Source: Candidatus Poribacteria bacterium
Lineage (GTDB): Bacteria > Poribacteria > WGA-4E > WGA-3G
Direction of reading: 5' to 3'
NCBI GenBank assembly: GCA_965198235.1
Contig: OZ240248.1
Location: 2,464,001-2,528,000 of the forward strand
Length of the DNA: 64,000 nucleotides
In this document: positions 1 to 64,000 of the stretch, one piece after another
How the letters are laid out: each line of letters opens with the position of its first letter
Position numbering within the stretch: position 1 is the stretch's first letter
Notes under the pieces: model-generated
Databases searched by the model: none
What the model saw: the letters and a program-made list of their open reading frames with translations, nothing else
What the model was told of the DNA's origin: nothing
Program-made: the position numbers and the translations under genes

Positions 1-413
1 GAATCTCCATCGTCGGCAACAGGGATACCAGCTTCCTGCAATCGTCCAATTTCCTCCTCATCACTGTTGTCCGTTTCAGTGACGACTCGTACCTGTACCC
101 CGCGACGGTATGCTTTGATTAAGCCATCCGCTACCGGTGCAGAGTCCAAGTGATAGAGCGCGGCATCGACCCGCGATGCGGCAGTGGTAAGTTTCTCGAC
201 GAGACGTTTCTCAAGGGAATAGTGGCTATCCCCGGCATCGGCTTCACTGAAGTAAACCTCCCACGCTACCACAGGAGGTCTGCTACCCTTGTAATGTCTA
301 ATACCGATGCCGATTACAACTGCACAAAACAGGATGAGAAGGAGGGGTAGAAATTTAGAATTTCTCTTTTTGGGTGCTGTGTTAGCTTCAGGTGCACCCG
401 AATCACTGTGCAT
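1..413 (-). CDS. Phospholipase D/Nuc-like protein, membrane-anchored; runs off the window edge
   Basis: Manual translation from ATG 413 (GGAGG RBS): TM segment, then WEVYFS...RVDAALYHLDS...IKAYRRGVQVRVVTE, typical of a PLD-like N-terminus. The HKD motif is not inside the window. Missing from the ORF track. Confidence 0.7.
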   Translation of the reverse strand, partial: MHSDSGAPEANTAPKKRNSKFLPLLLILFCAVVIGIGIRHYKGSRPPVVAWEVYFSEADAGDSHYSLEKRLVEKLTTAASRVDAALYHLDSAPVADGLIKAYRRGVQVRVVTETDNSDEEEIGRLQEAGIPVADDGD

Positions 414-469
414 GTCCGCGGACCTCCGTAATGGCTTGTCAAAGTATCCCTAAAGGCGTGTTGATACGA

Positions 470-1360
470 TTAAACGCCCCATTTCTGCCGTGATGTTTCC
501 AAGGATTCGATCTTTGCCTCGTCCTGCTTCCATGCGTAATGCCCCTTCGGTTTTTCACCAACCCACCGTTCGTCGATTGACTCAGCGGCAAGTTGGTAAC
601 GGGTATCTGCTGTTATACGAATCTTATCAGACGTGTTAACGAGGGAAGCATGCATCAGAAACATGCTGAAAATAATAACATCACCCGCTGAAAACGTTGT
701 CGTTGCCCAGCGTCCACCGAATTTCTCGACGATCTCAAGCGGTTTATCGCTGAAGTGTCCCTCAATCAGATCTCTGTCCACGTCTGACTGTCCGTAAGTC
801 GCTCGAACCTTTTCAAATCGGTTGGAGCCGAGACAGAACACAATCGGACCCATGTCCAGCGACACATCGCCAAAGGGGGTCCAGCAGGAGTAGAGATTTT
901 GCGTGCCTCTGCCCATAAAAACGATATCGTAATGTATCGGAGAGCCTGACCCGGGTCCTGCCGTGCGAAGCCATTTAAAATCGAACGTTCGGGCATCGCC
1001 GCCGAGGAATTGCTTGAAAAAGTTCATAATGGGTTCACCCTCAACGACTGCTTTGAATGCTGGCATCTGCGTCAATGCTTTGTTGCCCATTGAACCGGTT
1101 GACGTCGGTGCAGGGTAATCGGGATTGAAGATCCCGTCCATTAACGGTGTATCCGGTGCGAGCATCTCTTTTGCTGTGAGTTTCTCCAGAATCTGTCGAC
1201 GTGCCGTGAGAATCGCGTCCTTATCGTGTAATCCGCGGATCAAGAGATACCCGTCCGCTGCTATTCGCTCTTGCAAGGCATCGGGGTTGTCAAGGAGGTC
1301 GTTACTTTCTCGCAAATCGGTACTGACTTCTACTTCCTGATGCAAAAAAGGGAGTTTCAT
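470..1360 (-). CDS. Phytanoyl-CoA dioxygenase (PhyH) family Fe/2OG oxygenase
   Basis: DGYLLIRGL, HYD iron motif, distal HAS, RITADTRYQ. Confidence 0.85.
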   Translation of the reverse strand: MKLPFLHQEVEVSTDLRESNDLLDNPDALQERIAADGYLLIRGLHDKDAILTARRQILEKLTAKEMLAPDTPLMDGIFNPDYPAPTSTGSMGNKALTQMPAFKAVVEGEPIMNFFKQFLGGDARTFDFKWLRTAGPGSGSPIHYDIVFMGRGTQNLYSCWTPFGDVSLDMGPIVFCLGSNRFEKVRATYGQSDVDRDLIEGHFSDKPLEIVEKFGGRWATTTFSAGDVIIFSMFLMHASLVNTSDKIRITADTRYQLAAESIDERWVGEKPKGHYAWKQDEAKIESLETSRQKWGV

Positions 1361-1481
1361 TTTTTTAATGTTCCTTGCGGTTCGTTTAGGAAGATTGTGG
1401 TATCAGAAGTTCTTTCCGTATATCCAGCCCGCCCGTTGGTTGGACTTACGGACTCTCACTATGGACTTTTTGATGGTTTTT

Positions 1482-3551
1482 CTAAACTTTTGATCGGGGC
1501 AGTTCTTTCAACCACGCAAGATTGAACCGATAATGTTGACGACTACTAATCAGGTGGATTATCCCATTCTGTCCTTGGCAAACCGCGAGGTAACCGCCGA
1601 GTTCGGCACTGTTTAACCCCATCGTAAAGGGGCGTCCATCCATCGTCTCAAGCTCCCGATCTTCTCCGTCATCTGTAATCAGACGGACATGTTCCCACGT
1701 TTCACCGTCGTCATAAGACAACGCGCCAAAGAGCCCGGTAACGAGGCGTTGGTTTTTTGGCGCAGCTTGCAAGCCAAAACTTGCTATAGAAAAGTCAGAG
1801 GCATCAACGATCGGCATTGAGGGCGGTGTCTTCCGCTCTCCTGTGAAGGTGGCGAGAAAAATCGGTCCTTCTTGAAGTCGTAGCAGAACGCATCGCTGTC
1901 CACCGGAAACGGGCGGGAATGGACTCGCACTGTAATGCCACGTTCTACCACCGTCTGAGGAGAGACTCTTCGGCATCCGACCGTTGATTGTATCACCTCT
2001 GCCGTAAGCCATCAACCTTCCATCTGTGAGTTCGACCACAGCGGCGTGGATGCCAGCGATCCATCCTCCCTGTTTTTCATCGGCAAATTCCGGGATGGGT
2101 TGTCCAGCTCCCGGATCGGACCATGTGTCACCATCATCTTCGCTGAGCCATATTGCGGTGCCGCCGTTACCACCACTCACTGCATCGCAGGCGAGGAGGA
2201 TAGAACCGTCCTGTCTTCGGAAAACCGAGGCAATCGGCATGTGCCGAAGGCAATGCTCTGGTGATATGAAGCGCGGTTTCGACCAAGTCGCACCGTTATC
2301 ATCGGAGTAACGGAGTACCAACGCTAAAGTCCCCCACGTTGCGGCAGCCGAGAGTCCATTGAAATGGTAAATTCGTCCATTCTCGTTTCGCCAAAGGGAG
2401 GTGGCGTGATTGTTCCGATCGGGCGGACCCCAGAAGGGTTCAGCTGGGTCCCATTCCGTTTCGCCAAAGCGCAATCGGCTTGCGGCGACCGTCAATTCGC
2501 GTCCCCGCTCCGTCACGCATGAATACCACGCCGCAAACATATCACCGTTCGGACATTCTACAATCGCCGGAACGTGATTATGTGCAGAAAAAAGTGGACC
2601 GTTTGAACCTTCAGGAATTTGAACGTAGGTGAGTGGTTCTGCAAAATAGGGGGATTCTGGCGCGGGTGCACGCATATTTTCCTGTTTGACATCACGACCC
2701 CATAATGACACTTTCGGTGCTGATATTGGAGAGGTCTGCGGCATCGCACCACAGACGACACGGAATCCGATGTACCAGTGCTTATCTTCTGACACCGCCC
2801 CTATGCGGTTGGCTGAGCGCAGATAACAGAGTAACGTCGAGTGACTGCCACCCCGTGTAACGCGATACAAACCCTCTTCCCTACCCACTGGATCTACTTG
2901 CGGATCCGGTTCGTAAGTCCCGTACCAATCTTGACACCACTCCTCTACGTTCCCGTGCATATCATGGACATCCCACGCGTTGGCGGTAGTGCGTCCGACG
3001 TGCAAAGGCACGATTTCTTCTGCGCCACGACTCCGCCCTGCATCCGGATACCAACTCTCTCCAACGTTTTTATGGAATTCAGGCGGGAGTGTATCGCCAG
3101 TATGAAAATGAGTTGTTGTCCCTGCCCGGCACACGTATTCCCACTCTGCTTCGGTTGGCAGTCGGTAGGGGAGACCTTCCTTTTCGGAGAGCCATTCGCA
3201 GAATCGCGTCGCATCGTGCCAGTCTACAAACACAACCGCTTCATCATCTTCTTTTGAAAAACCGGTGTTTTGAAGACTCTTCATCTCATGGTGTGTGGGA
3301 TCAAATGCCTCATACTGTGCATTCGTTACCTGAAAAATGCCGATATAGAACGGCGTGGTAAGGGTTACTTGATGTACGGGTTGTTCATCCCAATCACCGT
3401 CGCGGAGGTATGCTTTTCCGGCTGTCAATTCATCTGATAGCGCGGCGTTCTTTGAACCCATGCGAAAGGTCCCAGGTTCAATTCTAACGAACCGCATCCC
3501 TATTGAATTTGTATACATTTGACCTTCAATCGTTTTTTTTACTATGGTCAC
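1482..3551 (-). CDS. FGE-sulfatase (SUMF1) domain fused to a BNR/sialidase beta-propeller
   Basis: RLPTEAEWEY, DMHGNVEEWCQDWY, RGGS, IGFRVV; C-terminal Asp-boxes SDDNGATW, SEDDGDTW, SSDGGRTW, SYDDGETW. Confidence 0.85.
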   Translation of the reverse strand: MTIVKKTIEGQMYTNSIGMRFVRIEPGTFRMGSKNAALSDELTAGKAYLRDGDWDEQPVHQVTLTTPFYIGIFQVTNAQYEAFDPTHHEMKSLQNTGFSKEDDEAVVFVDWHDATRFCEWLSEKEGLPYRLPTEAEWEYVCRAGTTTHFHTGDTLPPEFHKNVGESWYPDAGRSRGAEEIVPLHVGRTTANAWDVHDMHGNVEEWCQDWYGTYEPDPQVDPVGREEGLYRVTRGGSHSTLLCYLRSANRIGAVSEDKHWYIGFRVVCGAMPQTSPISAPKVSLWGRDVKQENMRAPAPESPYFAEPLTYVQIPEGSNGPLFSAHNHVPAIVECPNGDMFAAWYSCVTERGRELTVAASRLRFGETEWDPAEPFWGPPDRNNHATSLWRNENGRIYHFNGLSAAATWGTLALVLRYSDDNGATWSKPRFISPEHCLRHMPIASVFRRQDGSILLACDAVSGGNGGTAIWLSEDDGDTWSDPGAGQPIPEFADEKQGGWIAGIHAAVVELTDGRLMAYGRGDTINGRMPKSLSSDGGRTWHYSASPFPPVSGGQRCVLLRLQEGPIFLATFTGERKTPPSMPIVDASDFSIASFGLQAAPKNQRLVTGLFGALSYDDGETWEHVRLITDDGEDRELETMDGRPFTMGLNSAELGGYLAVCQGQNGIIHLISSRQHYRFNLAWLKELPRSKV

Positions 3552-4024
3552 CTGTTAACCCTCAACTCGTGCTTTAACATTTATAACGGAGGCGAGTTGA
3601 TGGTTAAATCGCTCCACTTCGTTCCGCGCTGGTTTTCGGTTAACGCGATTCGTTTTTGAAATGTAGATGATTTGCTGCTGGCGTTGCGTCCTAAATCATT
3701 TTCGCTGATGTTATTATATCAAATCGGACTGAATTTGTCCCTGAAAAAATATGATTGGTTATTATAACCCAAGTTGCTACGGACAAGATTTTGGCATGCA
3801 AACATCGTTTTTCATTGAGGCGTGTTCATTATCTACGGAGGTTTCGAGCGTAAACTGTAAGTTTCCCCACTCACGGGAAACCCAATCTAACAGATTATGC
3901 TATGAAGGGCGCAACTTAGGTAATTTTAATGTGAGTTCAGTAATAAATGTCCGTGTTTTTGCTTAGGTATTCCCCAAGCTTGAGCTGAAGTGCCAACGCT
4001 TATTAGGGCCAAAATTCCGTAAAG

Positions 4025-4892
4025 TTAAGACAAGTTTTTTCGCTCAAACTCAATAGGTGTCAAATGGTTTCCTAACGCCGAATGAGGGCGTTTGTGATGA
4101 TACACCTGTGTGATAAAATGCCCGATGCGTGCGCTGGCATCGGTTATATCCTCATAATCATTGAGATGCACCTCCTCTTCTTTGAGGGTTCGGATGAGTC
4201 TTTCGGCATATCCGTTCTCCCAAGGGCGGCCTCTGTGTGCTAATGAAATCTCAATCCCATGATGGGTGAGGGTGGAGATATATGCACTTGAAAGATACTG
4301 CACGCCTTGATCGCTAGGGTGTATCTCTGGGACGCTATGGCGTAATGCCTGTTGTAGCGGTTTCAGCGTCAGAGATGTGTTCAAATGCGGGCTGATCTGC
4401 CACCCTCTTACCATGCGAGTGAAGACATCCATGAGCAGACAAACATAGACGAAGTGTCTATCGAGACGGACATACGTTATATCGCCAACCCAGACCTGAT
4501 CGCGTCTGCAGATGTCAAGAGCTTCGAGTCGATTCACCCCGGGCTTTGCACCTTCAAGCGATCTCGGGGTTTGACAGGCGCGTTTGACTGAAACCGACAG
4601 GTGCGCTGATTTCATCAAGCGGGCAACGCGGCGATATCCGACGGTGTATCCCAGACGCAACAGCATCTGTGTGATACGTCTATACCCATATTTCGGATAA
4701 CGCCCACATAACTTCTCTATTTCCTCTCGGAGGCCCTCTTGAGAAGGGTCGATTTTCGGCTCATAAGAGAGAAGGCTCCCGTGGAAACCCAGCGTCTCAG
4801 AAATCTGTCGAACTCAATAATCGTCCCGCAACGCCTCAACGAGGTTTCGCTTCTCAGACGCGGTTAGTTCAACCACGTCGAGGCTTTTTTTT
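4025..4892 (-). pseudogene. IS3 OrfB DDE integrase-core transposase with a premature stop
   Basis: The -1 frame after the A8 run reads KSLDVV...DDY*VRQI...YGYRRI...WVGDITY...SDQG...ENGYAER; in-frame TGA at 4814-4816. Confidence 0.85.
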
Positions 4893-5154
4893 CGATGTCT
4901 AACGCCACGGTCAACCGCCCAACGAACTGTTCAAGATGAGCAATCCGTTCCGCAGCAGCCTCAGTGGTTTTATCCCTCGATTCAAACACAGACGCTGCAT
5001 TTTCAAGGAGTTGCTGCTTCCACTTTGAGAGTTGGTCTTCGCTGAGGTTATACCGCCGACACAGTTCTGCTTGGGAACTTTCACCGCTGAGTGCCTCAAG
5101 AACAACTGTCGCTTTAAACTCGGGGGTGAAGTTTCTTCGTTTTCGTTTCGCCAT
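4864..5154 (-). CDS. IS3 OrfA (HTH_Tnp_1)
   Basis: RRNFTPEFKATVVLE...ELCRRYNLS..QLSKWK; ends over the GAAAAAAAAG slippery site. Confidence 0.9.
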   Translation of the reverse strand: MAKRKRRNFTPEFKATVVLEALSGESSQAELCRRYNLSEDQLSKWKQQLLENAASVFESRDKTTEAAAERIAHLEQFVGRLTVALDIEKKASTWLN

Positions 5155-5234
5155 CGGATGCTCCTTTCAGTGAGAGTGGTATTATACCACAATCTTGGTT
5201 TAGACTGTGGCCCTAATTTCCGATGGCAGTACAA

Positions 5235-5453
5235 CTCCGGACATACCTTCGCGCAGCGATCCAACGTCTCACACAGACACGCAGGCAGGTGTTTCTCCTC
5301 TACTACGCCCAGGACCTATCAATAAAATAGATTGCCACCCGCCTGAACCGCTCGGAAGGCACGATTAAAACGCATCTCCGCAACGCACGCCTCCAACTCC
5401 AAGAATATCTCACGCCTTACCTGAAAAATCAACACATTCCCTGGCTCGCATAG
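5235..5453 (+). pseudogene. C-terminal remnant (region 4) of an ECF sigma-70 factor
   Basis: LRAAIQRLTQTRRQVFLLYYAQDLSIK*IATRLNRSEGTIKTHLRNARLQL; internal TAG at 5328-5330; abuts the IS3 end. Confidence 0.75.
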
Positions 5454-5495
5454 GACGATTTGGTTTTCGGTTTTCTTACCGTTTTAGGTAGGGCA

Positions 5496-5655
5496 TCGCG
5501 ACCTAGAGGTCGCTCCTACCGGGATGAGTCGGGAATCGGAGTTCCCTCCTACCGTTAGCAGTCAGTTTTCATCAGCAGTCAGCAAGAATCGCGAGCACGG
5601 GGAAATCCGCAGAAACACTCTATCAAAAACTCCAAGCAAAAACACTCGCTCCTAC
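5496..5655 (-). repeat. Cluster of GTAG-type REP-like palindromes
   Basis: Three units ending CTCCTAC (5496-5519, 5527-5552, 5589-5655); related copies at 23030, 32700-32829 and 47946. Confidence 0.75.
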
Positions 5656-5789
5656 AGAAAGCGCGCCGGTTTCCAAATGCTTTGCAGTGAGAACAAGCGT
5701 CGTGAATCGGAGGGTTTTTACTTGGATATTTCTGCGGATTTTCCCTCCCTACGGGAAAACTGAATGCCCTATTTTTTGATGAAATTTAC

Positions 5790-5818
5790 TTGCATTCTTA
5801 ACAGATTTATAGTATAAT
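5790..5818 (+). promoter_or_regulatory. Sigma-70 promoter for the MNT-HEPN operon
   Basis: TTGCAT-17bp-TATAAT. Confidence 0.6.
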
Positions 5819-5882
5819 TAATGATAGAAAGTTCCTGTTTTTTATCAAAATTTGAATTCCCCTTTCATTTTACACTTTAACG

Positions 5883-6653
5883 GTGACGCGCATGATTGAC
5901 AAACGAGACATTCAAGCCGCTTGTGATGACATCGTACGTGAATTCGCACCGCTACAAGTTATCCTCTTCGGTTCCTATGCCTACGGGACACCGACCGAGA
6001 CTTCGGATGTGGATCTGCTGGTGGTCGTGCCAACAGTCAGATCAGAACGGCACCGGCGAACTGTGGAAACCTCACAGCGTAACCCCTGTAACTTCAGCAT
6101 AGATCTGCTGGTGCGTTCACCTGAGGAGATCGCATATCGCCTTTCCCATAATGACTGGTTTCTTCGCGAGATCACTGAAAAAGGCGAAGTCCTTTATGAA
6201 GCCGCTAATTTTTTTATGGAGACCCCCGAAAAGGAAAAAACGGCTATGAACCCTTTGACGCTGGAATGGATGGGAAAAGCTGAAAAAGATTATGCTGCGG
6301 TTAAGTGGCTTCAGCAGGCACCCATACCAGATTACGATATTATATGCTTCCATATCCAACAGTGCATTGAAAAATGTCTCAAGGCATGGCTTCAAGAGGC
6401 GGGTGTCCTGATTCCCAGATCGCACGATTTAAAGGGATTGTTGGCGTTAATCGTCTCAACTGTTCCTATGTGGCAGACGTGGGAGCCAGACTTTTCGGAA
6501 ATTTCTAAACACGCAGTGGCGACTCGCTATCCCGGGGATTCAGCGACCGCGGACAATGCTGTGCATGCCATGCAGATCTGCGATCAGGTGAGGCACGCCA
6601 TTCGTGAACAGTTAAAACTACCGCCCGATGTCACAGTAGGAGAAACACAATGA
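5883..6653 (+). CDS. Minimal nucleotidyltransferase (MNT)-HEPN fusion protein
   Basis: ILFGSYAYG...SDVDLLVV...GEVLYE, then HEPN EWMGKAEKDY...FHIQQCIEKCLKA...RSHDL...TRYP. Confidence 0.85.
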   Translation: MTRMIDKRDIQAACDDIVREFAPLQVILFGSYAYGTPTETSDVDLLVVVPTVRSERHRRTVETSQRNPCNFSIDLLVRSPEEIAYRLSHNDWFLREITEKGEVLYEAANFFMETPEKEKTAMNPLTLEWMGKAEKDYAAVKWLQQAPIPDYDIICFHIQQCIEKCLKAWLQEAGVLIPRSHDLKGLLALIVSTVPMWQTWEPDFSEISKHAVATRYPGDSATADNAVHAMQICDQVRHAIREQLKLPPDVTVGETQ

Positions 6654-8578
6654 AAGCCCAAGACGTTATCGAAGAACAGTACCGCGAAGCCGTGGATATG
6701 CTTGTCAAGAAGGTTCAGAAGGATCCATACATCCTCGCCGCTATTGTTGCAGGCAGTTTCTCTTATGCCCAGGTATGGGAAAAATCGGATCTTGATGTGG
6801 AACTCATCGGCAGAGACGCGATTCGTCCGACGCAATCTTTCTTTTCGCTTGTTGAAAACGGGGTGAATATCCACGCGAATATAACCCCACGTAATGCTTT
6901 TAAGCAGACAATAGAGGGTGCGCAACAGGGTTCCTTTATGCACTCCTATTTCTCGCACAGCACGCTCCTCTTTTCGCACGATGCCTCTATCCAAGAGTGG
7001 TATGATAAAAACGCAAACCGCAACAACATCGGTGAGCGTGATAAGCAGCTCCAACTACTCAACGTCATCGCCAGCACACTGCCAAGCCTTGTCTATGCTG
7101 AAAAGCAGTTTTACGTCAACAAAGATTGCCTCACCTGTTTCCTATCAATTCTGAATGTAGTGCAAGGGTTAGCACGGTTGGAGGTGCTTTTGAACGGTGA
7201 AATCCCGGCACGGGAGGTGATTCAACCCGCCCTCCGTTACAATCCGGATTTCTTTAACCGGGTCTATACAGATTTAATCAACTGTGAAAAGACGGAAGCA
7301 GTCATTCAGGGGGCACTGGATGCAATTAACGTCTATCTTGATGCGCGGCAGTTTATCTTCCAACCGGTTCTTGATTATCTCATTGAGCAGAAAGCGCCGC
7401 GCACAAATACCGAATTGAACGCAGACCTGGGGCGTGGTTTGCCTGTCAATAGTGAAGGTGTTCCCGAATTTGATGACGAATCCTTAGATTTAGCCTGTCA
7501 GTGGCTGGCTTGGAAAGGGACTATCAGGCAAGTTGCGATGCCGATGAAACTCACAGTAAAAAGCCAGGTCCCTGTGGAAGAGCCTGCCTACTATTACGAC
7601 GGCACTAAAGTTGAACAGGGACAGATGCGTCTACAAGAGGACATCCACGCCCAGATTCACCGGGCAGTAGACAATTTAATGGACACACTCAGGGAGGACA
7701 TGTACATCCTCGCAGCGGTTCTCACCAGTAATCTCGCCGAAGACAACGTCTGGGAAAAAACGACACCTTACATCACACTCATCCTGAGAGATGGAACAAA
7801 ATTCGAACAGAAGGAGTATCAGTTAATCGAAGATGGCATTCCATTCCGGGTTCAACTCTACACCCGCAGTGAGTATAGAAAGTTGTTGGATGGGACGCTA
7901 CAAGGCAGTTCACTCCATTCAATTCTCGCGGAAAGCCGTGTCCTTTTTTCCAAAGACAGTCTCTTTTCTGTAGAGGGTCCTGCGAATTTCCGTGTGGGTG
8001 ATCCTTCCTGTCTACAGGTCGGTGAACGGGATAAACACTCTCAACTCCTCAACGCCGCAGCCAACGTGGCAGCCATACTCGCAAAAGCCGAAAAATGGTT
8101 CCACCTCAAGCACGATATAAATTACACGTTTCTCTACCTGACTTATGCAGTCAGGGAATTGGCACGTATTGAAGTTCTCATGCATGGCGAAACGCCGAGA
8201 CGCAAGATTATCTATCAAGCACTTGCGCACAACCCATCCTTTTTCAACGCCGTTTTCACGGATCTGATAGACAAGCAGAAAGACGAGGCAATGCTTCGTG
8301 AGGCACTTGAACAGGTCGATCAGTATTTAGAGGATAATCTGCAGATGCTATTCAAACCGCTGCTTGATTTCTTTGAGGAATCGGGCGAGGAACGCACGAT
8401 AACCGACATCTATACGCATTTCGGCAGGCGGCAACTCGCCTTTGAATTGGCGTGTGAGTGGCTTGCACAGAAAGAGATTATAGAACAGTTCTCAGCACCT
8501 ATCCGTTTGACAAAGGACAGCCAAACTTCCGTAGAGGAACCCGCATATTATTTTGACGCAAATAACCCCTTTCTATAG
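6650..8578 (+). CDS. Tandem-duplicated nucleotidyltransferase-fold protein (KNTase/YgxA-like)
   Basis: Two ~320 aa repeats; the first has GS-x10-DLD; both contain VWEK, GERDK, LACxWLA and VEEPAYY; ATGA overlap with the upstream gene. Confidence 0.7.
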   Translation: MKAQDVIEEQYREAVDMLVKKVQKDPYILAAIVAGSFSYAQVWEKSDLDVELIGRDAIRPTQSFFSLVENGVNIHANITPRNAFKQTIEGAQQGSFMHSYFSHSTLLFSHDASIQEWYDKNANRNNIGERDKQLQLLNVIASTLPSLVYAEKQFYVNKDCLTCFLSILNVVQGLARLEVLLNGEIPAREVIQPALRYNPDFFNRVYTDLINCEKTEAVIQGALDAINVYLDARQFIFQPVLDYLIEQKAPRTNTELNADLGRGLPVNSEGVPEFDDESLDLACQWLAWKGTIRQVAMPMKLTVKSQVPVEEPAYYYDGTKVEQGQMRLQEDIHAQIHRAVDNLMDTLREDMYILAAVLTSNLAEDNVWEKTTPYITLILRDGTKFEQKEYQLIEDGIPFRVQLYTRSEYRKLLDGTLQGSSLHSILAESRVLFSKDSLFSVEGPANFRVGDPSCLQVGERDKHSQLLNAAANVAAILAKAEKWFHLKHDINYTFLYLTYAVRELARIEVLMHGETPRRKIIYQALAHNPSFFNAVFTDLIDKQKDEAMLREALEQVDQYLEDNLQMLFKPLLDFFEESGEERTITDIYTHFGRRQLAFELACEWLAQKEIIEQFSAPIRLTKDSQTSVEEPAYYFDANNPFL

Positions 8579-8629
8579 GGCAGGTTTCCATATTCTTTCA
8601 GAATTCTTTCAGAAAGGAGTATCAATCAA

Positions 8630-8785
8630 ATGACTGAGATAGGTGTGCATGAAGCAAAGACGCATTTGTCAAGACTTCTCAAGCGCGTTGAAAATGGAGA
8701 AAGTTTTTCTATAACCAATAGAGGTAAAGTTGTAGCGGTAATGGTTCCCCCTTACCCAATTAAATACTTAATTATTACATTGTAG
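8630..8785 (+). CDS. Phd/YefM-family antitoxin, short (51 aa), orphan
   Basis: [40 protein letters not shown]; AAGGAG RBS; below the ORF-track cutoff. Confidence 0.8.
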
Positions 8786-8794
8786 GAGGCATGT

Positions 8795-11662
8795 ATGAGA
8801 CAGACTGTTGCCGTTAAAGGCGCGAGAGAAAATAACCTACAAAACATTGAAGTTGAGATCCCACGGGAACAACTCGTCGTTGTCACGGGTATCAGCGGTT
8901 CCGGTAAATCTTCATTGGCGTTTGACACAGTCTATGCCGAGGGGCAACGTCGATTCTTGGAGTCGATGTCCACGTACGCCAAACGCTTTATCACACAACT
9001 CAAAAAACCCGATGTCGATTTTATTGATGGATTGTCCCCTGTCGTTTCTATTGAACAGAAAACGATCACGATGAATCCGCGCTCCACCGTCGGCACGATG
9101 ACCGATTTGCAAGACTACCTCCGTATGCTCTTCGCGACGATCGGTGTCGCCCACTGCCCTTATTGTGAAGGTGAAATCCCGATCCGTTCGCATCATCAGA
9201 TCTTAGAACGGATGCTCTCGATGCCGGAAGGCACCGAGGTTGAGATTCACGCCCCAGTCTTCAAAATCTATGGCGAAGATTATGACTATCTCTTCGACGA
9301 CATCCGGACGAAAGGGTGTAGACACGTCAGAATTGACGGTGTTGAACACGACATCAGCGAGGAAATTGAGCTTGATCCCGATCAGGAATATGATCTCCAA
9401 GTTATCGTTGACAAATTCTATATTAAAAAAGAGATTGACAAACAGGTGCTCGCCTCCCTTGAACACGCGATGCTCATCGGCGAAGGTTTCATGCGTTTTG
9501 ATGTGAAGTTCCCAGAGGATACCGAAGCTAACGCAATAGAATTATTGGAAGGCTTCGGATGCCCTAAGCACGGGGTACTCATGGCTGAACTCGGACCGCA
9601 TCACTTTACCTTTAACGAACCGACTGGGGCGTGTGTAACCTGTTCTGGTCTCGGTACCTACCTACAGGTGCATCCGAGCCTGCTTGTCCCTGACAAGAGT
9701 CGTAGTATTATCGAAGGGGCGTTCGTTCACCAAGCGTTTAACTATGATCCCGATAGGTGGGATGGCAGGACGATGTACAGTCTCGCCGGACATTACGGGT
9801 TCGACCTGAACGTTCCTTTTGCAGACCTTCCAGAGAAGGTCATTGATATCCTCTATCACGGCACACACGGCGAGGAATTTCCGATCCTGCAACCAGAAGA
9901 AGCACGACCCGTTGAAAGACGCCATCTCGGTCGGAAAATCCGTTTTGATGGGATCATCACCCGGATTGACAGGCACTATCGGCGTTACCGAAAACAGGGC
10001 GAGGCACACTCTGGAATGGAGGAGTATCTCCGAAAAGTAATGGTAGAGCGCACCTGTCCTGATTGTGACGGAGCCAAACTCAAGCGGCAGCGGCTTCTCG
10101 TTACTATTGACGGTCAAACAATTCACGAGGTCGGCGAGTTGCACTTTGAAGAATTACGGGATTTCTTGTTGACTATCACGGATATTCCGGAGAAGCAGCG
10201 GGAGGCAGGCAACCGTGTTATCAAAGAACTGGTCACTCGGATTAATCTCCTGCTCGGCATCGGATTGGATTACCTGAACCTCAATCGCCGTTCTGCGACA
10301 CTCTCTGGTGGTGAATCGCAGCGCATTCGTCTTTCCACACAGATCGGCTCTGGGTTGATGGGGATGCTCTATGTCCTTGACGAACCGAGTATCGGGTTAC
10401 ATCCAAAAGACAATGCCAAGATGATAGAGACCCTACGGAGGTTGCGGGACATCGGCAACACTGTTATTGTCGTTGAACACGATGAAAGCACAATTCGCGC
10501 CGCGGATCATATTATTGAACTCGGACCCGGACCAGGTATCCACGGTGGGCAGGTCGTCATTCAAGGTGAACTTGAGACAATTCTTGACTGCCCGGAATCT
10601 CTAACGGGTCTTTATATGAGTGGGCAGCGAGAGATCCGACTCCCCAAACAACGTCGGGACTTAAACGGGACGTTCTTGAGCATCATGGGTGCCAGCGAAA
10701 ACAACCTGAGGAATATTGACGTTGATATTCCGCTCGGTGTGTTTATCTGCATCACGGGTGCCTCTGGTTCTGGTAAGAGCACTCTCGTCAACGAGATTCT
10801 CTACAAGAGGCTTCATTCTCTCTACCACGACAGCCGTACGCTCTACGGCGCACACGACGAATTGGAAGGGCACCAGCACTTGAATGACGTTGTCAGCATC
10901 GATCAGTCCCCTATCGGACGTTCGCCGCGTTCCAATCCTGCCACCTACATCGGATTTTACGATAATATTCGCAAGCTTTTCGCGAGTACCCCACTCGCGC
11001 TCGCGAGGGGCTATACTGCCTCTCGGTTCAGTTTCAACGTCAAAGGCGGACGCTGTGAAGAGTGCCACGGCGAAGGTACGATCACCACCAAACTCCACTT
11101 TATGCCGGATGTTGAAGTCGTTTGTCCAACTTGTAAGGGGGCGCGCTATAATGAGGATACGCTTGATGTTACCTATAACGGAAGGAATATCTCCGAGATT
11201 CTTGATATGTCAATTGAGGAAGGCGTTGCGTTTTTCGCCGATCAGCGGTTGATTCATCATAAATTGAATGTCCTGTACCAACTCGGTATGGGGTATCTCC
11301 AGATTGGTCATCCTGCTACGATCCTCTCCGGTGGTGAAGCACAACGGATAAAGTTGGCAAGCGAGCTTGGCAAAATCAAGCGAAGTAAGCATAATCTGTA
11401 TATCTTAGATGAACCCACCACAGGACTCCACATCGCAGACGTGCAGAAACTCTTAGACAGTCTCAATCGTCTCGTCGATAGTGGACATACCGTTCTTGTG
11501 ATTGAGCATCACCTTGATGTTATCAAAACCGCCGATTATGTCATTGACCTCGGTCCAGAAGGTGGACATAAGGGTGGAGAGGTATTGGCGCGAGGCACCC
11601 CCGAAGAGATTGCGAAAATCAAAGCCTCTTACACTGGGCAATTCTTGAAGGAATACCTCTGA
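8795..11662 (+). CDS. uvrA: Excinuclease ABC subunit A
   Basis: GARENNL, two Walker A motifs ([16 protein letters not shown]), LSGGE signatures, CxxC zinc fingers. Confidence 0.95.
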
Positions 11663-11672
11663 TATTTTCCCC

Positions 11673-11701
11673 TTGCAAAATTAACCCAAATCGTGTATAC
11701 T
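11673..11701 (+). promoter_or_regulatory. Sigma-70 promoter upstream of pcrA
   Basis: TTGCAA-17bp-TATACT. Confidence 0.55.
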
Positions 11702-11794
11702 TTATGGAATGGAGTTGGGGACGATAACGCGCCACTTGCAAGTATATGTTACAAAGTGTGCTTTCCCCTAATACTATGAGGCAAGGGGTAAACA

Positions 11795-14023
11795 TTGACC
11801 GATAACCTATTAAGTTCCTTAAATGATGTTCAGCGCGAAGCAGTCCAACACACCGAAGGACCGCTCCTCATCTTATCGGGTGCCGGCAGTGGAAAAACGC
11901 GCGTCATCACACACCGTATTGCCTACCTACTCGAACATCACGATGTCTCTCCGTTCCGTATCCTTGCTGTAACTTTTACGAACAAAGCGGCAAAGGAGAT
12001 GAAGCAGCGGTTGGATGCGCTCGTGGAAGGCAGTGTTAGCCAAGACCTCTGGGTGGCAACTTTCCACGCGACCTGTGCTCGCATACTCCGCCGAGATATT
12101 GAGAAGTTAGGCTTTTTCGGGGTTACAGACCCCTCCCACGCGGGGTCTGAAAGTGTGTCCCGATCCACAGGTTACGCCTACACCCGCGACTTTACCATCT
12201 TCGATACAGGTGAGCAAGCCACGCTTGTCAAAGATGTACTTCGGCAGCTCAATTATAATGATAAGCAGTACAACCCGCGCGCTATCCTGAGCCACATCAG
12301 TCGTGCGAAAAACGAGTCTATATCACCGGAGACATACCAGAATATCGCGGATGGCTATTTTGAGCGAATCGTTGCGGAAGTCTATGCGCTTTATCAAAAG
12401 GCCTTGCGTCTCAACAACTCCCTTGATTTCGATGACTTGCTACTTTTCACGGTGAGACTATTAAATGAAAATTCCGAGATCCGCCAATTTTATCAGAACA
12501 AATTTGAATATATCCTCGTTGATGAGTATCAGGATACGAATCGATGTCAGTATGAGTTGGTGAATTTGTTGGTAACCGACACAAAGCAGAATATCTGTGT
12601 CGTTGGAGACGATGATCAATCCATTTACGCCTTCCGTGGCGCGGACATCAGGAACATCCTTGATTTTGAGCAGGGTTATCCGAACACGCGTGTCCTCCGT
12701 TTGGAGCAGAACTATCGTTCCACCCAAAACATTTTAGATGCCGCATGGGGGGTTGTACACAACAATAGGGCGCGAAAAGCGAAAAAACTCTGGACAAAAA
12801 ACGACATTGGTGAACTTGTTACCTGCTACGAGGCGATGGACGAAAACGACGAGGCGGGTTACGTGGGTACGCAAATTGAGGATTGGCATGCCGAAGGCGT
12901 AGATTACAAAGCCTTTGCTGTCTTTTACCGAACCAACGCCCAATCCCGAATCTTTGAGGAGGCATTTCACGCTGCGAACATCCCGTATCAGATTGTCGGG
13001 GGTGTCGGTTTCTATGATCGGATGGAGATTAAAGATATCCTTGCCTACCTCCGTGTGGTGTGCAATCCCAACGACTCCATGAGTGTTCGACGTATCATTA
13101 ACGTGCCAAGTCGCGGCATCGGTGCTACAACGCTTGACCGGCTCATCAATTTCGCAGCGCGTGAAGGGACTTCTCTCTTTGAGGCTATCCAGCGTGTCGA
13201 TGAAATCACCACGATTAACCGCGGTCTCCAGACGAAAGTGCGCCGCTTCGCCAAAATTTTTGATGATTTTGATTCAACTATGTTACCCACTGATGCACTT
13301 GACTATGTGCTGAAAGTAACCGGCTACCTTAAAAATTTAGAGGCTCAGAGGACGATTGAAGCACAGAATCGCGTTGAAAACATTGAGGAATTGATTAACG
13401 CCGTTATCGAATATGAACAGAACGTGCCCGAACCGACCCTTTCAGATTACTTGGAAAACGTGGCTCTCACTACTGATATAGATGCTATGGAGACCGACAC
13501 CACCGATATGGTTACATTGATGACCTTGCACAGTGCGAAAGGTTTGGAGTTTCCGTTTGTTTTTATCGTCGGTATGGAAGAGGGGTATCTACCGCATAAA
13601 CGCTCTATTGATGAGGCAACGGAAGCGGCAATAGAAGAAGAGCGTCGGCTTTGTTATGTCGGAATCACACGAGCTATGGAGCAACTTTATCTCTCGCATG
13701 CAAGTGAACGCAGAATGTTTCGAGAGACAGAGTATCGCGTTCAATCTCGTTTTATCTCTGAAATTCCGGAGCATCTCATCAAGCACGTTGATCGGTACCG
13801 ATCTCCGTTCCGACAATCAGCGAGCATGTATGAGGTCGTTTCCGAGGAAGATCCGGTAGATTACTACGTCGATCAGGTTGTTCATCATCCGCAATTCGGG
13901 AGAGGTAAGATAACGAAAGTCAGTGGAGCGGGGCAGGGGGTCTATGTCACCGTTCGTTTTGGTCGTGCTGGGACGAAGCAGTTCGCTGCTTCAGTCACAC
14001 CACTGCAAACAATATCTGAGTAA
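11795..14023 (+). CDS. pcrA: ATP-dependent DNA helicase PcrA/UvrD
   Basis: GAGSGKT, TFTNKAA, DEYQD, GDDDQSIYAFRGA, HSAKGLEF, EERRLCYVGITRA. Confidence 0.95.
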   Translation: MTDNLLSSLNDVQREAVQHTEGPLLILSGAGSGKTRVITHRIAYLLEHHDVSPFRILAVTFTNKAAKEMKQRLDALVEGSVSQDLWVATFHATCARILRRDIEKLGFFGVTDPSHAGSESVSRSTGYAYTRDFTIFDTGEQATLVKDVLRQLNYNDKQYNPRAILSHISRAKNESISPETYQNIADGYFERIVAEVYALYQKALRLNNSLDFDDLLLFTVRLLNENSEIRQFYQNKFEYILVDEYQDTNRCQYELVNLLVTDTKQNICVVGDDDQSIYAFRGADIRNILDFEQGYPNTRVLRLEQNYRSTQNILDAAWGVVHNNRARKAKKLWTKNDIGELVTCYEAMDENDEAGYVGTQIEDWHAEGVDYKAFAVFYRTNAQSRIFEEAFHAANIPYQIVGGVGFYDRMEIKDILAYLRVVCNPNDSMSVRRIINVPSRGIGATTLDRLINFAAREGTSLFEAIQRVDEITTINRGLQTKVRRFAKIFDDFDSTMLPTDALDYVLKVTGYLKNLEAQRTIEAQNRVENIEELINAVIEYEQNVPEPTLSDYLENVALTTDIDAMETDTTDMVTLMTLHSAKGLEFPFVFIVGMEEGYLPHKRSIDEATEAAIEEERRLCYVGITRAMEQLYLSHASERRMFRETEYRVQSRFISEIPEHLIKHVDRYRSPFRQSASMYEVVSEEDPVDYYVDQVVHHPQFGRGKITKVSGAGQGVYVTVRFGRAGTKQFAASVTPLQTISE

Positions 14024-14045
14024 TAAGAGGATAAAATACTAAAGA

Positions 14046-14366
14046 ATGGCAACGATTACTACCGAAGGTGTCCACCATGTCGCAAACTTGGCTCGCCTTG
14101 AATTTAATGAAGAAGAAACGGAGCACTTTACCGAGCAACTTACCCGAATTTTGGACTATATCGGGAAATTGAATGAACTCGAGACAGATGATGTGCCACC
14201 GACATCGCACATCCATCCACATCAAATTTTTATCATGGGTTCAGAAACTGAGGCATCACATGTCGCCAAGCCGGATGTTGTCAAACCCTCATATCCACGC
14301 GAAAAGGTACTCGCGAATGCTCCTGAAACTGAAGAGGGATATTTCGGCGTTCCCAGAGTTTTTTAA
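14046..14366 (+). CDS. gatC: Asp/Glu-tRNA amidotransferase subunit C
   Basis: VHHVANLARLE...L.NAP...YFGVPRV; directly upstream of gatA. Confidence 0.9.
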   Translation: MATITTEGVHHVANLARLEFNEEETEHFTEQLTRILDYIGKLNELETDDVPPTSHIHPHQIFIMGSETEASHVAKPDVVKPSYPREKVLANAPETEEGYFGVPRVF

Positions 14367-14477
14367 ATAATTGGCCTTTGCGCTGCCCTCCATTACATTA
14401 CGGGCAGGTTTTTGGTCAATTCCAAGCGGATCTGTTGCCAGAACGCTGTTTGAAGATTCGGAAACCACCGTGGAACC

Positions 14478-14504
14478 GTAGGGGCTGGGTTACCCAGCCC
14501 CTAC
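14478..14504. repeat. GTAG REP-like palindrome
   Basis: GTAGGGGCTGGGT-T-ACCCAGCCCCTAC. Confidence 0.75.
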
Positions 14505-14533
14505 AGAACGGTGACCAGATTGAATAGTTAAAA

Positions 14534-15997
14534 ATGCTTTATGAATTGACAGCACATGTCCTGCATGAAAAACTCAAAGCGCGTGAGATTACTGCTGTGG
14601 AACTCACCGAATCTGTCTATGCGCGTATCGCTGAGGTGGAGCCTCACGTCAAGGGTTACCTGACGCTAACAAAAGAGCTTGCCTTGGAACAGGCGAGTCG
14701 TGCCGATGCTGGATTTCAGAACGGAGACGATATGCCTGCCCTGGCTGGTATTCCAATTGCAATTAAAGATGTGATATGCACTCAGGGTGTCCGCACGACG
14801 TGTGCCTCTAAGATCCTTGAGACCTTCGTGCCACCCTACAACGCGACCGTCATGACGAAACTCCATGAACAAGGTATTGTTATGCTCGGTAAGACGAACA
14901 TGGATGAGTTTGCCATGGGGTCCTCTACTGAAAACTCGGCATATCAGATTACACACAATCCGTGGGATTTGGACACTATCCCCGGTGGTTCCAGCGGTGG
15001 TTCTGCCGCTGTTGTATCTGCGGATACTGCTATCTGTTCGCTGGGTTCGGATACTGGCGGTTCGATCCGCCAACCTGCGGCACTCTGTGGTGTTGTCGGA
15101 ATGAAGCCGACGTATGGACGTGTCTCTCGTTACGGGTTAGTTGCATTCGCCTCCTCACTCGATCAGATCGGTCCGTTTACCAAAGATGTCACCGATTCTG
15201 CCCTGCTACTCAACGCCATCTGTGGGAGTGACGCGATGGATGCCACCTCCGTTGATGTCCCCGTGCCTGATTTCACGCAGCGTCTCATTAACGACGTGAA
15301 AGGCTTGAAAATCGGTATTCCGAAAGAGTATTTCACAGCAGCGTTAGACCCAGAAATTGCCGATCGGGTGCACACTGCCATCGCTGTTCTTGAATCCGTC
15401 GGCGCGACGGTTGAGGAAATTTCTTTGCCACATACGGAATATGCCATTGCGACGTACTACATTATCGCTCCCGCTGAGGCGAGTGCAAACCTTGCGAGGT
15501 ACGATGGAGTCCGTTACGGTTACCGGAACGAAAGTCCGGAGAATCTGATTGATATGTATAAAAGGACGCGGAGTGAAGGGTTCGGTGAGGAAGTGAAGCG
15601 CCGTATTATGATTGGCACCTTCGCATTGAGTGCTGGCTACCAAGACGCATATTATCGAAAGGCACAAAAAGTCCGGACACTCATCAAATCTGATTTTGAT
15701 GCCGCATTTGAGAAAGTTGACGTTATTGCAACGCCTACTTCGCCTACACCGGCATTCAAAATAGGCGAACGGACCGCTGATCCGTTGCAAATGTATCTTT
15801 CCGATGTGATGACAACACCCGCGAGTCACGCTGGGTTACCCGGTATATCTGTACCGTGCGGTTTTGTAGAAAACGGGTTGCCGGTCGGATTACAACTGCT
15901 CGGTGCGCCTTTTGCAGAGGAAAAGGTCCTGCGGGTTGCTTATACCTTTGAGCAGAACACTGAGCACCATCGGCAGAAACCACAAATCGGATTTTAA
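14534..15997 (+). CDS. gatA: Asp/Glu-tRNA amidotransferase subunit A
   Basis: Amidase signature [10 protein letters not shown]...[12 protein letters not shown]; [13 protein letters not shown]. Confidence 0.97.
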
Positions 15998-16171
15998 ACT
16001 ATCTCATCTGGGCACCGTTCCACTTCGTTTCGCGGTGGTTCTCAATTAATCCCAACTGTCTCTGGGTGACGAGGGATTTCTTACCGGAAACCTTAGAGAG
16101 GTTCAGACCTCATCAAAAACCACTGCGGAATGTAATGGAGCAGTGACCCGATTGAATCGTTAAAAAATTTC

Positions 16172-16657
16172 ATGATGAACACTTTAGTTGCTCCGTTCGG
16201 CGGACTTCTCGGTGCGATGATAGGCGGCGTGCTTTGGGCAAAGTATATCCAGTGGACAGGACGTACTGCTGGCTTCATCGCTATCGGTATCGGTGTATTG
16301 GCTGGGGTAGGAATACTCCTCACGAGCAGCCGATGCCTCGCACGTGATGCGAGAACAATGTGGCGTGTTGTCAGTGCTGCCGCTGCGTTTTTCGCGATAC
16401 TCGGTATTTTTATCGGAAAATATCTGGATGTTCAGTGGAATGCGGTTGCACACATCGCGGAGCAACTCAGCCAAGAGCATAATATATCAATAGAGCAAGC
16501 CATGCCGACCGCGACAACTGTGTTTAAGGGACAGTCTGTGTGGGAACTGATGAGGGCACGGATGAGTGGCATCTACGATCTGCTTTATTGTGCTGCTGCA
16601 GCCTTTATCGCTTTTCGGATTCCAAGTATCCAAAGGCTAAGAGACTACTTTTATTAA
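16172..16657 (+). CDS. Hypothetical membrane protein
   Basis: About four Gly-rich hydrophobic segments. Confidence 0.65.
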   Translation: MMNTLVAPFGGLLGAMIGGVLWAKYIQWTGRTAGFIAIGIGVLAGVGILLTSSRCLARDARTMWRVVSAAAAFFAILGIFIGKYLDVQWNAVAHIAEQLSQEHNISIEQAMPTATTVFKGQSVWELMRARMSGIYDLLYCAAAAFIAFRIPSIQRLRDYFY

Positions 16658-16783
16658 CAAAAACTTGCGCAAATTTTCTAATTATTAAGTTTTCGCTCTG
16701 CCCTCCACTTCGTTTCGGGCAGATTTTCGCGAAGATCGTGAGTGGTTTAGTAACTTGTATGGGACGAAAGGAGAAAATAGAAA

Positions 16784-18230
16784 ATGGAACTTTTAACGGT
16801 ACGTTTTGGCTCGCGAACTTCGCCCAAAACCTGTTTTCACATCTTGTTATCAGTATTCCTTATCTGCGCGCTGCTACCACTTGGTTGGAGTTCGGAAGAG
16901 ACCGGAAAAACAGCTGATGATGAACTGGTGGAGAATCTCGCACTTTTCTCAGAGATCCTTGCTTATGTCAAACAAGCACATCTTGATACGCCGGATACTA
17001 AAGAGTTTATAGAGGGTGCTATCAATGGCGCGCTTCGCAAATTAGACCCATACAGTCAATACATTCCAGACTACGGTGACTTTCGCATCCAAAACCGTGG
17101 CAACTACGGTGGACTCGGGATGCTGATCGGGATTCGGGAGGATATGTTGACTGTGGTTACGCCTTTTAAGGATAGCCCGGCTGCATTGGCTGGTTTGCAA
17201 AGCGGAGATGTTATTAGCCATATTGAAGGTGAATCGACAGCTGTAATGACCCTGAACGAGGCGGTTGACCAGTTGCGTGGTGAACCGGGAACCCCAGTTT
17301 CTATTATGGTCGTGCGTCAGAACGATAACCGTCCGTCTGAGGTTACTGTCACGCGTGAAGTCATTCGGATTCCGAGCGTTGAGCAGAATCTTATTGGAGA
17401 TAAGATCGGCTATATCAAAATCAATCAATTTCTTGATACGACAGCGAACGACGTAGATAACGCCTTGATGGACTTCAAAGCGCAGAATGTCCGTGGTGTC
17501 ATTCTCGACCTCCGCTCGAATCCTGGAGGACTCCTCTCTTCAGCCGTTGATATCGCGAGCGATTTCCTCACACGCGATCAACTTGTTGTTTACAGTAAAG
17601 GAATTGAGATGCGTGAGGACTTCAAGGCGAAAGGGAAAAAAAGGGAGTACTTTCCCCTGATTGTACTCGTTGATGGTGGAAGCGCGAGTGCTTCTGAGAT
17701 CGTCGCTGGAGCCATCAGAGACCACGGACGGGGACTTGTCATGGGCGACAAGACCTTCGGGAAAGCATCCGTTCAACGCGTGTTTCCGCTTAGCAATTCA
17801 AAATCTGCTGTGAAATTAACCGTCGCGCGTTACTTTACGCCGAACGGGGTTGACATTGACAAAGTCGGTATTATCCCTGATGTTGAGTCCGCGTGGTTTA
17901 GCCGTTCTGAACGACAGATGCATCTGAAACTCCGTGATCACGAGACAGCTCAAAGCTTTCGTGGAAGAGAATGGCGACGATGTGTTAGCACAACTCGCAG
18001 CCGCTTCTCATGCGTCTCGTGATGACCGGCACGCTGCAAAACTCCTGCGGAGTTACCAACGCTTAAGCGATGCGCTGACTGAAGAACAGATTGTCCTCAG
18101 TGATATCGGCATTAAATACGCGCTTGCCCAGATTACAGAAAATTCTCGTGATGAACTGGAGCACGATCCGCAAGTCGTCGCCGCTATGGAACAATTGAAG
18201 GTGCTTGAACTCTTCGCGAAGGAAAACTAA
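16784..18230 (+). pseudogene. ctpA: S41 carboxyl-terminal processing peptidase with a frameshift near the 3' end
   Basis: PDZ domain, LDLRSNPGG, SASASEI, TFGKASVQ; removing one A at ~17945 joins ...RDHE to QLKAFVEENG...DPQVVAAMEQL. Confidence 0.8.
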
Positions 18231-18242
18231 GGAGGAAGTACG

Positions 18243-19742
18243 ATGGCTGATGTTAGTCTTCTTAAAAGCGGCTCGCAAGCAGTGTCGGGAGTACAAACGC
18301 CGCTACCGAACTACGTTAATAACACATGGCAAAATTCCGAGGCAACTGAACTGCTCGACGTTACAAATCCAGCGACTGGGGAGGTCCTCACCCGAGTTCC
18401 GCTCTCACCCGCCGAAGAGGTACATCAAGCGGCTACAGCCGCCGCTGATGCGCTCCACGACTGGCGGCAGACACCACCCGTCCAACGTATTCAATACCTC
18501 TTCGCCTTGAAAAACCTTTTAGAGGAGAACTTGGAGGATATCGCCAGAACGATTACGCTGGAGTGTGGTAAGACGCTTGACGAGGCGAAGGGTGAAATGC
18601 GGCGTGCCATTGAGAATGTTGAGGTCGCCTGTGGTATTCCCACACTCATGCAAGGCACGAACTTGGAGGATATTGCTACCGGAATTGACGAATTTATGAT
18701 TCGTCAACCTGTGGGTGTATGTGCGGTAATCGCACCTTTCAACTTTCCGGGGATGATTACTTTCTGGTTTCTACCTTATGCCATTGCCTGTGGCAACACT
18801 TACATCGTGAAACCTTCCGAAAAAGTACCTATCACGATGCAAAAGGTGTTTCAGTTACTGGAACAGACGGGACTGCCTAAAGGTGTTGTCAACCTTGTGA
18901 ATGGTGGTAGAGAGACTGTGGATGCAATCTTAACGCATCCAGACATCCGAGGCATCAGTTTCGTCGGGGCGACTGCGACTGCTAAGGAAATCTATGCGAA
19001 AGCTGCTGCGAACGGCAAGCGAGCCCAGTGTCAAGGTGGTGCGAAAAATCCACTGATTATCCTTCCTGATGCTGATCCGCAGTTTACTGTCAATGCTACA
19101 GCCGAGAGTGCATTCGGATGTGCTGGACAGCGGTGCCTTGCGGCATCTCTCGCCTTTACTGTTGGTGAGGCACGTCACTGGTTCACAGAAGCCATCGCCG
19201 ACACCGCCACTGATCGGGTCGTCGGAAATGGATTGGAAGAAGGGGTCGAGATGGGACCCGTCATCACTTCCGAGAGCAGGAGCCGAATTGAGGGGCTTAT
19301 TCAAACGGGTGCTGATGAAGGCGCGCAACTCCTTGTTGATGGTAGGTATCCGAGCATCCGCGGCGGTGAAAACGGCAATTTTATTCGTCCGACAGTCCTC
19401 AATGACCTTAATCCACAAGGCGATATTGTCGGAACCGAAGTCTTCGGACCGGTTTTAGGGCTCATCCATGTTGAAACGATCGACGATGCAATCGGGCTCA
19501 TCAATAGCGGACGTTACGGCAACATGGCGTGTCTCTTTACGAGTAGTGGTGCATCTGCCCGTAAATTCCGTTATGAGGCAGAGATCGGTAATATCGGCAT
19601 TAACATCGGTGTCGCCGCACCGATGGCATTCTTCCCGTTCAGCGGTTGGAAAGATAGCTTCTTCGGTGACCTCCACGGTCAGAGTTGGGATGCTGTAGAT
19701 TTCTTCACCCAGAAGAAGGTCGTCGTTGAACGTTGGGCTTAA
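18243..19742 (+). CDS. mmsA: CoA-acylating methylmalonate-semialdehyde dehydrogenase (IolA/MmsA)
   Basis: [41 protein letters not shown]. Confidence 0.92.
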
Positions 19743-19757
19743 CTTTCACATTCCTTT

Positions 19758-19844
19758 GCTGGCGAGGTTTCTAACCTCGCCGATTTTCTCCGATAAGGTA
19801 GGTGCGGTTTCCTTGGGAAAACACCCTATCAAAAACACCGCACC
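19758..19844 (+). repeat. Two REP-like hairpins, the second with a 25-nt loop insert
   Basis: GCTGGCGAGGTTTCTAACCTCGCC and GTAGGTGCGGTTTC[CTTGGGAAAACACCCTATCAAAAAC]ACCGCACC. Confidence 0.65.
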
Positions 19845-19962
19845 GGCAAGCCTCGTTACCCAATTACCCAATCGGTTTTTGTCTTCATCAGATCTCGCTT
19901 ATCTATGTGCAAAAAAAGAGGCCGGGCGAATATGCCCGACCCAAGTTGACTGTGAATGAATC

Positions 19963-20466
19963 TTAACGGTGCCTACGGGACTCTCGCTGACTACGGCGGG
20001 ATTCGTTGACGCGTTTCCGTGCTTCTGTGCGCCGTTTCTTCGTCAGTTCCGTCAGTTTCGTCATCTGTTCTTCCGTCAAGATCTCTTTGAGGCTCGCGTT
20101 GAATTTTGTCTTCGTTTCCTTGATGTTCTCACGTAGTTTCTTCACGGCAGCCCGCTTCTCATCGGATTTACGTGCCTCCTTAATCTGTGTCTGGAGCGTT
20201 TCACGGGTTTTCTGATAAATCGGATGTGCCTTCGCTAACGTCTCTGCGTCAAGTTTCACACCGAAAGTCAAATCTATCCAAGAGTTATTAAGAGCGGTTA
20301 CGGGGTTTACCATAGCTATCCTACCCTGATCGGTGCGGGCAGTGTCGTTGCGATATTGACGTTTACTCTGAACCTGTCGATGTGCTGCAGCCGTGTTTTC
20401 AAAAACGAACATTCCGACCATTGCGATTGCTGCGATTGCGCTAAGTACAAACCATTTCCTTTTCAT
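19963..20466 (-). CDS. Secreted basic helical protein (Spy/CpxP-like LTxxQ motif)
   Basis: Signal peptide MKRKWFVL...; ILTEEQ; AGGAG RBS before ATG 20466. Confidence 0.6.
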   Translation of the reverse strand: MKRKWFVLSAIAAIAMVGMFVFENTAAAHRQVQSKRQYRNDTARTDQGRIAMVNPVTALNNSWIDLTFGVKLDAETLAKAHPIYQKTRETLQTQIKEARKSDEKRAAVKKLRENIKETKTKFNASLKEILTEEQMTKLTELTKKRRTEARKRVNESRRSQRESRRHR

Positions 20467-21031
20467 TTTTATGTCTCCTATTAGAATTGTGATTTTGTGA
20501 ATGCCCAATTATTTTTTTTGTGAGGGGCATTTCCTTTTTGGTTTTGCTTCTTTAGTCAGATCCGTTCAGAAAAGGTTCGTTTTTTTAAATTTATGGTGAG
20601 TTTTAGGAGCGTGTAAAACATTCTAAGGGGAACCAGATCTACCTCTCCCCCGCTGGCGAGGTTTCCTTGGGGAAATCCGCTATCAAAACACCTCGCCCAT
20701 CCAAGAAGATTTTATTATAACCCAAGTTGCCACCTAATAGTTAAACACAGTTTTTTTATGGAAAAGCGTCTCTTCACACCCCGTATGAAGATTAAGAATT
20801 TAAACGGGTAATTCTGGGACGTGTGATAAATGGTTTTCGGATGAAAAGCAGATCTGTTCGTAGTAGTGCGATTCATCGCACGTCGCGTAGCCACAATTAC
20901 CCAATTTATTTGTTAAACTTCATTAGGGGTGTTATATCTATAGCAAATCGGACATTTAAGGCACTGCACTCCAGCGGAGTGCTATGTGAATGAAAAAGTG
21001 ACTTTATGAAGTTTCAATTGGGAAAGTTGGT

Positions 21032-22924
21032 TTACCACGGATGCTTATAGGATGGCGTGTTAACGAAACGGTGCATCCCCAATTCCAAGTCGATTTGTGT
21101 GTAGGGTGGCAGTTTGACGTGGAGGGACTTTTCGTTGACCGAGACGGTGTAGTTGGTCTGCCCGTCGTTGACGTTTACTGAGGTGAAATTGTGTTCACCC
21201 ATCGCGCCCGCTTGCACGATAACATCCCGTGGTGCTGTGGTGTTGAGGTTGACCAGTTGCAGTTCGACGGTGTCCACAGTCATCTTGGTAACCAACGCCC
21301 CGACATCGGCTGGCAATCCCGGTCGCTTCTGCTGCCCGTCGAAGTGCCGCACTCGCGTCACGAGTAAGCCTCCGTTGTAATGCGGCAGTGGACCCCCACA
21401 CGTGAGTTGAACAAGTCCTTCACAGGTGATTGGATTACGTCGCTGAAAGTAAGCGTCTCCGTATGACGCAGGGTCTTCGTCATCATCAGCCATGAAGGCG
21501 AGCCGTGCCTCGACTTGAGAGAGGTTGTGGTTGAGGATTGTTTCTGGGTATTCGGGATACTCACCTCGCATGTATGCAAGCCATGCGCCGTCGTGCCCGC
21601 CGCTGTCCTTAATATGATGCCACGCGTTGATGTCGAATTTCGAGCCCGTCCTTTTAGCGATTTTCTCTGCACGGTCCTGGTCCGTGGGTAACATTGACAT
21701 TGCCCATAAGTGCGCGATGTCTGACGGATGCATCGGCATGAACTCAAACCAACCCTCCACTTGCAAAGCGGTGCCGTCCTCGTTTGTAATCGGGTATTGT
21801 AACCAGGGACCCGGCACATAGTTCACCTTACCCGGATCCCCGTACTTCTGTGGAACGTAAAGCTGATCGTTCTTCTCAATCCCCCTTTCAATTAAAACAT
21901 CGATCTGTGAGCGCGGAAAGTCGAGATATGCAAGGTCTCTCCAAAGTAACGTGGCGTTCTGCGCGGCGATGCCTACCGCTTGTCCGACGCTGTGCCATCC
22001 GTGGGGCCAGCTCCAGCCGTAGTATGAGCCATACCATTTGCCGTCTATGTGTTCTCCGATTTTTCCTGACAGTCCGACGTTATCTGGGACAATACCGCCG
22101 TTTTCCTCTGTGCGCGCTATCCACGCATCCATGTATTCCCGGACCCATGTCCTGTATTTCTCTTCCCCGGTCAGCAGATATGCATTCGTGGCGAGAGTCG
22201 TGGCAGCGAGGTTGACGACCGCGTCCCCTACTCCCTGACGTTCACGGATGAGCTGCCCCATACGCGTCCGTAGTGCTTCATTTTCTCTGACGGCTTCATG
22301 ACTCGTGGCTCCGGGGATATCGTAAAACGGCATGTTGTAGCCGTCCCAAGGTGAGAACGGATGTCCAGCGAAAGCCCAGAATGCCGGTCCCTTGCTTCCG
22401 TTCATGGCGCATTTGATGATCTTGTGCTGCTTGTCGTAATTTGGGGCATCTGGATCTTCGTCCATGAAGAACCCCGCAAACCGTTTTGCGCGTTCAATGT
22501 TCTTCGGATTTGACGGGTCCGCCATACAGAGCATGTAAAAGAGGTAGTTCCCTTCGCCTTGGTGGAACCAGTCGTAACCCGGTTGGTATTCTTTGACCAC
22601 CATCGGGTAACCGTGACCTGTCCCATATCGCGCCATATCGTTTGTGATGACATCGAATTCCGTGTGTGCATCAGCCAAGAACCGCGCGTCCCCGCCGAGC
22701 ATGTAAAAGAGGGACCAGTTATGGAAACTCTCGTAGGCATCATCGAGTCCGTCAATGCTCTGGAAATCTGGATGCGTGGGCCAGAACAGAGTCCCATCTG
22801 GGCGCGTATATCTTTCCAGAATTTGCGGTCCTGCGGCATCCATTTTGTCGATGAGTTGGCGTTCCAGCACAGCCCACGTCGGCGGTGTGTTGATGGGTGT
22901 TCGCGCTTCAATCGTTGGAAACAC
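21032..22924 (-). CDS. Hypothetical protein, probably a carbohydrate-active (alpha/alpha)-barrel enzyme
   Basis: 630 aa ORF with AAGGAG RBS; Trp/Tyr/Asp-rich; the fold is an inference. Confidence 0.6.
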   Translation of the reverse strand: MFPTIEARTPINTPPTWAVLERQLIDKMDAAGPQILERYTRPDGTLFWPTHPDFQSIDGLDDAYESFHNWSLFYMLGGDARFLADAHTEFDVITNDMARYGTGHGYPMVVKEYQPGYDWFHQGEGNYLFYMLCMADPSNPKNIERAKRFAGFFMDEDPDAPNYDKQHKIIKCAMNGSKGPAFWAFAGHPFSPWDGYNMPFYDIPGATSHEAVRENEALRTRMGQLIRERQGVGDAVVNLAATTLATNAYLLTGEEKYRTWVREYMDAWIARTEENGGIVPDNVGLSGKIGEHIDGKWYGSYYGWSWPHGWHSVGQAVGIAAQNATLLWRDLAYLDFPRSQIDVLIERGIEKNDQLYVPQKYGDPGKVNYVPGPWLQYPITNEDGTALQVEGWFEFMPMHPSDIAHLWAMSMLPTDQDRAEKIAKRTGSKFDINAWHHIKDSGGHDGAWLAYMRGEYPEYPETILNHNLSQVEARLAFMADDDEDPASYGDAYFQRRNPITCEGLVQLTCGGPLPHYNGGLLVTRVRHFDGQQKRPGLPADVGALVTKMTVDTVELQLVNLNTTAPRDVIVQAGAMGEHNFTSVNVNDGQTNYTVSVNEKSLHVKLPPYTQIDLELGMHRFVNTPSYKHPW

Positions 22925-23116
22925 GGTTTTTTACTCCTTGTATTTGGGTTGCAGTTGGTTGTAGTATATCATATCTTTGCGTGTTTGTGGAACATATGTT
23001 GTTGCATAATCGGAGTCATTCATTCTTCCGTAGGAGGGATCTCCGAATCCCGACTTCCTGCTTGAAGACAGCGGAAAACTGAAGGCTGAATGGCTCTAAT
23101 TATGATTAGGTTTTCC

Positions 23117-23146
23117 TTGACATCTGGTTCCGTATCGTGATATGCT
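23117..23146 (+). promoter_or_regulatory. Sigma-70 promoter at the start of the TA/defence island
   Basis: TTGACA-18bp-TATGCT. Confidence 0.5.
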
Positions 23147-23174
23147 AATTCAATAAAACATCCTATTTTGTATT

Positions 23175-23517
23175 ATGTTAACTGACAACTGATAAAAAAT
23201 CACCGAACAAAGTCTGGATATATGTGTGCAGACCAATTTGCCATTCTGGAAAATTTATCTTGATACCTGTTGTTTGAATAGGCTTTTTGATCCACCAACG
23301 CAACGACGTGTTATTGAAGAAGCTGAATCTACTAATAAGATCCTTACATCTTGCCTGTGCTGAAAGTGGTGAGGTGGACATCTTCCTAACAACCGATGAT
23401 AGGCTCCTCACCAGAGCACAACGCTATCACGAACGACTTCACGTCCGCGTCGAAAACCCTGAAACATGGTTACGCGAGGTAACAGAAAATGGACATCTTA
23501 AAGATGACGGATCTTGA
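23175..23517 (+). pseudogene. PIN-domain toxin with an internal deletion and frameshift
   Basis: N-terminal KIYLDTCCLNRLFD..TQRRVIEEAE in one frame; C-terminal LHLACAESGEVDIFLTTDDRLL...VENP in another; the middle is missing. Confidence 0.75.
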
Positions 23518-23962
23518 AATTTATGAAATGGGTTTGGAAGAACTGGCGTCGCAACTCGGTCCTGCTGAGAAGATGCGGTTCCTTCAGCAATGTAAGCCGA
23601 GTGACTACGATTATACTGCCGAGCGACATAAATGCTTAGCAAATCAGCCTGGTATTGACGAGATTGTAGCGCGTATCCGGCGGAGAGAAGCAGAGCGAAA
23701 AGAGGAAGAACGTATCAAAGCTGAAAGAATCACCGCGTGGCGAAACGGTTTATTGGAACTCACTGATATTGAAATCTATGAACTCGGGCTTAAAGTCTTG
23801 GCAGATGGCCTGGGTGCTTACGGATTATTGCGGTTTATCACGCAGCATTTCAAACATCTCAACAGCGATCAACCTATTGACCAGCCGCAGCAGCCATTGC
23901 CAGACAACGATACCAGCGTAGTACCAAACCAACAAATACGAGAAACCGATCCGCAGGATTAA
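23489..23962 (+). CDS. Putative antitoxin partner of the PIN toxin, internally duplicated
   Basis: TDLEIYEMGLEELASQLG..MRF repeated as TDIEIYELGLKVLADGLG..LRF; DYTAERH motif; overlaps the PIN gene end. Confidence 0.65.
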   Translation: MDILKMTDLEIYEMGLEELASQLGPAEKMRFLQQCKPSDYDYTAERHKCLANQPGIDEIVARIRRREAERKEEERIKAERITAWRNGLLELTDIEIYELGLKVLADGLGAYGLLRFITQHFKHLNSDQPIDQPQQPLPDNDTSVVPNQQIRETDPQD

Positions 23963-24289
23963 TTGGATTTCTTAATTTCCGAGCCTCTGGAGGAAAAAAG
24001 GAAAGGAAACACTCAGAAGGTTTTGATAGGGAGACATACAATAAAACAGAACGAATTTCCTCCAGGTTGGGATGAAGAGCGTGTGCAGAGTGTCATCTCA
24101 TACTACGGGCAGCAGACTGAGGATGAGGCTGTTGCTGAAGCTGAAGCTGGATTACAGGATGAATCTATAACACTGATGGAAGTTCCAACGGAATTAGTGC
24201 CTGTCATCCTTGAATTGATTTCTAAGCACTCGACGGATAATTTAACAACAGGTCAAAACAAAACGTCTAATGGATCTACAGATATTTAG
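23963..24289 (+). CDS. Small antitoxin-like protein; likely true start (24041) is now ATA
   Basis: FPPGWDEERVQSVI..Y..QTEDEAVAE...MEVPTELVP; GGAGA RBS precedes the in-frame ATA. Confidence 0.55.
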   Translation: MDFLISEPLEEKRKGNTQKVLIGRHTIKQNEFPPGWDEERVQSVISYYGQQTEDEAVAEAEAGLQDESITLMEVPTELVPVILELISKHSTDNLTTGQNKTSNGSTDI

Positions 24290-24376
24290 TGCTGACAGAA
24301 CACTTTGATGGACAGGCAACGATTTGCTCATTTATGGGATAGTTGCTAATACCAGACGAAATTTTAGAGAAAGTAG

Positions 24377-25906
24377 ATGAACACCCAGTCTAATTCCCAA
24401 AATGAACTCAGCAGGGTTTTGGAAAAAATTCAAGAAATAGTAGAAAAATCCGCTGATGGTGACTACATTTATCGAGGTGAACCGGAAGAGTATAAAGAAC
24501 ATCCCTACCATGGAAAAGTTTCTTCAAGTCTGTATCGCGCGTTATTAATTGATTCTGTAATGGAAGAGGGTATAGAAGAGTACCGTAAAGTTATTGAATC
24601 TAATATTACGGACATGGAAATAGGAATTTTGGAATCGGCAAAAGAGTATTTGTATGAAAATGTCAATGGGACAATCAGTGATTTTGAAATCTTGGCGGAG
24701 CTCCAGCACTATGGCTGTAAAACCAATCTTATAGATTTCACCACTGATTATCTAATTGCCCTCTTTTTTGCTTGTGATGGATCCTATCACAGAGATGGCA
24801 GGGTTATCTTACAAAAAAGAGAATCGGAAGATTACCAATCAGAAATACCTCCAGAAACAATTAAACGGGTGGAATCCCAGAAAAGTATACTGCTCCAGTC
24901 GCCAAAAGGTTTTATCAATCCAGACGTTGTGGTGATTATTCCAAAAGAACTCAAACTTTCTGTGCTAAACTATCTCGAAAAGCATCACGATATATCTACC
25001 AAAAAGATTTACAAAGATGTCCATGGATTTATTAAATGGCTCGGCAAGTACTTTGATCCTACTCTTGAGTTTGGTAAAGGGGTAAGTTGTCAAAACAGGG
25101 CAGGTTTAGAAAATAACATGCAGGAGAAGTTGAAATGGTATGAAAAAGCTTATGAGCATTTTACTGAAGCATTAAAGCTAAAATCTGATTTTACCGAAGC
25201 TTATATTACTCGCGGAGCTGTTTTTCGCGATGTTGGCGAGTTTGAGCTTGCTCTCAAAGACTTTAATGTTGCAATAGAGATAGATCCAGAGTTTGCCAAT
25301 GCGTATAATGAGCGTGGAGTATATTATGCTAAAATAGGTGATACTGAAAAAGCACTAAATGACTTCAACCTTGCTATAGATTTGGATTCAGAGGATGAAG
25401 ATTTCTATAATAGTCGAGGCATAACTTACAAAGATACGGGTGAGGTAGATTTGGCGATACAAGACTATAATAAGGCAATAGAATTGAATCCTGAGTTTCC
25501 TGAGGCTTATAATAATCTTGGTGTTGTTTATGATGAGAAAGGCGAACATGAAAAGGCTGTTGATTACTATAGTAAAGCAATAGAGTTAAGATCCTATTAT
25601 GCCAATGCCTATAATAATCGGGGAATGGCTTACCGTGATAAGGGTGATGTTGTTCATGCTATTTTTGACTTTAGCTTTGCCATACTATTAAAATCTGATG
25701 ATGCTAGTACTTATTATTATCGCGGCGAGGCTTTGTTGCGCATAGAACGATGGAAAGAAGCCAGAGCGGATCTAAAGGAATCCAACAATAGAGGCGTGGA
25801 TATCATCGCTTTGTTTCATAATGATTACAAAAGCGTTGAGGACTTTGAACGGAAAAATAAGGTTCAGTTACCGGAGGACATTGCGGCAATGTTACGGCTA
25901 CAGTAA
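24377..25906 (+). CDS. FRG domain plus tetratricopeptide repeat protein
   Basis: YIYRGE, LQHYGCKTNLIDFTTD..IALFFAC, RVESQKS; TPRs (AYNERG, FYNSRG, AYNNLG, AYNNRG); AT-rich. Confidence 0.88.
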   Translation: MNTQSNSQNELSRVLEKIQEIVEKSADGDYIYRGEPEEYKEHPYHGKVSSSLYRALLIDSVMEEGIEEYRKVIESNITDMEIGILESAKEYLYENVNGTISDFEILAELQHYGCKTNLIDFTTDYLIALFFACDGSYHRDGRVILQKRESEDYQSEIPPETIKRVESQKSILLQSPKGFINPDVVVIIPKELKLSVLNYLEKHHDISTKKIYKDVHGFIKWLGKYFDPTLEFGKGVSCQNRAGLENNMQEKLKWYEKAYEHFTEALKLKSDFTEAYITRGAVFRDVGEFELALKDFNVAIEIDPEFANAYNERGVYYAKIGDTEKALNDFNLAIDLDSEDEDFYNSRGITYKDTGEVDLAIQDYNKAIELNPEFPEAYNNLGVVYDEKGEHEKAVDYYSKAIELRSYYANAYNNRGMAYRDKGDVVHAIFDFSFAILLKSDDASTYYYRGEALLRIERWKEARADLKESNNRGVDIIALFHNDYKSVEDFERKNKVQLPEDIAAMLRLQ

Positions 25907-26053
25907 ACCGCAATCTTGATACACTGATCCCGGATTCTCCATTTTTCTTTATATACTTCACATTGTTGTGGTATGTTAATTCGGTAGAATACATTAACAT
26001 GGTCTTACCTATAGAAACCTCTCAACACCTACTTTAGTACATAGGAGACAAAT

Positions 26054-26857
26054 GTGTATTTTGGCAACGATCAGTTCAGAATAATCAACGGAAATGTACT
26101 GACTACACGCGCTATAAAAAAAGACAGCATTGACCTCATCGTTACATCACCACCTTACAACGTTGATATAGAATATAACTCAAATGACGATGCCCTTTCT
26201 TATGCCGACTATCTTGCCTTTTCCAAAAAATGGTTCAAGCGTTGTTTTCAATGGCTTAAGTCTGATGGACGTTTCTGCCTTAATATCCCATTAGACAAAA
26301 ATAAAGGTGGACAGCAGCACGTCGGCGCGGATTTAACCAAACTGGCAACGGCTATCGGATTTCAGTACCACTCTACTATTGTATGGAACGAAGGCAACAT
26401 CTCCAGACGAACTGCTTGGGGGTCATGGATGAGGGCATCCGCCCCTTATGTCATTGCCCCTGTTGAACTGATTGTTGTTCTCTACAAAGATCAGTGGAAG
26501 AAAACAAGCGGAAGCGGTGAATCGGATATGAACCGGGAAGAATTCATGGAATGGACAAACGGTCTCTGGACTTTTCCCGGTGAGAGTAAGAAACGCATTG
26601 GACACCCCGCTCCCTTTCCTTTGGAACTTCCACGTCGCTGCATCAAACTCTTTAGTTACGTAGGTGACACTGTCCTTGATCCGTTTATGGGAAGTGGGAC
26701 TACCTTGGTTGCCGCCCACTTAAACAAACGACATGGCATCGGAATTGATGTTGATGAAGGGTACTGCAAACTCGCGAAAGAGCGAGTGAGTCAGGCTGCG
26801 AATCAATTATATCTATTTGAAGGAGAGAAAAAATCACATGGCGAGGACAATTCGTGA
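26054..26857 (+). CDS. Beta-class amino DNA methyltransferase (probably N4-cytosine)
   Basis: TSPPYN motif IV precedes HPAPFP and DPFMGSGTT motif I. Confidence 0.92.
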   Translation: MYFGNDQFRIINGNVLTTRAIKKDSIDLIVTSPPYNVDIEYNSNDDALSYADYLAFSKKWFKRCFQWLKSDGRFCLNIPLDKNKGGQQHVGADLTKLATAIGFQYHSTIVWNEGNISRRTAWGSWMRASAPYVIAPVELIVVLYKDQWKKTSGSGESDMNREEFMEWTNGLWTFPGESKKRIGHPAPFPLELPRRCIKLFSYVGDTVLDPFMGSGTTLVAAHLNKRHGIGIDVDEGYCKLAKERVSQAANQLYLFEGEKKSHGEDNS

Positions 26858-27425
26858 ACTTGTGTTAGAGTATTTCGTGAATCATCCTAACGAAGAACTT
26901 CAGCATGGCCCCGTAGTTGACTGGGTGTCGGAACAGTACTTTCAAGAACAGGGTAAAACTCCGAGGGACCCATGGCGAACCGTCAGGCAACTCCATCAAG
27001 AGGGAAAATTAATCAAAGTCCGGAAGGGCATTTACAAGTACGACCCGAGTTACGTACACGAGGTTGTGCTCTTTGAGTTTTCTCCGCGGGACAGAGAAGT
27101 TATTTTTGAACGTGATGGCCGTCGTTGTGTCGTTTGTGGACGTGGGGAGGCAGATGGCGTTACGCTTGCTGCTGACCATATCAAACCGAAAGATAGGGGC
27201 GGCACGAATACTATTGGAAACGGACAAACCCTCTGTTATGAACATAATTTGCGCAAGAGTAACTATTCGCAGACCGAAGCAGGTAAAAGGTATTTTATCA
27301 GGATGTACGAGACGGCGTTGAAAAATCAGGACGAAAGAATGATAGCGTTCTGTCAAGCCGTTTTTGATGTGTACGATGCACATGGTGTTAACGGGCATAT
27401 TGACCGCCCTGACACGGAAAATTGA
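26838..27425 (+). CDS. HNH endonuclease, candidate restriction partner of the methyltransferase
   Basis: RDGRRCVVCG...DHIKP...GG.N...NGQTLCYEHN; overlaps the MTase end. Confidence 0.85.
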   Translation: MARTIRELVLEYFVNHPNEELQHGPVVDWVSEQYFQEQGKTPRDPWRTVRQLHQEGKLIKVRKGIYKYDPSYVHEVVLFEFSPRDREVIFERDGRRCVVCGRGEADGVTLAADHIKPKDRGGTNTIGNGQTLCYEHNLRKSNYSQTEAGKRYFIRMYETALKNQDERMIAFCQAVFDVYDAHGVNGHIDRPDTEN

Positions 27426-27499
27426 CTTATTTGGTTTTGACAATTGACTCCAATTTGCGTATAAAACAGATAAATTTAATCATTCATAGTGAGTGATCA

Positions 27500-28348
27500 A
27501 TGCTAACACAAACCATCTCTGATATTGCAAAGTGTAGGGAAACGATTGAAGAGCACAAGTTTGATGAGACTGCGACTAAACAGTACATCGTTATCCCTAT
27601 CCTAAGATCTCTGGGTTGGCACGACAGCAATTTGTATACTTTAGAGGTTTATCCAGAAAAGAAAGTCGGCAGTGGAAAAGTTGACTATGCCTTGCGACAC
27701 GGTGAGACTTCTTTAGTATTCATTGAGTGCAAACGTTGGGGGGCAAGGATTGAAAAATTTCAGGAGCAAATTTGCCAGTACGCCTTTCAAGCGGGGATAG
27801 AAATAGCCGTTATCACTAATGGGAAAATATGGGACTTCTACCTTCCTCATCTAACAAGTACACCTGAAAGAAGGATCATTCCGTGGGAGGATAGAATTTT
27901 CTGTTCCATCGATCTTGAGATACAGCAAGAGGCAATATCTGACTTCCAAAGATATCTTTCTAAATCTAATGTTGAGCAAGGCAAAGCAAAGACGGAAGCC
28001 CAAGAAGCGTTTCAACCCCAATTGTCCGATACTCCTTCACCACGGCGAAATTATGGGCTACCGATTCTGAGAGCCTTGGAAAGTCTTGGAGGTTCCGGTG
28101 CAACTCACCAAGTCTTGGATTTGGTTTATCAATTCATGGAAGAGGCTAACGAACTACGGGAAATAGATAAGTCACGCCGGTCAGACGGTCAGTTTTATTG
28201 GGATAATCGGACCCAAGACATGCGACGAGAATTAATCAGTAAAGGTCTAATGAAGGATGATTCTCCGCGCGGTGTTTGGGAAATTTCTGATATGGGGCGT
28301 GAGTATCTTCTTAATAATGGAGAAAATTTAAATGGTGAAGAACACTGA
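27500..28348 (+). CDS. HsdR-N-like PD-(D/E)xK nuclease fused to an Mrr-N-like winged helix
   Basis: ETATKQYIVIPILRSLGW, VDYAL..FIECK, Q..QY, ITNG; C-terminal PILRALESLGG...RGVWEISD.G. Confidence 0.75.
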   Translation: MLTQTISDIAKCRETIEEHKFDETATKQYIVIPILRSLGWHDSNLYTLEVYPEKKVGSGKVDYALRHGETSLVFIECKRWGARIEKFQEQICQYAFQAGIEIAVITNGKIWDFYLPHLTSTPERRIIPWEDRIFCSIDLEIQQEAISDFQRYLSKSNVEQGKAKTEAQEAFQPQLSDTPSPRRNYGLPILRALESLGGSGATHQVLDLVYQFMEEANELREIDKSRRSDGQFYWDNRTQDMRRELISKGLMKDDSPRGVWEISDMGREYLLNNGENLNGEEH

Positions 28349-29162
28349 TGAACCTATCAAAGCAGCACCAACCGCGAGATCTGATGGCGAACTTAGCGGT
28401 ATGAGAAACATTCTTGAGGATGCTCTTTACGAGATGGGTTATGATGGTACATTGGTAGACATACTGATAGAAAGAAATGTCATTGATTTCAGCGTTGTTG
28501 ACTACACAAGTGATATTAAATACCAACTCGAAGAGCATTATGGAGAATCTATTTTATGGGATAATAGTCTTGAAGAACTTGTTGTCTCTGAGGGGTTGGA
28601 ACTTTCTCTAACAGGGGAATTGGGTAGAAGTTGGCGTGCTTCTGAGGGGGACACTTTTCAAGATCGGATCCGGCATGTTATCACCGATCCAATTGAAAAG
28701 TTAGGGATGAAAATGATTACCCGCTATGAGTTAGTGAAGGATAGTGTTCTCCCCGAAGAACTGGAACGTGTTAAACGGCATTTGGCGATTGATTACGGGG
28801 AATTCAACGCGTATCTCCCGCATGTTAATCTTGTTATTTACACTTCCGAAAATTCCCACATTATCGCTGTAATCGTCTGCGAAGTTAATTTGAAACAACA
28901 AATCTTTGATATGGCTTATTGGAAACTCAAACTTCAGGCAGACGAGGATAGTGCTTCCATCAAATACTATCTTGTCACGGCTGACATAGACGAGACCCTA
29001 AAAGCTTCAGATTTACCACAACAGATTGGTCGAGCCATTATAGAGACGGATCTTGATGGCACTTATGTGCTAACAAAGGAAAATCTTGAGGAAAGCGATA
29101 AGGTCAAACTGTTTGAACATTTCATCGAAGATTTTAAAAAAGTCATAGGAGAGAACCAATAG
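28332..29162 (+). CDS. BsaWI-like type II restriction endonuclease homologue, probably inactive
   Basis: SWRASEG..., YWKLKL, ETDLDGTYVL, EESDKVKLFEHFI; catalytic region reads PHVNL...CEVNLKQQ. Confidence 0.6.
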   Translation: MVKNTDEPIKAAPTARSDGELSGMRNILEDALYEMGYDGTLVDILIERNVIDFSVVDYTSDIKYQLEEHYGESILWDNSLEELVVSEGLELSLTGELGRSWRASEGDTFQDRIRHVITDPIEKLGMKMITRYELVKDSVLPEELERVKRHLAIDYGEFNAYLPHVNLVIYTSENSHIIAVIVCEVNLKQQIFDMAYWKLKLQADEDSASIKYYLVTADIDETLKASDLPQQIGRAIIETDLDGTYVLTKENLEESDKVKLFEHFIEDFKKVIGENQ

Positions 29163-29166
29163 CATA

Positions 29167-30060
29167 ATGAAAATTGCAAATGCCCCGTGTTCGTGGGGCG
29201 TGCTTGAGTTTGAATTGGATGGTGAATCCCCCGGTTACGCACAAGTGTTAAACGAGATGCACGAAATCGGTTATATCGGCACCGAATTAGGCGATTGGGG
29301 GTTTATGCCGACGGACGCAAAATACCTCCGTACCGAACTTGCGTCACGTAAGTTGAAAATGTTAGGGGCGTTCGTCGGGGTCGCACTCGCCGATCCAGAG
29401 ACGCATGCTGCAGGTGAAGCATCGGCACTGCGTCACGCCCGTTTGTTAGCGGATACTGCTGGTGAAACACCCTTCATCGTGCTATCGGATGACAACGCCA
29501 CCACGGAACTGCGTACACACTATGCTGGTCGTATCCGTCCTGAACACGGATTGACACCAGCACAGTGGGATACTTTCCTACAAGGCGCGCACCGTATCGC
29601 CCGATCTGTCCGAGACGAGACAGGACTTCGCACGGTTTTTCATCCACATTGTGCGGGATATGTAGAAACAGCAGCAGAAATTGACACGTTAATGGAACGC
29701 ACCGATCCGAACCTCATCGGATTGTGTTTCGATACGGGACATTACCGATTCGGTGGCGGTGATCCGATTGAAGCGTTTGCTCGCCACACTGACCGAGTCT
29801 GGCACGTCCATTTCAAGGATTGTCATCCCGATGTCGCTGCCCGTTCTCGTAGAGACGGGTGGGATTATTTCGAGTCTGTTGGCAACGGCGTTTTCTGCGA
29901 GTTAGGTAATGGGGACGTTGATTTCCCAGCGTTCCTTGAAGAATTGCGAAAGCGGAACTACGATGGTTGGATCGTTGTGGAGCAGGATGTCTTGCCGGGG
30001 ATGGGTAGTCCTTACGAGAGCGCGGAGCGGAATTTGCGGTATCTGAATTCAATCTTGTAG
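29167..30060 (+). CDS. iolE: Inosose dehydratase-like TIM-barrel (IolE family)
   Basis: ANAPCSWG, FHPHC, DTGH, HVHFKD, VVEQD; next to iolG. Confidence 0.75.
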   Translation: MKIANAPCSWGVLEFELDGESPGYAQVLNEMHEIGYIGTELGDWGFMPTDAKYLRTELASRKLKMLGAFVGVALADPETHAAGEASALRHARLLADTAGETPFIVLSDDNATTELRTHYAGRIRPEHGLTPAQWDTFLQGAHRIARSVRDETGLRTVFHPHCAGYVETAAEIDTLMERTDPNLIGLCFDTGHYRFGGGDPIEAFARHTDRVWHVHFKDCHPDVAARSRRDGWDYFESVGNGVFCELGNGDVDFPAFLEELRKRNYDGWIVVEQDVLPGMGSPYESAERNLRYLNSIL

Positions 30061-30107
30061 CAGTAAGATAGAAATTGACGTACCGCGTGGGAGTTAGGAG
30101 ACCTTTG

Positions 30108-31133
30108 ATGAACAGCCCCTCAAAAATCGGTGTTGGCGTTATCGGTACCGGACGCATCGGTAAACTGCACATTGAACACCTCGCCCAGAACGTACCAGAA
30201 GCCGAACTGATCGCCATTTGCAGTTTGGACCCGCCGGGTATTGAATCTCTCGCGAAACAGTTTAATGTCCCAAAGACAACTAACGATTATACCGCGCTTT
30301 TGGCTGACCCGCAGATTGAAGCGGTGTTAGTGGCGTCTGCTACCGATACGCACGTCGAAATTAGCCAAGCCGCCGCGCAGGCGGGGAAACATGTCTTTTG
30401 TGAGAAACCGATCTCCTTGGATTTGGAACAGATTGATGAAACCTTAGCGATTGTGGAAAGGGCAGGAGTCAAGTTTCAGGTCGGTTTCAACCGTCGGTTT
30501 GATGCGAGTTTCATGCGGGTTCGCGAAGCGGTTGCTTCTGGAGAGATTGGCGACCCGCACATCATACGGATCACAAGCCGAGACCCCTCACCACCACCGA
30601 TTGAATACGTCAAGGTCTCTGGCGGGATTTTTCTTGACATGACGATTCATGATTTCGATATGGCACGCTATCTCATCGGGGACGAGGTTGTTGAGGTCTA
30701 TGCAACAGGGGGTGTGCGCGTTGATCCACAAATCGGTGAGGCAGGCGACATTGACACTGCCGTTATCACTTTACGGTTCCAAAATGGGGTTATCGCAACC
30801 ATTGATAACAGCAGAGAGGCTGTCTACGGTTACGACCAGCGTGTTGAGGTCTTCGGTTCAAAAGGGATGGTAACGGCGGCGAATCCGCTGACAAATACCG
30901 TTACCTTTAGCGGTAGTGAAGGGAGACACGCTGCCTCCCCTCCGTATTTCTTTGTGGAACGCTATAAGCCTGCGTTTCTTTCAGAGTTGCAAGCGTTCTT
31001 TGCGTGCATTCAGGAAGACACGCCACCGCCAGTTACAGGGAAGGATGGTAAGGCACCTGTCGTGATGGGTTTCGCAGCGTTGAAGTCGCTTCGTGAAAAC
31101 CGTCCTGTCCTCTTATCGGAGATTGAGTCGTAA
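30108..31133 (+). CDS. iolG: myo-Inositol 2-dehydrogenase
   Basis: GTGRIG, CEKP, GFNRRFD, DMTIHDFD, YGYDQRVEVFG. Confidence 0.9.
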   Translation: MNSPSKIGVGVIGTGRIGKLHIEHLAQNVPEAELIAICSLDPPGIESLAKQFNVPKTTNDYTALLADPQIEAVLVASATDTHVEISQAAAQAGKHVFCEKPISLDLEQIDETLAIVERAGVKFQVGFNRRFDASFMRVREAVASGEIGDPHIIRITSRDPSPPPIEYVKVSGGIFLDMTIHDFDMARYLIGDEVVEVYATGGVRVDPQIGEAGDIDTAVITLRFQNGVIATIDNSREAVYGYDQRVEVFGSKGMVTAANPLTNTVTFSGSEGRHAASPPYFFVERYKPAFLSELQAFFACIQEDTPPPVTGKDGKAPVVMGFAALKSLRENRPVLLSEIES

Positions 31134-31151
31134 GAATCTGAGTCGCTTGTG

Positions 31152-31880
31152 CTACTCACCGGCGACTTCGCCGACTTCGATGTCAATCTCGTCTCGGTTT
31201 CTGATACGTTCCACAAGTCCGTCTCGGATGTCCACAATCCGGTCAGAGACATCAAGCATCTTCAGGTCGTGCGTTGCTGAAATAACGGTGACCCCTTGTT
31301 CTCTATTCAAGCGTTTAATGAGGTCGATAATCTCGCGTCCAGTAATTGTGTCAAGGTTTGCTGTCGGTTCGTCGGCGAGGACGATGCTCGGATCGTTCGC
31401 AAGTGCTCTGGCAATAGCGACGCGTTGACGCTGTCCGCCCGAAAGTTCGTCGGGGAGGTGGTACATCCTATCCCCCAATCCTACCATATCCAGCAACTTT
31501 TCTGCTTTTTCATTTCGTTGTCTCTCAGGTATCCCGGCGAAAATCATGGGTAGTGTTACATTTCCATGCGCGCTCCGCACATGCAGCAAATTGTAACTTT
31601 GAAAAATATAGCCCACGCGGTGACACCGGAACGCCGCAATCTGTCTTTGCGAAAGTTGGGACATATCTTGCCCGTCGATGTAAACCTGACCCTCCGTAGG
31701 ACGATCGAGTGCACCGATCATGTTAAAGAGCGTGGATTTACCCGAACCCGAGGGACCCATCAATGAAATATATTCCCCGCGTTCAATCTCAATATTGATG
31801 CCATCCAATGCACGAAGAATGTTTGAACCCATGCGATATTCTTTGACAACATCTTCAGTTTTCACAACGATATCAGCCAT
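31152..31880 (-). CDS. ABC transporter ATP-binding protein (LolD/MacB-like)
   Basis: GPSGSGKS, LSGGQRQR, LADEPT; GGAGG RBS before ATG 31880. Confidence 0.92.
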   Translation of the reverse strand: MADIVVKTEDVVKEYRMGSNILRALDGINIEIERGEYISLMGPSGSGKSTLFNMIGALDRPTEGQVYIDGQDMSQLSQRQIAAFRCHRVGYIFQSYNLLHVRSAHGNVTLPMIFAGIPERQRNEKAEKLLDMVGLGDRMYHLPDELSGGQRQRVAIARALANDPSIVLADEPTANLDTITGREIIDLIKRLNREQGVTVISATHDLKMLDVSDRIVDIRDGLVERIRNRDEIDIEVGEVAGE

Positions 31881-31894
31881 AATTTCCTCCGTGC

Positions 31895-32572
31895 CTATAC
31901 CTCGGTACGCATTGCCTCGGCGGGCGGAAGTTTCGCCGCACGCCACGCCGGGAACGATGAACCGATTACTGCCAAGATCATGCCAAGAATACATCCAAGC
32001 AGGATGACGACTATAACACCGAGCCGCATTGTCCCGTCTTCAGGCTGGGCAGGTAACAGGGGGAAATAGAAGAATAGGTCTAACCCGTAGTCTTTAAGCC
32101 CTAAAAGGACCGCACCGAGTGTGCCCATAAGGGCACCGATGAGTGCACCTGAGAATCCTTGAAATCCTGATTCAAGTAGGAACAACCGAACCACGAATCC
32201 GTCCAACGCCCCGAGACATTTCATCGTTCCAATCTCACGGAAACGTTCTGTGACCGCCATCAGCATTGAATTCGCAATACCGACGACACAGACAATCAGC
32301 GACATTACAATCAACCAAATATCTTTTGTGGAAATGCCTTTTTCCGTTGTCTCTTCAAATGTGTTAATTGTCGATTGTCGTCCGCTCTCCTGTAACGCGA
32401 GACCGATTTCATTATTTGTCCACACCGACACGAGAAATGCAATACCGAGTGTAATGCCCGCTGTTGTGATGACTGAGCGCCCAAAGCGAATTTTCAAACT
32501 CTGAAAACTAATGCGTAGAGATTCTACAAAAGGGAGATCGATTTGTTCTTCAATTGGTGTTCTTTGCTGCAA
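31895..32572 (-). CDS. FtsX-like ABC permease
   Basis: GIANSMLMAVTERFREIGTMKCLGA...PAWRAAKLPPAEAMR. Confidence 0.88.
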   Translation of the reverse strand: MQQRTPIEEQIDLPFVESLRISFQSLKIRFGRSVITTAGITLGIAFLVSVWTNNEIGLALQESGRQSTINTFEETTEKGISTKDIWLIVMSLIVCVVGIANSMLMAVTERFREIGTMKCLGALDGFVVRLFLLESGFQGFSGALIGALMGTLGAVLLGLKDYGLDLFFYFPLLPAQPEDGTMRLGVIVVILLGCILGMILAVIGSSFPAWRAAKLPPAEAMRTEV

Positions 32573-32699
32573 ATGTCTATCTCCTTATCCTTGATTTGTA
32601 TTTGTTTATGTATATTGTATCAAATTTACAATTTTAGGTCAAGTTTTTCGTGTATGTGGTTCAGAACTTTTCAGTTTTCTATTGATTGTTCGGAGTAAA

Positions 32700-32829
32700 T
32701 CGCGACAAGGAGGTCCCTTCTACAAGGGTTGTCAGCCGTCAGCCATCAGCGGTCAGTAAACGTCGCGAGCATAGGTCCCTCCTACAGTGGAATAGCAATC
32801 AGGAGTCGGGATTCGGAGATCCCTCCTAC
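32700..32829 (-). repeat. Cluster of three GTAG REP-like palindromes
   Basis: Units ending CTAC at 32723, 32785 and 32829; the last is the reverse complement of 23030-23055. Confidence 0.75.
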
Positions 32830-32865
32830 AGGGATGGATACCTCTGGTCCCTGGATTATACAGGA

Positions 32866-32894
32866 TTGACTTTTCGATTTCTCGTTGCTATACT
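32866..32894 (+). promoter_or_regulatory. Sigma-70 promoter
   Basis: TTGACT-17bp-TATACT. Confidence 0.55.
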
Positions 32895-32914
32895 GGGTGT
32901 GAGGCAGGTACAAA

Positions 32915-33529
32915 TTGATGCTCCAAAAATTTTTTTCTTTCCCACTATTATTGTTATCTGTCGGCATATTGTACTGGAGTACGCCGACTTTTTCACATGA
33001 TGCTTTCTATCCGCACCATCGCGAGGATTTTGAAAGCATAACCCGCCGTCGCGAGTTGCGAAGCACTGTTATCCTGAGTACCGCTGTTTTTCTTTGTGTC
33101 CTTGGGACGATAGTTTACGTCGCTTTACGAAAGAGCAAAGATGCTGATGACACAGACGAAAGCGATGCAAAAACGGCTCAGGAACGCTTGGCGGACGTTG
33201 CACACAGAGCGGCAAGTGCGGCGGAATATGTCCTCAACACGGAGGGGAATATTGCGAAAGCCGCCGAAACAGCCCTAACAACATACGCTGAGGCATCCGG
33301 TGTGACATGGCAACCGCGTTCTTATGGACGGAGTTATGCTGAATCAGTTCCGTACCAAATTCGGTGCAAAATTGGATCTGATATTGTCACGCTCAGCATC
33401 AATGCTGAAGTTATCCAATTAAGAGCAGAGCACAACTTTTCTAAATCAGGTTTCGGTTCGCAAGGAACGCCGGAAAGTGCAAGTGTTGTGCTAAGAATCG
33501 CAGGTGAGGAAAAGGAAGAAGGCGTTTAG
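32915..33529 (+). CDS. Hypothetical membrane protein
   Basis: Signal peptide plus one TM segment. Confidence 0.6.
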   Translation: MMLQKFFSFPLLLLSVGILYWSTPTFSHDAFYPHHREDFESITRRRELRSTVILSTAVFLCVLGTIVYVALRKSKDADDTDESDAKTAQERLADVAHRAASAAEYVLNTEGNIAKAAETALTTYAEASGVTWQPRSYGRSYAESVPYQIRCKIGSDIVTLSINAEVIQLRAEHNFSKSGFGSQGTPESASVVLRIAGEEKEEGV

Positions 33530-33549
33530 TGTGGGTAATAACCGGTAAA

Positions 33550-34302
33550 TTACGTACAGAGTCGGTTGATAAGCGACGCGCTGTAGCCTGCTCCGAAACC
33601 GTTATCGATATTCACAACTGTGACACCGGACGCGCAACTGTTTAGCATCCCTAATAGAGCGGCGAGCCCTCCGAAACTGGCACCGTAGCCGATACTCGTC
33701 GGCACCGCAATGACGGGGCAGTCCACCAATCCACCGACAACACTTGGGAGTGCGCCTTCCATGCCCGCGACGACGATGATAACCCGTGCGTTTAGGAGTT
33801 TCTCATGATTGCTCATGAGTCGGTGTAACCCTGCCACACCGACATCGTAAAGACGTTCCGGTTGGTTTCCCATTATCAGTGCGGTTTCGGCAGCTTCCTC
33901 GGCTACTGGTAAATCGGAGGTGCCTGCAGAAACGACGAGGATACCTGGAACGCCTCCCTCTTCCTCGGATCGCGAGACGGTGATCGTTCGTCCAAGTTCA
34001 TTATAGCGTGCTGCGGGTTGAACCTCTTTCACCGCTTTGTACATGTCAGGGGTGGCACGCGTTGCGAGGAGCGGATGCCCGGCAGCGAGGATACGTTCAC
34101 TAATCTGCTTGACCTGTTCTACCGTCTTTCCTTGACAGAAGATGACTTCGGGAAATCCGGTGCGAAGTTGACGATGGTGATCGATTTTTGAAAATCCCAA
34201 ATCTTCAAAAGGAAGTGTGCGGAGAGATTGCAGAGCATCATCCACTGCAATCTCTCCACCTTTAATCTGTTCAAGCAGGATTCTCAGCTTTTCAATTTCC
34301 AT
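33550..34302 (-). CDS. larB: Nickel pincer cofactor biosynthesis protein LarB
   Basis: [48 protein letters not shown]. Confidence 0.92.
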
Positions 34303-34402
34303 TCATTTAATAGCGTGGCACGTCTACTGATCACTGTACTTGTAGGTACGTACCTCAGTGTCCGAGACCTTTTATTTTCCTCCGCATACCGCGGAAGAAC
34401 GC

Positions 34403-34813
34403 TTAGGCTTCCTCGGTAGCCTTTTCATCGGTTTCTTCGGCGTTGTCCATACCCGGGATAGACCCAGCAATTTGGGTTCGGACATCCGCGGAAACTTTAC
34501 GTCCTGTTTCCACAGCACTTTTTACCTGCTCGCCAGCTTGTTGGAGGTGTTCTTTTCCAGTGTCTACAATGCTGTGGACGCTTTCTTTGCTCTGTTCCAT
34601 GATGGTCTGAACGCCTTGCCGCGCGCTGTCAGATGCTTGGTTCGCGATCTCAACCGTTCGGTTTTTGGCTTCAATCGAAGTGTCACGAATCTTCTGTCGG
34701 GTTTCCTTGCCGGAACTCGGGGCATAGAGCAGGCTGATAACCGCACCTGCCATGAAGCCGGTAAAAAAGGCGAAGACCACTGCGAGCCCGTTGTTCTGTT
34801 CATTATTACTCAT
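34403..34813 (-). CDS. YtxH-domain protein
   Basis: GFMAGAVISLLYAPSSGKETRQKI. Confidence 0.85.
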   Translation of the reverse strand: MSNNEQNNGLAVVFAFFTGFMAGAVISLLYAPSSGKETRQKIRDTSIEAKNRTVEIANQASDSARQGVQTIMEQSKESVHSIVDTGKEHLQQAGEQVKSAVETGRKVSADVRTQIAGSIPGMDNAEETDEKATEEA

Positions 34814-35055
34814 TTTTTTATCCTTTCTGTTACATTGAGATTGTTTTGGTGCAGCTTGCATATCTCCAAATTTGGAGTTGTTTTAGCGTAGCTTGCTGGA
34901 TCCAAAACACGTTGTTAAAGTTTACGAAAATCAGGGTGGAAAGTTTCAATTCTCGTGTTTATTTCTTGCTGGATTCTTTTTTATTGTGTCCTGTTACGAT
35001 TTGAATATTATACTGCTTTTTTAACGTAGGAAACTGACAAGTTCGCCGTATTTGA

Positions 35056-35613
35056 TTATTCGTTCGCCGCAGCGGATATTGGAACATCCTCTTCTGATTC
35101 GGACGGTTGTGTAGAGGCGAAACTATCCCATCCGGCTTTGATGCCTTGCCACAAACTTACGATATCAGCAAGTGAAACTGCTATCTGATTGCGGAAAAAT
35201 GCCGCTTGTTCAATCGTCTGACCAGAAAAACTGCTCACTTTTTGAACCACTTCATCAAGTTCTTGAATGCTTTGGTTCAGAACAATAGTCATTTCTTGGA
35301 TATTGTGCACGGTGGGTTGAATTTCGGACTCGCTAATCCCGTGTAAGGAAGCGGTCAACCCATTTAGATTTTGCAGCAGCTCCGGTAGTTCCTTGTTCAC
35401 CTCTTTCACCGTCCGATCCACGTCGGTAATCAATTCTCCGATCTCTTGATTAACGATGCTTTCGGTGGAGTTCAACGTATTTCGGATGCTGTTCAACGAG
35501 TTTCGGAGGCTACCGGCAGCGGCGCACAAATATCCCGCAAGAGCGGTAAGGGCAATTAGAAGGATCCCTAAACTGAATTTCCAAAAGAGTGAAGCAATTA
35601 AACTCCAATCCAT
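35056..35613 (-). CDS. DUF948/YtxG-like membrane coiled-coil protein
   Basis: N-terminal TM plus heptad region; adjacent to ytxH. Confidence 0.65.
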   Translation of the reverse strand: MDWSLIASLFWKFSLGILLIALTALAGYLCAAAGSLRNSLNSIRNTLNSTESIVNQEIGELITDVDRTVKEVNKELPELLQNLNGLTASLHGISESEIQPTVHNIQEMTIVLNQSIQELDEVVQKVSSFSGQTIEQAAFFRNQIAVSLADIVSLWQGIKAGWDSFASTQPSESEEDVPISAAANE

Positions 35614-35701
35614 GACCTCTCCTTTGTGCGTTATAAGATACCGCTTCCGGTAAACGGTTTTTCACGCACACATCTGTCTCGCAGAAGGGGGTGTCTGCAA
35701 G

Positions 35702-38359
35702 CTAAGCTTTAAGTTGTTGTCCGACGATTTCGCTGGTTTTCGCAATTGCGGCGTTCACTTTGCTCGGATTCTTGCCGCCACCTTGTGCGAGTTCTGGGCG
35801 TCCCCCACCGCGACCGTCAGCCAGTTGGGTGAGTTCGGAGACGATTTTACCCGCATGCAAATCGCGGTTCTTCACCAAGTCTGATGTTACACCAACTACG
35901 AAGGCGACTTCGTTTCCTGACACGGCAGCAAGTGCAACGACACCAGATTCTAAACGGGTTTTGAGTTCATCAACAAGCCTCCGCAACCCGTTCCTATCCG
36001 CGTCTGTTACGAGTGATGCGACAACCCGCACGTTTTCGACAAGTGTCGCCCCTTCGACCAAGGTGCTGACGTTGGCGAGAGCGTGCTGGCTTTTGAGTTG
36101 TTGAAGTTGCTGTTCAAGGTCCCGTTGTTCCTGAAGCAGTCGTTCGATCCGTTCGGGCAGAGCGGTTTTGGGCGTTTTCAGCAGATTCGCCACATTGGTG
36201 AGAAGCGCGGTGTCTTCTTGAACCGTGGCTACCGCGGCAGTACCTGTCAGTGCTTCAACGCGTCGGACACCTGCAGCGATACTGCTTTCGCTCATCAGTT
36301 TCACAAAACCGAGTTCACCCGTTGCGTCAACGTGGGTGCCGCCGCAGAGTTCAACGCTATAGGTGCCAGCTTGCACAACGCGCACAATGTCGCCGTACTT
36401 ATCGCCGAAGAAGGCTAAAGCCCCTTTTGATTTCGCCTCATCTAACGGCATTTCATTGATAGACAACGCGTCATTTCCTCGAATTTTTTCGTTGATAAAT
36501 TCTTCAATGTCTCGCAATTGTTCTGGTGAAGCAGATTCGTAGTGTGAAAAGTCGAACCGCAATCTACCAGCTTCAACGAGCGAACCAGCTTGCGCGACGT
36601 GTGTTCCGAGTACTTCCCGCAACCCACTGTGTAAAAGATGTGTTGCTGTATGACTCACGGCGACAGCGTTTCGGCGTCCGCTATCTATTTGTGCTTGCAC
36701 CGAGGTATACGGCGTGATTTCACCCTCAAGTACCTTACACTTATGAACGACTAAGTCTGCTGAGGGTTTGAGTGTATCTTCTACAGCCAACCTCGCATTT
36801 CCACTCTCAATTGTGCCGACATCGCCGACTTGTCCACCCGATTCACCGTAAAAAGGAGTTCGGTTCAGCAGGACAAACACCTCATCTCCCTGTTGCGCGC
36901 TGGCTACGGATTCCGCGTCGGCGATTAAAGCGACGATTTCTGCATCGACGTTGTTTTGCGTGTAACCGACGAATTCCGTTTCGCCATGCTCTTTAAGGAC
37001 CTCTGCGTAAACAGAGATCTCTTCGTCTTTGGTGCCACCTCTGGCTTCCCATGCTGCCCGCCCACGCGAGCGTTGCTCCTCCATACTGTGTTCAAAGCCG
37101 ACATCGTCAACCCTGAACCCGCGCTCACGTGCGAGCATCTGGGTCAAATCCAGGGGAAAGCCGAAGGTATCGTACAACTCAAACGCACGCTTTCCATCAA
37201 TTTGTGTGCCGTTCTGATCCTTGAGCGTGTCAAATGAGCGATCGAGGAGTTCCAAACCGCGTTCGATTGTTTGATGAAACCGGTGCTCTTCACCCTGAAT
37301 CGTGCGAGTGATAAACTCATGGCGCGGCAGAACATCAGGAAATACATCGCCGAGCAATTCGATGACGTTATCAACAAGCCGGTAGATGAACGCTTCGTTC
37401 ATCTCTAATTTCTTGCCGTAAAGCACAGCCCGTCGCAAGATTCTGCGGATGACATAGCCTCGACCCTCGTTAGAGGGCATTACACCGTCGCCGATGGCAA
37501 AGGTCAAACACCGAATATGATCAGCAATAACTCGGTGTGGTAACCCGCGTTCATCATCGAAATACGCGGTGTCTGTCATATCAGCAATTGTTGTCAACAG
37601 CGGCGTAAACAGATCCGTCTTGTAGTTTGAGTCAACTCCTTGCAATATGGAGGTAATCCGCTCAAATCCCATGCCTGTATCTACGTGTGTTGCTGGCAAG
37701 GGTTCAAGCGTGCCGTTTTCGTTTCGGTTGTACTGAATGAACACCAGATTCCAGAATTCCCTGAAGCGATCGCTCGTATTAGGACCTGCGTCTGGGTCAT
37801 TTGCGGTTTCAGGATAGGCTTCTACGCCCATGTCAACAAAGAGTTCGCTACAAGGACCGCAGGGACCTGTCTCACCCATTTCCCAAAAGTTGTCCTTATC
37901 GCAACGACGGATACGCGAGAGCGGGAGGTCTGTCTCTTGGAGCCAGAGTTTTTCTGCTTCGTCGTCTTCGAGATAGATTGTCGCCCAGATACGTTCCTTT
38001 GGAATCTTCCAGAGTTCGGTTACCAGTTCCCATGCAAAGGCAATAGCTTCCTGCTTGTAATAATCACCGAATGACCAGTTTCCGAGCATCTCAAAGAAGG
38101 TATGGTGGCTTGGTGAGTAACCAACCTCTTCGAGATCGTTGTGTTTGCCACTGACTCGCAGACATTTTTGTGTGTCAACGGCGCGCGTGTACTCCCGCTG
38201 TCCGATACCGAGAAACACATCCTTGAATTGGTTCATACCTGCGTTGGTGAACAACAGCGTCGGGTCACCTGCTGGTATCAAGGACGCACTCGGCACGATA
38301 GCATGCCCGTGTTTGCGGAAGTATTCTAAGAAACTGGCTCTAATTTCATCTGATGTCAT
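35702..38359 (-). CDS. alaS: Alanine--tRNA ligase
   Basis: FTNAGMNQFK, HTFFEMLGN, HTATHLL, ELCGGTH, GGGRPELAQGGG. Confidence 0.98.
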   Translation of the reverse strand: MTSDEIRASFLEYFRKHGHAIVPSASLIPAGDPTLLFTNAGMNQFKDVFLGIGQREYTRAVDTQKCLRVSGKHNDLEEVGYSPSHHTFFEMLGNWSFGDYYKQEAIAFAWELVTELWKIPKERIWATIYLEDDEAEKLWLQETDLPLSRIRRCDKDNFWEMGETGPCGPCSELFVDMGVEAYPETANDPDAGPNTSDRFREFWNLVFIQYNRNENGTLEPLPATHVDTGMGFERITSILQGVDSNYKTDLFTPLLTTIADMTDTAYFDDERGLPHRVIADHIRCLTFAIGDGVMPSNEGRGYVIRRILRRAVLYGKKLEMNEAFIYRLVDNVIELLGDVFPDVLPRHEFITRTIQGEEHRFHQTIERGLELLDRSFDTLKDQNGTQIDGKRAFELYDTFGFPLDLTQMLARERGFRVDDVGFEHSMEEQRSRGRAAWEARGGTKDEEISVYAEVLKEHGETEFVGYTQNNVDAEIVALIADAESVASAQQGDEVFVLLNRTPFYGESGGQVGDVGTIESGNARLAVEDTLKPSADLVVHKCKVLEGEITPYTSVQAQIDSGRRNAVAVSHTATHLLHSGLREVLGTHVAQAGSLVEAGRLRFDFSHYESASPEQLRDIEEFINEKIRGNDALSINEMPLDEAKSKGALAFFGDKYGDIVRVVQAGTYSVELCGGTHVDATGELGFVKLMSESSIAAGVRRVEALTGTAAVATVQEDTALLTNVANLLKTPKTALPERIERLLQEQRDLEQQLQQLKSQHALANVSTLVEGATLVENVRVVASLVTDADRNGLRRLVDELKTRLESGVVALAAVSGNEVAFVVGVTSDLVKNRDLHAGKIVSELTQLADGRGGGRPELAQGGGKNPSKVNAAIAKTSEIVGQQLKA

Positions 38360-38522
38360 GTTAGGCTCTCTCCTACGTTATCCTATTCCAATTATAGTCT
38401 ATTCATACAGAGAAGTCAAGAGAAAACAGAAAACACATAACCGTACGTGTTTAGAGAAAAGTATCAACTGCCTCAACAACCCATGATTGCCCCAATGGGT
38501 CGATCATGGCAAGAGATTATAT

Positions 38523-39203
38523 TTAAAAAATCTGCTCGAGTACGTGTCGGACAGTTTCTGATCTGAACCCACGTCGTGCCAAAAACCCGTGTAATCGACG
38601 TTTGGCGACATGAATCGGCAACCCTTTATACTGCTTCGCCCGTTTTTGGGCAATCTGGAGGGCGACTTTCGTTTCGTCTTCAGTTTCTACTTTCGCTACA
38701 ACTTGTTCCGCTGTTTCTCGGTCGATGCCTTTGTTGATGAGTTCGTTCTTGAGCAGCGTTTTTCCACGCGGATTAGATTTTTGTCTACGAACTATCCAAT
38801 TCTCTGCAAACTTCCGGTCGCGAATATGCCCCGAATGAATCAACTCCTCAATAGATGTTTCAATGGCTTTGGTTGAGAAGCCTCCTCGCTCAAGTCGCTG
38901 TTCCAGCTCATTTTTAGTATAAATTTTGGGCTTTCCTGCGGGTCGAGGAGCCTCTGACCCTTCTGCTGTGATGTTATCTTTCTCTTCACGGAGTAATCTG
39001 AGCGCGTAGTTCTTCGCACGCATCACTTCATCAGCCGCAATTAACTTTTCGATGGTCTCGGCTTCAATTTCTAAACCGATACGCAATCCAAATTTTTCAA
39101 CCAAAGATGTATGAATCACAACAAATGGAGTGCCATTCAGAAAGAGTTGTTGATGTGAAGGCAATTCAGGTACTGCTTGAATACTGGTAATTTTCTGCTT
39201 CAT
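38523..39203 (-). CDS. recX: Regulatory protein RecX
   Basis: DRKFAENW, ELINKGI, FLARRGF; upstream of alaS. Confidence 0.85.
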   Translation of the reverse strand: MKQKITSIQAVPELPSHQQLFLNGTPFVVIHTSLVEKFGLRIGLEIEAETIEKLIAADEVMRAKNYALRLLREEKDNITAEGSEAPRPAGKPKIYTKNELEQRLERGGFSTKAIETSIEELIHSGHIRDRKFAENWIVRRQKSNPRGKTLLKNELINKGIDRETAEQVVAKVETEDETKVALQIAQKRAKQYKGLPIHVAKRRLHGFLARRGFRSETVRHVLEQIF

Positions 39204-39342
39204 GTTTGTTAGACACCTGCCCTGCACAGTATGTAGCGTAACAGTGAGCGCGAGGTTTAAGGAAAGTTGTTTGGCAACCCCTATTACAGAGACCTCGCGC
39301 TTTAATAGAATGTGTATTCGCTATGACAAAAGGCTATAGCGT

Positions 39343-39975
39343 TTATTCGCCACCGTTGCTACCTGCCCAGAGAGCACCACGTTGCAGGAGCGTTCCAAAC
39401 ATATCGTGCTGACACGCTGCAGCGTCATGACCGAGCGCGAGATAAAACACTTTGCCTTCGCCCCAATCCTTCGTCCATGCGACCGGCGCGGCGTTACCTT
39501 TCCATAACGCTGACGCAAGTATGTGATTCCGACGATCGTAATCGAGGATATACTGTTCATCCGTCACCACAAACTCGTCAAGTCCTTCTGTGATCTCATG
39601 TTCACTGTCGACAATGCTGACTTGATAGTCACGGTAGCGCGGATGTGTAACAAAATAACCGCCTACCATTGAGCGGTACTCTGGACACCCGCGGAACGAA
39701 TCTGCTGCCGAGTGTACACCGACATATCCTTTGCCTGAAGCGACGTGGTTGAGCAAACCGTTCTTCTGCGCGTCCGAAATCTCGCCAACTGTGTAATAGA
39801 AAACGATGAGATCGTACGGATCTAAATTCGGTGAAACGAGAGCATCCAAGTCTTCCTCGACTCTGGTAATCTCAAATGCATCTCCCTGTGAGAGCACCTT
39901 CACAATTTCATCACTACAGCCTTTCCAGTCATGGATTGCTCCGCCTGCAAAGACAAGTGTGTTAATTTTTGCCAT
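39343..39975 (-). CDS. ThuA-like domain protein
   Basis: GYVGVHSA, HEITEGL..F.V.DEQY, WGEGKVFYLALGH. Confidence 0.85.
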   Translation of the reverse strand: MAKINTLVFAGGAIHDWKGCSDEIVKVLSQGDAFEITRVEEDLDALVSPNLDPYDLIVFYYTVGEISDAQKNGLLNHVASGKGYVGVHSAADSFRGCPEYRSMVGGYFVTHPRYRDYQVSIVDSEHEITEGLDEFVVTDEQYILDYDRRNHILASALWKGNAAPVAWTKDWGEGKVFYLALGHDAAACQHDMFGTLLQRGALWAGSNGGE

Positions 39976-40188
39976 GAGTTAGCCTCCTTGCTATGTAATA
40001 CTGCTATTATATCACGCGTGCAAAAATGCAATCAACTTTTTTTGGTATTTCGATTTTTGTTTATAGTGGCTGAAGGCTGCATGCTCCTAATTTGCCTGAA
40101 GACCAGTCTTGTGATATAATCATAAAGTGTGAGGAGAAGCCGCTATTTCGTTGGTCGTTGTCAGCAATTTTTACCAGAAGGTATCCAC

Positions 40189-40701
40189 ATGTCAAAAAAA
40201 ATCGCCATCTTCCCCGCGAGTTTTGATCCAGTTACCAATGGGCACGTCGACCTCATTGATCGCATTTGCACGCTTGGTGTCTTTGATGAACTCGTTGTTG
40301 CCATCGGTGTTAATCCCGCTAAACCGGCGCGTTTTACACTTGAGGAACGCACCGAGATGCTTAAGACTGTCATCGAACCGTATCCACAAGCCACGATTGA
40401 TGGCTATACTGGGTTGACGGTACATTACGCACAGACGCGCGGCGCGTGTGCTATCATCCGTGGGCTTCGCGAAATCTCTGATTTTGAGTGGGAATTCAAA
40501 ATGGCGCGGATGAATCAACAGATCGCTCCGGACATTGATACCCTCTTTATGATGGCAAATACACAGTATGCGCATATTAGTTCAACGCTCGTGATGGAGG
40601 TTGTGCAGATGGCACAGCGGAAAGTGAGCGAGGAGAAGTTACGGGAGATGGTGCCGGCAGTTGTGGTCGAATTTATTAAGCGGAAATTTGATGTGTTGTA
40701 A
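40189..40701 (+). CDS. coaD: Phosphopantetheine adenylyltransferase
   Basis: FPASFDPVTNGH, IIRGLR..SDFEWE, ISST. Confidence 0.93.
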   Translation: MSKKIAIFPASFDPVTNGHVDLIDRICTLGVFDELVVAIGVNPAKPARFTLEERTEMLKTVIEPYPQATIDGYTGLTVHYAQTRGACAIIRGLREISDFEWEFKMARMNQQIAPDIDTLFMMANTQYAHISSTLVMEVVQMAQRKVSEEKLREMVPAVVVEFIKRKFDVL

Positions 40702-40712
40702 ATGGTTGTCAG

Positions 40713-43046
40713 TTAAAACCGATTGTCCAAACTCAGACTCACATTGAAACCTGGGGCGTTTACACCCGTACCGTGTGGACGATACCGTCGATCAAGCAGG
40801 TTTTCGAGTGATAGCGTCAAGTGTGTGTAATCGAAGAGTTTAATCCCGCCACGAACGTTGAGGGTCCACCACCCTGGGGTCCCGGCATCTACTGCATAGC
40901 CATTGGAATCGAATTCAACTTCGGCTGGATCGCGTGTTTTTCCGGGCATCCGTGGGTCGCGGATATCGCTTCGGTTCATTCGTCTCTGTTCTGCTGCAGC
41001 ACGCACATAGAGGGTCGCCCAATACTGTGTATTCAACGGTTCCCACTGAACCCCAACGATCCCGTTCAATGGAGGCTCCCTACGAACACGTGCTTCCCAA
41101 GGCTTCTTCGGATCTGGTGCTTTGCCACCAATTTTGAGGACTTCCCCACGTATCACTGCTGCATTACCGTAGACCGACCAGACGGGGGCAATCGGGATCA
41201 ACCCAGCTAATTCAACTCCCTGAAACTGTGCTTCATCAACATTGTCAAAAACGAGTACGTCAATCCCCTCGTATTCTTTGATAAGATCTTTATGGAGTTG
41301 CGGTAGTGTTTCACCTTTGTATGCCTCTTGAACGGGTTTGCGCGCAACTAAACCGCTAACCCGGCTGTGGAATAGGGTTAGAGCACCACGGAAGTAGGAG
41401 TGCTTCGCCTTGAGACCGCTCTCAACTGTCCACGAAGTTTCCGGTCTAAGATCTGGACTCGGTGCTGTGACACCCTCATTGGTGACTTCCACCGCTGTTG
41501 TATCGTTCAACGAAGGCGCACGAAATGCTGTTCCAAAGGTGCTTACGAAGTTCAGGTACTCTGTCAAACCGACCACCACTCCGGCACTTCCGGTCAAACT
41601 GTTGTCGAATACATTGAACGCATCAAAAGCCTTATCTCGGATAGAGAGGTCTGCATTGGTCTGATAAAACGTAGCGCGTCCGCCGAGTGTGAGTTCGACA
41701 CGGTCGTGTACCCTAATTTCATCTTGAAGATACAGACTTGCATCCCAGAACTGAGAACCGTTAATGAAACGTCCAAGGTTTTCGTTAATATCTTCTTTGC
41801 CCGTTTTGATATCCGTTTTGACGGTACGACTCTGAATCATGTCCAAGTAGAATTCACCGCCGCCGACCAAGCGTTGTCGAGGCAGGATTGAACTGACCGC
41901 TTGCGCGCTTAAGCCGATGGTGTTAACCGTGTCATATCGCTGTCGTCGAGACGTTGCGTCCAGTTTCACCTCATTTCGTCCCTCTTTTTGGCGGTGATAA
42001 GAGGCTGTCAGACGGAACGAGTCGATACTTCCCTCTACTGGAGTTACTAAATAATTGGCATAGATGAGATCACGGTTTTGCGGCTCAAAAAAGAATTCAT
42101 CAAACTCCTGTGGTGCGATTTTATCGTAGCGCGGTGTTTGCGGCTGCTTCCACATCTGGTAGGCAACGTTGATCGTGCTTGTGTCGCTGAGTTGATACGC
42201 AATCTTTGCATCGGCATCGTAGGCTTTCCAACCCAGCGGACCTTCGGTGTCAATGAGCCATCTCTTAGGGATATTATCTTTTGACAGTTTACTGATCTCA
42301 TCATAGTCATAGAGCTTCACACCGCCTGGCATTTCGTTCACGATTTCAAATTTCCGGTTTTTGTAGTGAAGATCGTACCCGCTGCCAGGGTTCATATCCC
42401 CATAGAATCGCACGCCACCGCCAGCAATGAATCCAAATTGCCCCTTATTTCCTGTTACCTCCAACCGACCGAGTCGTTCCTGTGTAGCTGTCGTGTAGCG
42501 GGCAAAGAGTCGCGGGTGGACATCCCAAGTTTGCTGTGCTGGATTGAGTGGTACCGCTTTCGTAAAGAAACTAACGACACCCCCCATAGCACCGCTTCCA
42601 TATAGCATGGAGCTTGAACCAAGTAACACCTCTGCTCGATCTAAAATTTCTGGTCCGATGGTTGCCGTGTACTGATTTGGCCCTGAACGAAATGTTGAAT
42701 TGTTCAGACGGACCCAGTCGACTTGTATCAACGTCTGGTAACCCGTTAAGCCTCGGAGTAGCGGTGAGCCTTGTCCGACTGTCGTCTGCTGTGCGCTAAC
42801 GCCGACGACATCACGAAGTAGGTTGGACCCGTGCTCTGCGTTGGTCCGTTCCAATTGTTTTAGATTAAGAACAGTAATGGCGTTAGGCGTTTTGAAAGGC
42901 TCTTTCTCTGCACGCGTTGCTGTTACCGTGACCTCCTCCACTTCTGCAACATTTTCGTCGCAGTCCTTCTCGGCGTGCGCGTGGGGAATCCAACTCAATG
43001 ATAGACTTAGATTTATGATTAGAAAAAGATAAAGCGATTTTTGCAT
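40713..43046 (-). CDS. TonB-dependent receptor
   Basis: Signal peptide, EEVTVTATR box, plug domain, FRAPSL, ENLLDRRY, terminal Phe. Confidence 0.92.
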   Translation of the reverse strand: MQKSLYLFLIINLSLSLSWIPHAHAEKDCDENVAEVEEVTVTATRAEKEPFKTPNAITVLNLKQLERTNAEHGSNLLRDVVGVSAQQTTVGQGSPLLRGLTGYQTLIQVDWVRLNNSTFRSGPNQYTATIGPEILDRAEVLLGSSSMLYGSGAMGGVVSFFTKAVPLNPAQQTWDVHPRLFARYTTATQERLGRLEVTGNKGQFGFIAGGGVRFYGDMNPGSGYDLHYKNRKFEIVNEMPGGVKLYDYDEISKLSKDNIPKRWLIDTEGPLGWKAYDADAKIAYQLSDTSTINVAYQMWKQPQTPRYDKIAPQEFDEFFFEPQNRDLIYANYLVTPVEGSIDSFRLTASYHRQKEGRNEVKLDATSRRQRYDTVNTIGLSAQAVSSILPRQRLVGGGEFYLDMIQSRTVKTDIKTGKEDINENLGRFINGSQFWDASLYLQDEIRVHDRVELTLGGRATFYQTNADLSIRDKAFDAFNVFDNSLTGSAGVVVGLTEYLNFVSTFGTAFRAPSLNDTTAVEVTNEGVTAPSPDLRPETSWTVESGLKAKHSYFRGALTLFHSRVSGLVARKPVQEAYKGETLPQLHKDLIKEYEGIDVLVFDNVDEAQFQGVELAGLIPIAPVWSVYGNAAVIRGEVLKIGGKAPDPKKPWEARVRREPPLNGIVGVQWEPLNTQYWATLYVRAAAEQRRMNRSDIRDPRMPGKTRDPAEVEFDSNGYAVDAGTPGWWTLNVRGGIKLFDYTHLTLSLENLLDRRYRPHGTGVNAPGFNVSLSLDNRF

Positions 43047-43085
43047 GGTAGCGTCCTCCTGTGCTTTACTTCTTGCAAAACTTCT

Positions 43086-43101
43086 TGCAAATTGTATGCC
43101 A
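43086..43101 (-). promoter_or_regulatory. Sigma-54 (-24/-12) promoter for the TonB receptor
   Basis: TGGCAT-ACAAT-TTGCA, 40 bp before the ATG. Confidence 0.65.
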
Positions 43102-43417
43102 TTCGTAATTTCGCATAAAATAGGCGAATTTCGACCCATTTCTGTCATAATTTGTGCTATGTTGTTCATTTATTAAACACTTTTTTAATTTTCCTTGCGG
43201 TTTGGTGAAGTGGGTTTGATAAATGATGTTCCTCTCCGTAGATGCTTCGCAGTGAGAACCGGCGCGATGCTTGGGCTTGCGCTATCTTTTCAAAGAATTC
43301 GCTTGAGTTTTTGTTGCAAGTTGTGATAAGTTACACCTTAAGGTTAAACCGCAAGCGATAACAGCGTCAGAAGTACGAACGTAGTGGAAAGCAGCCCAGG
43401 AGGCCATAAATTAAAAT

Positions 43418-44419
43418 ATGTCGAAACAGAAATTAAACTTCGCATTCATCGGGTGTGGCGGCAATGCACGTGGGCACGGACGCAGTGTCTCAAGTGTCGA
43501 AGATGTAGAGATTGTTGCGCTCGCCGATCCAAGTGAAGCTTCGCTTGATGCGTTCAAAGAGACCGTCGGTTTAGACGATTCACTTCCTACTTACGTAGAT
43601 CACGTTGAGATGTTAGATGCTGTCAAACCGGATGCCGTCGTTATTAGTTCACCGCATGGACTTCACTTCCAACATATTATGGACGCACTTGACGCAGGAT
43701 GCCACGTCCATACCGAGAAACCGATGGTCTGCACGGTAGACCATGCCAAGCAGGTGATTGCGAAGGTAGAAGAGACCGGTTTGCACCTGATGATAGGTTA
43801 CCAACGGCATTTGAGCCCTACCTATCAATACTGTCGCCAAGTGGTACAGAGTGGTGAACTCGGGCGCGTTAACTTCGTCACCGCGCATCAGTCGCAGAAT
43901 TGGTATCGGAATCAGCAGGGTAAATGGCGACAAGACCCGTTTCTCGGTGGCGGTGGACAGCTGAACGACTCAGGGAGCCACCTGATTGACATTCTCCTTT
44001 GGGTGTTGGAAGCGAGTCCCGACACCGTTTTCGCGATGATAGATAACTTGGACATTGAGGTGGATGTGCTCACTGCGATGTCGATTAAGTTTGATACCGG
44101 TGCCTTGTGCAATATCAGCATTGTCGGGCATGCTTATGGCGGCGTTCGAGAAGATTTTTCTATCTGGCTTGAAGAGGGCGCGCTTTATATCCGCGCAGGT
44201 CAGCTCTACCGCCAAGAACGGGACGGGCAGTCAGAACTTGTTGATGAATCTGAAATGCCGGAGCAGGCAAACAAGGATGTCGCTTTTATTGAGATTATCC
44301 GAGGTGAACGGACAGAGAACCCGATCGGTGTTGAAAACGGTTTGCGTGTCATCCAATTGACCGAAGCTGCATGGCAATCTGCCGAACTCGGCAGACCTGT
44401 CAAGGTCGATCTGAGTTGA
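43418..44419 (+). CDS. Gfo/Idh/MocA oxidoreductase
   Basis: IGCGGNA, EKPM, GGGQLNDSGSHLID. Confidence 0.9.
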   Translation: MSKQKLNFAFIGCGGNARGHGRSVSSVEDVEIVALADPSEASLDAFKETVGLDDSLPTYVDHVEMLDAVKPDAVVISSPHGLHFQHIMDALDAGCHVHTEKPMVCTVDHAKQVIAKVEETGLHLMIGYQRHLSPTYQYCRQVVQSGELGRVNFVTAHQSQNWYRNQQGKWRQDPFLGGGGQLNDSGSHLIDILLWVLEASPDTVFAMIDNLDIEVDVLTAMSIKFDTGALCNISIVGHAYGGVREDFSIWLEEGALYIRAGQLYRQERDGQSELVDESEMPEQANKDVAFIEIIRGERTENPIGVENGLRVIQLTEAAWQSAELGRPVKVDLS

Positions 44420-44488
44420 CATGCTGCTGTTCTGTGAGGTAGGATAAAGTAGATGGAGTTCTACCTCAGTAATCCGTTAGAGGCACAC

Positions 44489-44734
44489 ATGAATCGAAGA
44501 GATGCTTTGTTTGAAAAAGCGCAGCGGAACCCAAACGGATTAAAATTTAACATGTTTGAGCGACTCATGCGTCAATGTGGATGGACGCAACGTCGTCAGC
44601 GCGGAAGTCATCGGGTTTGGTATTCACCTAACGGATACAGACTTATTGTTCAATCCAATAGATCCATAGCAAAGGGGTACCGAGTCCGGCAATTTCTCAC
44701 GCAATATAATCAGGAAACAGAAAATGAAGAATAG
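44489..44734 (+). CDS. hicA: HicA toxin
   Basis: CGW...RQRGSHRVW. Confidence 0.8.
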   Translation: MNRRDALFEKAQRNPNGLKFNMFERLMRQCGWTQRRQRGSHRVWYSPNGYRLIVQSNRSIAKGYRVRQFLTQYNQETENEE

Positions 44735-45080
44735 CCACGACGACTTTGACGGATTCACCGTCAAGATGTTCCTTGATGAAGATGGTGATTATCTCGCACA
44801 TTTCATTGAACTTCCAAATGTTTCGGCTTTCGCACCGACTCCCGCCGAGACGTTGGTAGAATTGAAGACAGCGTGGGAATTGATGAAAGAATGCTATCGA
44901 GAGGATAATATTTCTGTCCCAAAAGCCCCGGCGCGGGAATTAAATGAAGCATCGTTCAACGTCTCCATTGATCCACAACTTCATCACTACTTAGCAGATG
45001 AAGCTGCAAAAGCAGGGATGAGTCTGTCTGCCTTTGTCGCTCAAAAATTGGCACGGACAACAGGTTTTGACATCGGATAA
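44724..45080 (+). CDS. hicB: HicB antitoxin
   Basis: YLAHFIELP.VSAFA.TP.E; C-terminal RHH (FNVSIDPQLH..L..EA...GMSL). Confidence 0.85.
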   Translation: MKNSHDDFDGFTVKMFLDEDGDYLAHFIELPNVSAFAPTPAETLVELKTAWELMKECYREDNISVPKAPARELNEASFNVSIDPQLHHYLADEAAKAGMSLSAFVAQKLARTTGFDIG

Positions 45081-45098
45081 AAATCAGATCACCGGAGA

Positions 45099-45866
45099 GT
45101 GTTAATGCTTGAGGTCCAAAACCTGTGCAAATCCTTTGACAAGAAACCCTTTCTTACAAAACTTACGTTTCAGGTGGCAGCCGGGGAGTGCCTCGTTCTA
45201 CTCGGTAAGAATGGTGCAGGCAAAACGCTCCTCCTCAATATTTTGGCGACCTTAGTTGAACCCACGTCAGGGAGCGTCTCTATTGATGGCATTGATGCGT
45301 TTGCAAACCTGAAACAGGTGCGTCCAAGCATAGGGTATGTCTCCGTTGCGTTTGAAGGGTATCCTGAGTTGTCCGTTGTAAATTACCTCAATTTTTTTGC
45401 CGCTGCATACAAATTAGAGAAAAAGGGGCGTGTGGGAGCAATCAATACCGTCCTTGAATTAATGGACATCCAGCACCTACGTGAGGTCAAAATTGGTGCG
45501 CTATCAGCAGGGGAACAGCATCGACTTTTATTCGCCAAAACTTTTCTACACGAACCACAGTTATGGTTGCTTGACGAACCGCTCACACCACTCGATCCGA
45601 GTGGACAGGTCGAGATGACGGAGTTGCTCGGTGAACTCCAAGCGATGGGAAAAACTGTCGTAATGGCTACCAATCGTCTTGAGGATGTCCATCGGTTGTA
45701 TAGTTCTGATTCGCACGTCGAAAACCTCGTTGGGATCTTGAACAATGGTCAATTCGCTGTCTTCAATACCTTTGGCAAGTTACGGCAGGAAGTTGCAGAA
45801 GTTGATAATACAGAAGTCCCTTCACCAAGTTGGTTAAATGAACTTTTCGCACAGCTTACAAACTAA
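45099..45866 (+). CDS. ABC ATP-binding protein with degenerate motifs
   Basis: GKNGAGKT, LSAGE, LLDEP; the H-loop reads ATN. Confidence 0.8.
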   Translation: MLMLEVQNLCKSFDKKPFLTKLTFQVAAGECLVLLGKNGAGKTLLLNILATLVEPTSGSVSIDGIDAFANLKQVRPSIGYVSVAFEGYPELSVVNYLNFFAAAYKLEKKGRVGAINTVLELMDIQHLREVKIGALSAGEQHRLLFAKTFLHEPQLWLLDEPLTPLDPSGQVEMTELLGELQAMGKTVVMATNRLEDVHRLYSSDSHVENLVGILNNGQFAVFNTFGKLRQEVAEVDNTEVPSPSWLNELFAQLTN

Positions 45867-45904
45867 AAATTGCGCTACAAAAGTCTGGAGGTTACAAAAA
45901 CATA

Positions 45905-46678
45905 ATGTCAGATATCGGAAAATTCTTTCAGGAAAACGGATACTATTTCGCCAAAGGTGTCTATTCGTCCGAAGAAATCAATGCGATGGAGAATGACTTT
46001 GATCGGGTCGTGGATCAACTCCTCAAAAGCGATGAAAACGTCAACGCGCGCTGGGGTGGCAGATTGATGGATGCCCTTGATGGTGGCGAATCTATTATCA
46101 TCCATACCCACAATATTCAAAGTTTCTCTGCTGTCTGGATGCAGGCATTCTTGCAGAAAAAGTTTCTTGATGTTACCGAAGCCCTCATCGGACCGGATAT
46201 TATGCTCCATCATTCCAAACTTTTCTGCAAACCACCGGAGCAAGGTGCCCCCTTCCCGATGCACCAAGATTGGCAGTATTTTCCGTCTGTCAAAGACAGC
46301 ATGATAGCTGCTATTGTCTATGTCTCAGAGGCTACGGATGAAATGGGGTGTGTCCGCGTCTACCCGGGTTCTCACAAGCAGCTCGGACGCACAGATGGTA
46401 TGATGGGAAGCGGAAAGAACGTTGAAATTACCGAGCGATATCCGATTGAAGAAGCGACCGTTTTAGAGGCGGAACCCGGCGATGTGCTTTTCTTTAGTTA
46501 CTTCACCCTGCACGGTTCGATGCCAAACCGCTCAAACCAAACGCGAAAGAGCGTCCTCGTTCAGATGCATGCCGGTGATGATGAGATCGAAGCCGAAAAT
46601 CGCCACACCAACGTCCAATTGGTGCTGCGTGGCTGGAACCATCTCGCAACCCGTTCCTCTGTTGGCGGGATTAGATGA
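45905..46678 (+). CDS. PhyH-family dioxygenase
   Basis: HQD, PGSH, LHGS.PN.S...R. Confidence 0.9.
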   Translation: MSDIGKFFQENGYYFAKGVYSSEEINAMENDFDRVVDQLLKSDENVNARWGGRLMDALDGGESIIIHTHNIQSFSAVWMQAFLQKKFLDVTEALIGPDIMLHHSKLFCKPPEQGAPFPMHQDWQYFPSVKDSMIAAIVYVSEATDEMGCVRVYPGSHKQLGRTDGMMGSGKNVEITERYPIEEATVLEAEPGDVLFFSYFTLHGSMPNRSNQTRKSVLVQMHAGDDEIEAENRHTNVQLVLRGWNHLATRSSVGGIR

Positions 46679-46938
46679 GGGTCACATAATCCTTGGTTTG
46701 TAGTAGCGCAATTCATTGCGCGTCTGTGGGCTTTGACGGGTTTCCCTACTACGAAACTTAAGCACGTATCCAGGGTGCCTTAAAAAATCTACTTCATTTA
46801 GATTGTGTTCTTTACGTGGTGTGATTTCTTAGATTGCGTCTGGTATCCCGCAAACTCTCACTGCGAGGCAAGTTTGGGGTACAAAGCACAGCGAGTAATG
46901 AACCACCCGCAATTAGATAATAACTTAAGGAGAATTAA

Positions 46939-47934
46939 ATGATTAGAGTCGCAAAGCTCAGTATGGCGCATGTCCACGCCGGTGGCTATGCTCGAAGAAT
47001 CCATGAAAACCCTGAAACCGAACTTGTTGCTGTCTGGGACGAAGAGGAATACGGTGGAAGAGCAGCAGCAGAACAGTACGAAGTCCCTTTCTACACAGAT
47101 CTCGATGAAGTCCTCAGCCGCGATGATGTGGATGCAGTCTCTGTTGACGCGATCACGTCCGACCATCCCCGTGTAATAATCGCCGCCGCTGAAGCCGGGA
47201 AACATATCTTCACAGAGAAGGCACTCGCTATTACCGTCGCGGGGTGCGATCCAATTATTGATGCCGTCGAGAAAGCGGGTGTAAAGTTCATGATTTCGCT
47301 GCCTTCGCGTTGCAATCCAGAAATCCTGTTTGCGAAAAAGGCGATTGATGACGGACTGATTGGTGACATAACGTTCGGGAGGGGACGGATTGCGCATTCC
47401 GCCGCATTGGATAGTTGGTTCAGTGGAACGAGCGCGTGGTTTGCAGATCCAGAACGCGCCGGTGGCGGTGCCCTTTTTGACTTGGGGTGTCACCGTGTTG
47501 ATGTTATTCGGTGGTTGATGGGTGAACCGAAGAGTGCTATCGCTAAGATTAACAACTTTACCGGCAACTTCCCGATTGATGACAACAGCGTTTCCGTCGT
47601 TGAATTCGCAAACAAAGCACTCGGCGTGATTGATGTCGCTTGGACGCACCGTTCCGGTCCGAACCTGCTTGAAATCTACGGTACGGAAGGCTCGTTCGCC
47701 GCAGGACACGGCGAGATGCATTTTGAAACCCGTAAACTTTCTGATGAGGAGAAGGCGGCATACATCGCCAACGCTCCCGCGGCACCACCTGAACCGATGC
47801 AACAGTGGATTAACGCTATCCTTCGTGATGAACCGATGACCATTACTATCCAAGATGGACGGAACCTCACAGAGTTGATGCAAGCGTTCTATATATCCTC
47901 TGAACAGGGACAGTCAATTGATTTTCCTCTTTAA
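46939..47934 (+). CDS. Gfo/Idh/MocA oxidoreductase
   Basis: GKHIFTEK, GGGALFDLGCH, EIYGTEG. Confidence 0.88.
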   Translation: MIRVAKLSMAHVHAGGYARRIHENPETELVAVWDEEEYGGRAAAEQYEVPFYTDLDEVLSRDDVDAVSVDAITSDHPRVIIAAAEAGKHIFTEKALAITVAGCDPIIDAVEKAGVKFMISLPSRCNPEILFAKKAIDDGLIGDITFGRGRIAHSAALDSWFSGTSAWFADPERAGGGALFDLGCHRVDVIRWLMGEPKSAIAKINNFTGNFPIDDNSVSVVEFANKALGVIDVAWTHRSGPNLLEIYGTEGSFAAGHGEMHFETRKLSDEEKAAYIANAPAAPPEPMQQWINAILRDEPMTITIQDGRNLTELMQAFYISSEQGQSIDFPL

Positions 47935-47981
47935 AAAAACGGTTTGTAGGAGCGACCTCCTGGTCGCGATAGAGGTGTATT

Positions 47982-50477
47982 ATGCAAGACTACCAACCAA
48001 TTTCACTTTCCGCTTTGTGCAATGTCGGTCCAGAAATTATCGGTGAGAACGCAACGCCGAACCTCGGAGCACAGACGTTCCACGGGCTACCTTTCGACAT
48101 CGCTGAAGGCACATCCTGTTTCTTAGGCTTCGGTGAAAACGTTAACACCGAACCTATCCAAGTTCCTGTCGGTGCAAGTCCGAAGCGGGTTATTTTTGTG
48201 CATCGTCTGCTTGAGACCCGCATCCCTGAAGGCGAACCGATCGGCAGGCTGATTGCCAATTACGTTTTCCATTACACTGATGGTGAAACGGTGAGTGTGC
48301 CGATTCGCGAACGCTTCGAGATCGGAGGTGTGCCGCAAGGATGGGGGCAACAGACGTTCCTCGCTATACCCGACCGGCAGGAAAGTTTATCGCCACGCCA
48401 CGAGGGACCTTGGGGATCCGCTGGCAACCGACAGACGGAAGTGAGCCAAGGGACACCGCACGACTACTATTTGTGGGTGTGGAAGAATCCGAGAGACGGC
48501 GTTGAAGTCGCGTCAATTGAAATTCAACCACAGGAACGACGTTTTATTGTTGCGGCAATCACGCTCGGTTACCTCGACGAAAGTCCGATACCGCGTCGTC
48601 CCCGCCGCGAAGTCAAAATCACGCTTCCCCAATCTGATGATGCCGACAGACCCTTTGATATGGAAGTCGATGTTGACCGTGGCTCAGCAACATATCCGTA
48701 TCCGTTGCCGGAGAACGCTCCCGATGCCTTTATCAACGACGATTTCAAAGGTTGGGGTGAATCCCAAAACAACAAAAGCAGTCCTGTGTACGTTGAAGTA
48801 TCTGCTACTCCCTCCGCAAGTGTTGAGGTCAAGAACCACGGCGAAACGCTCGGCACTGTCAACTGGGGAGAGGTCCAAAAAAAGGGTGTCGTTCAACCCA
48901 ACGAACGGGTTAAGATAGAGGTCATTGACAGTGGCAGAAACTGGGTGCATACCACCGTGATTGACGAGGAAACGAACAGACCAGTGCCGTGTCGTGTCCA
49001 TTTCCGTTCCCCGCACGGGGTGCCGTACGCGCCGCACGGGCACCATGCCCACGTCAATTCAAACATGGGGACATGGCACGTAGATGTCGGTGGTGATGTG
49101 CGACTCGGACAGATTAGTTACGCCTACATTGACGGTACGTGTCAAGGGTGGCTGCCTCGCGGAGACGTTATCGTCGATGTTGCCCGCGGCTTTGAATATA
49201 CGCCTTTACGTACCACCGTTAACATAAAGCCGGGGCAGCGTGAGTTGACGCTGCGCTTAAAGCGGTGGTGCGATATGAACGCCGAACGCTATTTCAGCGG
49301 CGATACACACGTCCATTTCCTCTCTACACAGGGCGCGCATACCGAAGCACAAGGCGAAGATCTCGGCGTTGTCAATCTTCTCCTCTCGCAATGGGGGCAT
49401 CTTTTCACAAATACAGAAGAGTTCATCGGGAGACCCACAACTTCTGCTGATGGACGGAGCATTGTCTATGCGACACAGGAGAATCGTCAGCATCTCCTCG
49501 GTCATCTCACACTGCTTGGCTTAAAGGAGCAGGTCGCGCCGTGGTGTTCAGATGGTCCCGGAGAAGCCGAACTCGGTGGAAATATGGAGGTCACGCTTTC
49601 GCACTGGGCGGATGCGTGCCACGCGCAGGGTGGCACTGTTGTTTTGCCACACATTCCGAATCCGAATTGTGAGCCGGCGACACTCATTGCTACCGGACGT
49701 GTTGACGCTGTTGAATACCTTACCAACGCCATGTATGGACACCTTGAGTACTACCGCTACCTCAACTGCGGCTATAAACTTCCGCTCGTTGGCGGAACGG
49801 ATAAGATGAGTAGCGATGTCCCGGTAGGTGTTTATCGCACCTACGTCCACATCCCCGATAATGAGGAATTCAATTACGATAACTGGTGCAAATACATGAG
49901 TGCCGGAAACACATTCCTCAGCGGTGGTCCCATGATCCGTCTTACAGTTGATGGACAACCGATTGGTAGCACTATCAATCTACCGGGGAACGGTGGCACG
50001 GTTGAGGTAGAAGCCTCCGCAGATTCCATCTTCCCTATCCATACGTTGCAGATTATTCAGGCAGGACACGTCGTTGCTTCCACTGAGGAGAAAGATGGCA
50101 AAGCGCATCTACGCCTGAAAGCGAATCTGAAAGTGGACAAGCATTCGTGGATTGCTGCGCGGTGCGGTGGACCTAACTATGCACAAGCCGTGCCACACCA
50201 CGATGGATGGGGACGCGGCATCATTGCCCACACCTCTCCGGTCTACATTGCAGTCGGCGGCGAGTGGTGGATGTTTGACCCGGAAACGGCGAACTACATG
50301 CTAACCTTGATTGAGGGTGGGTTGTCCTATATTCAACAGACAGCGCGCCATCACGAACACGGGACCGTGACGCACCACCATGGTGAGGATGACCATTTGG
50401 AGTTCCTCTCTCGTCCGTTCCAAGAGGCACGAGAGGCGATTCACCGTCGGATGCATCAATTGGGTATTCCGCATTAA
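47982..50477 (+). CDS. CehA/McbA-family (PHP-like) metallohydrolase
   Basis: SGDTHVH, LGHL, GGTD, AHTSPVY. Confidence 0.75.
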   Translation: MQDYQPISLSALCNVGPEIIGENATPNLGAQTFHGLPFDIAEGTSCFLGFGENVNTEPIQVPVGASPKRVIFVHRLLETRIPEGEPIGRLIANYVFHYTDGETVSVPIRERFEIGGVPQGWGQQTFLAIPDRQESLSPRHEGPWGSAGNRQTEVSQGTPHDYYLWVWKNPRDGVEVASIEIQPQERRFIVAAITLGYLDESPIPRRPRREVKITLPQSDDADRPFDMEVDVDRGSATYPYPLPENAPDAFINDDFKGWGESQNNKSSPVYVEVSATPSASVEVKNHGETLGTVNWGEVQKKGVVQPNERVKIEVIDSGRNWVHTTVIDEETNRPVPCRVHFRSPHGVPYAPHGHHAHVNSNMGTWHVDVGGDVRLGQISYAYIDGTCQGWLPRGDVIVDVARGFEYTPLRTTVNIKPGQRELTLRLKRWCDMNAERYFSGDTHVHFLSTQGAHTEAQGEDLGVVNLLLSQWGHLFTNTEEFIGRPTTSADGRSIVYATQENRQHLLGHLTLLGLKEQVAPWCSDGPGEAELGGNMEVTLSHWADACHAQGGTVVLPHIPNPNCEPATLIATGRVDAVEYLTNAMYGHLEYYRYLNCGYKLPLVGGTDKMSSDVPVGVYRTYVHIPDNEEFNYDNWCKYMSAGNTFLSGGPMIRLTVDGQPIGSTINLPGNGGTVEVEASADSIFPIHTLQIIQAGHVVASTEEKDGKAHLRLKANLKVDKHSWIAARCGGPNYAQAVPHHDGWGRGIIAHTSPVYIAVGGEWWMFDPETANYMLTLIEGGLSYIQQTARHHEHGTVTHHHGEDDHLEFLSRPFQEAREAIHRRMHQLGIPH

Positions 50478-50525
50478 AGGAGTAGGCACACGCCGTGTGC
50501 CGTTAAACACTTGAGGGAGACAAAC

Positions 50526-51500
50526 ATGCCAAAAGAATTAGTCGCGGTTGCCCCTCGGCAGCCCGTCTTGAAAGAATATGAAGATGGTCCCGTTCCCGCG
50601 GATAGCGTCCGAGTTCAGGTCGAATTCGGGGCACCCAAACGCGGCACTGAACTGACAGCGTACTACGGATACGGCGGCGGAAATTTCCCATTGAGACTTG
50701 GGAATATGTGTGTCGGAAAGATCATTGAGATCGGGGACGACGTTGACGGTTTCGCGATTGGAGAACGCGTGGCAAGCCACGGGCACCTCAAGGAGACACA
50801 CACATGGCGCGCAGGGGGTGTCCTCAAGATGCCTGACCAGATGACGTGGAAACAGGCGGTCTGCTACGATCCAGCACACTTCGCAATGTCTGCTATTCGT
50901 GATGGTAAAGTCCGTGTTGGTGAGCGGGTTGCTGTCTTTGGGCTTGGTGCCATTGGGTTGATGACGGTGCAGATGGCACGGATCGCAGGGGCTGACTTTG
51001 TTGCTGCCGTAGACCCGATTGAAAGACGGCGGAAAGTCGCTGAAAAGACGGGAGCGGAACTTGTCATTGACCCAACTGCTTGCAATGTCGGCGAAGTGCT
51101 CAAAGAAGCGACCGGTGGGCTCGGCGTTGACGTGGCTGTAGAAACCAGTGCAATCTACGAAGCACTCGATGATGCCCTTCGTAGCGTCACTTTTGAAGGA
51201 ACAATCGTCTACGCGGGACGAGCGAAAGCCTGTACAGGTGGACTTGACCTCGGGGCTGTCGCGCACGTCAACATTCCGAACATAATCTTTGCACGCGCCA
51301 ACAGTGATCCGAACCGCGATCATCCGCGTTGGAATTTCAAGCGTATTATTGATACCTGTTGGAAGTGGCTTGCTGAAGGACGATTTGAATGTGAAGATGT
51401 TGTTGATCCAGTGGTGCCATTTGAAGATTCAGTCGAAGCCTACATAGAGATGGACAATCACCCTGAGCGGAGCGTCAAATTGGGCATCTCCTTCGGTTGA
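50526..51500 (+). CDS. MDR (zinc alcohol dehydrogenase-like) oxidoreductase
   Basis: GTE, GLGAIG, GVDVAVE. Confidence 0.85.
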   Translation: MPKELVAVAPRQPVLKEYEDGPVPADSVRVQVEFGAPKRGTELTAYYGYGGGNFPLRLGNMCVGKIIEIGDDVDGFAIGERVASHGHLKETHTWRAGGVLKMPDQMTWKQAVCYDPAHFAMSAIRDGKVRVGERVAVFGLGAIGLMTVQMARIAGADFVAAVDPIERRRKVAEKTGAELVIDPTACNVGEVLKEATGGLGVDVAVETSAIYEALDDALRSVTFEGTIVYAGRAKACTGGLDLGAVAHVNIPNIIFARANSDPNRDHPRWNFKRIIDTCWKWLAEGRFECEDVVDPVVPFEDSVEAYIEMDNHPERSVKLGISFG

Positions 51501-51507
51501 GGTTTTT

Positions 51508-51658
51508 TAATTATTAGGTTTTCGCTCTGCGCTCCGCTTCGCTTACACGCAGGTTTCTGGTGATGCTAAAGACGTAACCTGCAACAACGGCGCAGGCGGA
51601 TATACGGAAAGGTACTTCAATATCCAAACCTACCTCACCGAACCGCAAGGTATAATTA
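51508..51658. repeat. ~150 bp MITE-like intergenic element
   Basis: TAATTA at both ends; left part resembles 16679-16730 and 14363-14412; right part resembles 43184-43240 in inverse orientation. Confidence 0.55.
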
Positions 51659-52561
51659 AAAAGTGGCAATCAAAAAAATGCCGAGTACCATCACAACAGC
51701 CGCGATGAATCGGCGTTTTGTATAAGTTTCTTTTAAGGCGTATCCACCGAGCAAAACAACGAAAATGACAGAACACTGCCGAACCGCAGTCACGTAGCTG
51801 ACCTTTTCTGTCATCAAAGTGTAGAGAATGAGCGAATAGGATACCAACGAGAGTCCAACAACAGCGAGTGCCCGCTTCCATTCCGTTCGTCCAATCTGGA
51901 TAATTTGCTGGTGTGGAAACCGGACGAGGATGAACGTTCCATAAAGAACTTGCGCGCAAGCATTTTCCATCAAATAGTAGGTCACGGCGCGCCATAAAAG
52001 TGCCTCTGTCGAGTAGCGATGAAATTCAGACATCCCTTGCTTGTCTATCAGTGAGTATGCGATAACGCTGGCAAGGGTGGCATAAGCCCAAAGGGCATCA
52101 TGGTCGCGAAGGAAACGAAAGAATGCTTTGAACTGGATGCGCGCTTCGCGTTGTTGATAGAGGAGTATGGAAGCCATCACACATAAGATACCTATCAAGC
52201 CTTGCTCGGAAATTCGTTCCTTTAGGAAAAGAAAGGCAAAGAGTGGTAGGAAAGCTGGTGCGGCGCGCGTAATAGGATAGATAAATGAAATCTCGCCAAT
52301 GGTATAAGCGTGCGTCAAAGACAGCTTGTATAACAGGTGGACAAAGGCGGAGCCAGCAATATAGACCCATACCGGTTTCGGAACCACCGGTTGCTTGATA
52401 CCAAAGGCGATGAACGCTATTACTAAGGTGTAAAATCCGCACCAAAAAAAGAGGATGCGTGTGTCTCTGCTGGATTTGCTGTAGAAATTCCATAAGGCGT
52501 GGCAAAATGCTGACAGCAGAATTAAGGCAATTGAAGTAAAGGTCATAGGACCCCTTGTCAT
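51656..52561 (-). CDS. DMT/EamA family transporter
   Basis: SAFCHALWN, GEISFIYPI.R, about 10 TM segments. Confidence 0.85.
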   Translation of the reverse strand: MTRGPMTFTSIALILLSAFCHALWNFYSKSSRDTRILFFWCGFYTLVIAFIAFGIKQPVVPKPVWVYIAGSAFVHLLYKLSLTHAYTIGEISFIYPITRAAPAFLPLFAFLFLKERISEQGLIGILCVMASILLYQQREARIQFKAFFRFLRDHDALWAYATLASVIAYSLIDKQGMSEFHRYSTEALLWRAVTYYLMENACAQVLYGTFILVRFPHQQIIQIGRTEWKRALAVVGLSLVSYSLILYTLMTEKVSYVTAVRQCSVIFVVLLGGYALKETYTKRRFIAAVVMVLGIFLIATF

Positions 52562-52613
52562 TTGTAGTTAACGATCTTGTATCGTTCTTTTTTTAACCCT
52601 ACAGGAGGTAATT

Positions 52614-53570
52614 ATGTTCAAAAAATCAAAAAAATACCAGTTTTTTATTCTATGTGGGCTTGTCTTCGGTATACTTGCCCTCACAGCAACTGTTACCCTC
52701 ACACAAGAATCGTGGTTTCCGTCCGAATGGGGTGCCGATGATCGGCGGGGTGCCGTAAACCGATTAACGCCAGAGAAAGTATTGGAAGCCGCGAGTTTGA
52801 TTAAAACGGGTGAAGTCTATCAACTCGGCAGAGTCTATGAAAGCGGTATCCCCGTCTTCGGAACGCGGCATTATAGCCTGCGAATTCCAGCGATGTCAGG
52901 TCCGCTCGGTGAAAACAAAACGACGTGGTTTGAGGAGATCTTCAGTGGCGAGATCGGTCAGGTCGGTACGCAGTTTGATGGACTTGGCCACATCGGCATT
53001 GGCGACCTCTACTACAACGGATTGCACCAGCGCGATTTCGCGAAAGCTGAAGGACTCACGGAACTCGGTGTTGAGAACGTGGGACCCATCGTGACGCGTG
53101 GTGTCCTCATTGATGTCGCTGGTTATAAAGGCGTTGAACATCTTAGCGATAGCTATGAAATTACACGCCCTGATCTGGAGGGTGCGCTGAAAAAACAGGG
53201 CGTTCAGATTACCCCCGGTGATGTCGCTATCATTCACACCGGCTGGGGTAAATTCTGGATGACGGATAATGATCGCTACAATACCACGGAACCCGGTATC
53301 GGGTTAGAAGCAGGGCAATACCTCGTCGACCAGAAGATTGTAATGTTGTGTTGCGATAACTGGGGAATCGAGGTCGTCCCGAATCCTGATGAGACCCTCG
53401 CGTTTCCAGTGCATCAACTGTTTATTGTCAAACACGGTATCTATAACCTTGAGAACATTATCACGGAGGAGTTGGCGGCAGCGAAGGTTTACGAATTCGC
53501 CTTCAGTTTCGCACCACTGCGTCTCAAAGGCGCAACCGGTTCCCCCGGCAATCCGATCGCTATTCGATAG
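52614..53570 (+). CDS. Secreted cyclase-family (kynurenine formamidase-like) metallohydrolase
   Basis: GTQFDGLGH, GIYNLE, GATGSPGNPIA. Confidence 0.85.
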   Translation: MFKKSKKYQFFILCGLVFGILALTATVTLTQESWFPSEWGADDRRGAVNRLTPEKVLEAASLIKTGEVYQLGRVYESGIPVFGTRHYSLRIPAMSGPLGENKTTWFEEIFSGEIGQVGTQFDGLGHIGIGDLYYNGLHQRDFAKAEGLTELGVENVGPIVTRGVLIDVAGYKGVEHLSDSYEITRPDLEGALKKQGVQITPGDVAIIHTGWGKFWMTDNDRYNTTEPGIGLEAGQYLVDQKIVMLCCDNWGIEVVPNPDETLAFPVHQLFIVKHGIYNLENIITEELAAAKVYEFAFSFAPLRLKGATGSPGNPIAIR

Positions 53571-53741
53571 TTTCTTATGATGGGGCAGCAGCCGCGCTGT
53601 CCCATCATCCTTTCTTTTTTCCCATCCGCATTTGCACAAATCCGTGCAGGCATATTCCTGTTTGCCCCATTTCGTGCAGTCATCACCCACGCTCAACCCA
53701 CTAAATCCGTAATATCTCCTGTTTTTTCCATTATTTTAAAT

Positions 53742-53757
53742 TGGCATAGAAATTGCT
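53742..53757 (+). promoter_or_regulatory. Sigma-54 (-24/-12) promoter
   Basis: TGGCAT-AGAAA-TTGCT upstream of a lipoprotein gene. Confidence 0.65.
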
Positions 53758-53783
53758 ATTTACTTGGCAAGGTTAACAAGGAG

Positions 53784-54305
53784 ATGTTCGTTGTGGTGAC
53801 CCGAGTTTTCCAGCAGACCTTTTTGAAAATGCACAGATTTGCGTTCACTTTACATTTCGCGTTTATCACAAGCATTTTGCTGGCAGGATGTACGGCACCG
53901 GCACATTTGAGGCATAGGTCACATCCCTCTACCTCAGAACTCTCGTCGGAAGAGAAAATGCAGCAAACTGTGGACGCATGGAAGGGAACGCACATTTCAA
54001 AGGCTGTTCAGAAATGGGGATCACCGAACGAAGTTAGCGATGACGGGACAGGTTGGCAAATCTACGTTTGGCAAATACCTGTATTAAGGTACTTAGGCAA
54101 TCAGGAGCACAGAATGATACCTCGACCAGGGCAACGGAGACCTTCCAGACAGGACCTTGGCGGTTTGCGGCAGGGGGTGGGTAGGGCATACCTGTCCACA
54201 GGCTACGCATACGAGATTACATTTTATACGCGTCCAAGCGGCATAATTTACAAAACACTTGCAAAAAAGAATCATGATGCCGCAAGTGAACTCTATTGGA
54301 AGTAG
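53784..54305 (+). CDS. Hypothetical lipoprotein; start uncertain
   Basis: LLAGC lipobox; W.G.HIS.AVQKWGSP. Confidence 0.6.
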   Translation: MFVVVTRVFQQTFLKMHRFAFTLHFAFITSILLAGCTAPAHLRHRSHPSTSELSSEEKMQQTVDAWKGTHISKAVQKWGSPNEVSDDGTGWQIYVWQIPVLRYLGNQEHRMIPRPGQRRPSRQDLGGLRQGVGRAYLSTGYAYEITFYTRPSGIIYKTLAKKNHDAASELYWK

Positions 54306-54455
54306 GGGGCGAGTTTCCGTAAAAGAACGCAATAAGTCGTCTTGGACTTGAAGAACTCTTGAAAAAGGTATCATTGAGGCAGGCGAAACCTGCATTGGCG
54401 GTAAGTCTCGTATTTGGACCTACATTGAGCCAAAATGAAACGGAGGTAAAAACCA

Positions 54456-55031
54456 ATGTCAAGTAGAACTTATTCTTTGCGCATATGTGTGGCAATCGGA
54501 GTGTGGCTACTCACAGTAGGTTGCGCATCCTTATATCAGTCATTTCCGAGACGGATAGAGGCTACACGCTTGTCCTGCTGGGCATATCCAGAGATCGTTG
54601 ATGGCAATCTTGCTACAACCAATAGCTTGAAAGTAAAGAGTGGGAACAGGGATAGTATCCAATATGGCGATTGGTTGGAAGGGAAAGATAAGGCTGTGGC
54701 ATGGATTCAACTTGACACGCTTACGCCTGTTGCTTACATCAAGGTGCGTCCGGTTTCACGTATTTATCGTCTCTCAGTAGATACAACGACCGCAGAGTTC
54801 GGCATAGATCATGGAAAATCATATCTCTTTGAGCCAGTGAAAAGTCATAAGATCGCTAAATCCGAGGATGGTGCAGTGATACATATTGACATTGACAGAC
54901 CAGTTCGGATACTGCGAGTTTCTATCTATGCCAATCGTGATTTAGCAGGTGCTACACGAGAACCATTGACTCATGAAATGAAAGCTCCCTTCGAGGATAT
55001 TGTGATTCGGGAAATTCAGGTGTATCAGTGA
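54456..55031 (+). CDS. Hypothetical lipoprotein (discoidin-like)
   Basis: TVGC lipobox, IVDGNLAT, terminal IREIQVY; GGAGG RBS. Confidence 0.6.
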   Translation: MSSRTYSLRICVAIGVWLLTVGCASLYQSFPRRIEATRLSCWAYPEIVDGNLATTNSLKVKSGNRDSIQYGDWLEGKDKAVAWIQLDTLTPVAYIKVRPVSRIYRLSVDTTTAEFGIDHGKSYLFEPVKSHKIAKSEDGAVIHIDIDRPVRILRVSIYANRDLAGATREPLTHEMKAPFEDIVIREIQVYQ

Positions 55032-55855
55032 TGAAAATACCCACAATTTCAATTGCATCGCATCGCATCACGCGACTCATTATCGGCGGCAACCCGTATA
55101 GTGGCATCTCACACCGCTCCGTGACGGCATCGGAAGCCATGGAGGATTACTATACAACGCGCCAAATTATGGTAGACCTCCGGCAAGCAGAGGAGAACGG
55201 AATTAACACCGTCCTCGCTCGTGCTGACAGGCATATCATGCGGACCCTCAACGAATACTGGAACGCAGGCGGCACAATTCAGTGGATTGCCCAAACACCA
55301 AAAGATACAGAGTACGCAAACCTCGACGAATACCTACAGATTATCGCACGCTATAAACCGATTGCTATCTACCACCACGGTGGCACAACCGATAAATTGT
55401 ATGCCGAAGGACGACTCGGTTCCTTACGCGATGGGCTCAAACGTATCCGCGACCTCGGTTGTGCAGTCGGAATCGGTACGCATGATCCGCAGGTTCTCAA
55501 GTACTGCTACACTGAAGGATATGATGTTGACTTTTATGTCTGTGCGTTGTATAATCATACAAAACATAGAGAACTCTATCTGCCGAACGATCGGGATGCA
55601 GCATTCGTCGCCATAGAAGCGATACCGCTACCGGTAATTGCCATAAAGGTATTAGCCGCTGGTAGGAACGAGCCACGTGAAGCCTTTCAACTCGCGCTTG
55701 AGAATATCAAACCGACGGATGCCATGGCGGTCGGCATGTACACCCAATTTCAATCAGACCAGATCCACCAGAATGCAGTAACTGTTGCAAAATTATTGTC
55801 TGAATCAGAATTATCAGGATTCGAGGATTTACGGGATTTGAGAAAAGATCGTTAG
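55028..55855 (+). CDS. Aldo/keto-reductase-like TIM-barrel protein
   Basis: ITRLIIGGNP, VGIGTH, IAIKVLAAGR. Confidence 0.6.
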   Translation: MMKIPTISIASHRITRLIIGGNPYSGISHRSVTASEAMEDYYTTRQIMVDLRQAEENGINTVLARADRHIMRTLNEYWNAGGTIQWIAQTPKDTEYANLDEYLQIIARYKPIAIYHHGGTTDKLYAEGRLGSLRDGLKRIRDLGCAVGIGTHDPQVLKYCYTEGYDVDFYVCALYNHTKHRELYLPNDRDAAFVAIEAIPLPVIAIKVLAAGRNEPREAFQLALENIKPTDAMAVGMYTQFQSDQIHQNAVTVAKLLSESELSGFEDLRDLRKDR

Positions 55856-55892
55856 TGCTTTGTCAATTTTGAAATTGAAGGGAATTAAGTTC

Positions 55893-55920
55893 GTAGTAGG
55901 GCAATTCATTGCCCTACTAC
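55893..55920. repeat. GTAG REP-like palindrome
   Basis: GTAGTAGGGCAAT-TC-ATTGCCCTACTAC; related copies at 20860 and 46700. Confidence 0.75.
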
Positions 55921-55948
55921 AAACACACCCTTGGAAAGACACAACGCA

Positions 55949-56602
55949 ATGAACCGAATTGTAGAACCGGAAGTCATGGATACCGCGGAAGCCGCCGAAG
56001 CCTACGATGCGATGGAGCACGGTGAGGTCGACCGAGCTTTTGTGGACCGTGTTGTCGCTCTCGGTGCGAGCACTGGACATTTTCTTGATGTCGGCACCGG
56101 TCCCGCGCAGATTCCGATCCTACTCGCACAACGTTGTCCGGATATCCATATCACCGCCATCGACTTGTCTGAAGAAATGTTAAAGATAGCGAAACGCCAC
56201 GTCGCAGATGTCGGTCTCACCGATCGGATAACCCTCGAACTCGTCGATGCCAAGACCCTACCCTACCCCGATAACACCTTTGACGGACTCATCTCCAACA
56301 GCATTGTACATCACATCCACGATGCGATGACAGCACTCCAAGAGATGGGCAGAGTTGCGCGTCCCAAAGGAACTGTTCTTATCCGCGACCTCATCCGTCC
56401 TGAAACGCCCGCAGATGCACAAGCCTTTGTTGATCGCTATACTGCAGATGACACCCCTTATCAACAGAAATTGTATTACGACTCCTTCCTTGCCGCGTTC
56501 ACCATTGCCGAAGTCAACGAGATGCTGACACAGATGGACATGCCGGGTGCCGCCGTCGTCCAAAGCACTGACCGGCATTGGTCTATTGAGCGTGCTGTCT
56601 AA
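55949..56602 (+). CDS. Class I SAM-dependent methyltransferase
   Basis: LDVGTGPA, AIDLS, DAKTLPY, SNSIVHH. Confidence 0.88.
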   Translation: MNRIVEPEVMDTAEAAEAYDAMEHGEVDRAFVDRVVALGASTGHFLDVGTGPAQIPILLAQRCPDIHITAIDLSEEMLKIAKRHVADVGLTDRITLELVDAKTLPYPDNTFDGLISNSIVHHIHDAMTALQEMGRVARPKGTVLIRDLIRPETPADAQAFVDRYTADDTPYQQKLYYDSFLAAFTIAEVNEMLTQMDMPGAAVVQSTDRHWSIERAV

Positions 56603-56610
56603 TCAATCTT

Positions 56611-56987
56611 CCCGCCAAGACCCCATGCTTCAGCTTGGGGATGTAGGCGGGTTTTCACTTTTCCCTTGACATAAGTCGTCAAAAACGTTAGAATAATCTT
56701 GTAGTGCAAGGTTGCGAGTTAGGCTGCTGTTTGCTACCCCCGTGTGTGACTCGTGTAAAGCTACAGCACAAGACGGAAAAGAAACAGCATGCTGTATGTC
56801 ATATTTGAGTGTAATGGACACAACAGGTCAAAGTGTTGGTCCGATAAAGTTCACTCTCAGAACAAAAAGGCACTTTTTAGTGCGAGGCTCGCTTAGTGCG
56901 CCTCTGTGGAGCAGACGTAAGACCTTCCTCGGAAAGCAGACTGCGATGAAGCACAAGCCCCACCCTTTAGGGTGTGGGTGCTATGAC
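56611..56987 (+). mobile_element. Non-autonomous IS200/IS605-derived element without tnpA or tnpB
   Basis: Left-end hairpin CCCGCC..CCCCA-TGCTTCAGCT-TGGGG..GGCGGG; right end GTAAGACC...GAAGCACAAGCCCCACCCTTTAGGGTGTGGG...TGAC; tnpB-tail remnant CGADVRP at 56905-56925. Confidence 0.7.
56666..56694 (+). promoter_or_regulatory. Near-consensus sigma-70 promoter inside the IS605-like element
   Basis: TTGACA-17bp-TAGAAT. Confidence 0.7.
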
Positions 56988-57048
56988 AATAGTTACAAAT
57001 CCCCAAGATTCAAATCCAAAATTTTGCACTTCCATAGGAGAAATCGCA

Positions 57049-57795
57049 ATGCCCAAAGTTACATTAGTATTGTCACTATGCTTGCTTTTAATTCTTACCA
57101 GCCTCAGCATCGCCAACGTTGCAGAAGACGGACTCGTCGCTTATTGGCCCTTTGATGAAGGCAAGGGTAAAGAAGCCATAGATCTCACAGGCAACGGACA
57201 CGACGGAGAGTTTAACGGTAAGCCGAAATGGGTTGAGGGAAAGTTCGGGACCGGGCTTGAATTTGACGGTGTGCAGGACCATGTCGTTGTCGCAGACGAT
57301 CCTGCCTTCGCAATCGAGGAAAATATTACCCTCATGGCGTGGTTCAGCCCAAACGATTCACTCACCGGTCACCGCTTAATGAGTAAAAATAACTCCATCT
57401 TCGTCATCTTTGACTTCGGTAATGCAGACAGCATCGATTTTCTTGTCAAACCGAACAATACTTTCGCTCAATCCACAACGACCGATTGGAAAGTCGGTGA
57501 ATGGTATCACTTCGCAGGCACCTTTGATGGAAAAACAATGAAGGTTTACATAAACGGCAAACTCGAAGGTGACGCTGCCAACAATGTACCGATTGCTCCT
57601 TCCCCTTTAGAACTCTGGATTGGTGGCGATGATCTCGGCAACGCCACCGACCACTTCCCCGGCAAAATTGATGAAGTGCGACTCTATGAGAAAACCTTAA
57701 GCGAAGCCGACATCCAAAAGGTCATGGAGACACCGCAGGATGTAGAAGCGCGTGGGAAACTCACCACAACATGGGGGAAAATAAAAGGTCTTTAA
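57049..57795 (+). CDS. Secreted LamG/concanavalin A-like domain protein
   Basis: GLVAYWPFDEG.G, GKFG.GLEFDG, WYHFAGTFDG, GKIDEVRLY; tail VEARGKLTTTWGKIK. Confidence 0.9.
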   Translation: MPKVTLVLSLCLLLILTSLSIANVAEDGLVAYWPFDEGKGKEAIDLTGNGHDGEFNGKPKWVEGKFGTGLEFDGVQDHVVVADDPAFAIEENITLMAWFSPNDSLTGHRLMSKNNSIFVIFDFGNADSIDFLVKPNNTFAQSTTTDWKVGEWYHFAGTFDGKTMKVYINGKLEGDAANNVPIAPSPLELWIGGDDLGNATDHFPGKIDEVRLYEKTLSEADIQKVMETPQDVEARGKLTTTWGKIKGL

Positions 57796-57806
57796 AAGGA
57801 ATTTAC

Positions 57807-59426
57807 ATGGCGACCCAGCAGAAACGCCCCGTCGTTCTCATCATTCGAGACGGTTGGGGCAATAATCCGTATCCCGAATTTCAGCACGCGAACGCCGTTC
57901 ATCTCGCAAAAACACCCGTAGATGACTGGCTACGACAAAACTATCCGAACGTCCAAATCCATACCTCTGGCGAAAATGTCGGTTTACCCCCTGGTGTCAT
58001 TGGCAACAGTGAAGTCGGGCATCAGAACATTGGGGCAGGACGCATCGTGAATCAAGAACTCCTCCGTATCAGCACCATGATCCGCTCCGGCGAGTTTACT
58101 CAGAATAAGGTGCTTTTAGACGCAATTGCCCATGTCAAAAAGCACGGAACACATCTCCATCTCATGGGGTTAGCAAGCGACGCTGGCGTTCACAGTTCAC
58201 TTGAACATTTATATGCACTACTCACACTCGCCAAGACGAACGGACTCAAGGCTAATCAGGTCTTGATTCACAATTTCAGTGATGGACGGGATTGTCAACC
58301 CGACCTCGGTATCCAGTTCTGTGAGCAGATTGAAGCGAAATTGAAAGAGATCGGCATCGGACAAATTGCCTCGGTTGTTGGTCGCTATTATGCAATGGAC
58401 CGGGATGACCGGTGGGAGCGCGTTGAGGTGGCGTATCGTCTCTTGACCGAAGGTGTCGGCGACCGCGTCGCTACCGCCACAGATGCCTATCGTGACTATT
58501 ACGAGAACCCCGATGACACCAACCGTAAAGGCGATGAATTCGTCCGTCCGTCTGTAGTTGTTGACAGCGACGGTGAACCGCTGCCTCGCATCGCCGACGG
58601 AGATGCCGTCGTTTTCTATAACTTCCGGGGTGATCGCCCCAGAGAACTCACCAAAGCGTTTTGTCTTGATGAATTCCCGTTTCAAGGGGAAGGGAAAGAT
58701 GGTGTCACTCGACAGATGGGCTTTAAACGGAATTGCAAACCGAGCGTTAAGTTTGTTACAATGACCGAGTACGAGCAGGGAATGCCCGTTGAAGCGGCTG
58801 TCAAAAAACCACCCAAAATGCAGAATACACTCGGTACCTACGTCAGCCAAGCAGGATTAACGCAATTCCGATGCGCAGAGACCGAGAAATTTCCACACGT
58901 TACCTTCTTTTTCAACGACTACCGAGATGAACCATACAAAGGCGAAGATCGGCAGATCATCGCCTCCCCACGTGACGTGACTACCTACGACCAAAAACCA
59001 GAGATGTCAGCACCGGGCGTGACGGCGGAAATGTTGCGCCGAATCGGCTCCGATAAATATGACTTGATCGTGCTCAACTACGCCAATGGTGACATGGTTG
59101 GGCATACCGGTTCGCTTTCAGCTGCTATTAAGGCAGTTGAGGCAGTTGATACAGGGGTCGGAAAGATCGTCGATGCCGTGCTTAAGAAGGACGGCGCGCT
59201 CATCGTCACCGCAGACCACGGTAACTGTGAGCAGATGATTGATCCAGGAACCGGCGGTATCCACACCTCACATACCACGTATGACGTAGATCTTATCGTT
59301 GTTGATAACCAACGCAAGGAACAACAACTCCGTGAAGGCGGGCGGCTTGCCGACATTGCACCCACAACACTCCGCCTTCTCGGTTTGGCGCAACCCACTG
59401 AAATGACAGGTGAATCACTAATCTAA
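57807..59426 (+). CDS. gpmI: 2,3-bisphosphoglycerate-independent phosphoglycerate mutase
   Basis: DGWG, GNSEVGH, GRYYAMDRD, AETEK, DMVGHTG, ADHGN. Confidence 0.96.
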   Translation: MATQQKRPVVLIIRDGWGNNPYPEFQHANAVHLAKTPVDDWLRQNYPNVQIHTSGENVGLPPGVIGNSEVGHQNIGAGRIVNQELLRISTMIRSGEFTQNKVLLDAIAHVKKHGTHLHLMGLASDAGVHSSLEHLYALLTLAKTNGLKANQVLIHNFSDGRDCQPDLGIQFCEQIEAKLKEIGIGQIASVVGRYYAMDRDDRWERVEVAYRLLTEGVGDRVATATDAYRDYYENPDDTNRKGDEFVRPSVVVDSDGEPLPRIADGDAVVFYNFRGDRPRELTKAFCLDEFPFQGEGKDGVTRQMGFKRNCKPSVKFVTMTEYEQGMPVEAAVKKPPKMQNTLGTYVSQAGLTQFRCAETEKFPHVTFFFNDYRDEPYKGEDRQIIASPRDVTTYDQKPEMSAPGVTAEMLRRIGSDKYDLIVLNYANGDMVGHTGSLSAAIKAVEAVDTGVGKIVDAVLKKDGALIVTADHGNCEQMIDPGTGGIHTSHTTYDVDLIVVDNQRKEQQLREGGRLADIAPTTLRLLGLAQPTEMTGESLI

Positions 59427-59457
59427 TTTATTCCTATGAAACTAAGGAGGTTTTGGC

Positions 59458-60453
59458 ATGTCCACACCGATTGACCAACAAGTTAGCAGGGATTTCAGGC
59501 TATTCGCTGGGAGCGCGAACCCGGCATTGGCGAAGGAAATCGCTGCAATTTTAGGCGTTGAACTCGGTAAAATTACAATCGGTCCGTTTCCGAACGATGA
59601 GACTCGCGTCCAGATTGAGGAAAGTATCCGAGGTACGGATATTTATGTTGTGCAGCCAACAAGTCAACCTGCCAATGAAAACCTGATGGAGTTGCTCATC
59701 ACGATTGATGCGATGAAACGTGCGTCAGCCCGGCAGATTACCGCAATTATTCCGTATTTTGGGTATTCCCGCCAAGATCATAAAACAACAGGACGCGAAC
59801 CAATCAGTGCCAAGCTTGTAGCCAATCTATTGACGACAGCAGGTGCGAGTCGGGTCATGGCTCTGGACCTACATGTGCCACAGATACAGGGCTTCTTCGA
59901 TATCCCTATGGATCACCTGACTGCCGTGACGACTTTGGTAAATTACTTCCGCGAGAAGCAGGTCGAAAATGGCGTAATTGTTGCCCCCGACGCGGGCCGC
60001 GCTAAGTTAGCAGAGAAATACGCCGATATGCTTGGGCTTCCGTTAGCCATCATGCACAAACGACGAACCGGTATTGATGGGCAGAGCGTTAAATTCGTCG
60101 AACTTGTTGGGGATGTCAAAGGGAAAACCCCAATTATCACCGACGATGAAATACAAACGGGCGGAACTATTCGCCAACAAGCCATGGCGTTGGCAGAGGC
60201 TGGTGCAGAGCCTGCTTATGTGAGTATCGCACACCCGATATTGGTTGGTCCGGCGTTGGAACGCCTCGATCACTCGTCAATTCGTGAGGTGGTCACCACC
60301 AATACGATCCCTGTTCCTGCTGAAAAGCAGTTGGATGGGAAAGTTAAGGTGCTTTCTATCGCGCCACTCCTCTCGCAAGCCATATTGAGAGTACATCAAC
60401 ATCGATCAGTGAGTCAGGTTTTCCGGGATCAGCACCTTGATTTCCCCGTCTAA
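59458..60453 (+). CDS. prs: Ribose-phosphate pyrophosphokinase
   Basis: PYFGYSRQD, DLH..QIQGFF, APDAG, DDEIQTGGT. Confidence 0.95.
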   Translation: MSTPIDQQVSRDFRLFAGSANPALAKEIAAILGVELGKITIGPFPNDETRVQIEESIRGTDIYVVQPTSQPANENLMELLITIDAMKRASARQITAIIPYFGYSRQDHKTTGREPISAKLVANLLTTAGASRVMALDLHVPQIQGFFDIPMDHLTAVTTLVNYFREKQVENGVIVAPDAGRAKLAEKYADMLGLPLAIMHKRRTGIDGQSVKFVELVGDVKGKTPIITDDEIQTGGTIRQQAMALAEAGAEPAYVSIAHPILVGPALERLDHSSIREVVTTNTIPVPAEKQLDGKVKVLSIAPLLSQAILRVHQHRSVSQVFRDQHLDFPV

Positions 60454-60511
60454 TTTGTAGGTTACCCAACTCGCCGCTGAGAACTGACTCACGTGATGGA
60501 CAGGCGGGCAC

Positions 60512-61612
60512 ATGGACAAAAAACCGATACTTTACCTCAGCCATTGCGGTTCGAGCATCGGTGGCGGTGAAAAGCAACTCGCTTATCTCGTCACAAATAT
60601 CGACCGAGAGTGCTATCATCCGCTCGTCGTTTGTCCTGATGATGGTGTTTTCGCGGAGCACTTGCGGTATGCCGATATTCCAACAGTCATTCTGGATCTT
60701 CCGCCGTGGCGAAAAACGAAATCATTGGTAGCGAGGTACAGTGCCGCCAGAAAATTAGTTTCACTTGCCAAGGTGCACGACGCTCACCTCGTCCATACCT
60801 CGGATTCGTGGTTTAACCCGTATCTGTGGTCCGTTAAAAAACAGTTGAAAATCCCTGTTGTTTCACATGTCCGGAATCTCCTCACGCCGACTCAGGTGCG
60901 AAAATACAGATTCGATCGGATGGACAGTATTATCGCTATCTCGGAGCAGAGCAGTGTTCCATTGATTCAAGCAGGGATTGATGCTCAAAAGATTGATGTT
61001 GTCCACAATTGTGTTGATTTATCGGTTTTTCAACCGGCTTCTGAACCCGTCCACTCGGCGGAATATGTCGTCGGTATCGTAGGTAGAATTGAACCCTTCA
61101 AACGTCAGAAAACGTTTGTTGAGATAGCCGCTAAGGTCGCGGCACAGTACAAGGAGATTAGGTTTCTTATTATCGGCGGCGCGCTGGGGACACCGGAGCA
61201 TCGCACCTACGAACGGGAAGTCCATCAGTTGGTGACCAAGCATGGGTTGCAGGAATTTGTTTACTTCACAGGCCACCGCACCGATATGCCCAAGGCGATG
61301 CAGGAACTTGATCTACTCGTAACCCTTTCAGCGGGGAGTGTTATCGCCGAGGCGATGGCGGCAGGTAAGCCCGTCATCGGCACTCCAGTTGGCAGTACCG
61401 CTGAAATGATTACTCATGGTGAAACAGGATACATTGTGCCCTTAGACCCGATAGAAGAAATCGCAGATAAGATTGTTGAACTTGCTAAAGATCCGGACCG
61501 AAGCGGACGTATGGGGCAAAGGGCAAGAAAATACGCCGAGGAAGTCTTTGGCGTTGAAATGCATGTCCAGAAGGTACAGAGCATTTATGAGAAATTGTTA
61601 AACATGGGTTGA
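60512..61612 (+). CDS. Glycosyltransferase family 4
   Basis: GGGEKQ, VGRIEPFK, EAMAAGKPVI. Confidence 0.9.
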   Translation: MDKKPILYLSHCGSSIGGGEKQLAYLVTNIDRECYHPLVVCPDDGVFAEHLRYADIPTVILDLPPWRKTKSLVARYSAARKLVSLAKVHDAHLVHTSDSWFNPYLWSVKKQLKIPVVSHVRNLLTPTQVRKYRFDRMDSIIAISEQSSVPLIQAGIDAQKIDVVHNCVDLSVFQPASEPVHSAEYVVGIVGRIEPFKRQKTFVEIAAKVAAQYKEIRFLIIGGALGTPEHRTYEREVHQLVTKHGLQEFVYFTGHRTDMPKAMQELDLLVTLSAGSVIAEAMAAGKPVIGTPVGSTAEMITHGETGYIVPLDPIEEIADKIVELAKDPDRSGRMGQRARKYAEEVFGVEMHVQKVQSIYEKLLNMG

Positions 61613-61675
61613 AATTATTAAGGAATTTGATGTATAATAGAAGCATCATTTCGCTAAGAGGAGTGTAACAGAACA

Positions 61676-62539
61676 ATGCTCACGCAAGAACAACGTGATT
61701 TTTATGGCGAAAACGGCTATATCGGCGTTGAGGCGGTATTAACAGCAGAGGAGGTCGCGGATCTCCAACGCGTCACCGGTGAATTCGTCGAAAAATCGAG
61801 AGAGGTCACCGAACATACCGACATCTTCGATCTGGAACCCGGGCATACACCTGCCAACCCGCGTGTGCGGCGTATCAAAAATCCGGGGCTACACCACATC
61901 GTTTACGATTACACCTTACGGCACCCCAAGATTTTGGATATCGTAGAGCAACTCATCGGGTCGGGGGTTCGGTATAATGGACATAAATTGAACATGAAGT
62001 ATCCGGAGTTTGGAAGTCCGGTGGAATGGCATCAGGACTGGGCATTCTATCCGCACACCAACGACGATCTACTTGCAGTCGGTGTCGTGATTGATGACAT
62101 GACTGTAGAGAACGGCGCATTGATGATACTTCCCGGCTCCCACAAGGGACCGACTTTGGATCATCACCAGGATGGAGCTTTTATTGGGGCAGTTACCGAC
62201 CCCGATTTCACATCAGAAGGTGCTGTGCCTGTTGAGTTGAAGGCGGGTGGAATCACAATCCATCACGTTCGGGCGTTGCACGGCTCTGCCCCGAACACCT
62301 CAGACAAACCGCGCCGCTTAATGCTTGCCCAGTACTGTGCTGTAGACGCATGGCCCCTGAAGGGTATTCCAGATTGGGAGACTTTCAACGGATTCATCAT
62401 CCGCGGCGAACCGACGAATCAACCTCGTATGGCAGCTGCACCCGTGCGTATGCCGGAACCTTACGCAGAACTAAAAGGTTCGATCTACGAAGTACAATCT
62501 CTACTTGACGATCCGCTTTATGCTAACAAGGGACAGTAG
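61676..62539 (+). CDS. PhyH-family dioxygenase
   Basis: WHQD, PGSH, LHGSAPN.S..PRR. Confidence 0.9.
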   Translation: MLTQEQRDFYGENGYIGVEAVLTAEEVADLQRVTGEFVEKSREVTEHTDIFDLEPGHTPANPRVRRIKNPGLHHIVYDYTLRHPKILDIVEQLIGSGVRYNGHKLNMKYPEFGSPVEWHQDWAFYPHTNDDLLAVGVVIDDMTVENGALMILPGSHKGPTLDHHQDGAFIGAVTDPDFTSEGAVPVELKAGGITIHHVRALHGSAPNTSDKPRRLMLAQYCAVDAWPLKGIPDWETFNGFIIRGEPTNQPRMAAAPVRMPEPYAELKGSIYEVQSLLDDPLYANKGQ

Positions 62540-62572
62540 GTTAGAAATCGAATAATTTCTGGACAAAATAGA

Positions 62573-62599
62573 AAGTGCGAGGCACAGAGACCTCGCACT
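62573..62599. terminator. Hairpin between convergent genes
   Basis: AGTGCGAGG-loop-CCTCGCACT. Confidence 0.5.
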
Positions 62600-62664
62600 A
62601 ACACACAGATTTGAGTCTTTTAATAAAATAGAAGGCGAGTCAATCTCGCCCTGCCGACTCAGGT

Positions 62665-63039
62665 TTAGTTGGCAATTTGCGCGCTAAAAGGGCCTGCATC
62701 TGTAACTGCCTTCACGAGCGCGTCGTTCTCAACCTTGTCTTTCTCAACTTTCACCACAGCTTTATTTTCTTCCATAGAAACACTGACAACCTCAGAGACA
62801 CCGGTAACCTTTGTAAGTGCATCCTGCACCGCACTGGTACACGCGCCTCACGTCATACCGGTCACAGCCAGTGTCACTTCTTCGACTGTTGCTTCTACCG
62901 TTTGCGCTGGTGCTGCTTCTTCTACCGTTTGCGCTGGTGCTGCTTCTTCTGCCTCTTTCTTTGATGTGTCTGCACACGCGAACACAAACAGCAGTGCTGC
63001 AAAGCAGACAAATAGCATACTCGCGTTTAACTGACGCAT
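62665..63039 (-). CDS. HMA-domain lipoprotein, predicted selenoprotein (124 aa, Sec64, UxxC)
   Basis: Lipobox FVFAC; VTLAVTGMT-TGA(62848-62850)-GACTSAVQDALTKVTGVSEVVSVSMEENKAVV...LVKAVTDAGPFSAQIAN, ending TAA. Confidence 0.85.
62816..62847 (-). promoter_or_regulatory. Candidate bacterial SECIS element (copy 1)
   Basis: GUGCA-GGA-UGCAC stem-loop; the loop starts 24 nt after UGA. Confidence 0.7.
62893..62950 (-). repeat. 27-bp tandem repeat encoding EEAAPAQTV twice in the linker
   Basis: Exact duplication of TTCTACCGTTTGCGCTGGTGCTGCTTC. Confidence 0.9.
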
Positions 63040-63163
63040 AAGTTTAATCCCCTTATTTGTAGGGACGATCTCTCGATCGCGCCTCTTCGACTTTAGTTCT
63101 AATGGTTGAAACATTATCTGATTAGGCTGCAAGAGCGTTGCAACCCGTCCATATAAAAAGAAA

Positions 63164-63182
63164 GGGTGGGTAAACCCACCCC
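63164..63182 (-). terminator. Intrinsic terminator after the upstream HMA gene
   Basis: GGGTGGGT-TT-ACCCACCC hairpin followed by TTTCTTTTT on the minus strand. Confidence 0.7.
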
Positions 63183-63194
63183 TCCGATTCAGCC

Positions 63195-63590
63195 TTATTG
63201 GGCGACTTCGGCACTAAAGCCCGCGCCTTCAACTGCAGCAGTGAGATCGGCAGTCGCAACTTTACCCTTCTCAATTTTCACCACAGCTGTGTTATTCGCG
63301 TCAGAGACGCTCACCACTTCAGAGACACCGGTGACTTTACTGAGTGCATCCTGCACCGCACTGGTACACGCGCCTCACGTCATACCTGTAACATTCAGTG
63401 TTATCTCTTCAATGGCGGCTTCCTCCATGGCTTCTGCCGTGTCTTCCTTCATGTCTTCCTTCATGTCGGATTCCATTGCGGTTTCCTCTACCGTGGATTC
63501 AGACATCTCTGCCTGTTTCCCGATCATACCACAACCTACCATGAATGCAAAGGCGACAAGACAAATTAGCGATAATCTTACAATATGCAT
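63195..63590 (-). CDS. HMA-domain lipoprotein paralogue, predicted selenoprotein (131 aa, Sec72, UxxC)
   Basis: AAGGAGG RBS; lipobox MVGC; ITLNVTGMT-TGA(63375-63377)-GACTSAVQDALSKVTGVSEVVSVSDANNTAVV...LTAAVEGAGFSAEVAQ, ending TAA. Confidence 0.85.
63343..63374 (-). promoter_or_regulatory. Candidate bacterial SECIS element (copy 2)
   Basis: Identical in sequence to 62816-62847. Confidence 0.7.
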
Positions 63591-63700
63591 GGGTTAACCT
63601 CCTTGAATAATTATTTATCTATAACATTCTAACGGATATTCGTTTTCTTGGCAACATATTTTTTTTGCGAATTCAAAATTACCCACCGAATATGCAAAAT

Positions 63701-64000
63701 TTACCGACGACGATAGCCCACTTGTTCTGAAAGCGCGTATAATTGCGAATTTTTCATAAAACGGATATCCTGTCCGCGCAGTTTCGATCCATAGCGTTTT
63801 TCCAAAAATCGTATCCGCTCCTGTCGATCCGAAAGCGGCATCGATTTAGGTGCCTGCATCTTTATCAGATCGGCACGCGACAATTTCTTGGGATCTACAG
63901 AGACCTGAGGTCCTTCGTAATAACACTTCGGACACAACGAATAGCGCGGATAACGAAGTCGACCACAGCGGCATCGTGCCGTTCCGTCAGGTCCACCGAG
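63701..64000 (-). CDS. Hypothetical protein with a CxC...CxxC motif; 5' end outside the window
   Basis: The frame is open to the window edge: LGGPDGTARCRCGRLRYPRYSLCPKCYYEG... Confidence 0.55.
   Translation of the reverse strand, partial: LGGPDGTARCRCGRLRYPRYSLCPKCYYEGPQVSVDPKKLSRADLIKMQAPKSMPLSDRQERIRFLEKRYGSKLRGQDIRFMKNSQLYALSEQVGYRRR

Follow-up and report, generated by a model that had tools for sequence, protein, structure and literature searches.

Location and Boundaries of the Mini-Element

The window analysed here, a stretch of 64,000 nucleotides from a Candidatus Poribacteria bacterium, contains a 446-nt spacer between a SAM-dependent methyltransferase gene and a Laminin_G_3 (LamG) gene, and this spacer is the site of a mini-element. 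The features of the locus are as follows:

55931..56602, + strand: class I SAM-dependent methyltransferase gene (Pfam Methyltransf_11, E 6.3e-22), adjoining the left end of the element
56600..56603, + strand: left flank at the TAM position, TAAT, overlapping the methyltransferase stop codon TAA (56600-56602); the family consensus is TTCAT/TTTAT
56604..56987, + strand: whole protein-less IS200/IS605 mini-element, 384 bp, defined by own-genome matches, boundary alignments and the lack of a Pfam-matching ORF
57049..57795, + strand: LamG/Laminin_G_3 gene (Pfam PF13385, E 1.6e-29) with a signal peptide

The LamG gene has the same orientation as the element and lies 62 nt downstream of its right end.

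In an alignment of 23 genomic copies of the right end, 11 finished with ...GGGTGCYWTGAC (TGAC) and 12 with ...TATCAC (TCAC), and the flanking sequences of all 23 diverged directly after TGAC or TCAC. Most left ends in the same genome were preceded by TTATC or TTAAC, and TTCATC was present at the left end of 13 of the 17 family copies from the window genome and related genomes. The orthologous locus was inspected in 29 other genomes of the genus, none of which carried the element. Thirteen of these loci held the flank upstream of LamG, and the alignment began exactly at 56988 in 11 of the 13. The empty sites of the relatives read ...aaatatgTTAT|AATAgTgACAaatCCCCaag... (junction atatgTTAT|AATAgTgACAaatCCCC). 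With an insertion point after TTAT, the last base of the element is 56987, its first base is C 56604 and its length is 384 bp. The sequence-only reading made earlier of this DNA had started the element at 56611 and ended it at TGAC 56987. The right end was confirmed by the diverging flanks and by the homology regained at 56988, and the start was moved to approximately 56604.

The same reading had reported neither a transposase nor a nuclease ORF, and this agreed with our results: the mini-element contained short ORFs only, and its three longest ORFs matched no Pfam family at E ≤ 0.1. A Cys-rich ORF of 34 aa (56704-56808), beginning 3 nt past the predicted transcript start, and an ORF of 35 aa (56789-56896) in the old tnpB frame had no family match and were broken by indels in other copies; both, lying in the head and tail described below, are probably non-coding, as judged from these alignments. 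A third ORF, of 147 aa, was also without a Pfam match, and indels break its frame in other copies.

Insertion Site and Predicted Guide Segment

Across the insertion point, the empty sites form an extended -10 box, TGtTATAAT, for LamG. This comparison places the element within the native LamG -10 box, directly after TTAT. The window is without the upstream half of the LamG promoter and without the rest of the spacer (95-1144 nt in relatives). The left end is fused to the methyltransferase stop codon (gtcTAAT|CAATC), and the methyltransferase genes of the relatives end in gctgtYTAAT. We read the missing promoter half and the junction of the left end with the methyltransferase gene as the probable result of a later deletion. 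After this deletion the TAM position is TAAT, versus TYAT in the family, so the copy is probably fixed in place. The window copy is also unique, with no identical sister copy in its own genome, which together with the altered TAM position makes present-day mobility and homing doubtful.

The promoter inside the element had earlier been suggested to drive LamG as well, and this remark gains support because the element interrupts the native -10 box and the rest of the LamG promoter is gone. The outward-reading promoter of the element now probably drives LamG through the omegaRNA region. The most evident consequence of this copy is that LamG, deprived of its native promoter, now follows a near-consensus promoter of the same orientation.

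The methyltransferase-LamG spacers of several relatives (L099, L101, L111, L112) contained paired AGCCCCAGCGGGGCG hairpins followed by a promoter-like box, TTGACATTCG..., which suggests that this spacer collects further small mobile elements.

Directly downstream of the right end lies the predicted guide:

56988..57003, + strand: predicted guide segment AATAGTTACAAATCCC, covering the original LamG -10 box (3' half) and the bases just downstream

At up to one mismatch, its sole match in the genome was its own junction site. When the 16-nt guides of 12 copies were searched with up to three mismatches, self matches were the only ones at zero mismatches, and the matches with one to three mismatches were scattered, without a consistent upstream motif.

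Relationship to Full-Length tnpB Elements and to Other Copies

A search of the spacer against its own genome gave 19 matches, and permissive BLAST showed the repeated parts to be the first ~49 nt and the last ~100-190 nt. Where left- and right-end matches lay 1.38-1.8 kb apart, they flanked a tnpB gene and, in one case, also a Y1 tnpA gene. The nearest such element is:

G000:C1:2530801-2532184: element A, a full-length tnpB element, 9.8 kb downstream of the mini-element and 2.8 kb past the window end

The left end (56603-56651) was 94-96% identical to the full-length elements A and B (94% for A). The right end was 88% identical to element A and 91% identical to tnpB-linked copies of another genome of the genus. 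Two proposed checks thus gave positive results: tnpB loci with the same right end were found as element A and as tnpB-linked copies with an equivalent right end in other genomes of the genus, and family copies with unrelated flanks occurred in both the window genome and related genomes. As expected of a PATE-like element, the subterminal hairpins have homologous counterparts in protein-coding elements of the genome. Judged by its ends, the mini-element is a PATE-like non-autonomous derivative of an IS200/IS605 (IS1341-type, tnpB-only) insertion sequence. Within the genus, 23 of 24 further genomes contained its 3' module; none was detected in the 16 genomes sampled from three other families in the same order.

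Further protein-less elements were observed in the same genome. A second family of ~405 nt is represented at G000:C1:2116448-2116860(-) and C1:3503221-3503633(-) (L122, L123), with a third copy at C1:4641661-4642064(-) (L124). The second family has a left-end hairpin, a TTGACA-17-TATAAT promoter, an AAGGTTG...GTGTAAAGCT head of its own and a TATCAC end. Two of its copies are near-identical and have different flanks, which indicates that such elements moved recently in this genome. A minimal element of 109 nt (G000:C1:1962912-1963026; L010/L015) consists of the left-end hairpin fused to the last ~80 nt of the right end, without promoter and without head.

All eight full-length tnpB elements inspected carried a conserved leader of ~85 nt just before the start codon, for example at G000:C1:2530900-2530990 (L002/L011). 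Its nested stems (TATCACG...CGTGATA, GGCAGAC...GTCTGCC and GCGTAA...TTACGT) are unlike the head of the mini-element, and the leader may regulate tnpB translation.

The RuvC D/E/D triad was located by the catalytic residue numbers of ISDra2 TnpB. Element A encodes a protein of 367 aa (G000:C1:2530990-2532090) that matched OrfB_IS605 and Cas12f1-like_TNB (Pfam) and aligned with ISDra2 TnpB (8BF8/8EXA) over residues 27-365 at E 5e-41, with the D/E/D residues aligned. The triad was kept in 22 of 22 full-length TnpB homologues of the genome. With no nuclease-dead protein among these 22, nothing points to a nuclease-dead derivative, which had been named earlier as a possible user of the RNA. Element A and two more tnpB genes of the genome are of the TGAC type. 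From right-end identity only, we infer that the TnpB proteins of these genes may be compatible with the mini-element RNA. The genome also gave six matches to Y1_Tnp (PF01797) above the cut-off; a Y1 TnpA would be available in trans and is predicted to act on the ends of the mini-element.

Terminal Hairpins and Promoter

Upstream of the predicted transcript start, two features were located:

56611..56651, + strand: left-end subterminal hairpin, followed by a T-rich run (56652-56662)
56666..56694, + strand: sigma-70-type promoter TTGACA-17-TAGAAT, 11/12 matches

The left-end hairpin has an outer stem CCCGCC/GGCGGG and an inner stem CCCCA.GC/GC.TGGGG, and its DNA fold gave -13.1 kcal/mol (z -3.77). 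The right-end hairpin (56957-56979) gave z -2.52 and covaries among copies. The T-run, which was not flagged by the scan that found the promoter, could conceivably act as a terminator. The promoter consists of TTGACA (56666-56671), a 17-nt spacer and TAGAAT (56689-56694); its hexamers recur at the equivalent position in most aligned copies and in full-length elements. The promoter scan found two promoter-like sites in 56400-57200, versus 0.8 expected. Both end hairpins and the promoter, all recognised earlier from the letters, were thereby recovered.

Predicted RNA and Its 3' Scaffold Module

An RNA starting at approximately 56701 would have 287 nt up to the right end, composed of an 88-nt head, a hypervariable linker and a 181-nt module. 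Its parts are:

56701..56788, + strand: 5' head, 88 nt (start at 56701 predicted)
56701-04/56761-64: head helix P1 (GUAG/CUAC)
56715-19/56749-53: head helix P2 (CGAGU/ACUCG)
56726-32/56782-88 (TGCTGTTT/AAACAGCA) and 56740-43/56773-76 (CCGT/ACGG): head pseudoknot helices, both crossing P2
56789..56806, + strand: linker joining the head to the 3' module; both its length and its sequence are hypervariable (mean pairwise identity 31%), whereas the segments on either side are conserved
56807..56896, + strand: decayed tnpB 3' tail, now RNA stems, identified by DNA-level alignment to the element A tail and by compensatory changes; stems 56807-12/56851-56, 56815-24/56835-43, 56871-74/56879-82 and the 5' strand of 56883-90/56898-905
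56897..56987, + strand: right-end part of the omegaRNA-like scaffold, finishing ...GCTATGAC, identified by similarity to element A and by covariation; stems 56911-14/56941-44, 56921-28/56931-37 and the right-end hairpin 56957-66/56969-79

The structure was evaluated on 15 copies with the architecture of the window copy, drawn from its own genome and from related ones and aligned from GTAGTG, seven bases past the -10 box, to the right end. Of the 71 pairs in the RNAalifold prediction, 23 showed compensatory changes. The structure used for counting was defined by us from the RNAalifold 3' helices and the four-helix head. Its 66 pairs were formed in 95.2% of cells, versus 31-44% when the partners were slid, and 27 pairs (92 cells) showed changes on both sides; the covariation score was reached by none of 500 shuffles. 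The scaffold and the added 88-nt head are under structural constraint.

The tail stop codon TAG (56894-56896) aligns with the stop of element A (...NILRLA*), and the helix 56883-90/56898-905 spans this old stop. The last four of the seven module helices were also present in 16 tnpB-linked copies. The first three are derived from the tail, and a UUCG-capped hairpin replaces the NAAINI codons. Since the sequence of this tail-derived half (56807-56896) has drifted from the coding version, its equivalence to the 5' part of a nuclease-linked omegaRNA is only plausible. As a whole, the scaffold has the composition of an omegaRNA: it combines the 3' end of tnpB with the right end, finishes at the transposon boundary and shares the stop-codon position. 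The hypervariable linker may mark a joint formed by recombination, or a site of processing.

A peptide CGADVRP (56905-56925) had been taken for the remnant of the tnpB tail. This proved incorrect, as the peptide is read in a frame other than that of tnpB and from DNA past the aligned stop; in most of the tnpB-linked relatives compared, the ORF continues over this DNA in a different frame (...PSVEQT*). The proposed Rfam and covariance analysis was borne out in one part, the covariation across copies. In the other, a search of 56000-57600 at E ≤ 10 gave no Rfam family match for head or module, and Rfam may hold no model for this clade. Matches to narK (E 0.74, minus strand, at the methyltransferase end) and snoU83 (E 6.9) were far below the gathering scores and were put down to chance. 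A predicted pairing of 56744-48 with GCACA near 56950 was invariant and clashed with the pseudoknot, and was left out.

The Pseudoknotted 5' Head

The head was the most conserved segment of the 15 copies, with a mean pairwise identity of 89%, compared with 75-77% for the module and 31% for the linker. Its unpaired conserved motifs are AAGGTTG and GTGTAAAGCT. Heads of this type (type a) vary little: the G-C pair of P2 is changed to A-U in 5 of 15 copies, and in one copy UU/AA in the long pseudoknot helix has become GG/CC. Of 60 other genomes of the genus, 29 carried the type-a head together with the promoter, and every alignment stopped at 56787.

A second type of head (type b) occurred in 16 of the 60 genomes, with the same order of elements and the unpaired motifs AGGUUG and GUAAAAC. 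In 14 copies its topology was formed in 89.5% of cells, versus 26-47% when slid, with eight double-change pairs and a score reached by none of 500 shuffles. By eye, its inner pseudoknot helix appeared as TATATC/GATATA, AGATAC/GTATTT, ATATGT/ACATAT and CATAATTT/AAATTATG; the count understates covariation in this helix, part of which is hidden by register shifts in the alignment. The structured 5' region described earlier therefore stands, with the pairings TGCTGTTT/AAACAGCA and CCGT/ACGG now seen as helices of a pseudoknot whose topology covaries in the type-b head. When the window and 15 loci were searched with a covariance model of the type-b head, no type-a or family-2 head was recovered; the single match, a weak one, was to a copy in G000 (17 bits, E 0.12). 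The type-b model therefore does not serve as a common model for all head types.

Elsewhere in the genus, the head of the mini-element is followed by another 3' module, which matches the region directly downstream of a second-clade tnpB gene of this genome (C1:78372-79352). The second TnpB clade, 28% identical to the element A protein, was observed at G000:C1:78209-79352(-) and C1:4725631-4726203(-). No tnpB gene was found within ~1.5 kb of the head at the 64 head-bearing loci examined, some of which overlap. Every head observed lay within IS200/IS605 ends and was followed downstream by a right-end scaffold, either full or truncated. In ~186,000 species genomes, a gapped head motif occurred at 34 places, 28 of them in records of Candidatus or uncultured Poribacteria; the other six are within chance by a rough estimate.

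A tentative and rather unlikely proposal is that the head, including its conserved AAGGUUG and GUGUAAAGCU loops, represents a novel functional RNA domain that, with the left end and promoter, forms a portable expression cassette recombined by protein-less IS605 elements onto scaffolds of at least two TnpB clades. If this were true, the head might stabilise, process or gate the guide RNA and so allow gene-less parasites of the TnpB system to compete for the nuclease.

Presence in RNA Libraries

The stretch was present in four sponge metatranscriptome runs of one study. In all four libraries, contigs carried the copy-specific interior (56743-56927 or 56758-56920) with zero mismatches. One contig bridged the right end into LamG (56958-57404). 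Another (56602-56772) took in the promoter itself, which implies read-through or library DNA. The contigs give no ends, strand or usable depth, and thus attest presence in RNA libraries rather than prove transcription. Of the refuting conditions named with the sequence-only reading (no transcript, no cognate tnpB, no structural conservation among copies), none was borne out, the first being judged on these contigs. Contig depths differed among the interior, the left end and the neighbouring genes, with some parts uncovered, and cannot rank the parts of the gene. In three runs, the bin 56731-56817 had a summed depth of 373-908 from other contigs, in which the shared head is followed by a different 3' module; these show that related heads are present in the libraries, and nothing more.

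Proposed Mechanism and Alternative Explanations

Taken together, these results make it probable that the mini-element is a PATE-like element whose guide RNA is used in trans by TnpB, with this copy probably fixed and its promoter probably transcribing LamG. The mini-element keeps the last ~180 nt of its parent (tnpB tail and right end), which specify the omegaRNA scaffold in this family, and the retained left- and right-end hairpins would be substrates of Y1 TnpA. The element inserted after TTAT in the LamG -10 box, and a deletion then probably joined its left end to the methyltransferase stop. Transcription from approximately 56701 would produce an RNA of ~290 nt whose 3' end reaches into the flank, with AATAGTTACAAATCCC as its guide. 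An A-type TnpB with an intact RuvC triad, encoded 9.8 kb away, would bind this RNA in trans. After TnpA-mediated excision, TnpB would cut the empty site, and recombination would restore the element.

There is a real chance, somewhat short of even, that the element now serves LamG mainly as a captured promoter and 5' leader, its scaffold being only a long 5' UTR with no TnpB-related activity. The insertion splits the native LamG promoter within the -10 box, the upstream half of this promoter is missing, the co-oriented LamG gene begins 62 nt from the right end, and one RNA-library contig bridges 56958-57404; the non-consensus TAM position and the missing sister copy likewise suggest an immobilised copy. 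However, the conservation of scaffold and head across copies with unrelated flanks is left unexplained by this account. In addition, the next ORF is convergent in 6 of the 10 protein-less copies of this genome, so driving a downstream gene is no general property of the family. The role as LamG promoter is compatible with the guide-RNA interpretation and not exclusive of it.

It appears improbable that the mini-element is an inert, decaying transposon relic whose copies are similar owing to recent spread, with no function. Such a relic would fit a single and probably immobile window copy, and both the transcription of the mini-element RNA and its binding by TnpB are arrived at by inference. Yet within the same copies the linker has fallen to 31% identity while the head retains 89% and the module 75-77%. 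Compensatory changes in 27 pairs, promoter hexamers kept in most copies and the occurrence of the family in most sampled genomes of the genus also argue against mere decay.

We consider it improbable that the RNA acts through its 5' head in a role other than guiding, such as protein binding or ligand sensing, with the omegaRNA part as a passenger. The exceptional conservation of the head (89%), its pseudoknot with covariation in the sister type, its joining to scaffolds of two TnpB clades and the lack of tnpB within 1.5 kb of 64 head-bearing loci are in keeping with such a role. Against it, the head occurs only inside IS200/IS605 ends, upstream of a complete or truncated right-end scaffold; it matches no known RNA family, and no candidate for a ligand or partner presents itself.

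A guide for a nuclease-dead, TldR-like TnpB repressing a promoter is scarcely credible: the guide does correspond to LamG promoter DNA, but the insertion site simply accounts for this, none of the 22 full-length homologues has lost D/E/D, and the guides of the 12 copies match their own junctions only, here a site preceded by the right end and not by a TAM.

Under the favoured interpretation, use of the guide RNA in trans by TnpB, the mini-element offers a clean, well-bounded example of guide-RNA genes outliving their nuclease. It occurs in a sponge-associated host lineage with more than 20 tnpB genes, and the empty-site comparison fixes both guide and target. The effect on the host would be concrete, namely replacement of the promoter of a gene for a secreted LamG-domain protein. 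Conservation is highest not in the guide scaffold but in an extra knotted 5' domain, common to elements serving different TnpB clades; this may point to a layer of guide-RNA expression or stability that has yet to be studied. Neither the head nor the replacement of the LamG promoter changes the known picture of TnpB biology.

Comparison with Known Systems

Insertion sequences can supply outward-reading promoters to neighbouring genes. The mini-element resembles them in that its promoter faces LamG, whose own promoter is destroyed. It differs from the hybrid -35/-10 promoters that insertion sequences form at their junctions, as here an internal left-end promoter reads through a guide-RNA scaffold.

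At the protein level only, the system was compared with the ISDra2 TnpB-omegaRNA complex (PDB 8BF8/8EXA/8H1J), which it resembles in the conserved D/E/D triad, in a predicted RNA composed of the 3' end of tnpB and the right end, and in a guide taken from the flank.

Protein-less omegaRNA elements, both stand-alone omegaRNAs and PATEs that carry them, are already in print, as far as the available parts of the literature extend. A search for Poribacteria together with TnpB, IS605 or IS200 returned no match among the records listed, which is not evidence of absence. Stand-alone omegaRNAs of OMEGA systems were described by Altae-Tran et al. (2021), as summarised in the available part of PMC10691335, and are reported there to be active in trans with compatible effectors. 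The mini-element is like them in being a mobilised locus without effector or transposase in a genome that also has effector-bearing loci (PMC10691335, available part).

The closest parallel is found in Geobacillus stearothermophilus, where PATE-like minimal IS200/IS605 elements encode omegaRNAs (Meers et al. 2023; PMC10055086, available part). As in the Geobacillus PATEs of that text, the mini-element has ends in common with tnpB elements of the same genome, carries no protein gene and keeps the omegaRNA region, and the same use by TnpB in trans and mobilisation by TnpA in trans are proposed. A description of the head was not found in the available parts of the literature on PATEs and stand-alone omegaRNAs, and within these the conserved head is the only part of the element that looks undescribed. 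Unlike the Geobacillus PATEs as described in the available part of PMC10055086, the mini-element family combines a strongly conserved promoter with an 88-nt pseudoknotted head carried on the scaffolds of two TnpB clades.

Follow-up and report, generated by a model that had tools for sequence, protein, structure and literature searches.

A pair of predicted selenocysteine-containing HMA lipoproteins in a genome of the sponge-symbiont phylum Poribacteria

The closest described relatives of the two proteins reported here are small metal-binding proteins built on the HMA fold. MerP (TIGR02052; structures 1afi and 1osd) is a soluble periplasmic protein with one exported HMA domain and a GMTCxxC loop, the first metal ligand being cysteine. 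The CopZ/Atx1-type proteins (NF047957, CopZ_AFE_1862, and NF033795, CopZ_Bs; structures 6ff2, 2qif and 1cpz) have the same fold and loop and are cytoplasmic, with cysteine ligands, CopA as partner, a length of ~65–70 aa and no signal peptide. Replacement of the first Cys of a metal-binding CxxC by selenocysteine (Sec) is known as a computational prediction: the table of the GOS selenoproteome lists 'Mercuric transport protein MerP' and 'Cation-transporting ATPase E1-E2' as selenoproteins (UxxC; PMC2398784), and the NCBIfam collection includes a MerT/CopZ fusion, NF045683, as well as NF041115, a UxxU metal-binding (seleno)protein of HMA type with Sec in the metal loop. In the parts of the literature available to us, we found no bench characterisation of any Sec-containing HMA metal site, and a search on Poribacteria and selenocysteine returned, by title, no work on these proteins.

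The DNA analysed, referred to below as the window, is a 64,000-nt stretch of a Candidatus Poribacteria genome (contig OZ240248.1). Near its end lie two ORFs, here called genes A and B, for which an earlier reading of the letters alone (the original prediction) had proposed that TGA occupies exactly the position of the first Cys of GMTCxxC, and that reading through it completes an HMA domain ending at TAA. Both proposals stood at exact coordinates (63375–63377 and 62848–62850). Read with table 11, gene A ends after 71 aa (...NVTGMT) at its TGA and gene B, which starts at the ATG of MRQLN, ends after ...AVTGMT; with TGA read as U, each continues as GMTUGACTSAVQDAL..., for 59 residues past U in gene A and 60 in gene B, before a TAA. 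The order of parts in the gene A precursor is signal peptide, lipobox, Met/Glu-rich linker and HMA domain with UxxC, and gene B has the same order with an Ala/Thr/Glu/Pro linker. The features of the two genes are as follows.

63195 to 63590, minus strand: gene A, predicted selenoprotein precursor of 131 aa, stop TAA (translation with TGA as U, and Pfam)
63531 to 63590, minus strand: gene A predicted signal peptide and lipobox, MHIVRLSLICLVAFAFMVG-C20 (translation and lipobox regex)
63411 to 63530, minus strand: gene A linker, residues 21 to ~60, predicted disordered (translation; the equivalent gene B linker has low pLDDT)
63375 to 63377, minus strand: gene A putative Sec codon, TGA, codon 72, first position of UxxC (translation and orthologue conservation)
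63343 to 63357, minus strand: gene A SECIS-like hairpin, G-GUGC-AGGAU-GCAC-U, beginning 17 nt past the UGA (alignment and pattern scan)
63216 to 63401, minus strand: gene A HMA domain, PF00403, residues 64–125 (Pfam)
63626 to 63654, minus strand: promoter-like site 5' of gene A, TTGCCA-17-TAGAAT (match to the consensus only)
63160 to 63185, minus strand: terminator-like hairpin with T run, immediately 3' of gene A (pattern)
62665 to 63039, minus strand: gene B, predicted selenoprotein precursor of 124 aa, stop TAA (translation with TGA as U, and Pfam)
62974 to 63039, minus strand: gene B predicted signal peptide and lipobox, MRQLNASMLFVCFAALLFVFA-C22 (translation and lipobox regex)
62891 to 62944, minus strand: 27-nt tandem repeat of two copies within the gene B linker, each encoding EEAAPAQTV (translation)
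62848 to 62850, minus strand: gene B putative Sec codon, TGA, codon 64 (translation and orthologue conservation)
62816 to 62830, minus strand: gene B SECIS-like hairpin, G-GUGC-AGGAU-GCAC-U (alignment and pattern scan)
62692 to 62874, minus strand: gene B HMA domain, Pfam residues 56–116 (Pfam and AF2 model)
62632 to 62652, minus strand: terminator-like hairpin past gene B, with a second one at 62574–62599 (pattern)

With the terminator-like hairpin directly past it, gene A is probably transcribed separately from gene B. Proteins A and B share 51% identity; at the DNA level, a 44-nt block around and downstream of the TGA is perfectly identical in both genes, and the remainder has diverged. Both exceed the Pfam HMA cut-off of 24.8 bits over nearly the full length of the profile (A: positions 1–61 of 62, E 1.3e-9, 38.8 bits; B: positions 1–60 of 62, E 3.8e-10, 40.4 bits), and the TGA aligns with the first Cys of the HMA CxxC.

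Set against the described families, A and B most resemble MerP by sequence among solved single-domain structures (E 9.5e-11), and MerP is among the best matches by fold (TM 0.81–0.92), but they differ from it in having Sec as predicted first ligand and a predicted lipoprotein anchor with a long linker; they score 47.5 and 50.4 bits with the MerP model, below its cut-off of 92.55, and no mer operon context was found. NF041115 is the best or second-best NCBIfam match of each (52 and 57.9 bits, cut-off 95); its motif is UxxU, whereas A and B have UxxC with a single Sec. Structures of CopZ type match with TM 0.86–0.93, and NF047957 is the top NCBIfam match of gene A (57.4 bits, with 55.6 for gene B, against a cut-off of 85); NF033795 gives 50.4 and 51.2 bits against 91. 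Unlike CopZ, A and B are predicted to be exported and lipid-anchored and have Sec, and their genome has its own Cys CopZ-like frame. The GOS entries and NF045683 (40–43 bits, cut-off 375) are, as far as the source describes them, transporter parts or mer-type proteins, and in this appear to differ from A and B. The earlier statement that Sec-containing HMA/MerP-like proteins had been predicted before agrees with these partial literature records and with NCBIfam; A and B form a subfamily under every curated cut-off.

Several lines of evidence indicate that A and B are almost certainly intact selenoprotein genes in which TGA is read as Sec. The original prediction had named Sec machinery, Cys-containing homologues and conservation past the TGA as points on which it could be checked, and all three were found. 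The genome encodes selA (592 bits), selB (348), selD (360) and tRNA-Sec (78), all above their cut-offs; tRNA-Sec adjoins selB, and selD carries an in-frame TGA of its own. Across 20 congeneric loci (L023–L042), all 42 matches to the motif GMT[*/C]xxC have TGA at one and the same codon, and 18 additional copies, from other families in the order, share it. The UxxC motif is present in every copy seen, from congeneric loci and other families alike. At four of the 17 distant loci (L058, L059, L060 and L062) the motif regexes found no HMA site, and these are outside all counts; gene B of L036 was likewise not recovered. A natural Cys form occurs in L061 (GMTCGAC), the near-identical relative L063 of which retains the TGA. 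In the phylum sample, 112 of 121 genomes match at E<=1e-10, and all but five among the matches listed have exactly one TGA.

Downstream of the TGA (codons +11 to +48), median dN/dS is 0.17 for gene A (178 pairs) and 0.11 for gene B (168 pairs), conservation is codon-periodic, and the frame is unbroken across ~60 orthologues. The contention that a TGA shared by diverged paralogues is unlikely to reflect error or decay is upheld by these values and by the genus matches. Genome-wide recoding of TGA was rejected, since TGA closes 488 of the 2293 stop-to-stop frames of at least 300 codons and is an ordinary stop in this genome. An alignment-based search of genome contigs, for which U had been replaced by C in the query, recovered Cys-type HMA domains alone, spread over many phyla; this search required a Cys codon and says nothing on Sec homologues beyond the phylum.

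The TGA is followed by a hairpin with an NGGNU loop. All 56 distinct sequences pair throughout its 5-bp core, with pair 24–32 being GC in 51, GU in four and AU in one. Four-fold sites of the stem Val and Ala codons show no variation in 39 of 39 genus sequences, in which four-fold sites elsewhere have an identity of 0.36–0.41, and dS in the hairpin segment is halved (0.40 vs 0.99, and 0.32 vs 0.76). When long open frames of the whole genome were scanned for TGA with a 4-bp GC-rich stem and NGGNU loop after it, only ten matches resulted, among them the three HMA genes and a thioredoxin-like UxxC gene, and selD of this genome has a similar hairpin (GCUC-CGGGU-GAGC). RNAalifold recovered the apical hairpin from the 39 genus sequences with zero compensatory pairs, and adding the 18 distant copies yielded one compensatory cell only. 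The covariation signal is weak (score 0.106 vs 0.099 in shuffles, equalled by 15 of 500 shuffles), and single-sequence folding of 69 nt around each TGA was no better than shuffles (z -0.24 and -0.75). The conserved peptide KVQxAL also dictates much of the stem, and the Cys form L061 retains the hairpin. The element is a candidate SECIS, for which covariation alone is no proof.

The AF2 model of gene B has a pLDDT of 95–97 over residues 51–124 and low values in the linker. It forms a beta-alpha-beta-beta-alpha-beta arrangement (E52–60, H65–76, E81–88, E93–99, H105–115, E119–122), with U64 and C67 at the beginning of helix 1. Foldseek placed this model at TM 0.81–0.92 (target-normalised) to the HMA7 domain and MerP; the highest matches were all metal-binding domains, and neither A nor B has a thioredoxin fold. 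The phenylalanine of the GF(S)A motif is conserved, F118 being invariant in alignment A4.

Lipoboxes had been noted in both proteins, and this too was borne out: the motifs are FMVGC in gene A and VFAC in gene B, and the lipobox regex, that of PROSITE PS51257, fits 39 of 39 orthologues (20 of 20 A-type and 19 of 19 B-type). The lipobox Cys is invariant in alignment A4, which includes other families. The genome encodes LspA (124 bits, cut-off 74) and a full-length Lgt-like frame at 98 bits, under its cut-off of 118.9. The lipobox, the signal peptide and LspA together suggest that A and B are lipoproteins. Their linkers are rich in Ala and Glu; Met makes up 13.3% of linker A across orthologues and is outside the ten commonest residues of linker B.

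Contigs of four sponge metatranscriptome runs, all from one study, cover both genes, and sponge metagenomes as well as metatranscriptomes contain the stretch. Word depths on the genes reach hundreds to thousands, vs ~6 for the upstream flank in runs X6 and X7, figures that cannot rank expression, with DNA carry-over in RNA libraries being possible. The RNA contigs break at 62842–62844, the beginning of the 44-nt block in common with gene A, and none among the pieces listed spans the gene B TGA by 31 nt on both sides. One of the 27-nt linker copies is absent from a contig of run X1 (27 nt left out at 62892) and from shorter orthologues. Database entries for the family are N-terminal fragments, full-length proteins with W at the TGA, or 'hypothetical protein', as expected from the earlier suggestion that standard annotation misses these genes.

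The genome contains copper genes, namely CopA (576 bits), SCO1, COX2 and a multicopper-oxidase domain. As the original prediction had noted for its surroundings, no metal ATPase or mer gene was found at the window end or in the next 12 kb. No metal-gene neighbour is conserved, and the contexts in other families are unrelated to metals. Synteny is confined to the genus, with tblastn of five neighbour proteins giving matches at genus loci alone and at none of the 17 more distant ones, and a Pfam search of 33 flanking frames of six distant loci found a single metal gene, the second HMA gene of the L061 pair.

Starting from the observed gene structure, conservation, Sec machinery and fold, and reasoning from them to export, lipidation, metal binding, the metal involved and why Sec is used, we consider it probable that A and B are Sec-decoded, lipid-anchored periplasmic HMA proteins that bind a soft metal, probably Cu(I), in a role that may be that of scavenger or chaperone. 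According to this model, SelB and Sec-tRNA would decode the in-frame UGA as Sec, directed by the small hairpin (4–5 bp stem, NGGNU loop) 17 nt past it. After export, the lipobox Cys of each precursor would receive its lipid and LspA would remove the signal peptide, leaving a mature protein tethered to the membrane in the periplasm through a disordered linker of ~30–40 residues. At the tip of the linker, a single HMA (ferredoxin-like) domain would present the metal loop GMT-U-G-A-C, in which a selenolate-thiolate pair could coordinate a soft metal ion linearly. The metal would most likely be Cu(I) and the likely role periplasmic copper buffering or hand-on, with the Met-rich linker of paralogue A as a possible extra Cu(I) site. 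A likely reason for Sec is that an exported UxxC site would stay reactive and reducible in an oxidising compartment, in which a CxxC pair would form a disulfide.

The choice of copper has one competitor of some weight. Genuine Sec lipoproteins could instead serve MerP-like capture of Hg(II), or more broadly of Hg, Cd, Ag and Au, in metal-rich sponge tissue, and play no part in copper trafficking. Selenolates have a very high affinity for Hg. Among single-domain proteins of solved structure, MerP is nearest by sequence (1afi, E 9.5e-11), and its structures also rank near the top by fold (1osd, TM 0.92; 1afi, 47% identity). The TIGR02052 scores of 47.5 and 50.4 bits, the classing of Sec relatives under mercury in the published records available to us, and the presence of the stretch in sponge libraries point the same way. 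However, MerT was not found in the genome, the best MerA match (383 bits) is under the cut-off of 454, there is no mer neighbour, the MerP scores stop short of the cut-off, NF047957, a model of CopZ type, gives scores at least as high, and linker A is Met-rich. We regard mercury capture as unlikely, and copper as the better candidate for the bound metal.

Less probable still is a purely redox role, in which the UxxC of these lipoproteins would not be a metal site but the centre of a periplasmic selenol/thiol oxidoreductase, with Cu(II), disulfides or metalloid oxyanions as examples of what it might reduce. Redox proteins with UxxC or CxxU make up most known bacterial selenoproteins in the part of a review's table available to us, the genome also has an exported thioredoxin-like UxxC selenoprotein, and MerP is able to form a disulfide (oxidised MerP, 1osd). 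Against this, A and B are canonical HMA domains with the full GMTxxxC loop and the invariant F118, and lack a thioredoxin fold, their top structural matches all being metal-binding domains; we consider the redox role improbable. We give very little credence to the TGA being a true stop, with decayed or truncated genes or a short lipopeptide plus a separate peptide from an internal GTG: table 11 does give exactly the truncated products, public gene calls are truncated and TGA ends other frames of the genome in the ordinary way, but the conservation of the TGA in genus and distant copies, the dN/dS of 0.11–0.17, the unbroken frame and the full Sec machinery led us to reject a pseudogene reading, and an internal-GTG product would be without strand 1 and the metal loop.

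The model of lipid-anchored Sec proteins for periplasmic soft metals may extend beyond this pair. In this genome, the signal-bearing HMA proteins have U (A, B and a PSCyt1-WD40-HMA protein) and the signal-less ones Cys, these being CopA (GMHCENC) and the CopZ-like frame (GMSCQHC). Exceptions to the compartment pattern are an exported Cys in the last domain of the multi-HMA proteins of genomes G002 and G009, and the L061 lipoprotein. We tentatively raise the possibility, on balance doubtful, that throughout the order Sec is the standard first ligand of every exported HMA site and Cys that of cytoplasmic ones, forming an abundantly made periplasmic soft-metal 'selenium shield' or relay in these sponge symbionts. 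The exported set in such an arrangement comprises the two lipoproteins and the haem-c/WD40/HMA fusion, joined in certain species by secreted chains with at least three Sec-HMA domains. If true, this would be the first case of a Sec/Cys choice at one metal site tracking the cell compartment, and, within the sponge holobiont, would link the supply of selenium with that of copper or with metal tolerance.

For annotation, the finding is a correction, as these genes are now truncated, misread with Trp or named hypothetical. More broadly, almost all genomes sampled from one order of this sponge-symbiont phylum carry a fixed Sec-HMA site, the gene for which is duplicated, subject to purifying selection and represented in RNA libraries from sponges. 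The pair offers a natural system for studying what selenium adds to a Cu/Hg-type CxxC site, with built-in controls in the natural Cys orthologue and the cytoplasmic Cys paralogues of the same cell, and hints that selenium and the handling of metals may be connected in sponges.

Genes A and B lie next to each other on the minus strand, and each carries a single in-frame TGA. Under translation table 11, gene A yields 71 residues ending ...EEITLNVTGMT at a TGA stop (63375–63377), and gene B ends ...EEVTLAVTGMT at a TGA at 62848–62850. When TGA was read as selenocysteine (Sec, U), both genes ran on as UGACTSAVQDAL..., for 59 (A) and 60 (B) residues, before reaching TAA:

63195–63590, minus strand: gene A, 131 aa with TGA read as U
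62665–63039, minus strand: gene B, 124 aa with TGA read as U, starting at the ATG of MRQLN

Both read-through products matched the whole profile of the Pfam heavy-metal-associated (HMA) domain (PF00403; E 1.3e-9 for A and 3.8e-10 for B), with the TGA at the position of the first Cys of the GMTCxxC loop. Translation and the Pfam match showed the coordinates of the original prediction, and its placing of the TGA at that Cys, to be exact. The two proteins are 51 % identical, and their genes share a perfectly identical 44 nt block of DNA that takes in the TGA and the next 33 nt, the adjoining codons having diverged. Public entries for the family are limited to truncated fragments, calls that put W in place of the TGA, and 'hypothetical protein [Candidatus Poribacteria bacterium]'.

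The Sec machinery of the window's genome is complete, consisting of selA (592 bits), selB (348 bits), selD (360 bits) and a tRNA-Sec (78 bits) that adjoins selB. The selD gene itself encodes a selenoprotein with its own in-frame TGA (VKCAG-U-ASKL; locus L012, contig C1 of this genome, 3115227–3116150, minus strand). Reassignment of TGA was rejected because, among the 2293 stop-to-stop frames in the genome with 300 or more codons, 488 end in TGA. A check of 13 genomes found selA in 12, seven of these being among the eight sampled genomes, from four families, that gave no match to the Sec-HMA family. The Sec trait is therefore phylum-wide, and the Sec-HMA lipoprotein family is limited to one order, at least with the query used.

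A first search of 41 genomes (the window's own and 40 relatives) gave matches in 40. At the 20 genus loci fetched, a stop was found in all 42 GMT[stop or Cys]xxC motifs, which belong to 20 orthologues of gene A (A-type), 19 of gene B (B-type) and three domains of one multi-HMA protein. Of 17 loci in three further families of the order, 13 added 18 TGA copies and one Cys copy; at the other four loci, no HMA site was picked up by the motif patterns used. The Cys copy reads GMTCGAC (locus L061), and a close relative (L063) retains the TGA. Of 121 genomes sampled evenly across the phylum, 112 were matched at E≤1e-10 (families f1, 81/81; f2, 9/9; f3, 19/19; f4, 2/3), and the eight genomes of the remaining four families gave no match at this threshold. 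Among the matches listed, all but five rows had exactly one TGA. Past the TGA, conservation is codon-periodic, and codons +11 to +48 have a median dN/dS of 0.17 (A) and 0.11 (B); this region evolves as protein. One gene B orthologue, P0014 (103 aa, 'hypothetical protein' at NCBI), is missing precisely ten residues, TGMTUGACTS, through an in-frame deletion of the metal loop and TGA. From length alone, our guess is that P0014 is frame C167:8998–9306 of the relative G111, whose neighbouring A-type gene retains its TGA.

A SECIS-like element, (G/A)GUGC-AGGNU-GCACU, begins 17 nt past the UGA. Its five core pairs are formed in all 56 distinct sequences, with one pair varying (GC in 51, GU in four and AU in one). 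In the stem, the Val and Ala codons show no change at their four-fold third positions in 39 genus sequences, the identity at comparable four-fold sites elsewhere being 0.36–0.41, and dS is halved in the hairpin segment. Covariation is weak and some of the same bases are constrained by the peptide KVQxAL, so independent support was sought genome-wide, by scanning long open frames for a TGA followed at 9–24 nt by a 4 bp GC-rich stem with an NGGNU pentaloop. The scan yielded only 10 sites, including genes A and B, a third HMA gene and a thioredoxin-like gene that reads DFYTDW-U-GFC and matches Pfam Thioredoxin_7 and Thioredoxin_2; this thioredoxin-like type is listed as a selenoprotein family in a review table (PMC13188914). 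The selD gene, which the length filter of the scan had removed, has a hairpin (GCUC-CGGGU-GAGC) beginning 12 nt past its UGA. A loop motif common to unrelated selenoprotein genes within one genome is the pattern expected of a SelB-binding element, and we regard the hairpin as a putative SECIS.

The original prediction had proposed looking for the Sec machinery, for Cys-containing homologues and for conservation past the TGA, and its selenoprotein reading is supported by the machinery, by TGA conservation and by coding selection downstream. Taking the evidence together, we are highly confident that the UGAs of genes A and B encode Sec. The two are genuine selenoprotein genes that annotation has missed, of a kind already known from computation.

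Both proteins begin with a basic start, a hydrophobic stretch and a lipobox (FMVG-C20 in A, VFA-C22 in B). The PROSITE-type lipobox pattern fits 39 of 39 genus orthologues, and the lipobox Cys is invariant in all 34 rows of a protein alignment that includes other families. The genome encodes LspA and, with a score under its cut-off, an Lgt-like frame of full length. In both types, the lipobox is followed by a low-complexity linker, which in A-type proteins contains 13.3 % Met besides Ala, Glu, Gly and Thr (median 38 residues, six in the shortest variants), and in B-type proteins is made of Ala, Thr, Glu, Pro and Gln, with Met outside the ten commonest residues. The linker of B contains a 27 nt tandem duplication (62891–62944; EEAAPAQTV twice), one copy of which is absent in one RNA-library contig (run X1) and in several orthologues; orthologue length varies with the linker (114–129 aa). 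The C-terminal 70 residues were modelled as a beta-alpha-beta-beta-alpha-beta domain (pLDDT 95–97) with Foldseek TM scores, target-normalized, of 0.81–0.92 to the HMA7 copper domain and MerP. Among solved single-domain structures, MerP is the closest by sequence.

Sec in metal-transport proteins is already known, by prediction. The GOS selenoproteome table has a 'Mercuric transport protein MerP' and a UxxC 'Cation-transporting ATPase' (PMC2398784), a 2026 review table has NF041115 (UxxU, two Sec), a MerT-type protein (C/SxxU) and the same ATPase (PMC13188914), and NCBIfam holds NF045683, a MerT/CopZ fusion selenoprotein. A and B fall short of the curated cut-offs of all these models, NF041115 and NF045683 included, and of those of MerP and CopZ. 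Their motif is UxxC, against UxxU in NF041115; they also differ in a predicted lipid anchor with a linker, which MerP and CopZ lack, and have no mer or cop neighbour. They are therefore treated as outside every curated family, the GOS entries being compared by table description only.

A terminator-like hairpin follows each gene and a promoter-like site precedes gene A, so the two are probably separate transcription units. As originally noted, no metal ATPase or mer genes are nearby: there is no metal gene in the window's end or the next 12 kb. The neighbours encode a GT4 glycosyltransferase, PhyH dioxygenases, a GIY-YIG/UvrC-motif protein, Laminin_G_3 proteins and an IS605 OrfB-type frame. The neighbourhood is not conserved outside the genus; in other families, unrelated housekeeping genes surround the pair. 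A 116 aa Cys-rich frame (63701–64051, L046:3701–4051; CPKCYYEG..., CRCG) with no Pfam match lies immediately upstream of gene A in the same orientation and runs past the window; tblastn found it at seven of 19 genus loci, where the available flanks are short. The IS605 OrfB/TnpB-type frame (L046:6990–8093, plus strand), about 3 kb past the window end, has OrfB_IS605 and Cas12f1-like TNB domains and lies among PhyH, Laminin_G_3 and GFO/IDH/MocA genes.

Sponge metagenome and metatranscriptome runs contain the stretch. Four RNA-library runs from one study gave contigs over both genes, a 1424 nt RNA-library contig covers the whole of gene A with zero differences, and word depth over the genes is in the hundreds to thousands, versus ~6 just upstream (runs X6 and X7). 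The contig depths are compatible with strong transcription, although contigs are no proof of it and are silent on translation past the UGA.

Across this genome, HMA domains without a signal peptide carry Cys (CopA, GMHCENC; a CopZ-like frame, GMSCQHC), and all three HMA domains with a signal peptide carry Sec, namely those of A, B and a 532 aa protein. The third Sec-HMA gene and the thioredoxin-like gene are located as follows:

L044:1495–3093, contig C1 near 1,343,000, outside the window, minus strand: third Sec-HMA gene, exported 532 aa product
L147:1–942, contig C1 569886–570827, minus strand: thioredoxin-like/TPR UxxC gene, exported product

The 532 aa protein combines a haem-c PSCyt1 domain (CQGCH), a WD40 propeller and a C-terminal HMA domain (VVTGMTUGAC), and its gene has the same hairpin after the TGA as A and B (GUGC-AGGAU-GCAC). 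Similar frames of ~515–590 aa with one TGA occur in most of the relatives listed by the first search. The thioredoxin-like/TPR gene, with a CGGC-UGGAU-GCCG hairpin 12 nt past its UGA, is by its sequence a further predicted, unannotated selenoprotein gene. Few bacterial proteins carry several Sec residues; a secreted tandem-HMA protein was seen in five relatives (G002, at L033 on the minus strand, and G009, G078, G086 and G099), and in G002 and G009 it has four domains, the first three with a TGA each and the last with Cys.

We propose that SelB and Sec-tRNA, bound at the hairpin, would insert Sec at the UGA, and that the unfolded precursor would be exported by the Sec translocon, then lipidated and cleaved by Lgt and LspA. 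The HMA domain would float on its linker in the periplasm, where the U selenolate and the C thiolate of its UxxC motif would bind a soft metal between them. Given Sec decoding, the metal is somewhat more probably Cu(I) than not, because the genome has a copper exporter and periplasmic cuproenzymes (one copper P-type ATPase, 576 bits; SCO1; COX2; a multicopper-oxidase domain), mer genes are missing (MerT was not found in the genome, and MerA matches were all below cut-off) and the linker of A is Met-rich. Met motifs are Cu(I) ligands. Binding of Hg(II) or other soft metals is a serious rival to Cu(I); a purely redox role of UxxC is a minor one.

Selenols are deprotonated at neutral pH and selenenylsulfides are more easily reduced than disulfides, properties that would keep an exported site functional. 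With the compartment pattern, this chemistry suggests why Sec is used in these proteins. Not categorically new in kind, and with a function that is predicted, the pair draws its attraction from bringing together selenium and metals in sponge symbionts.
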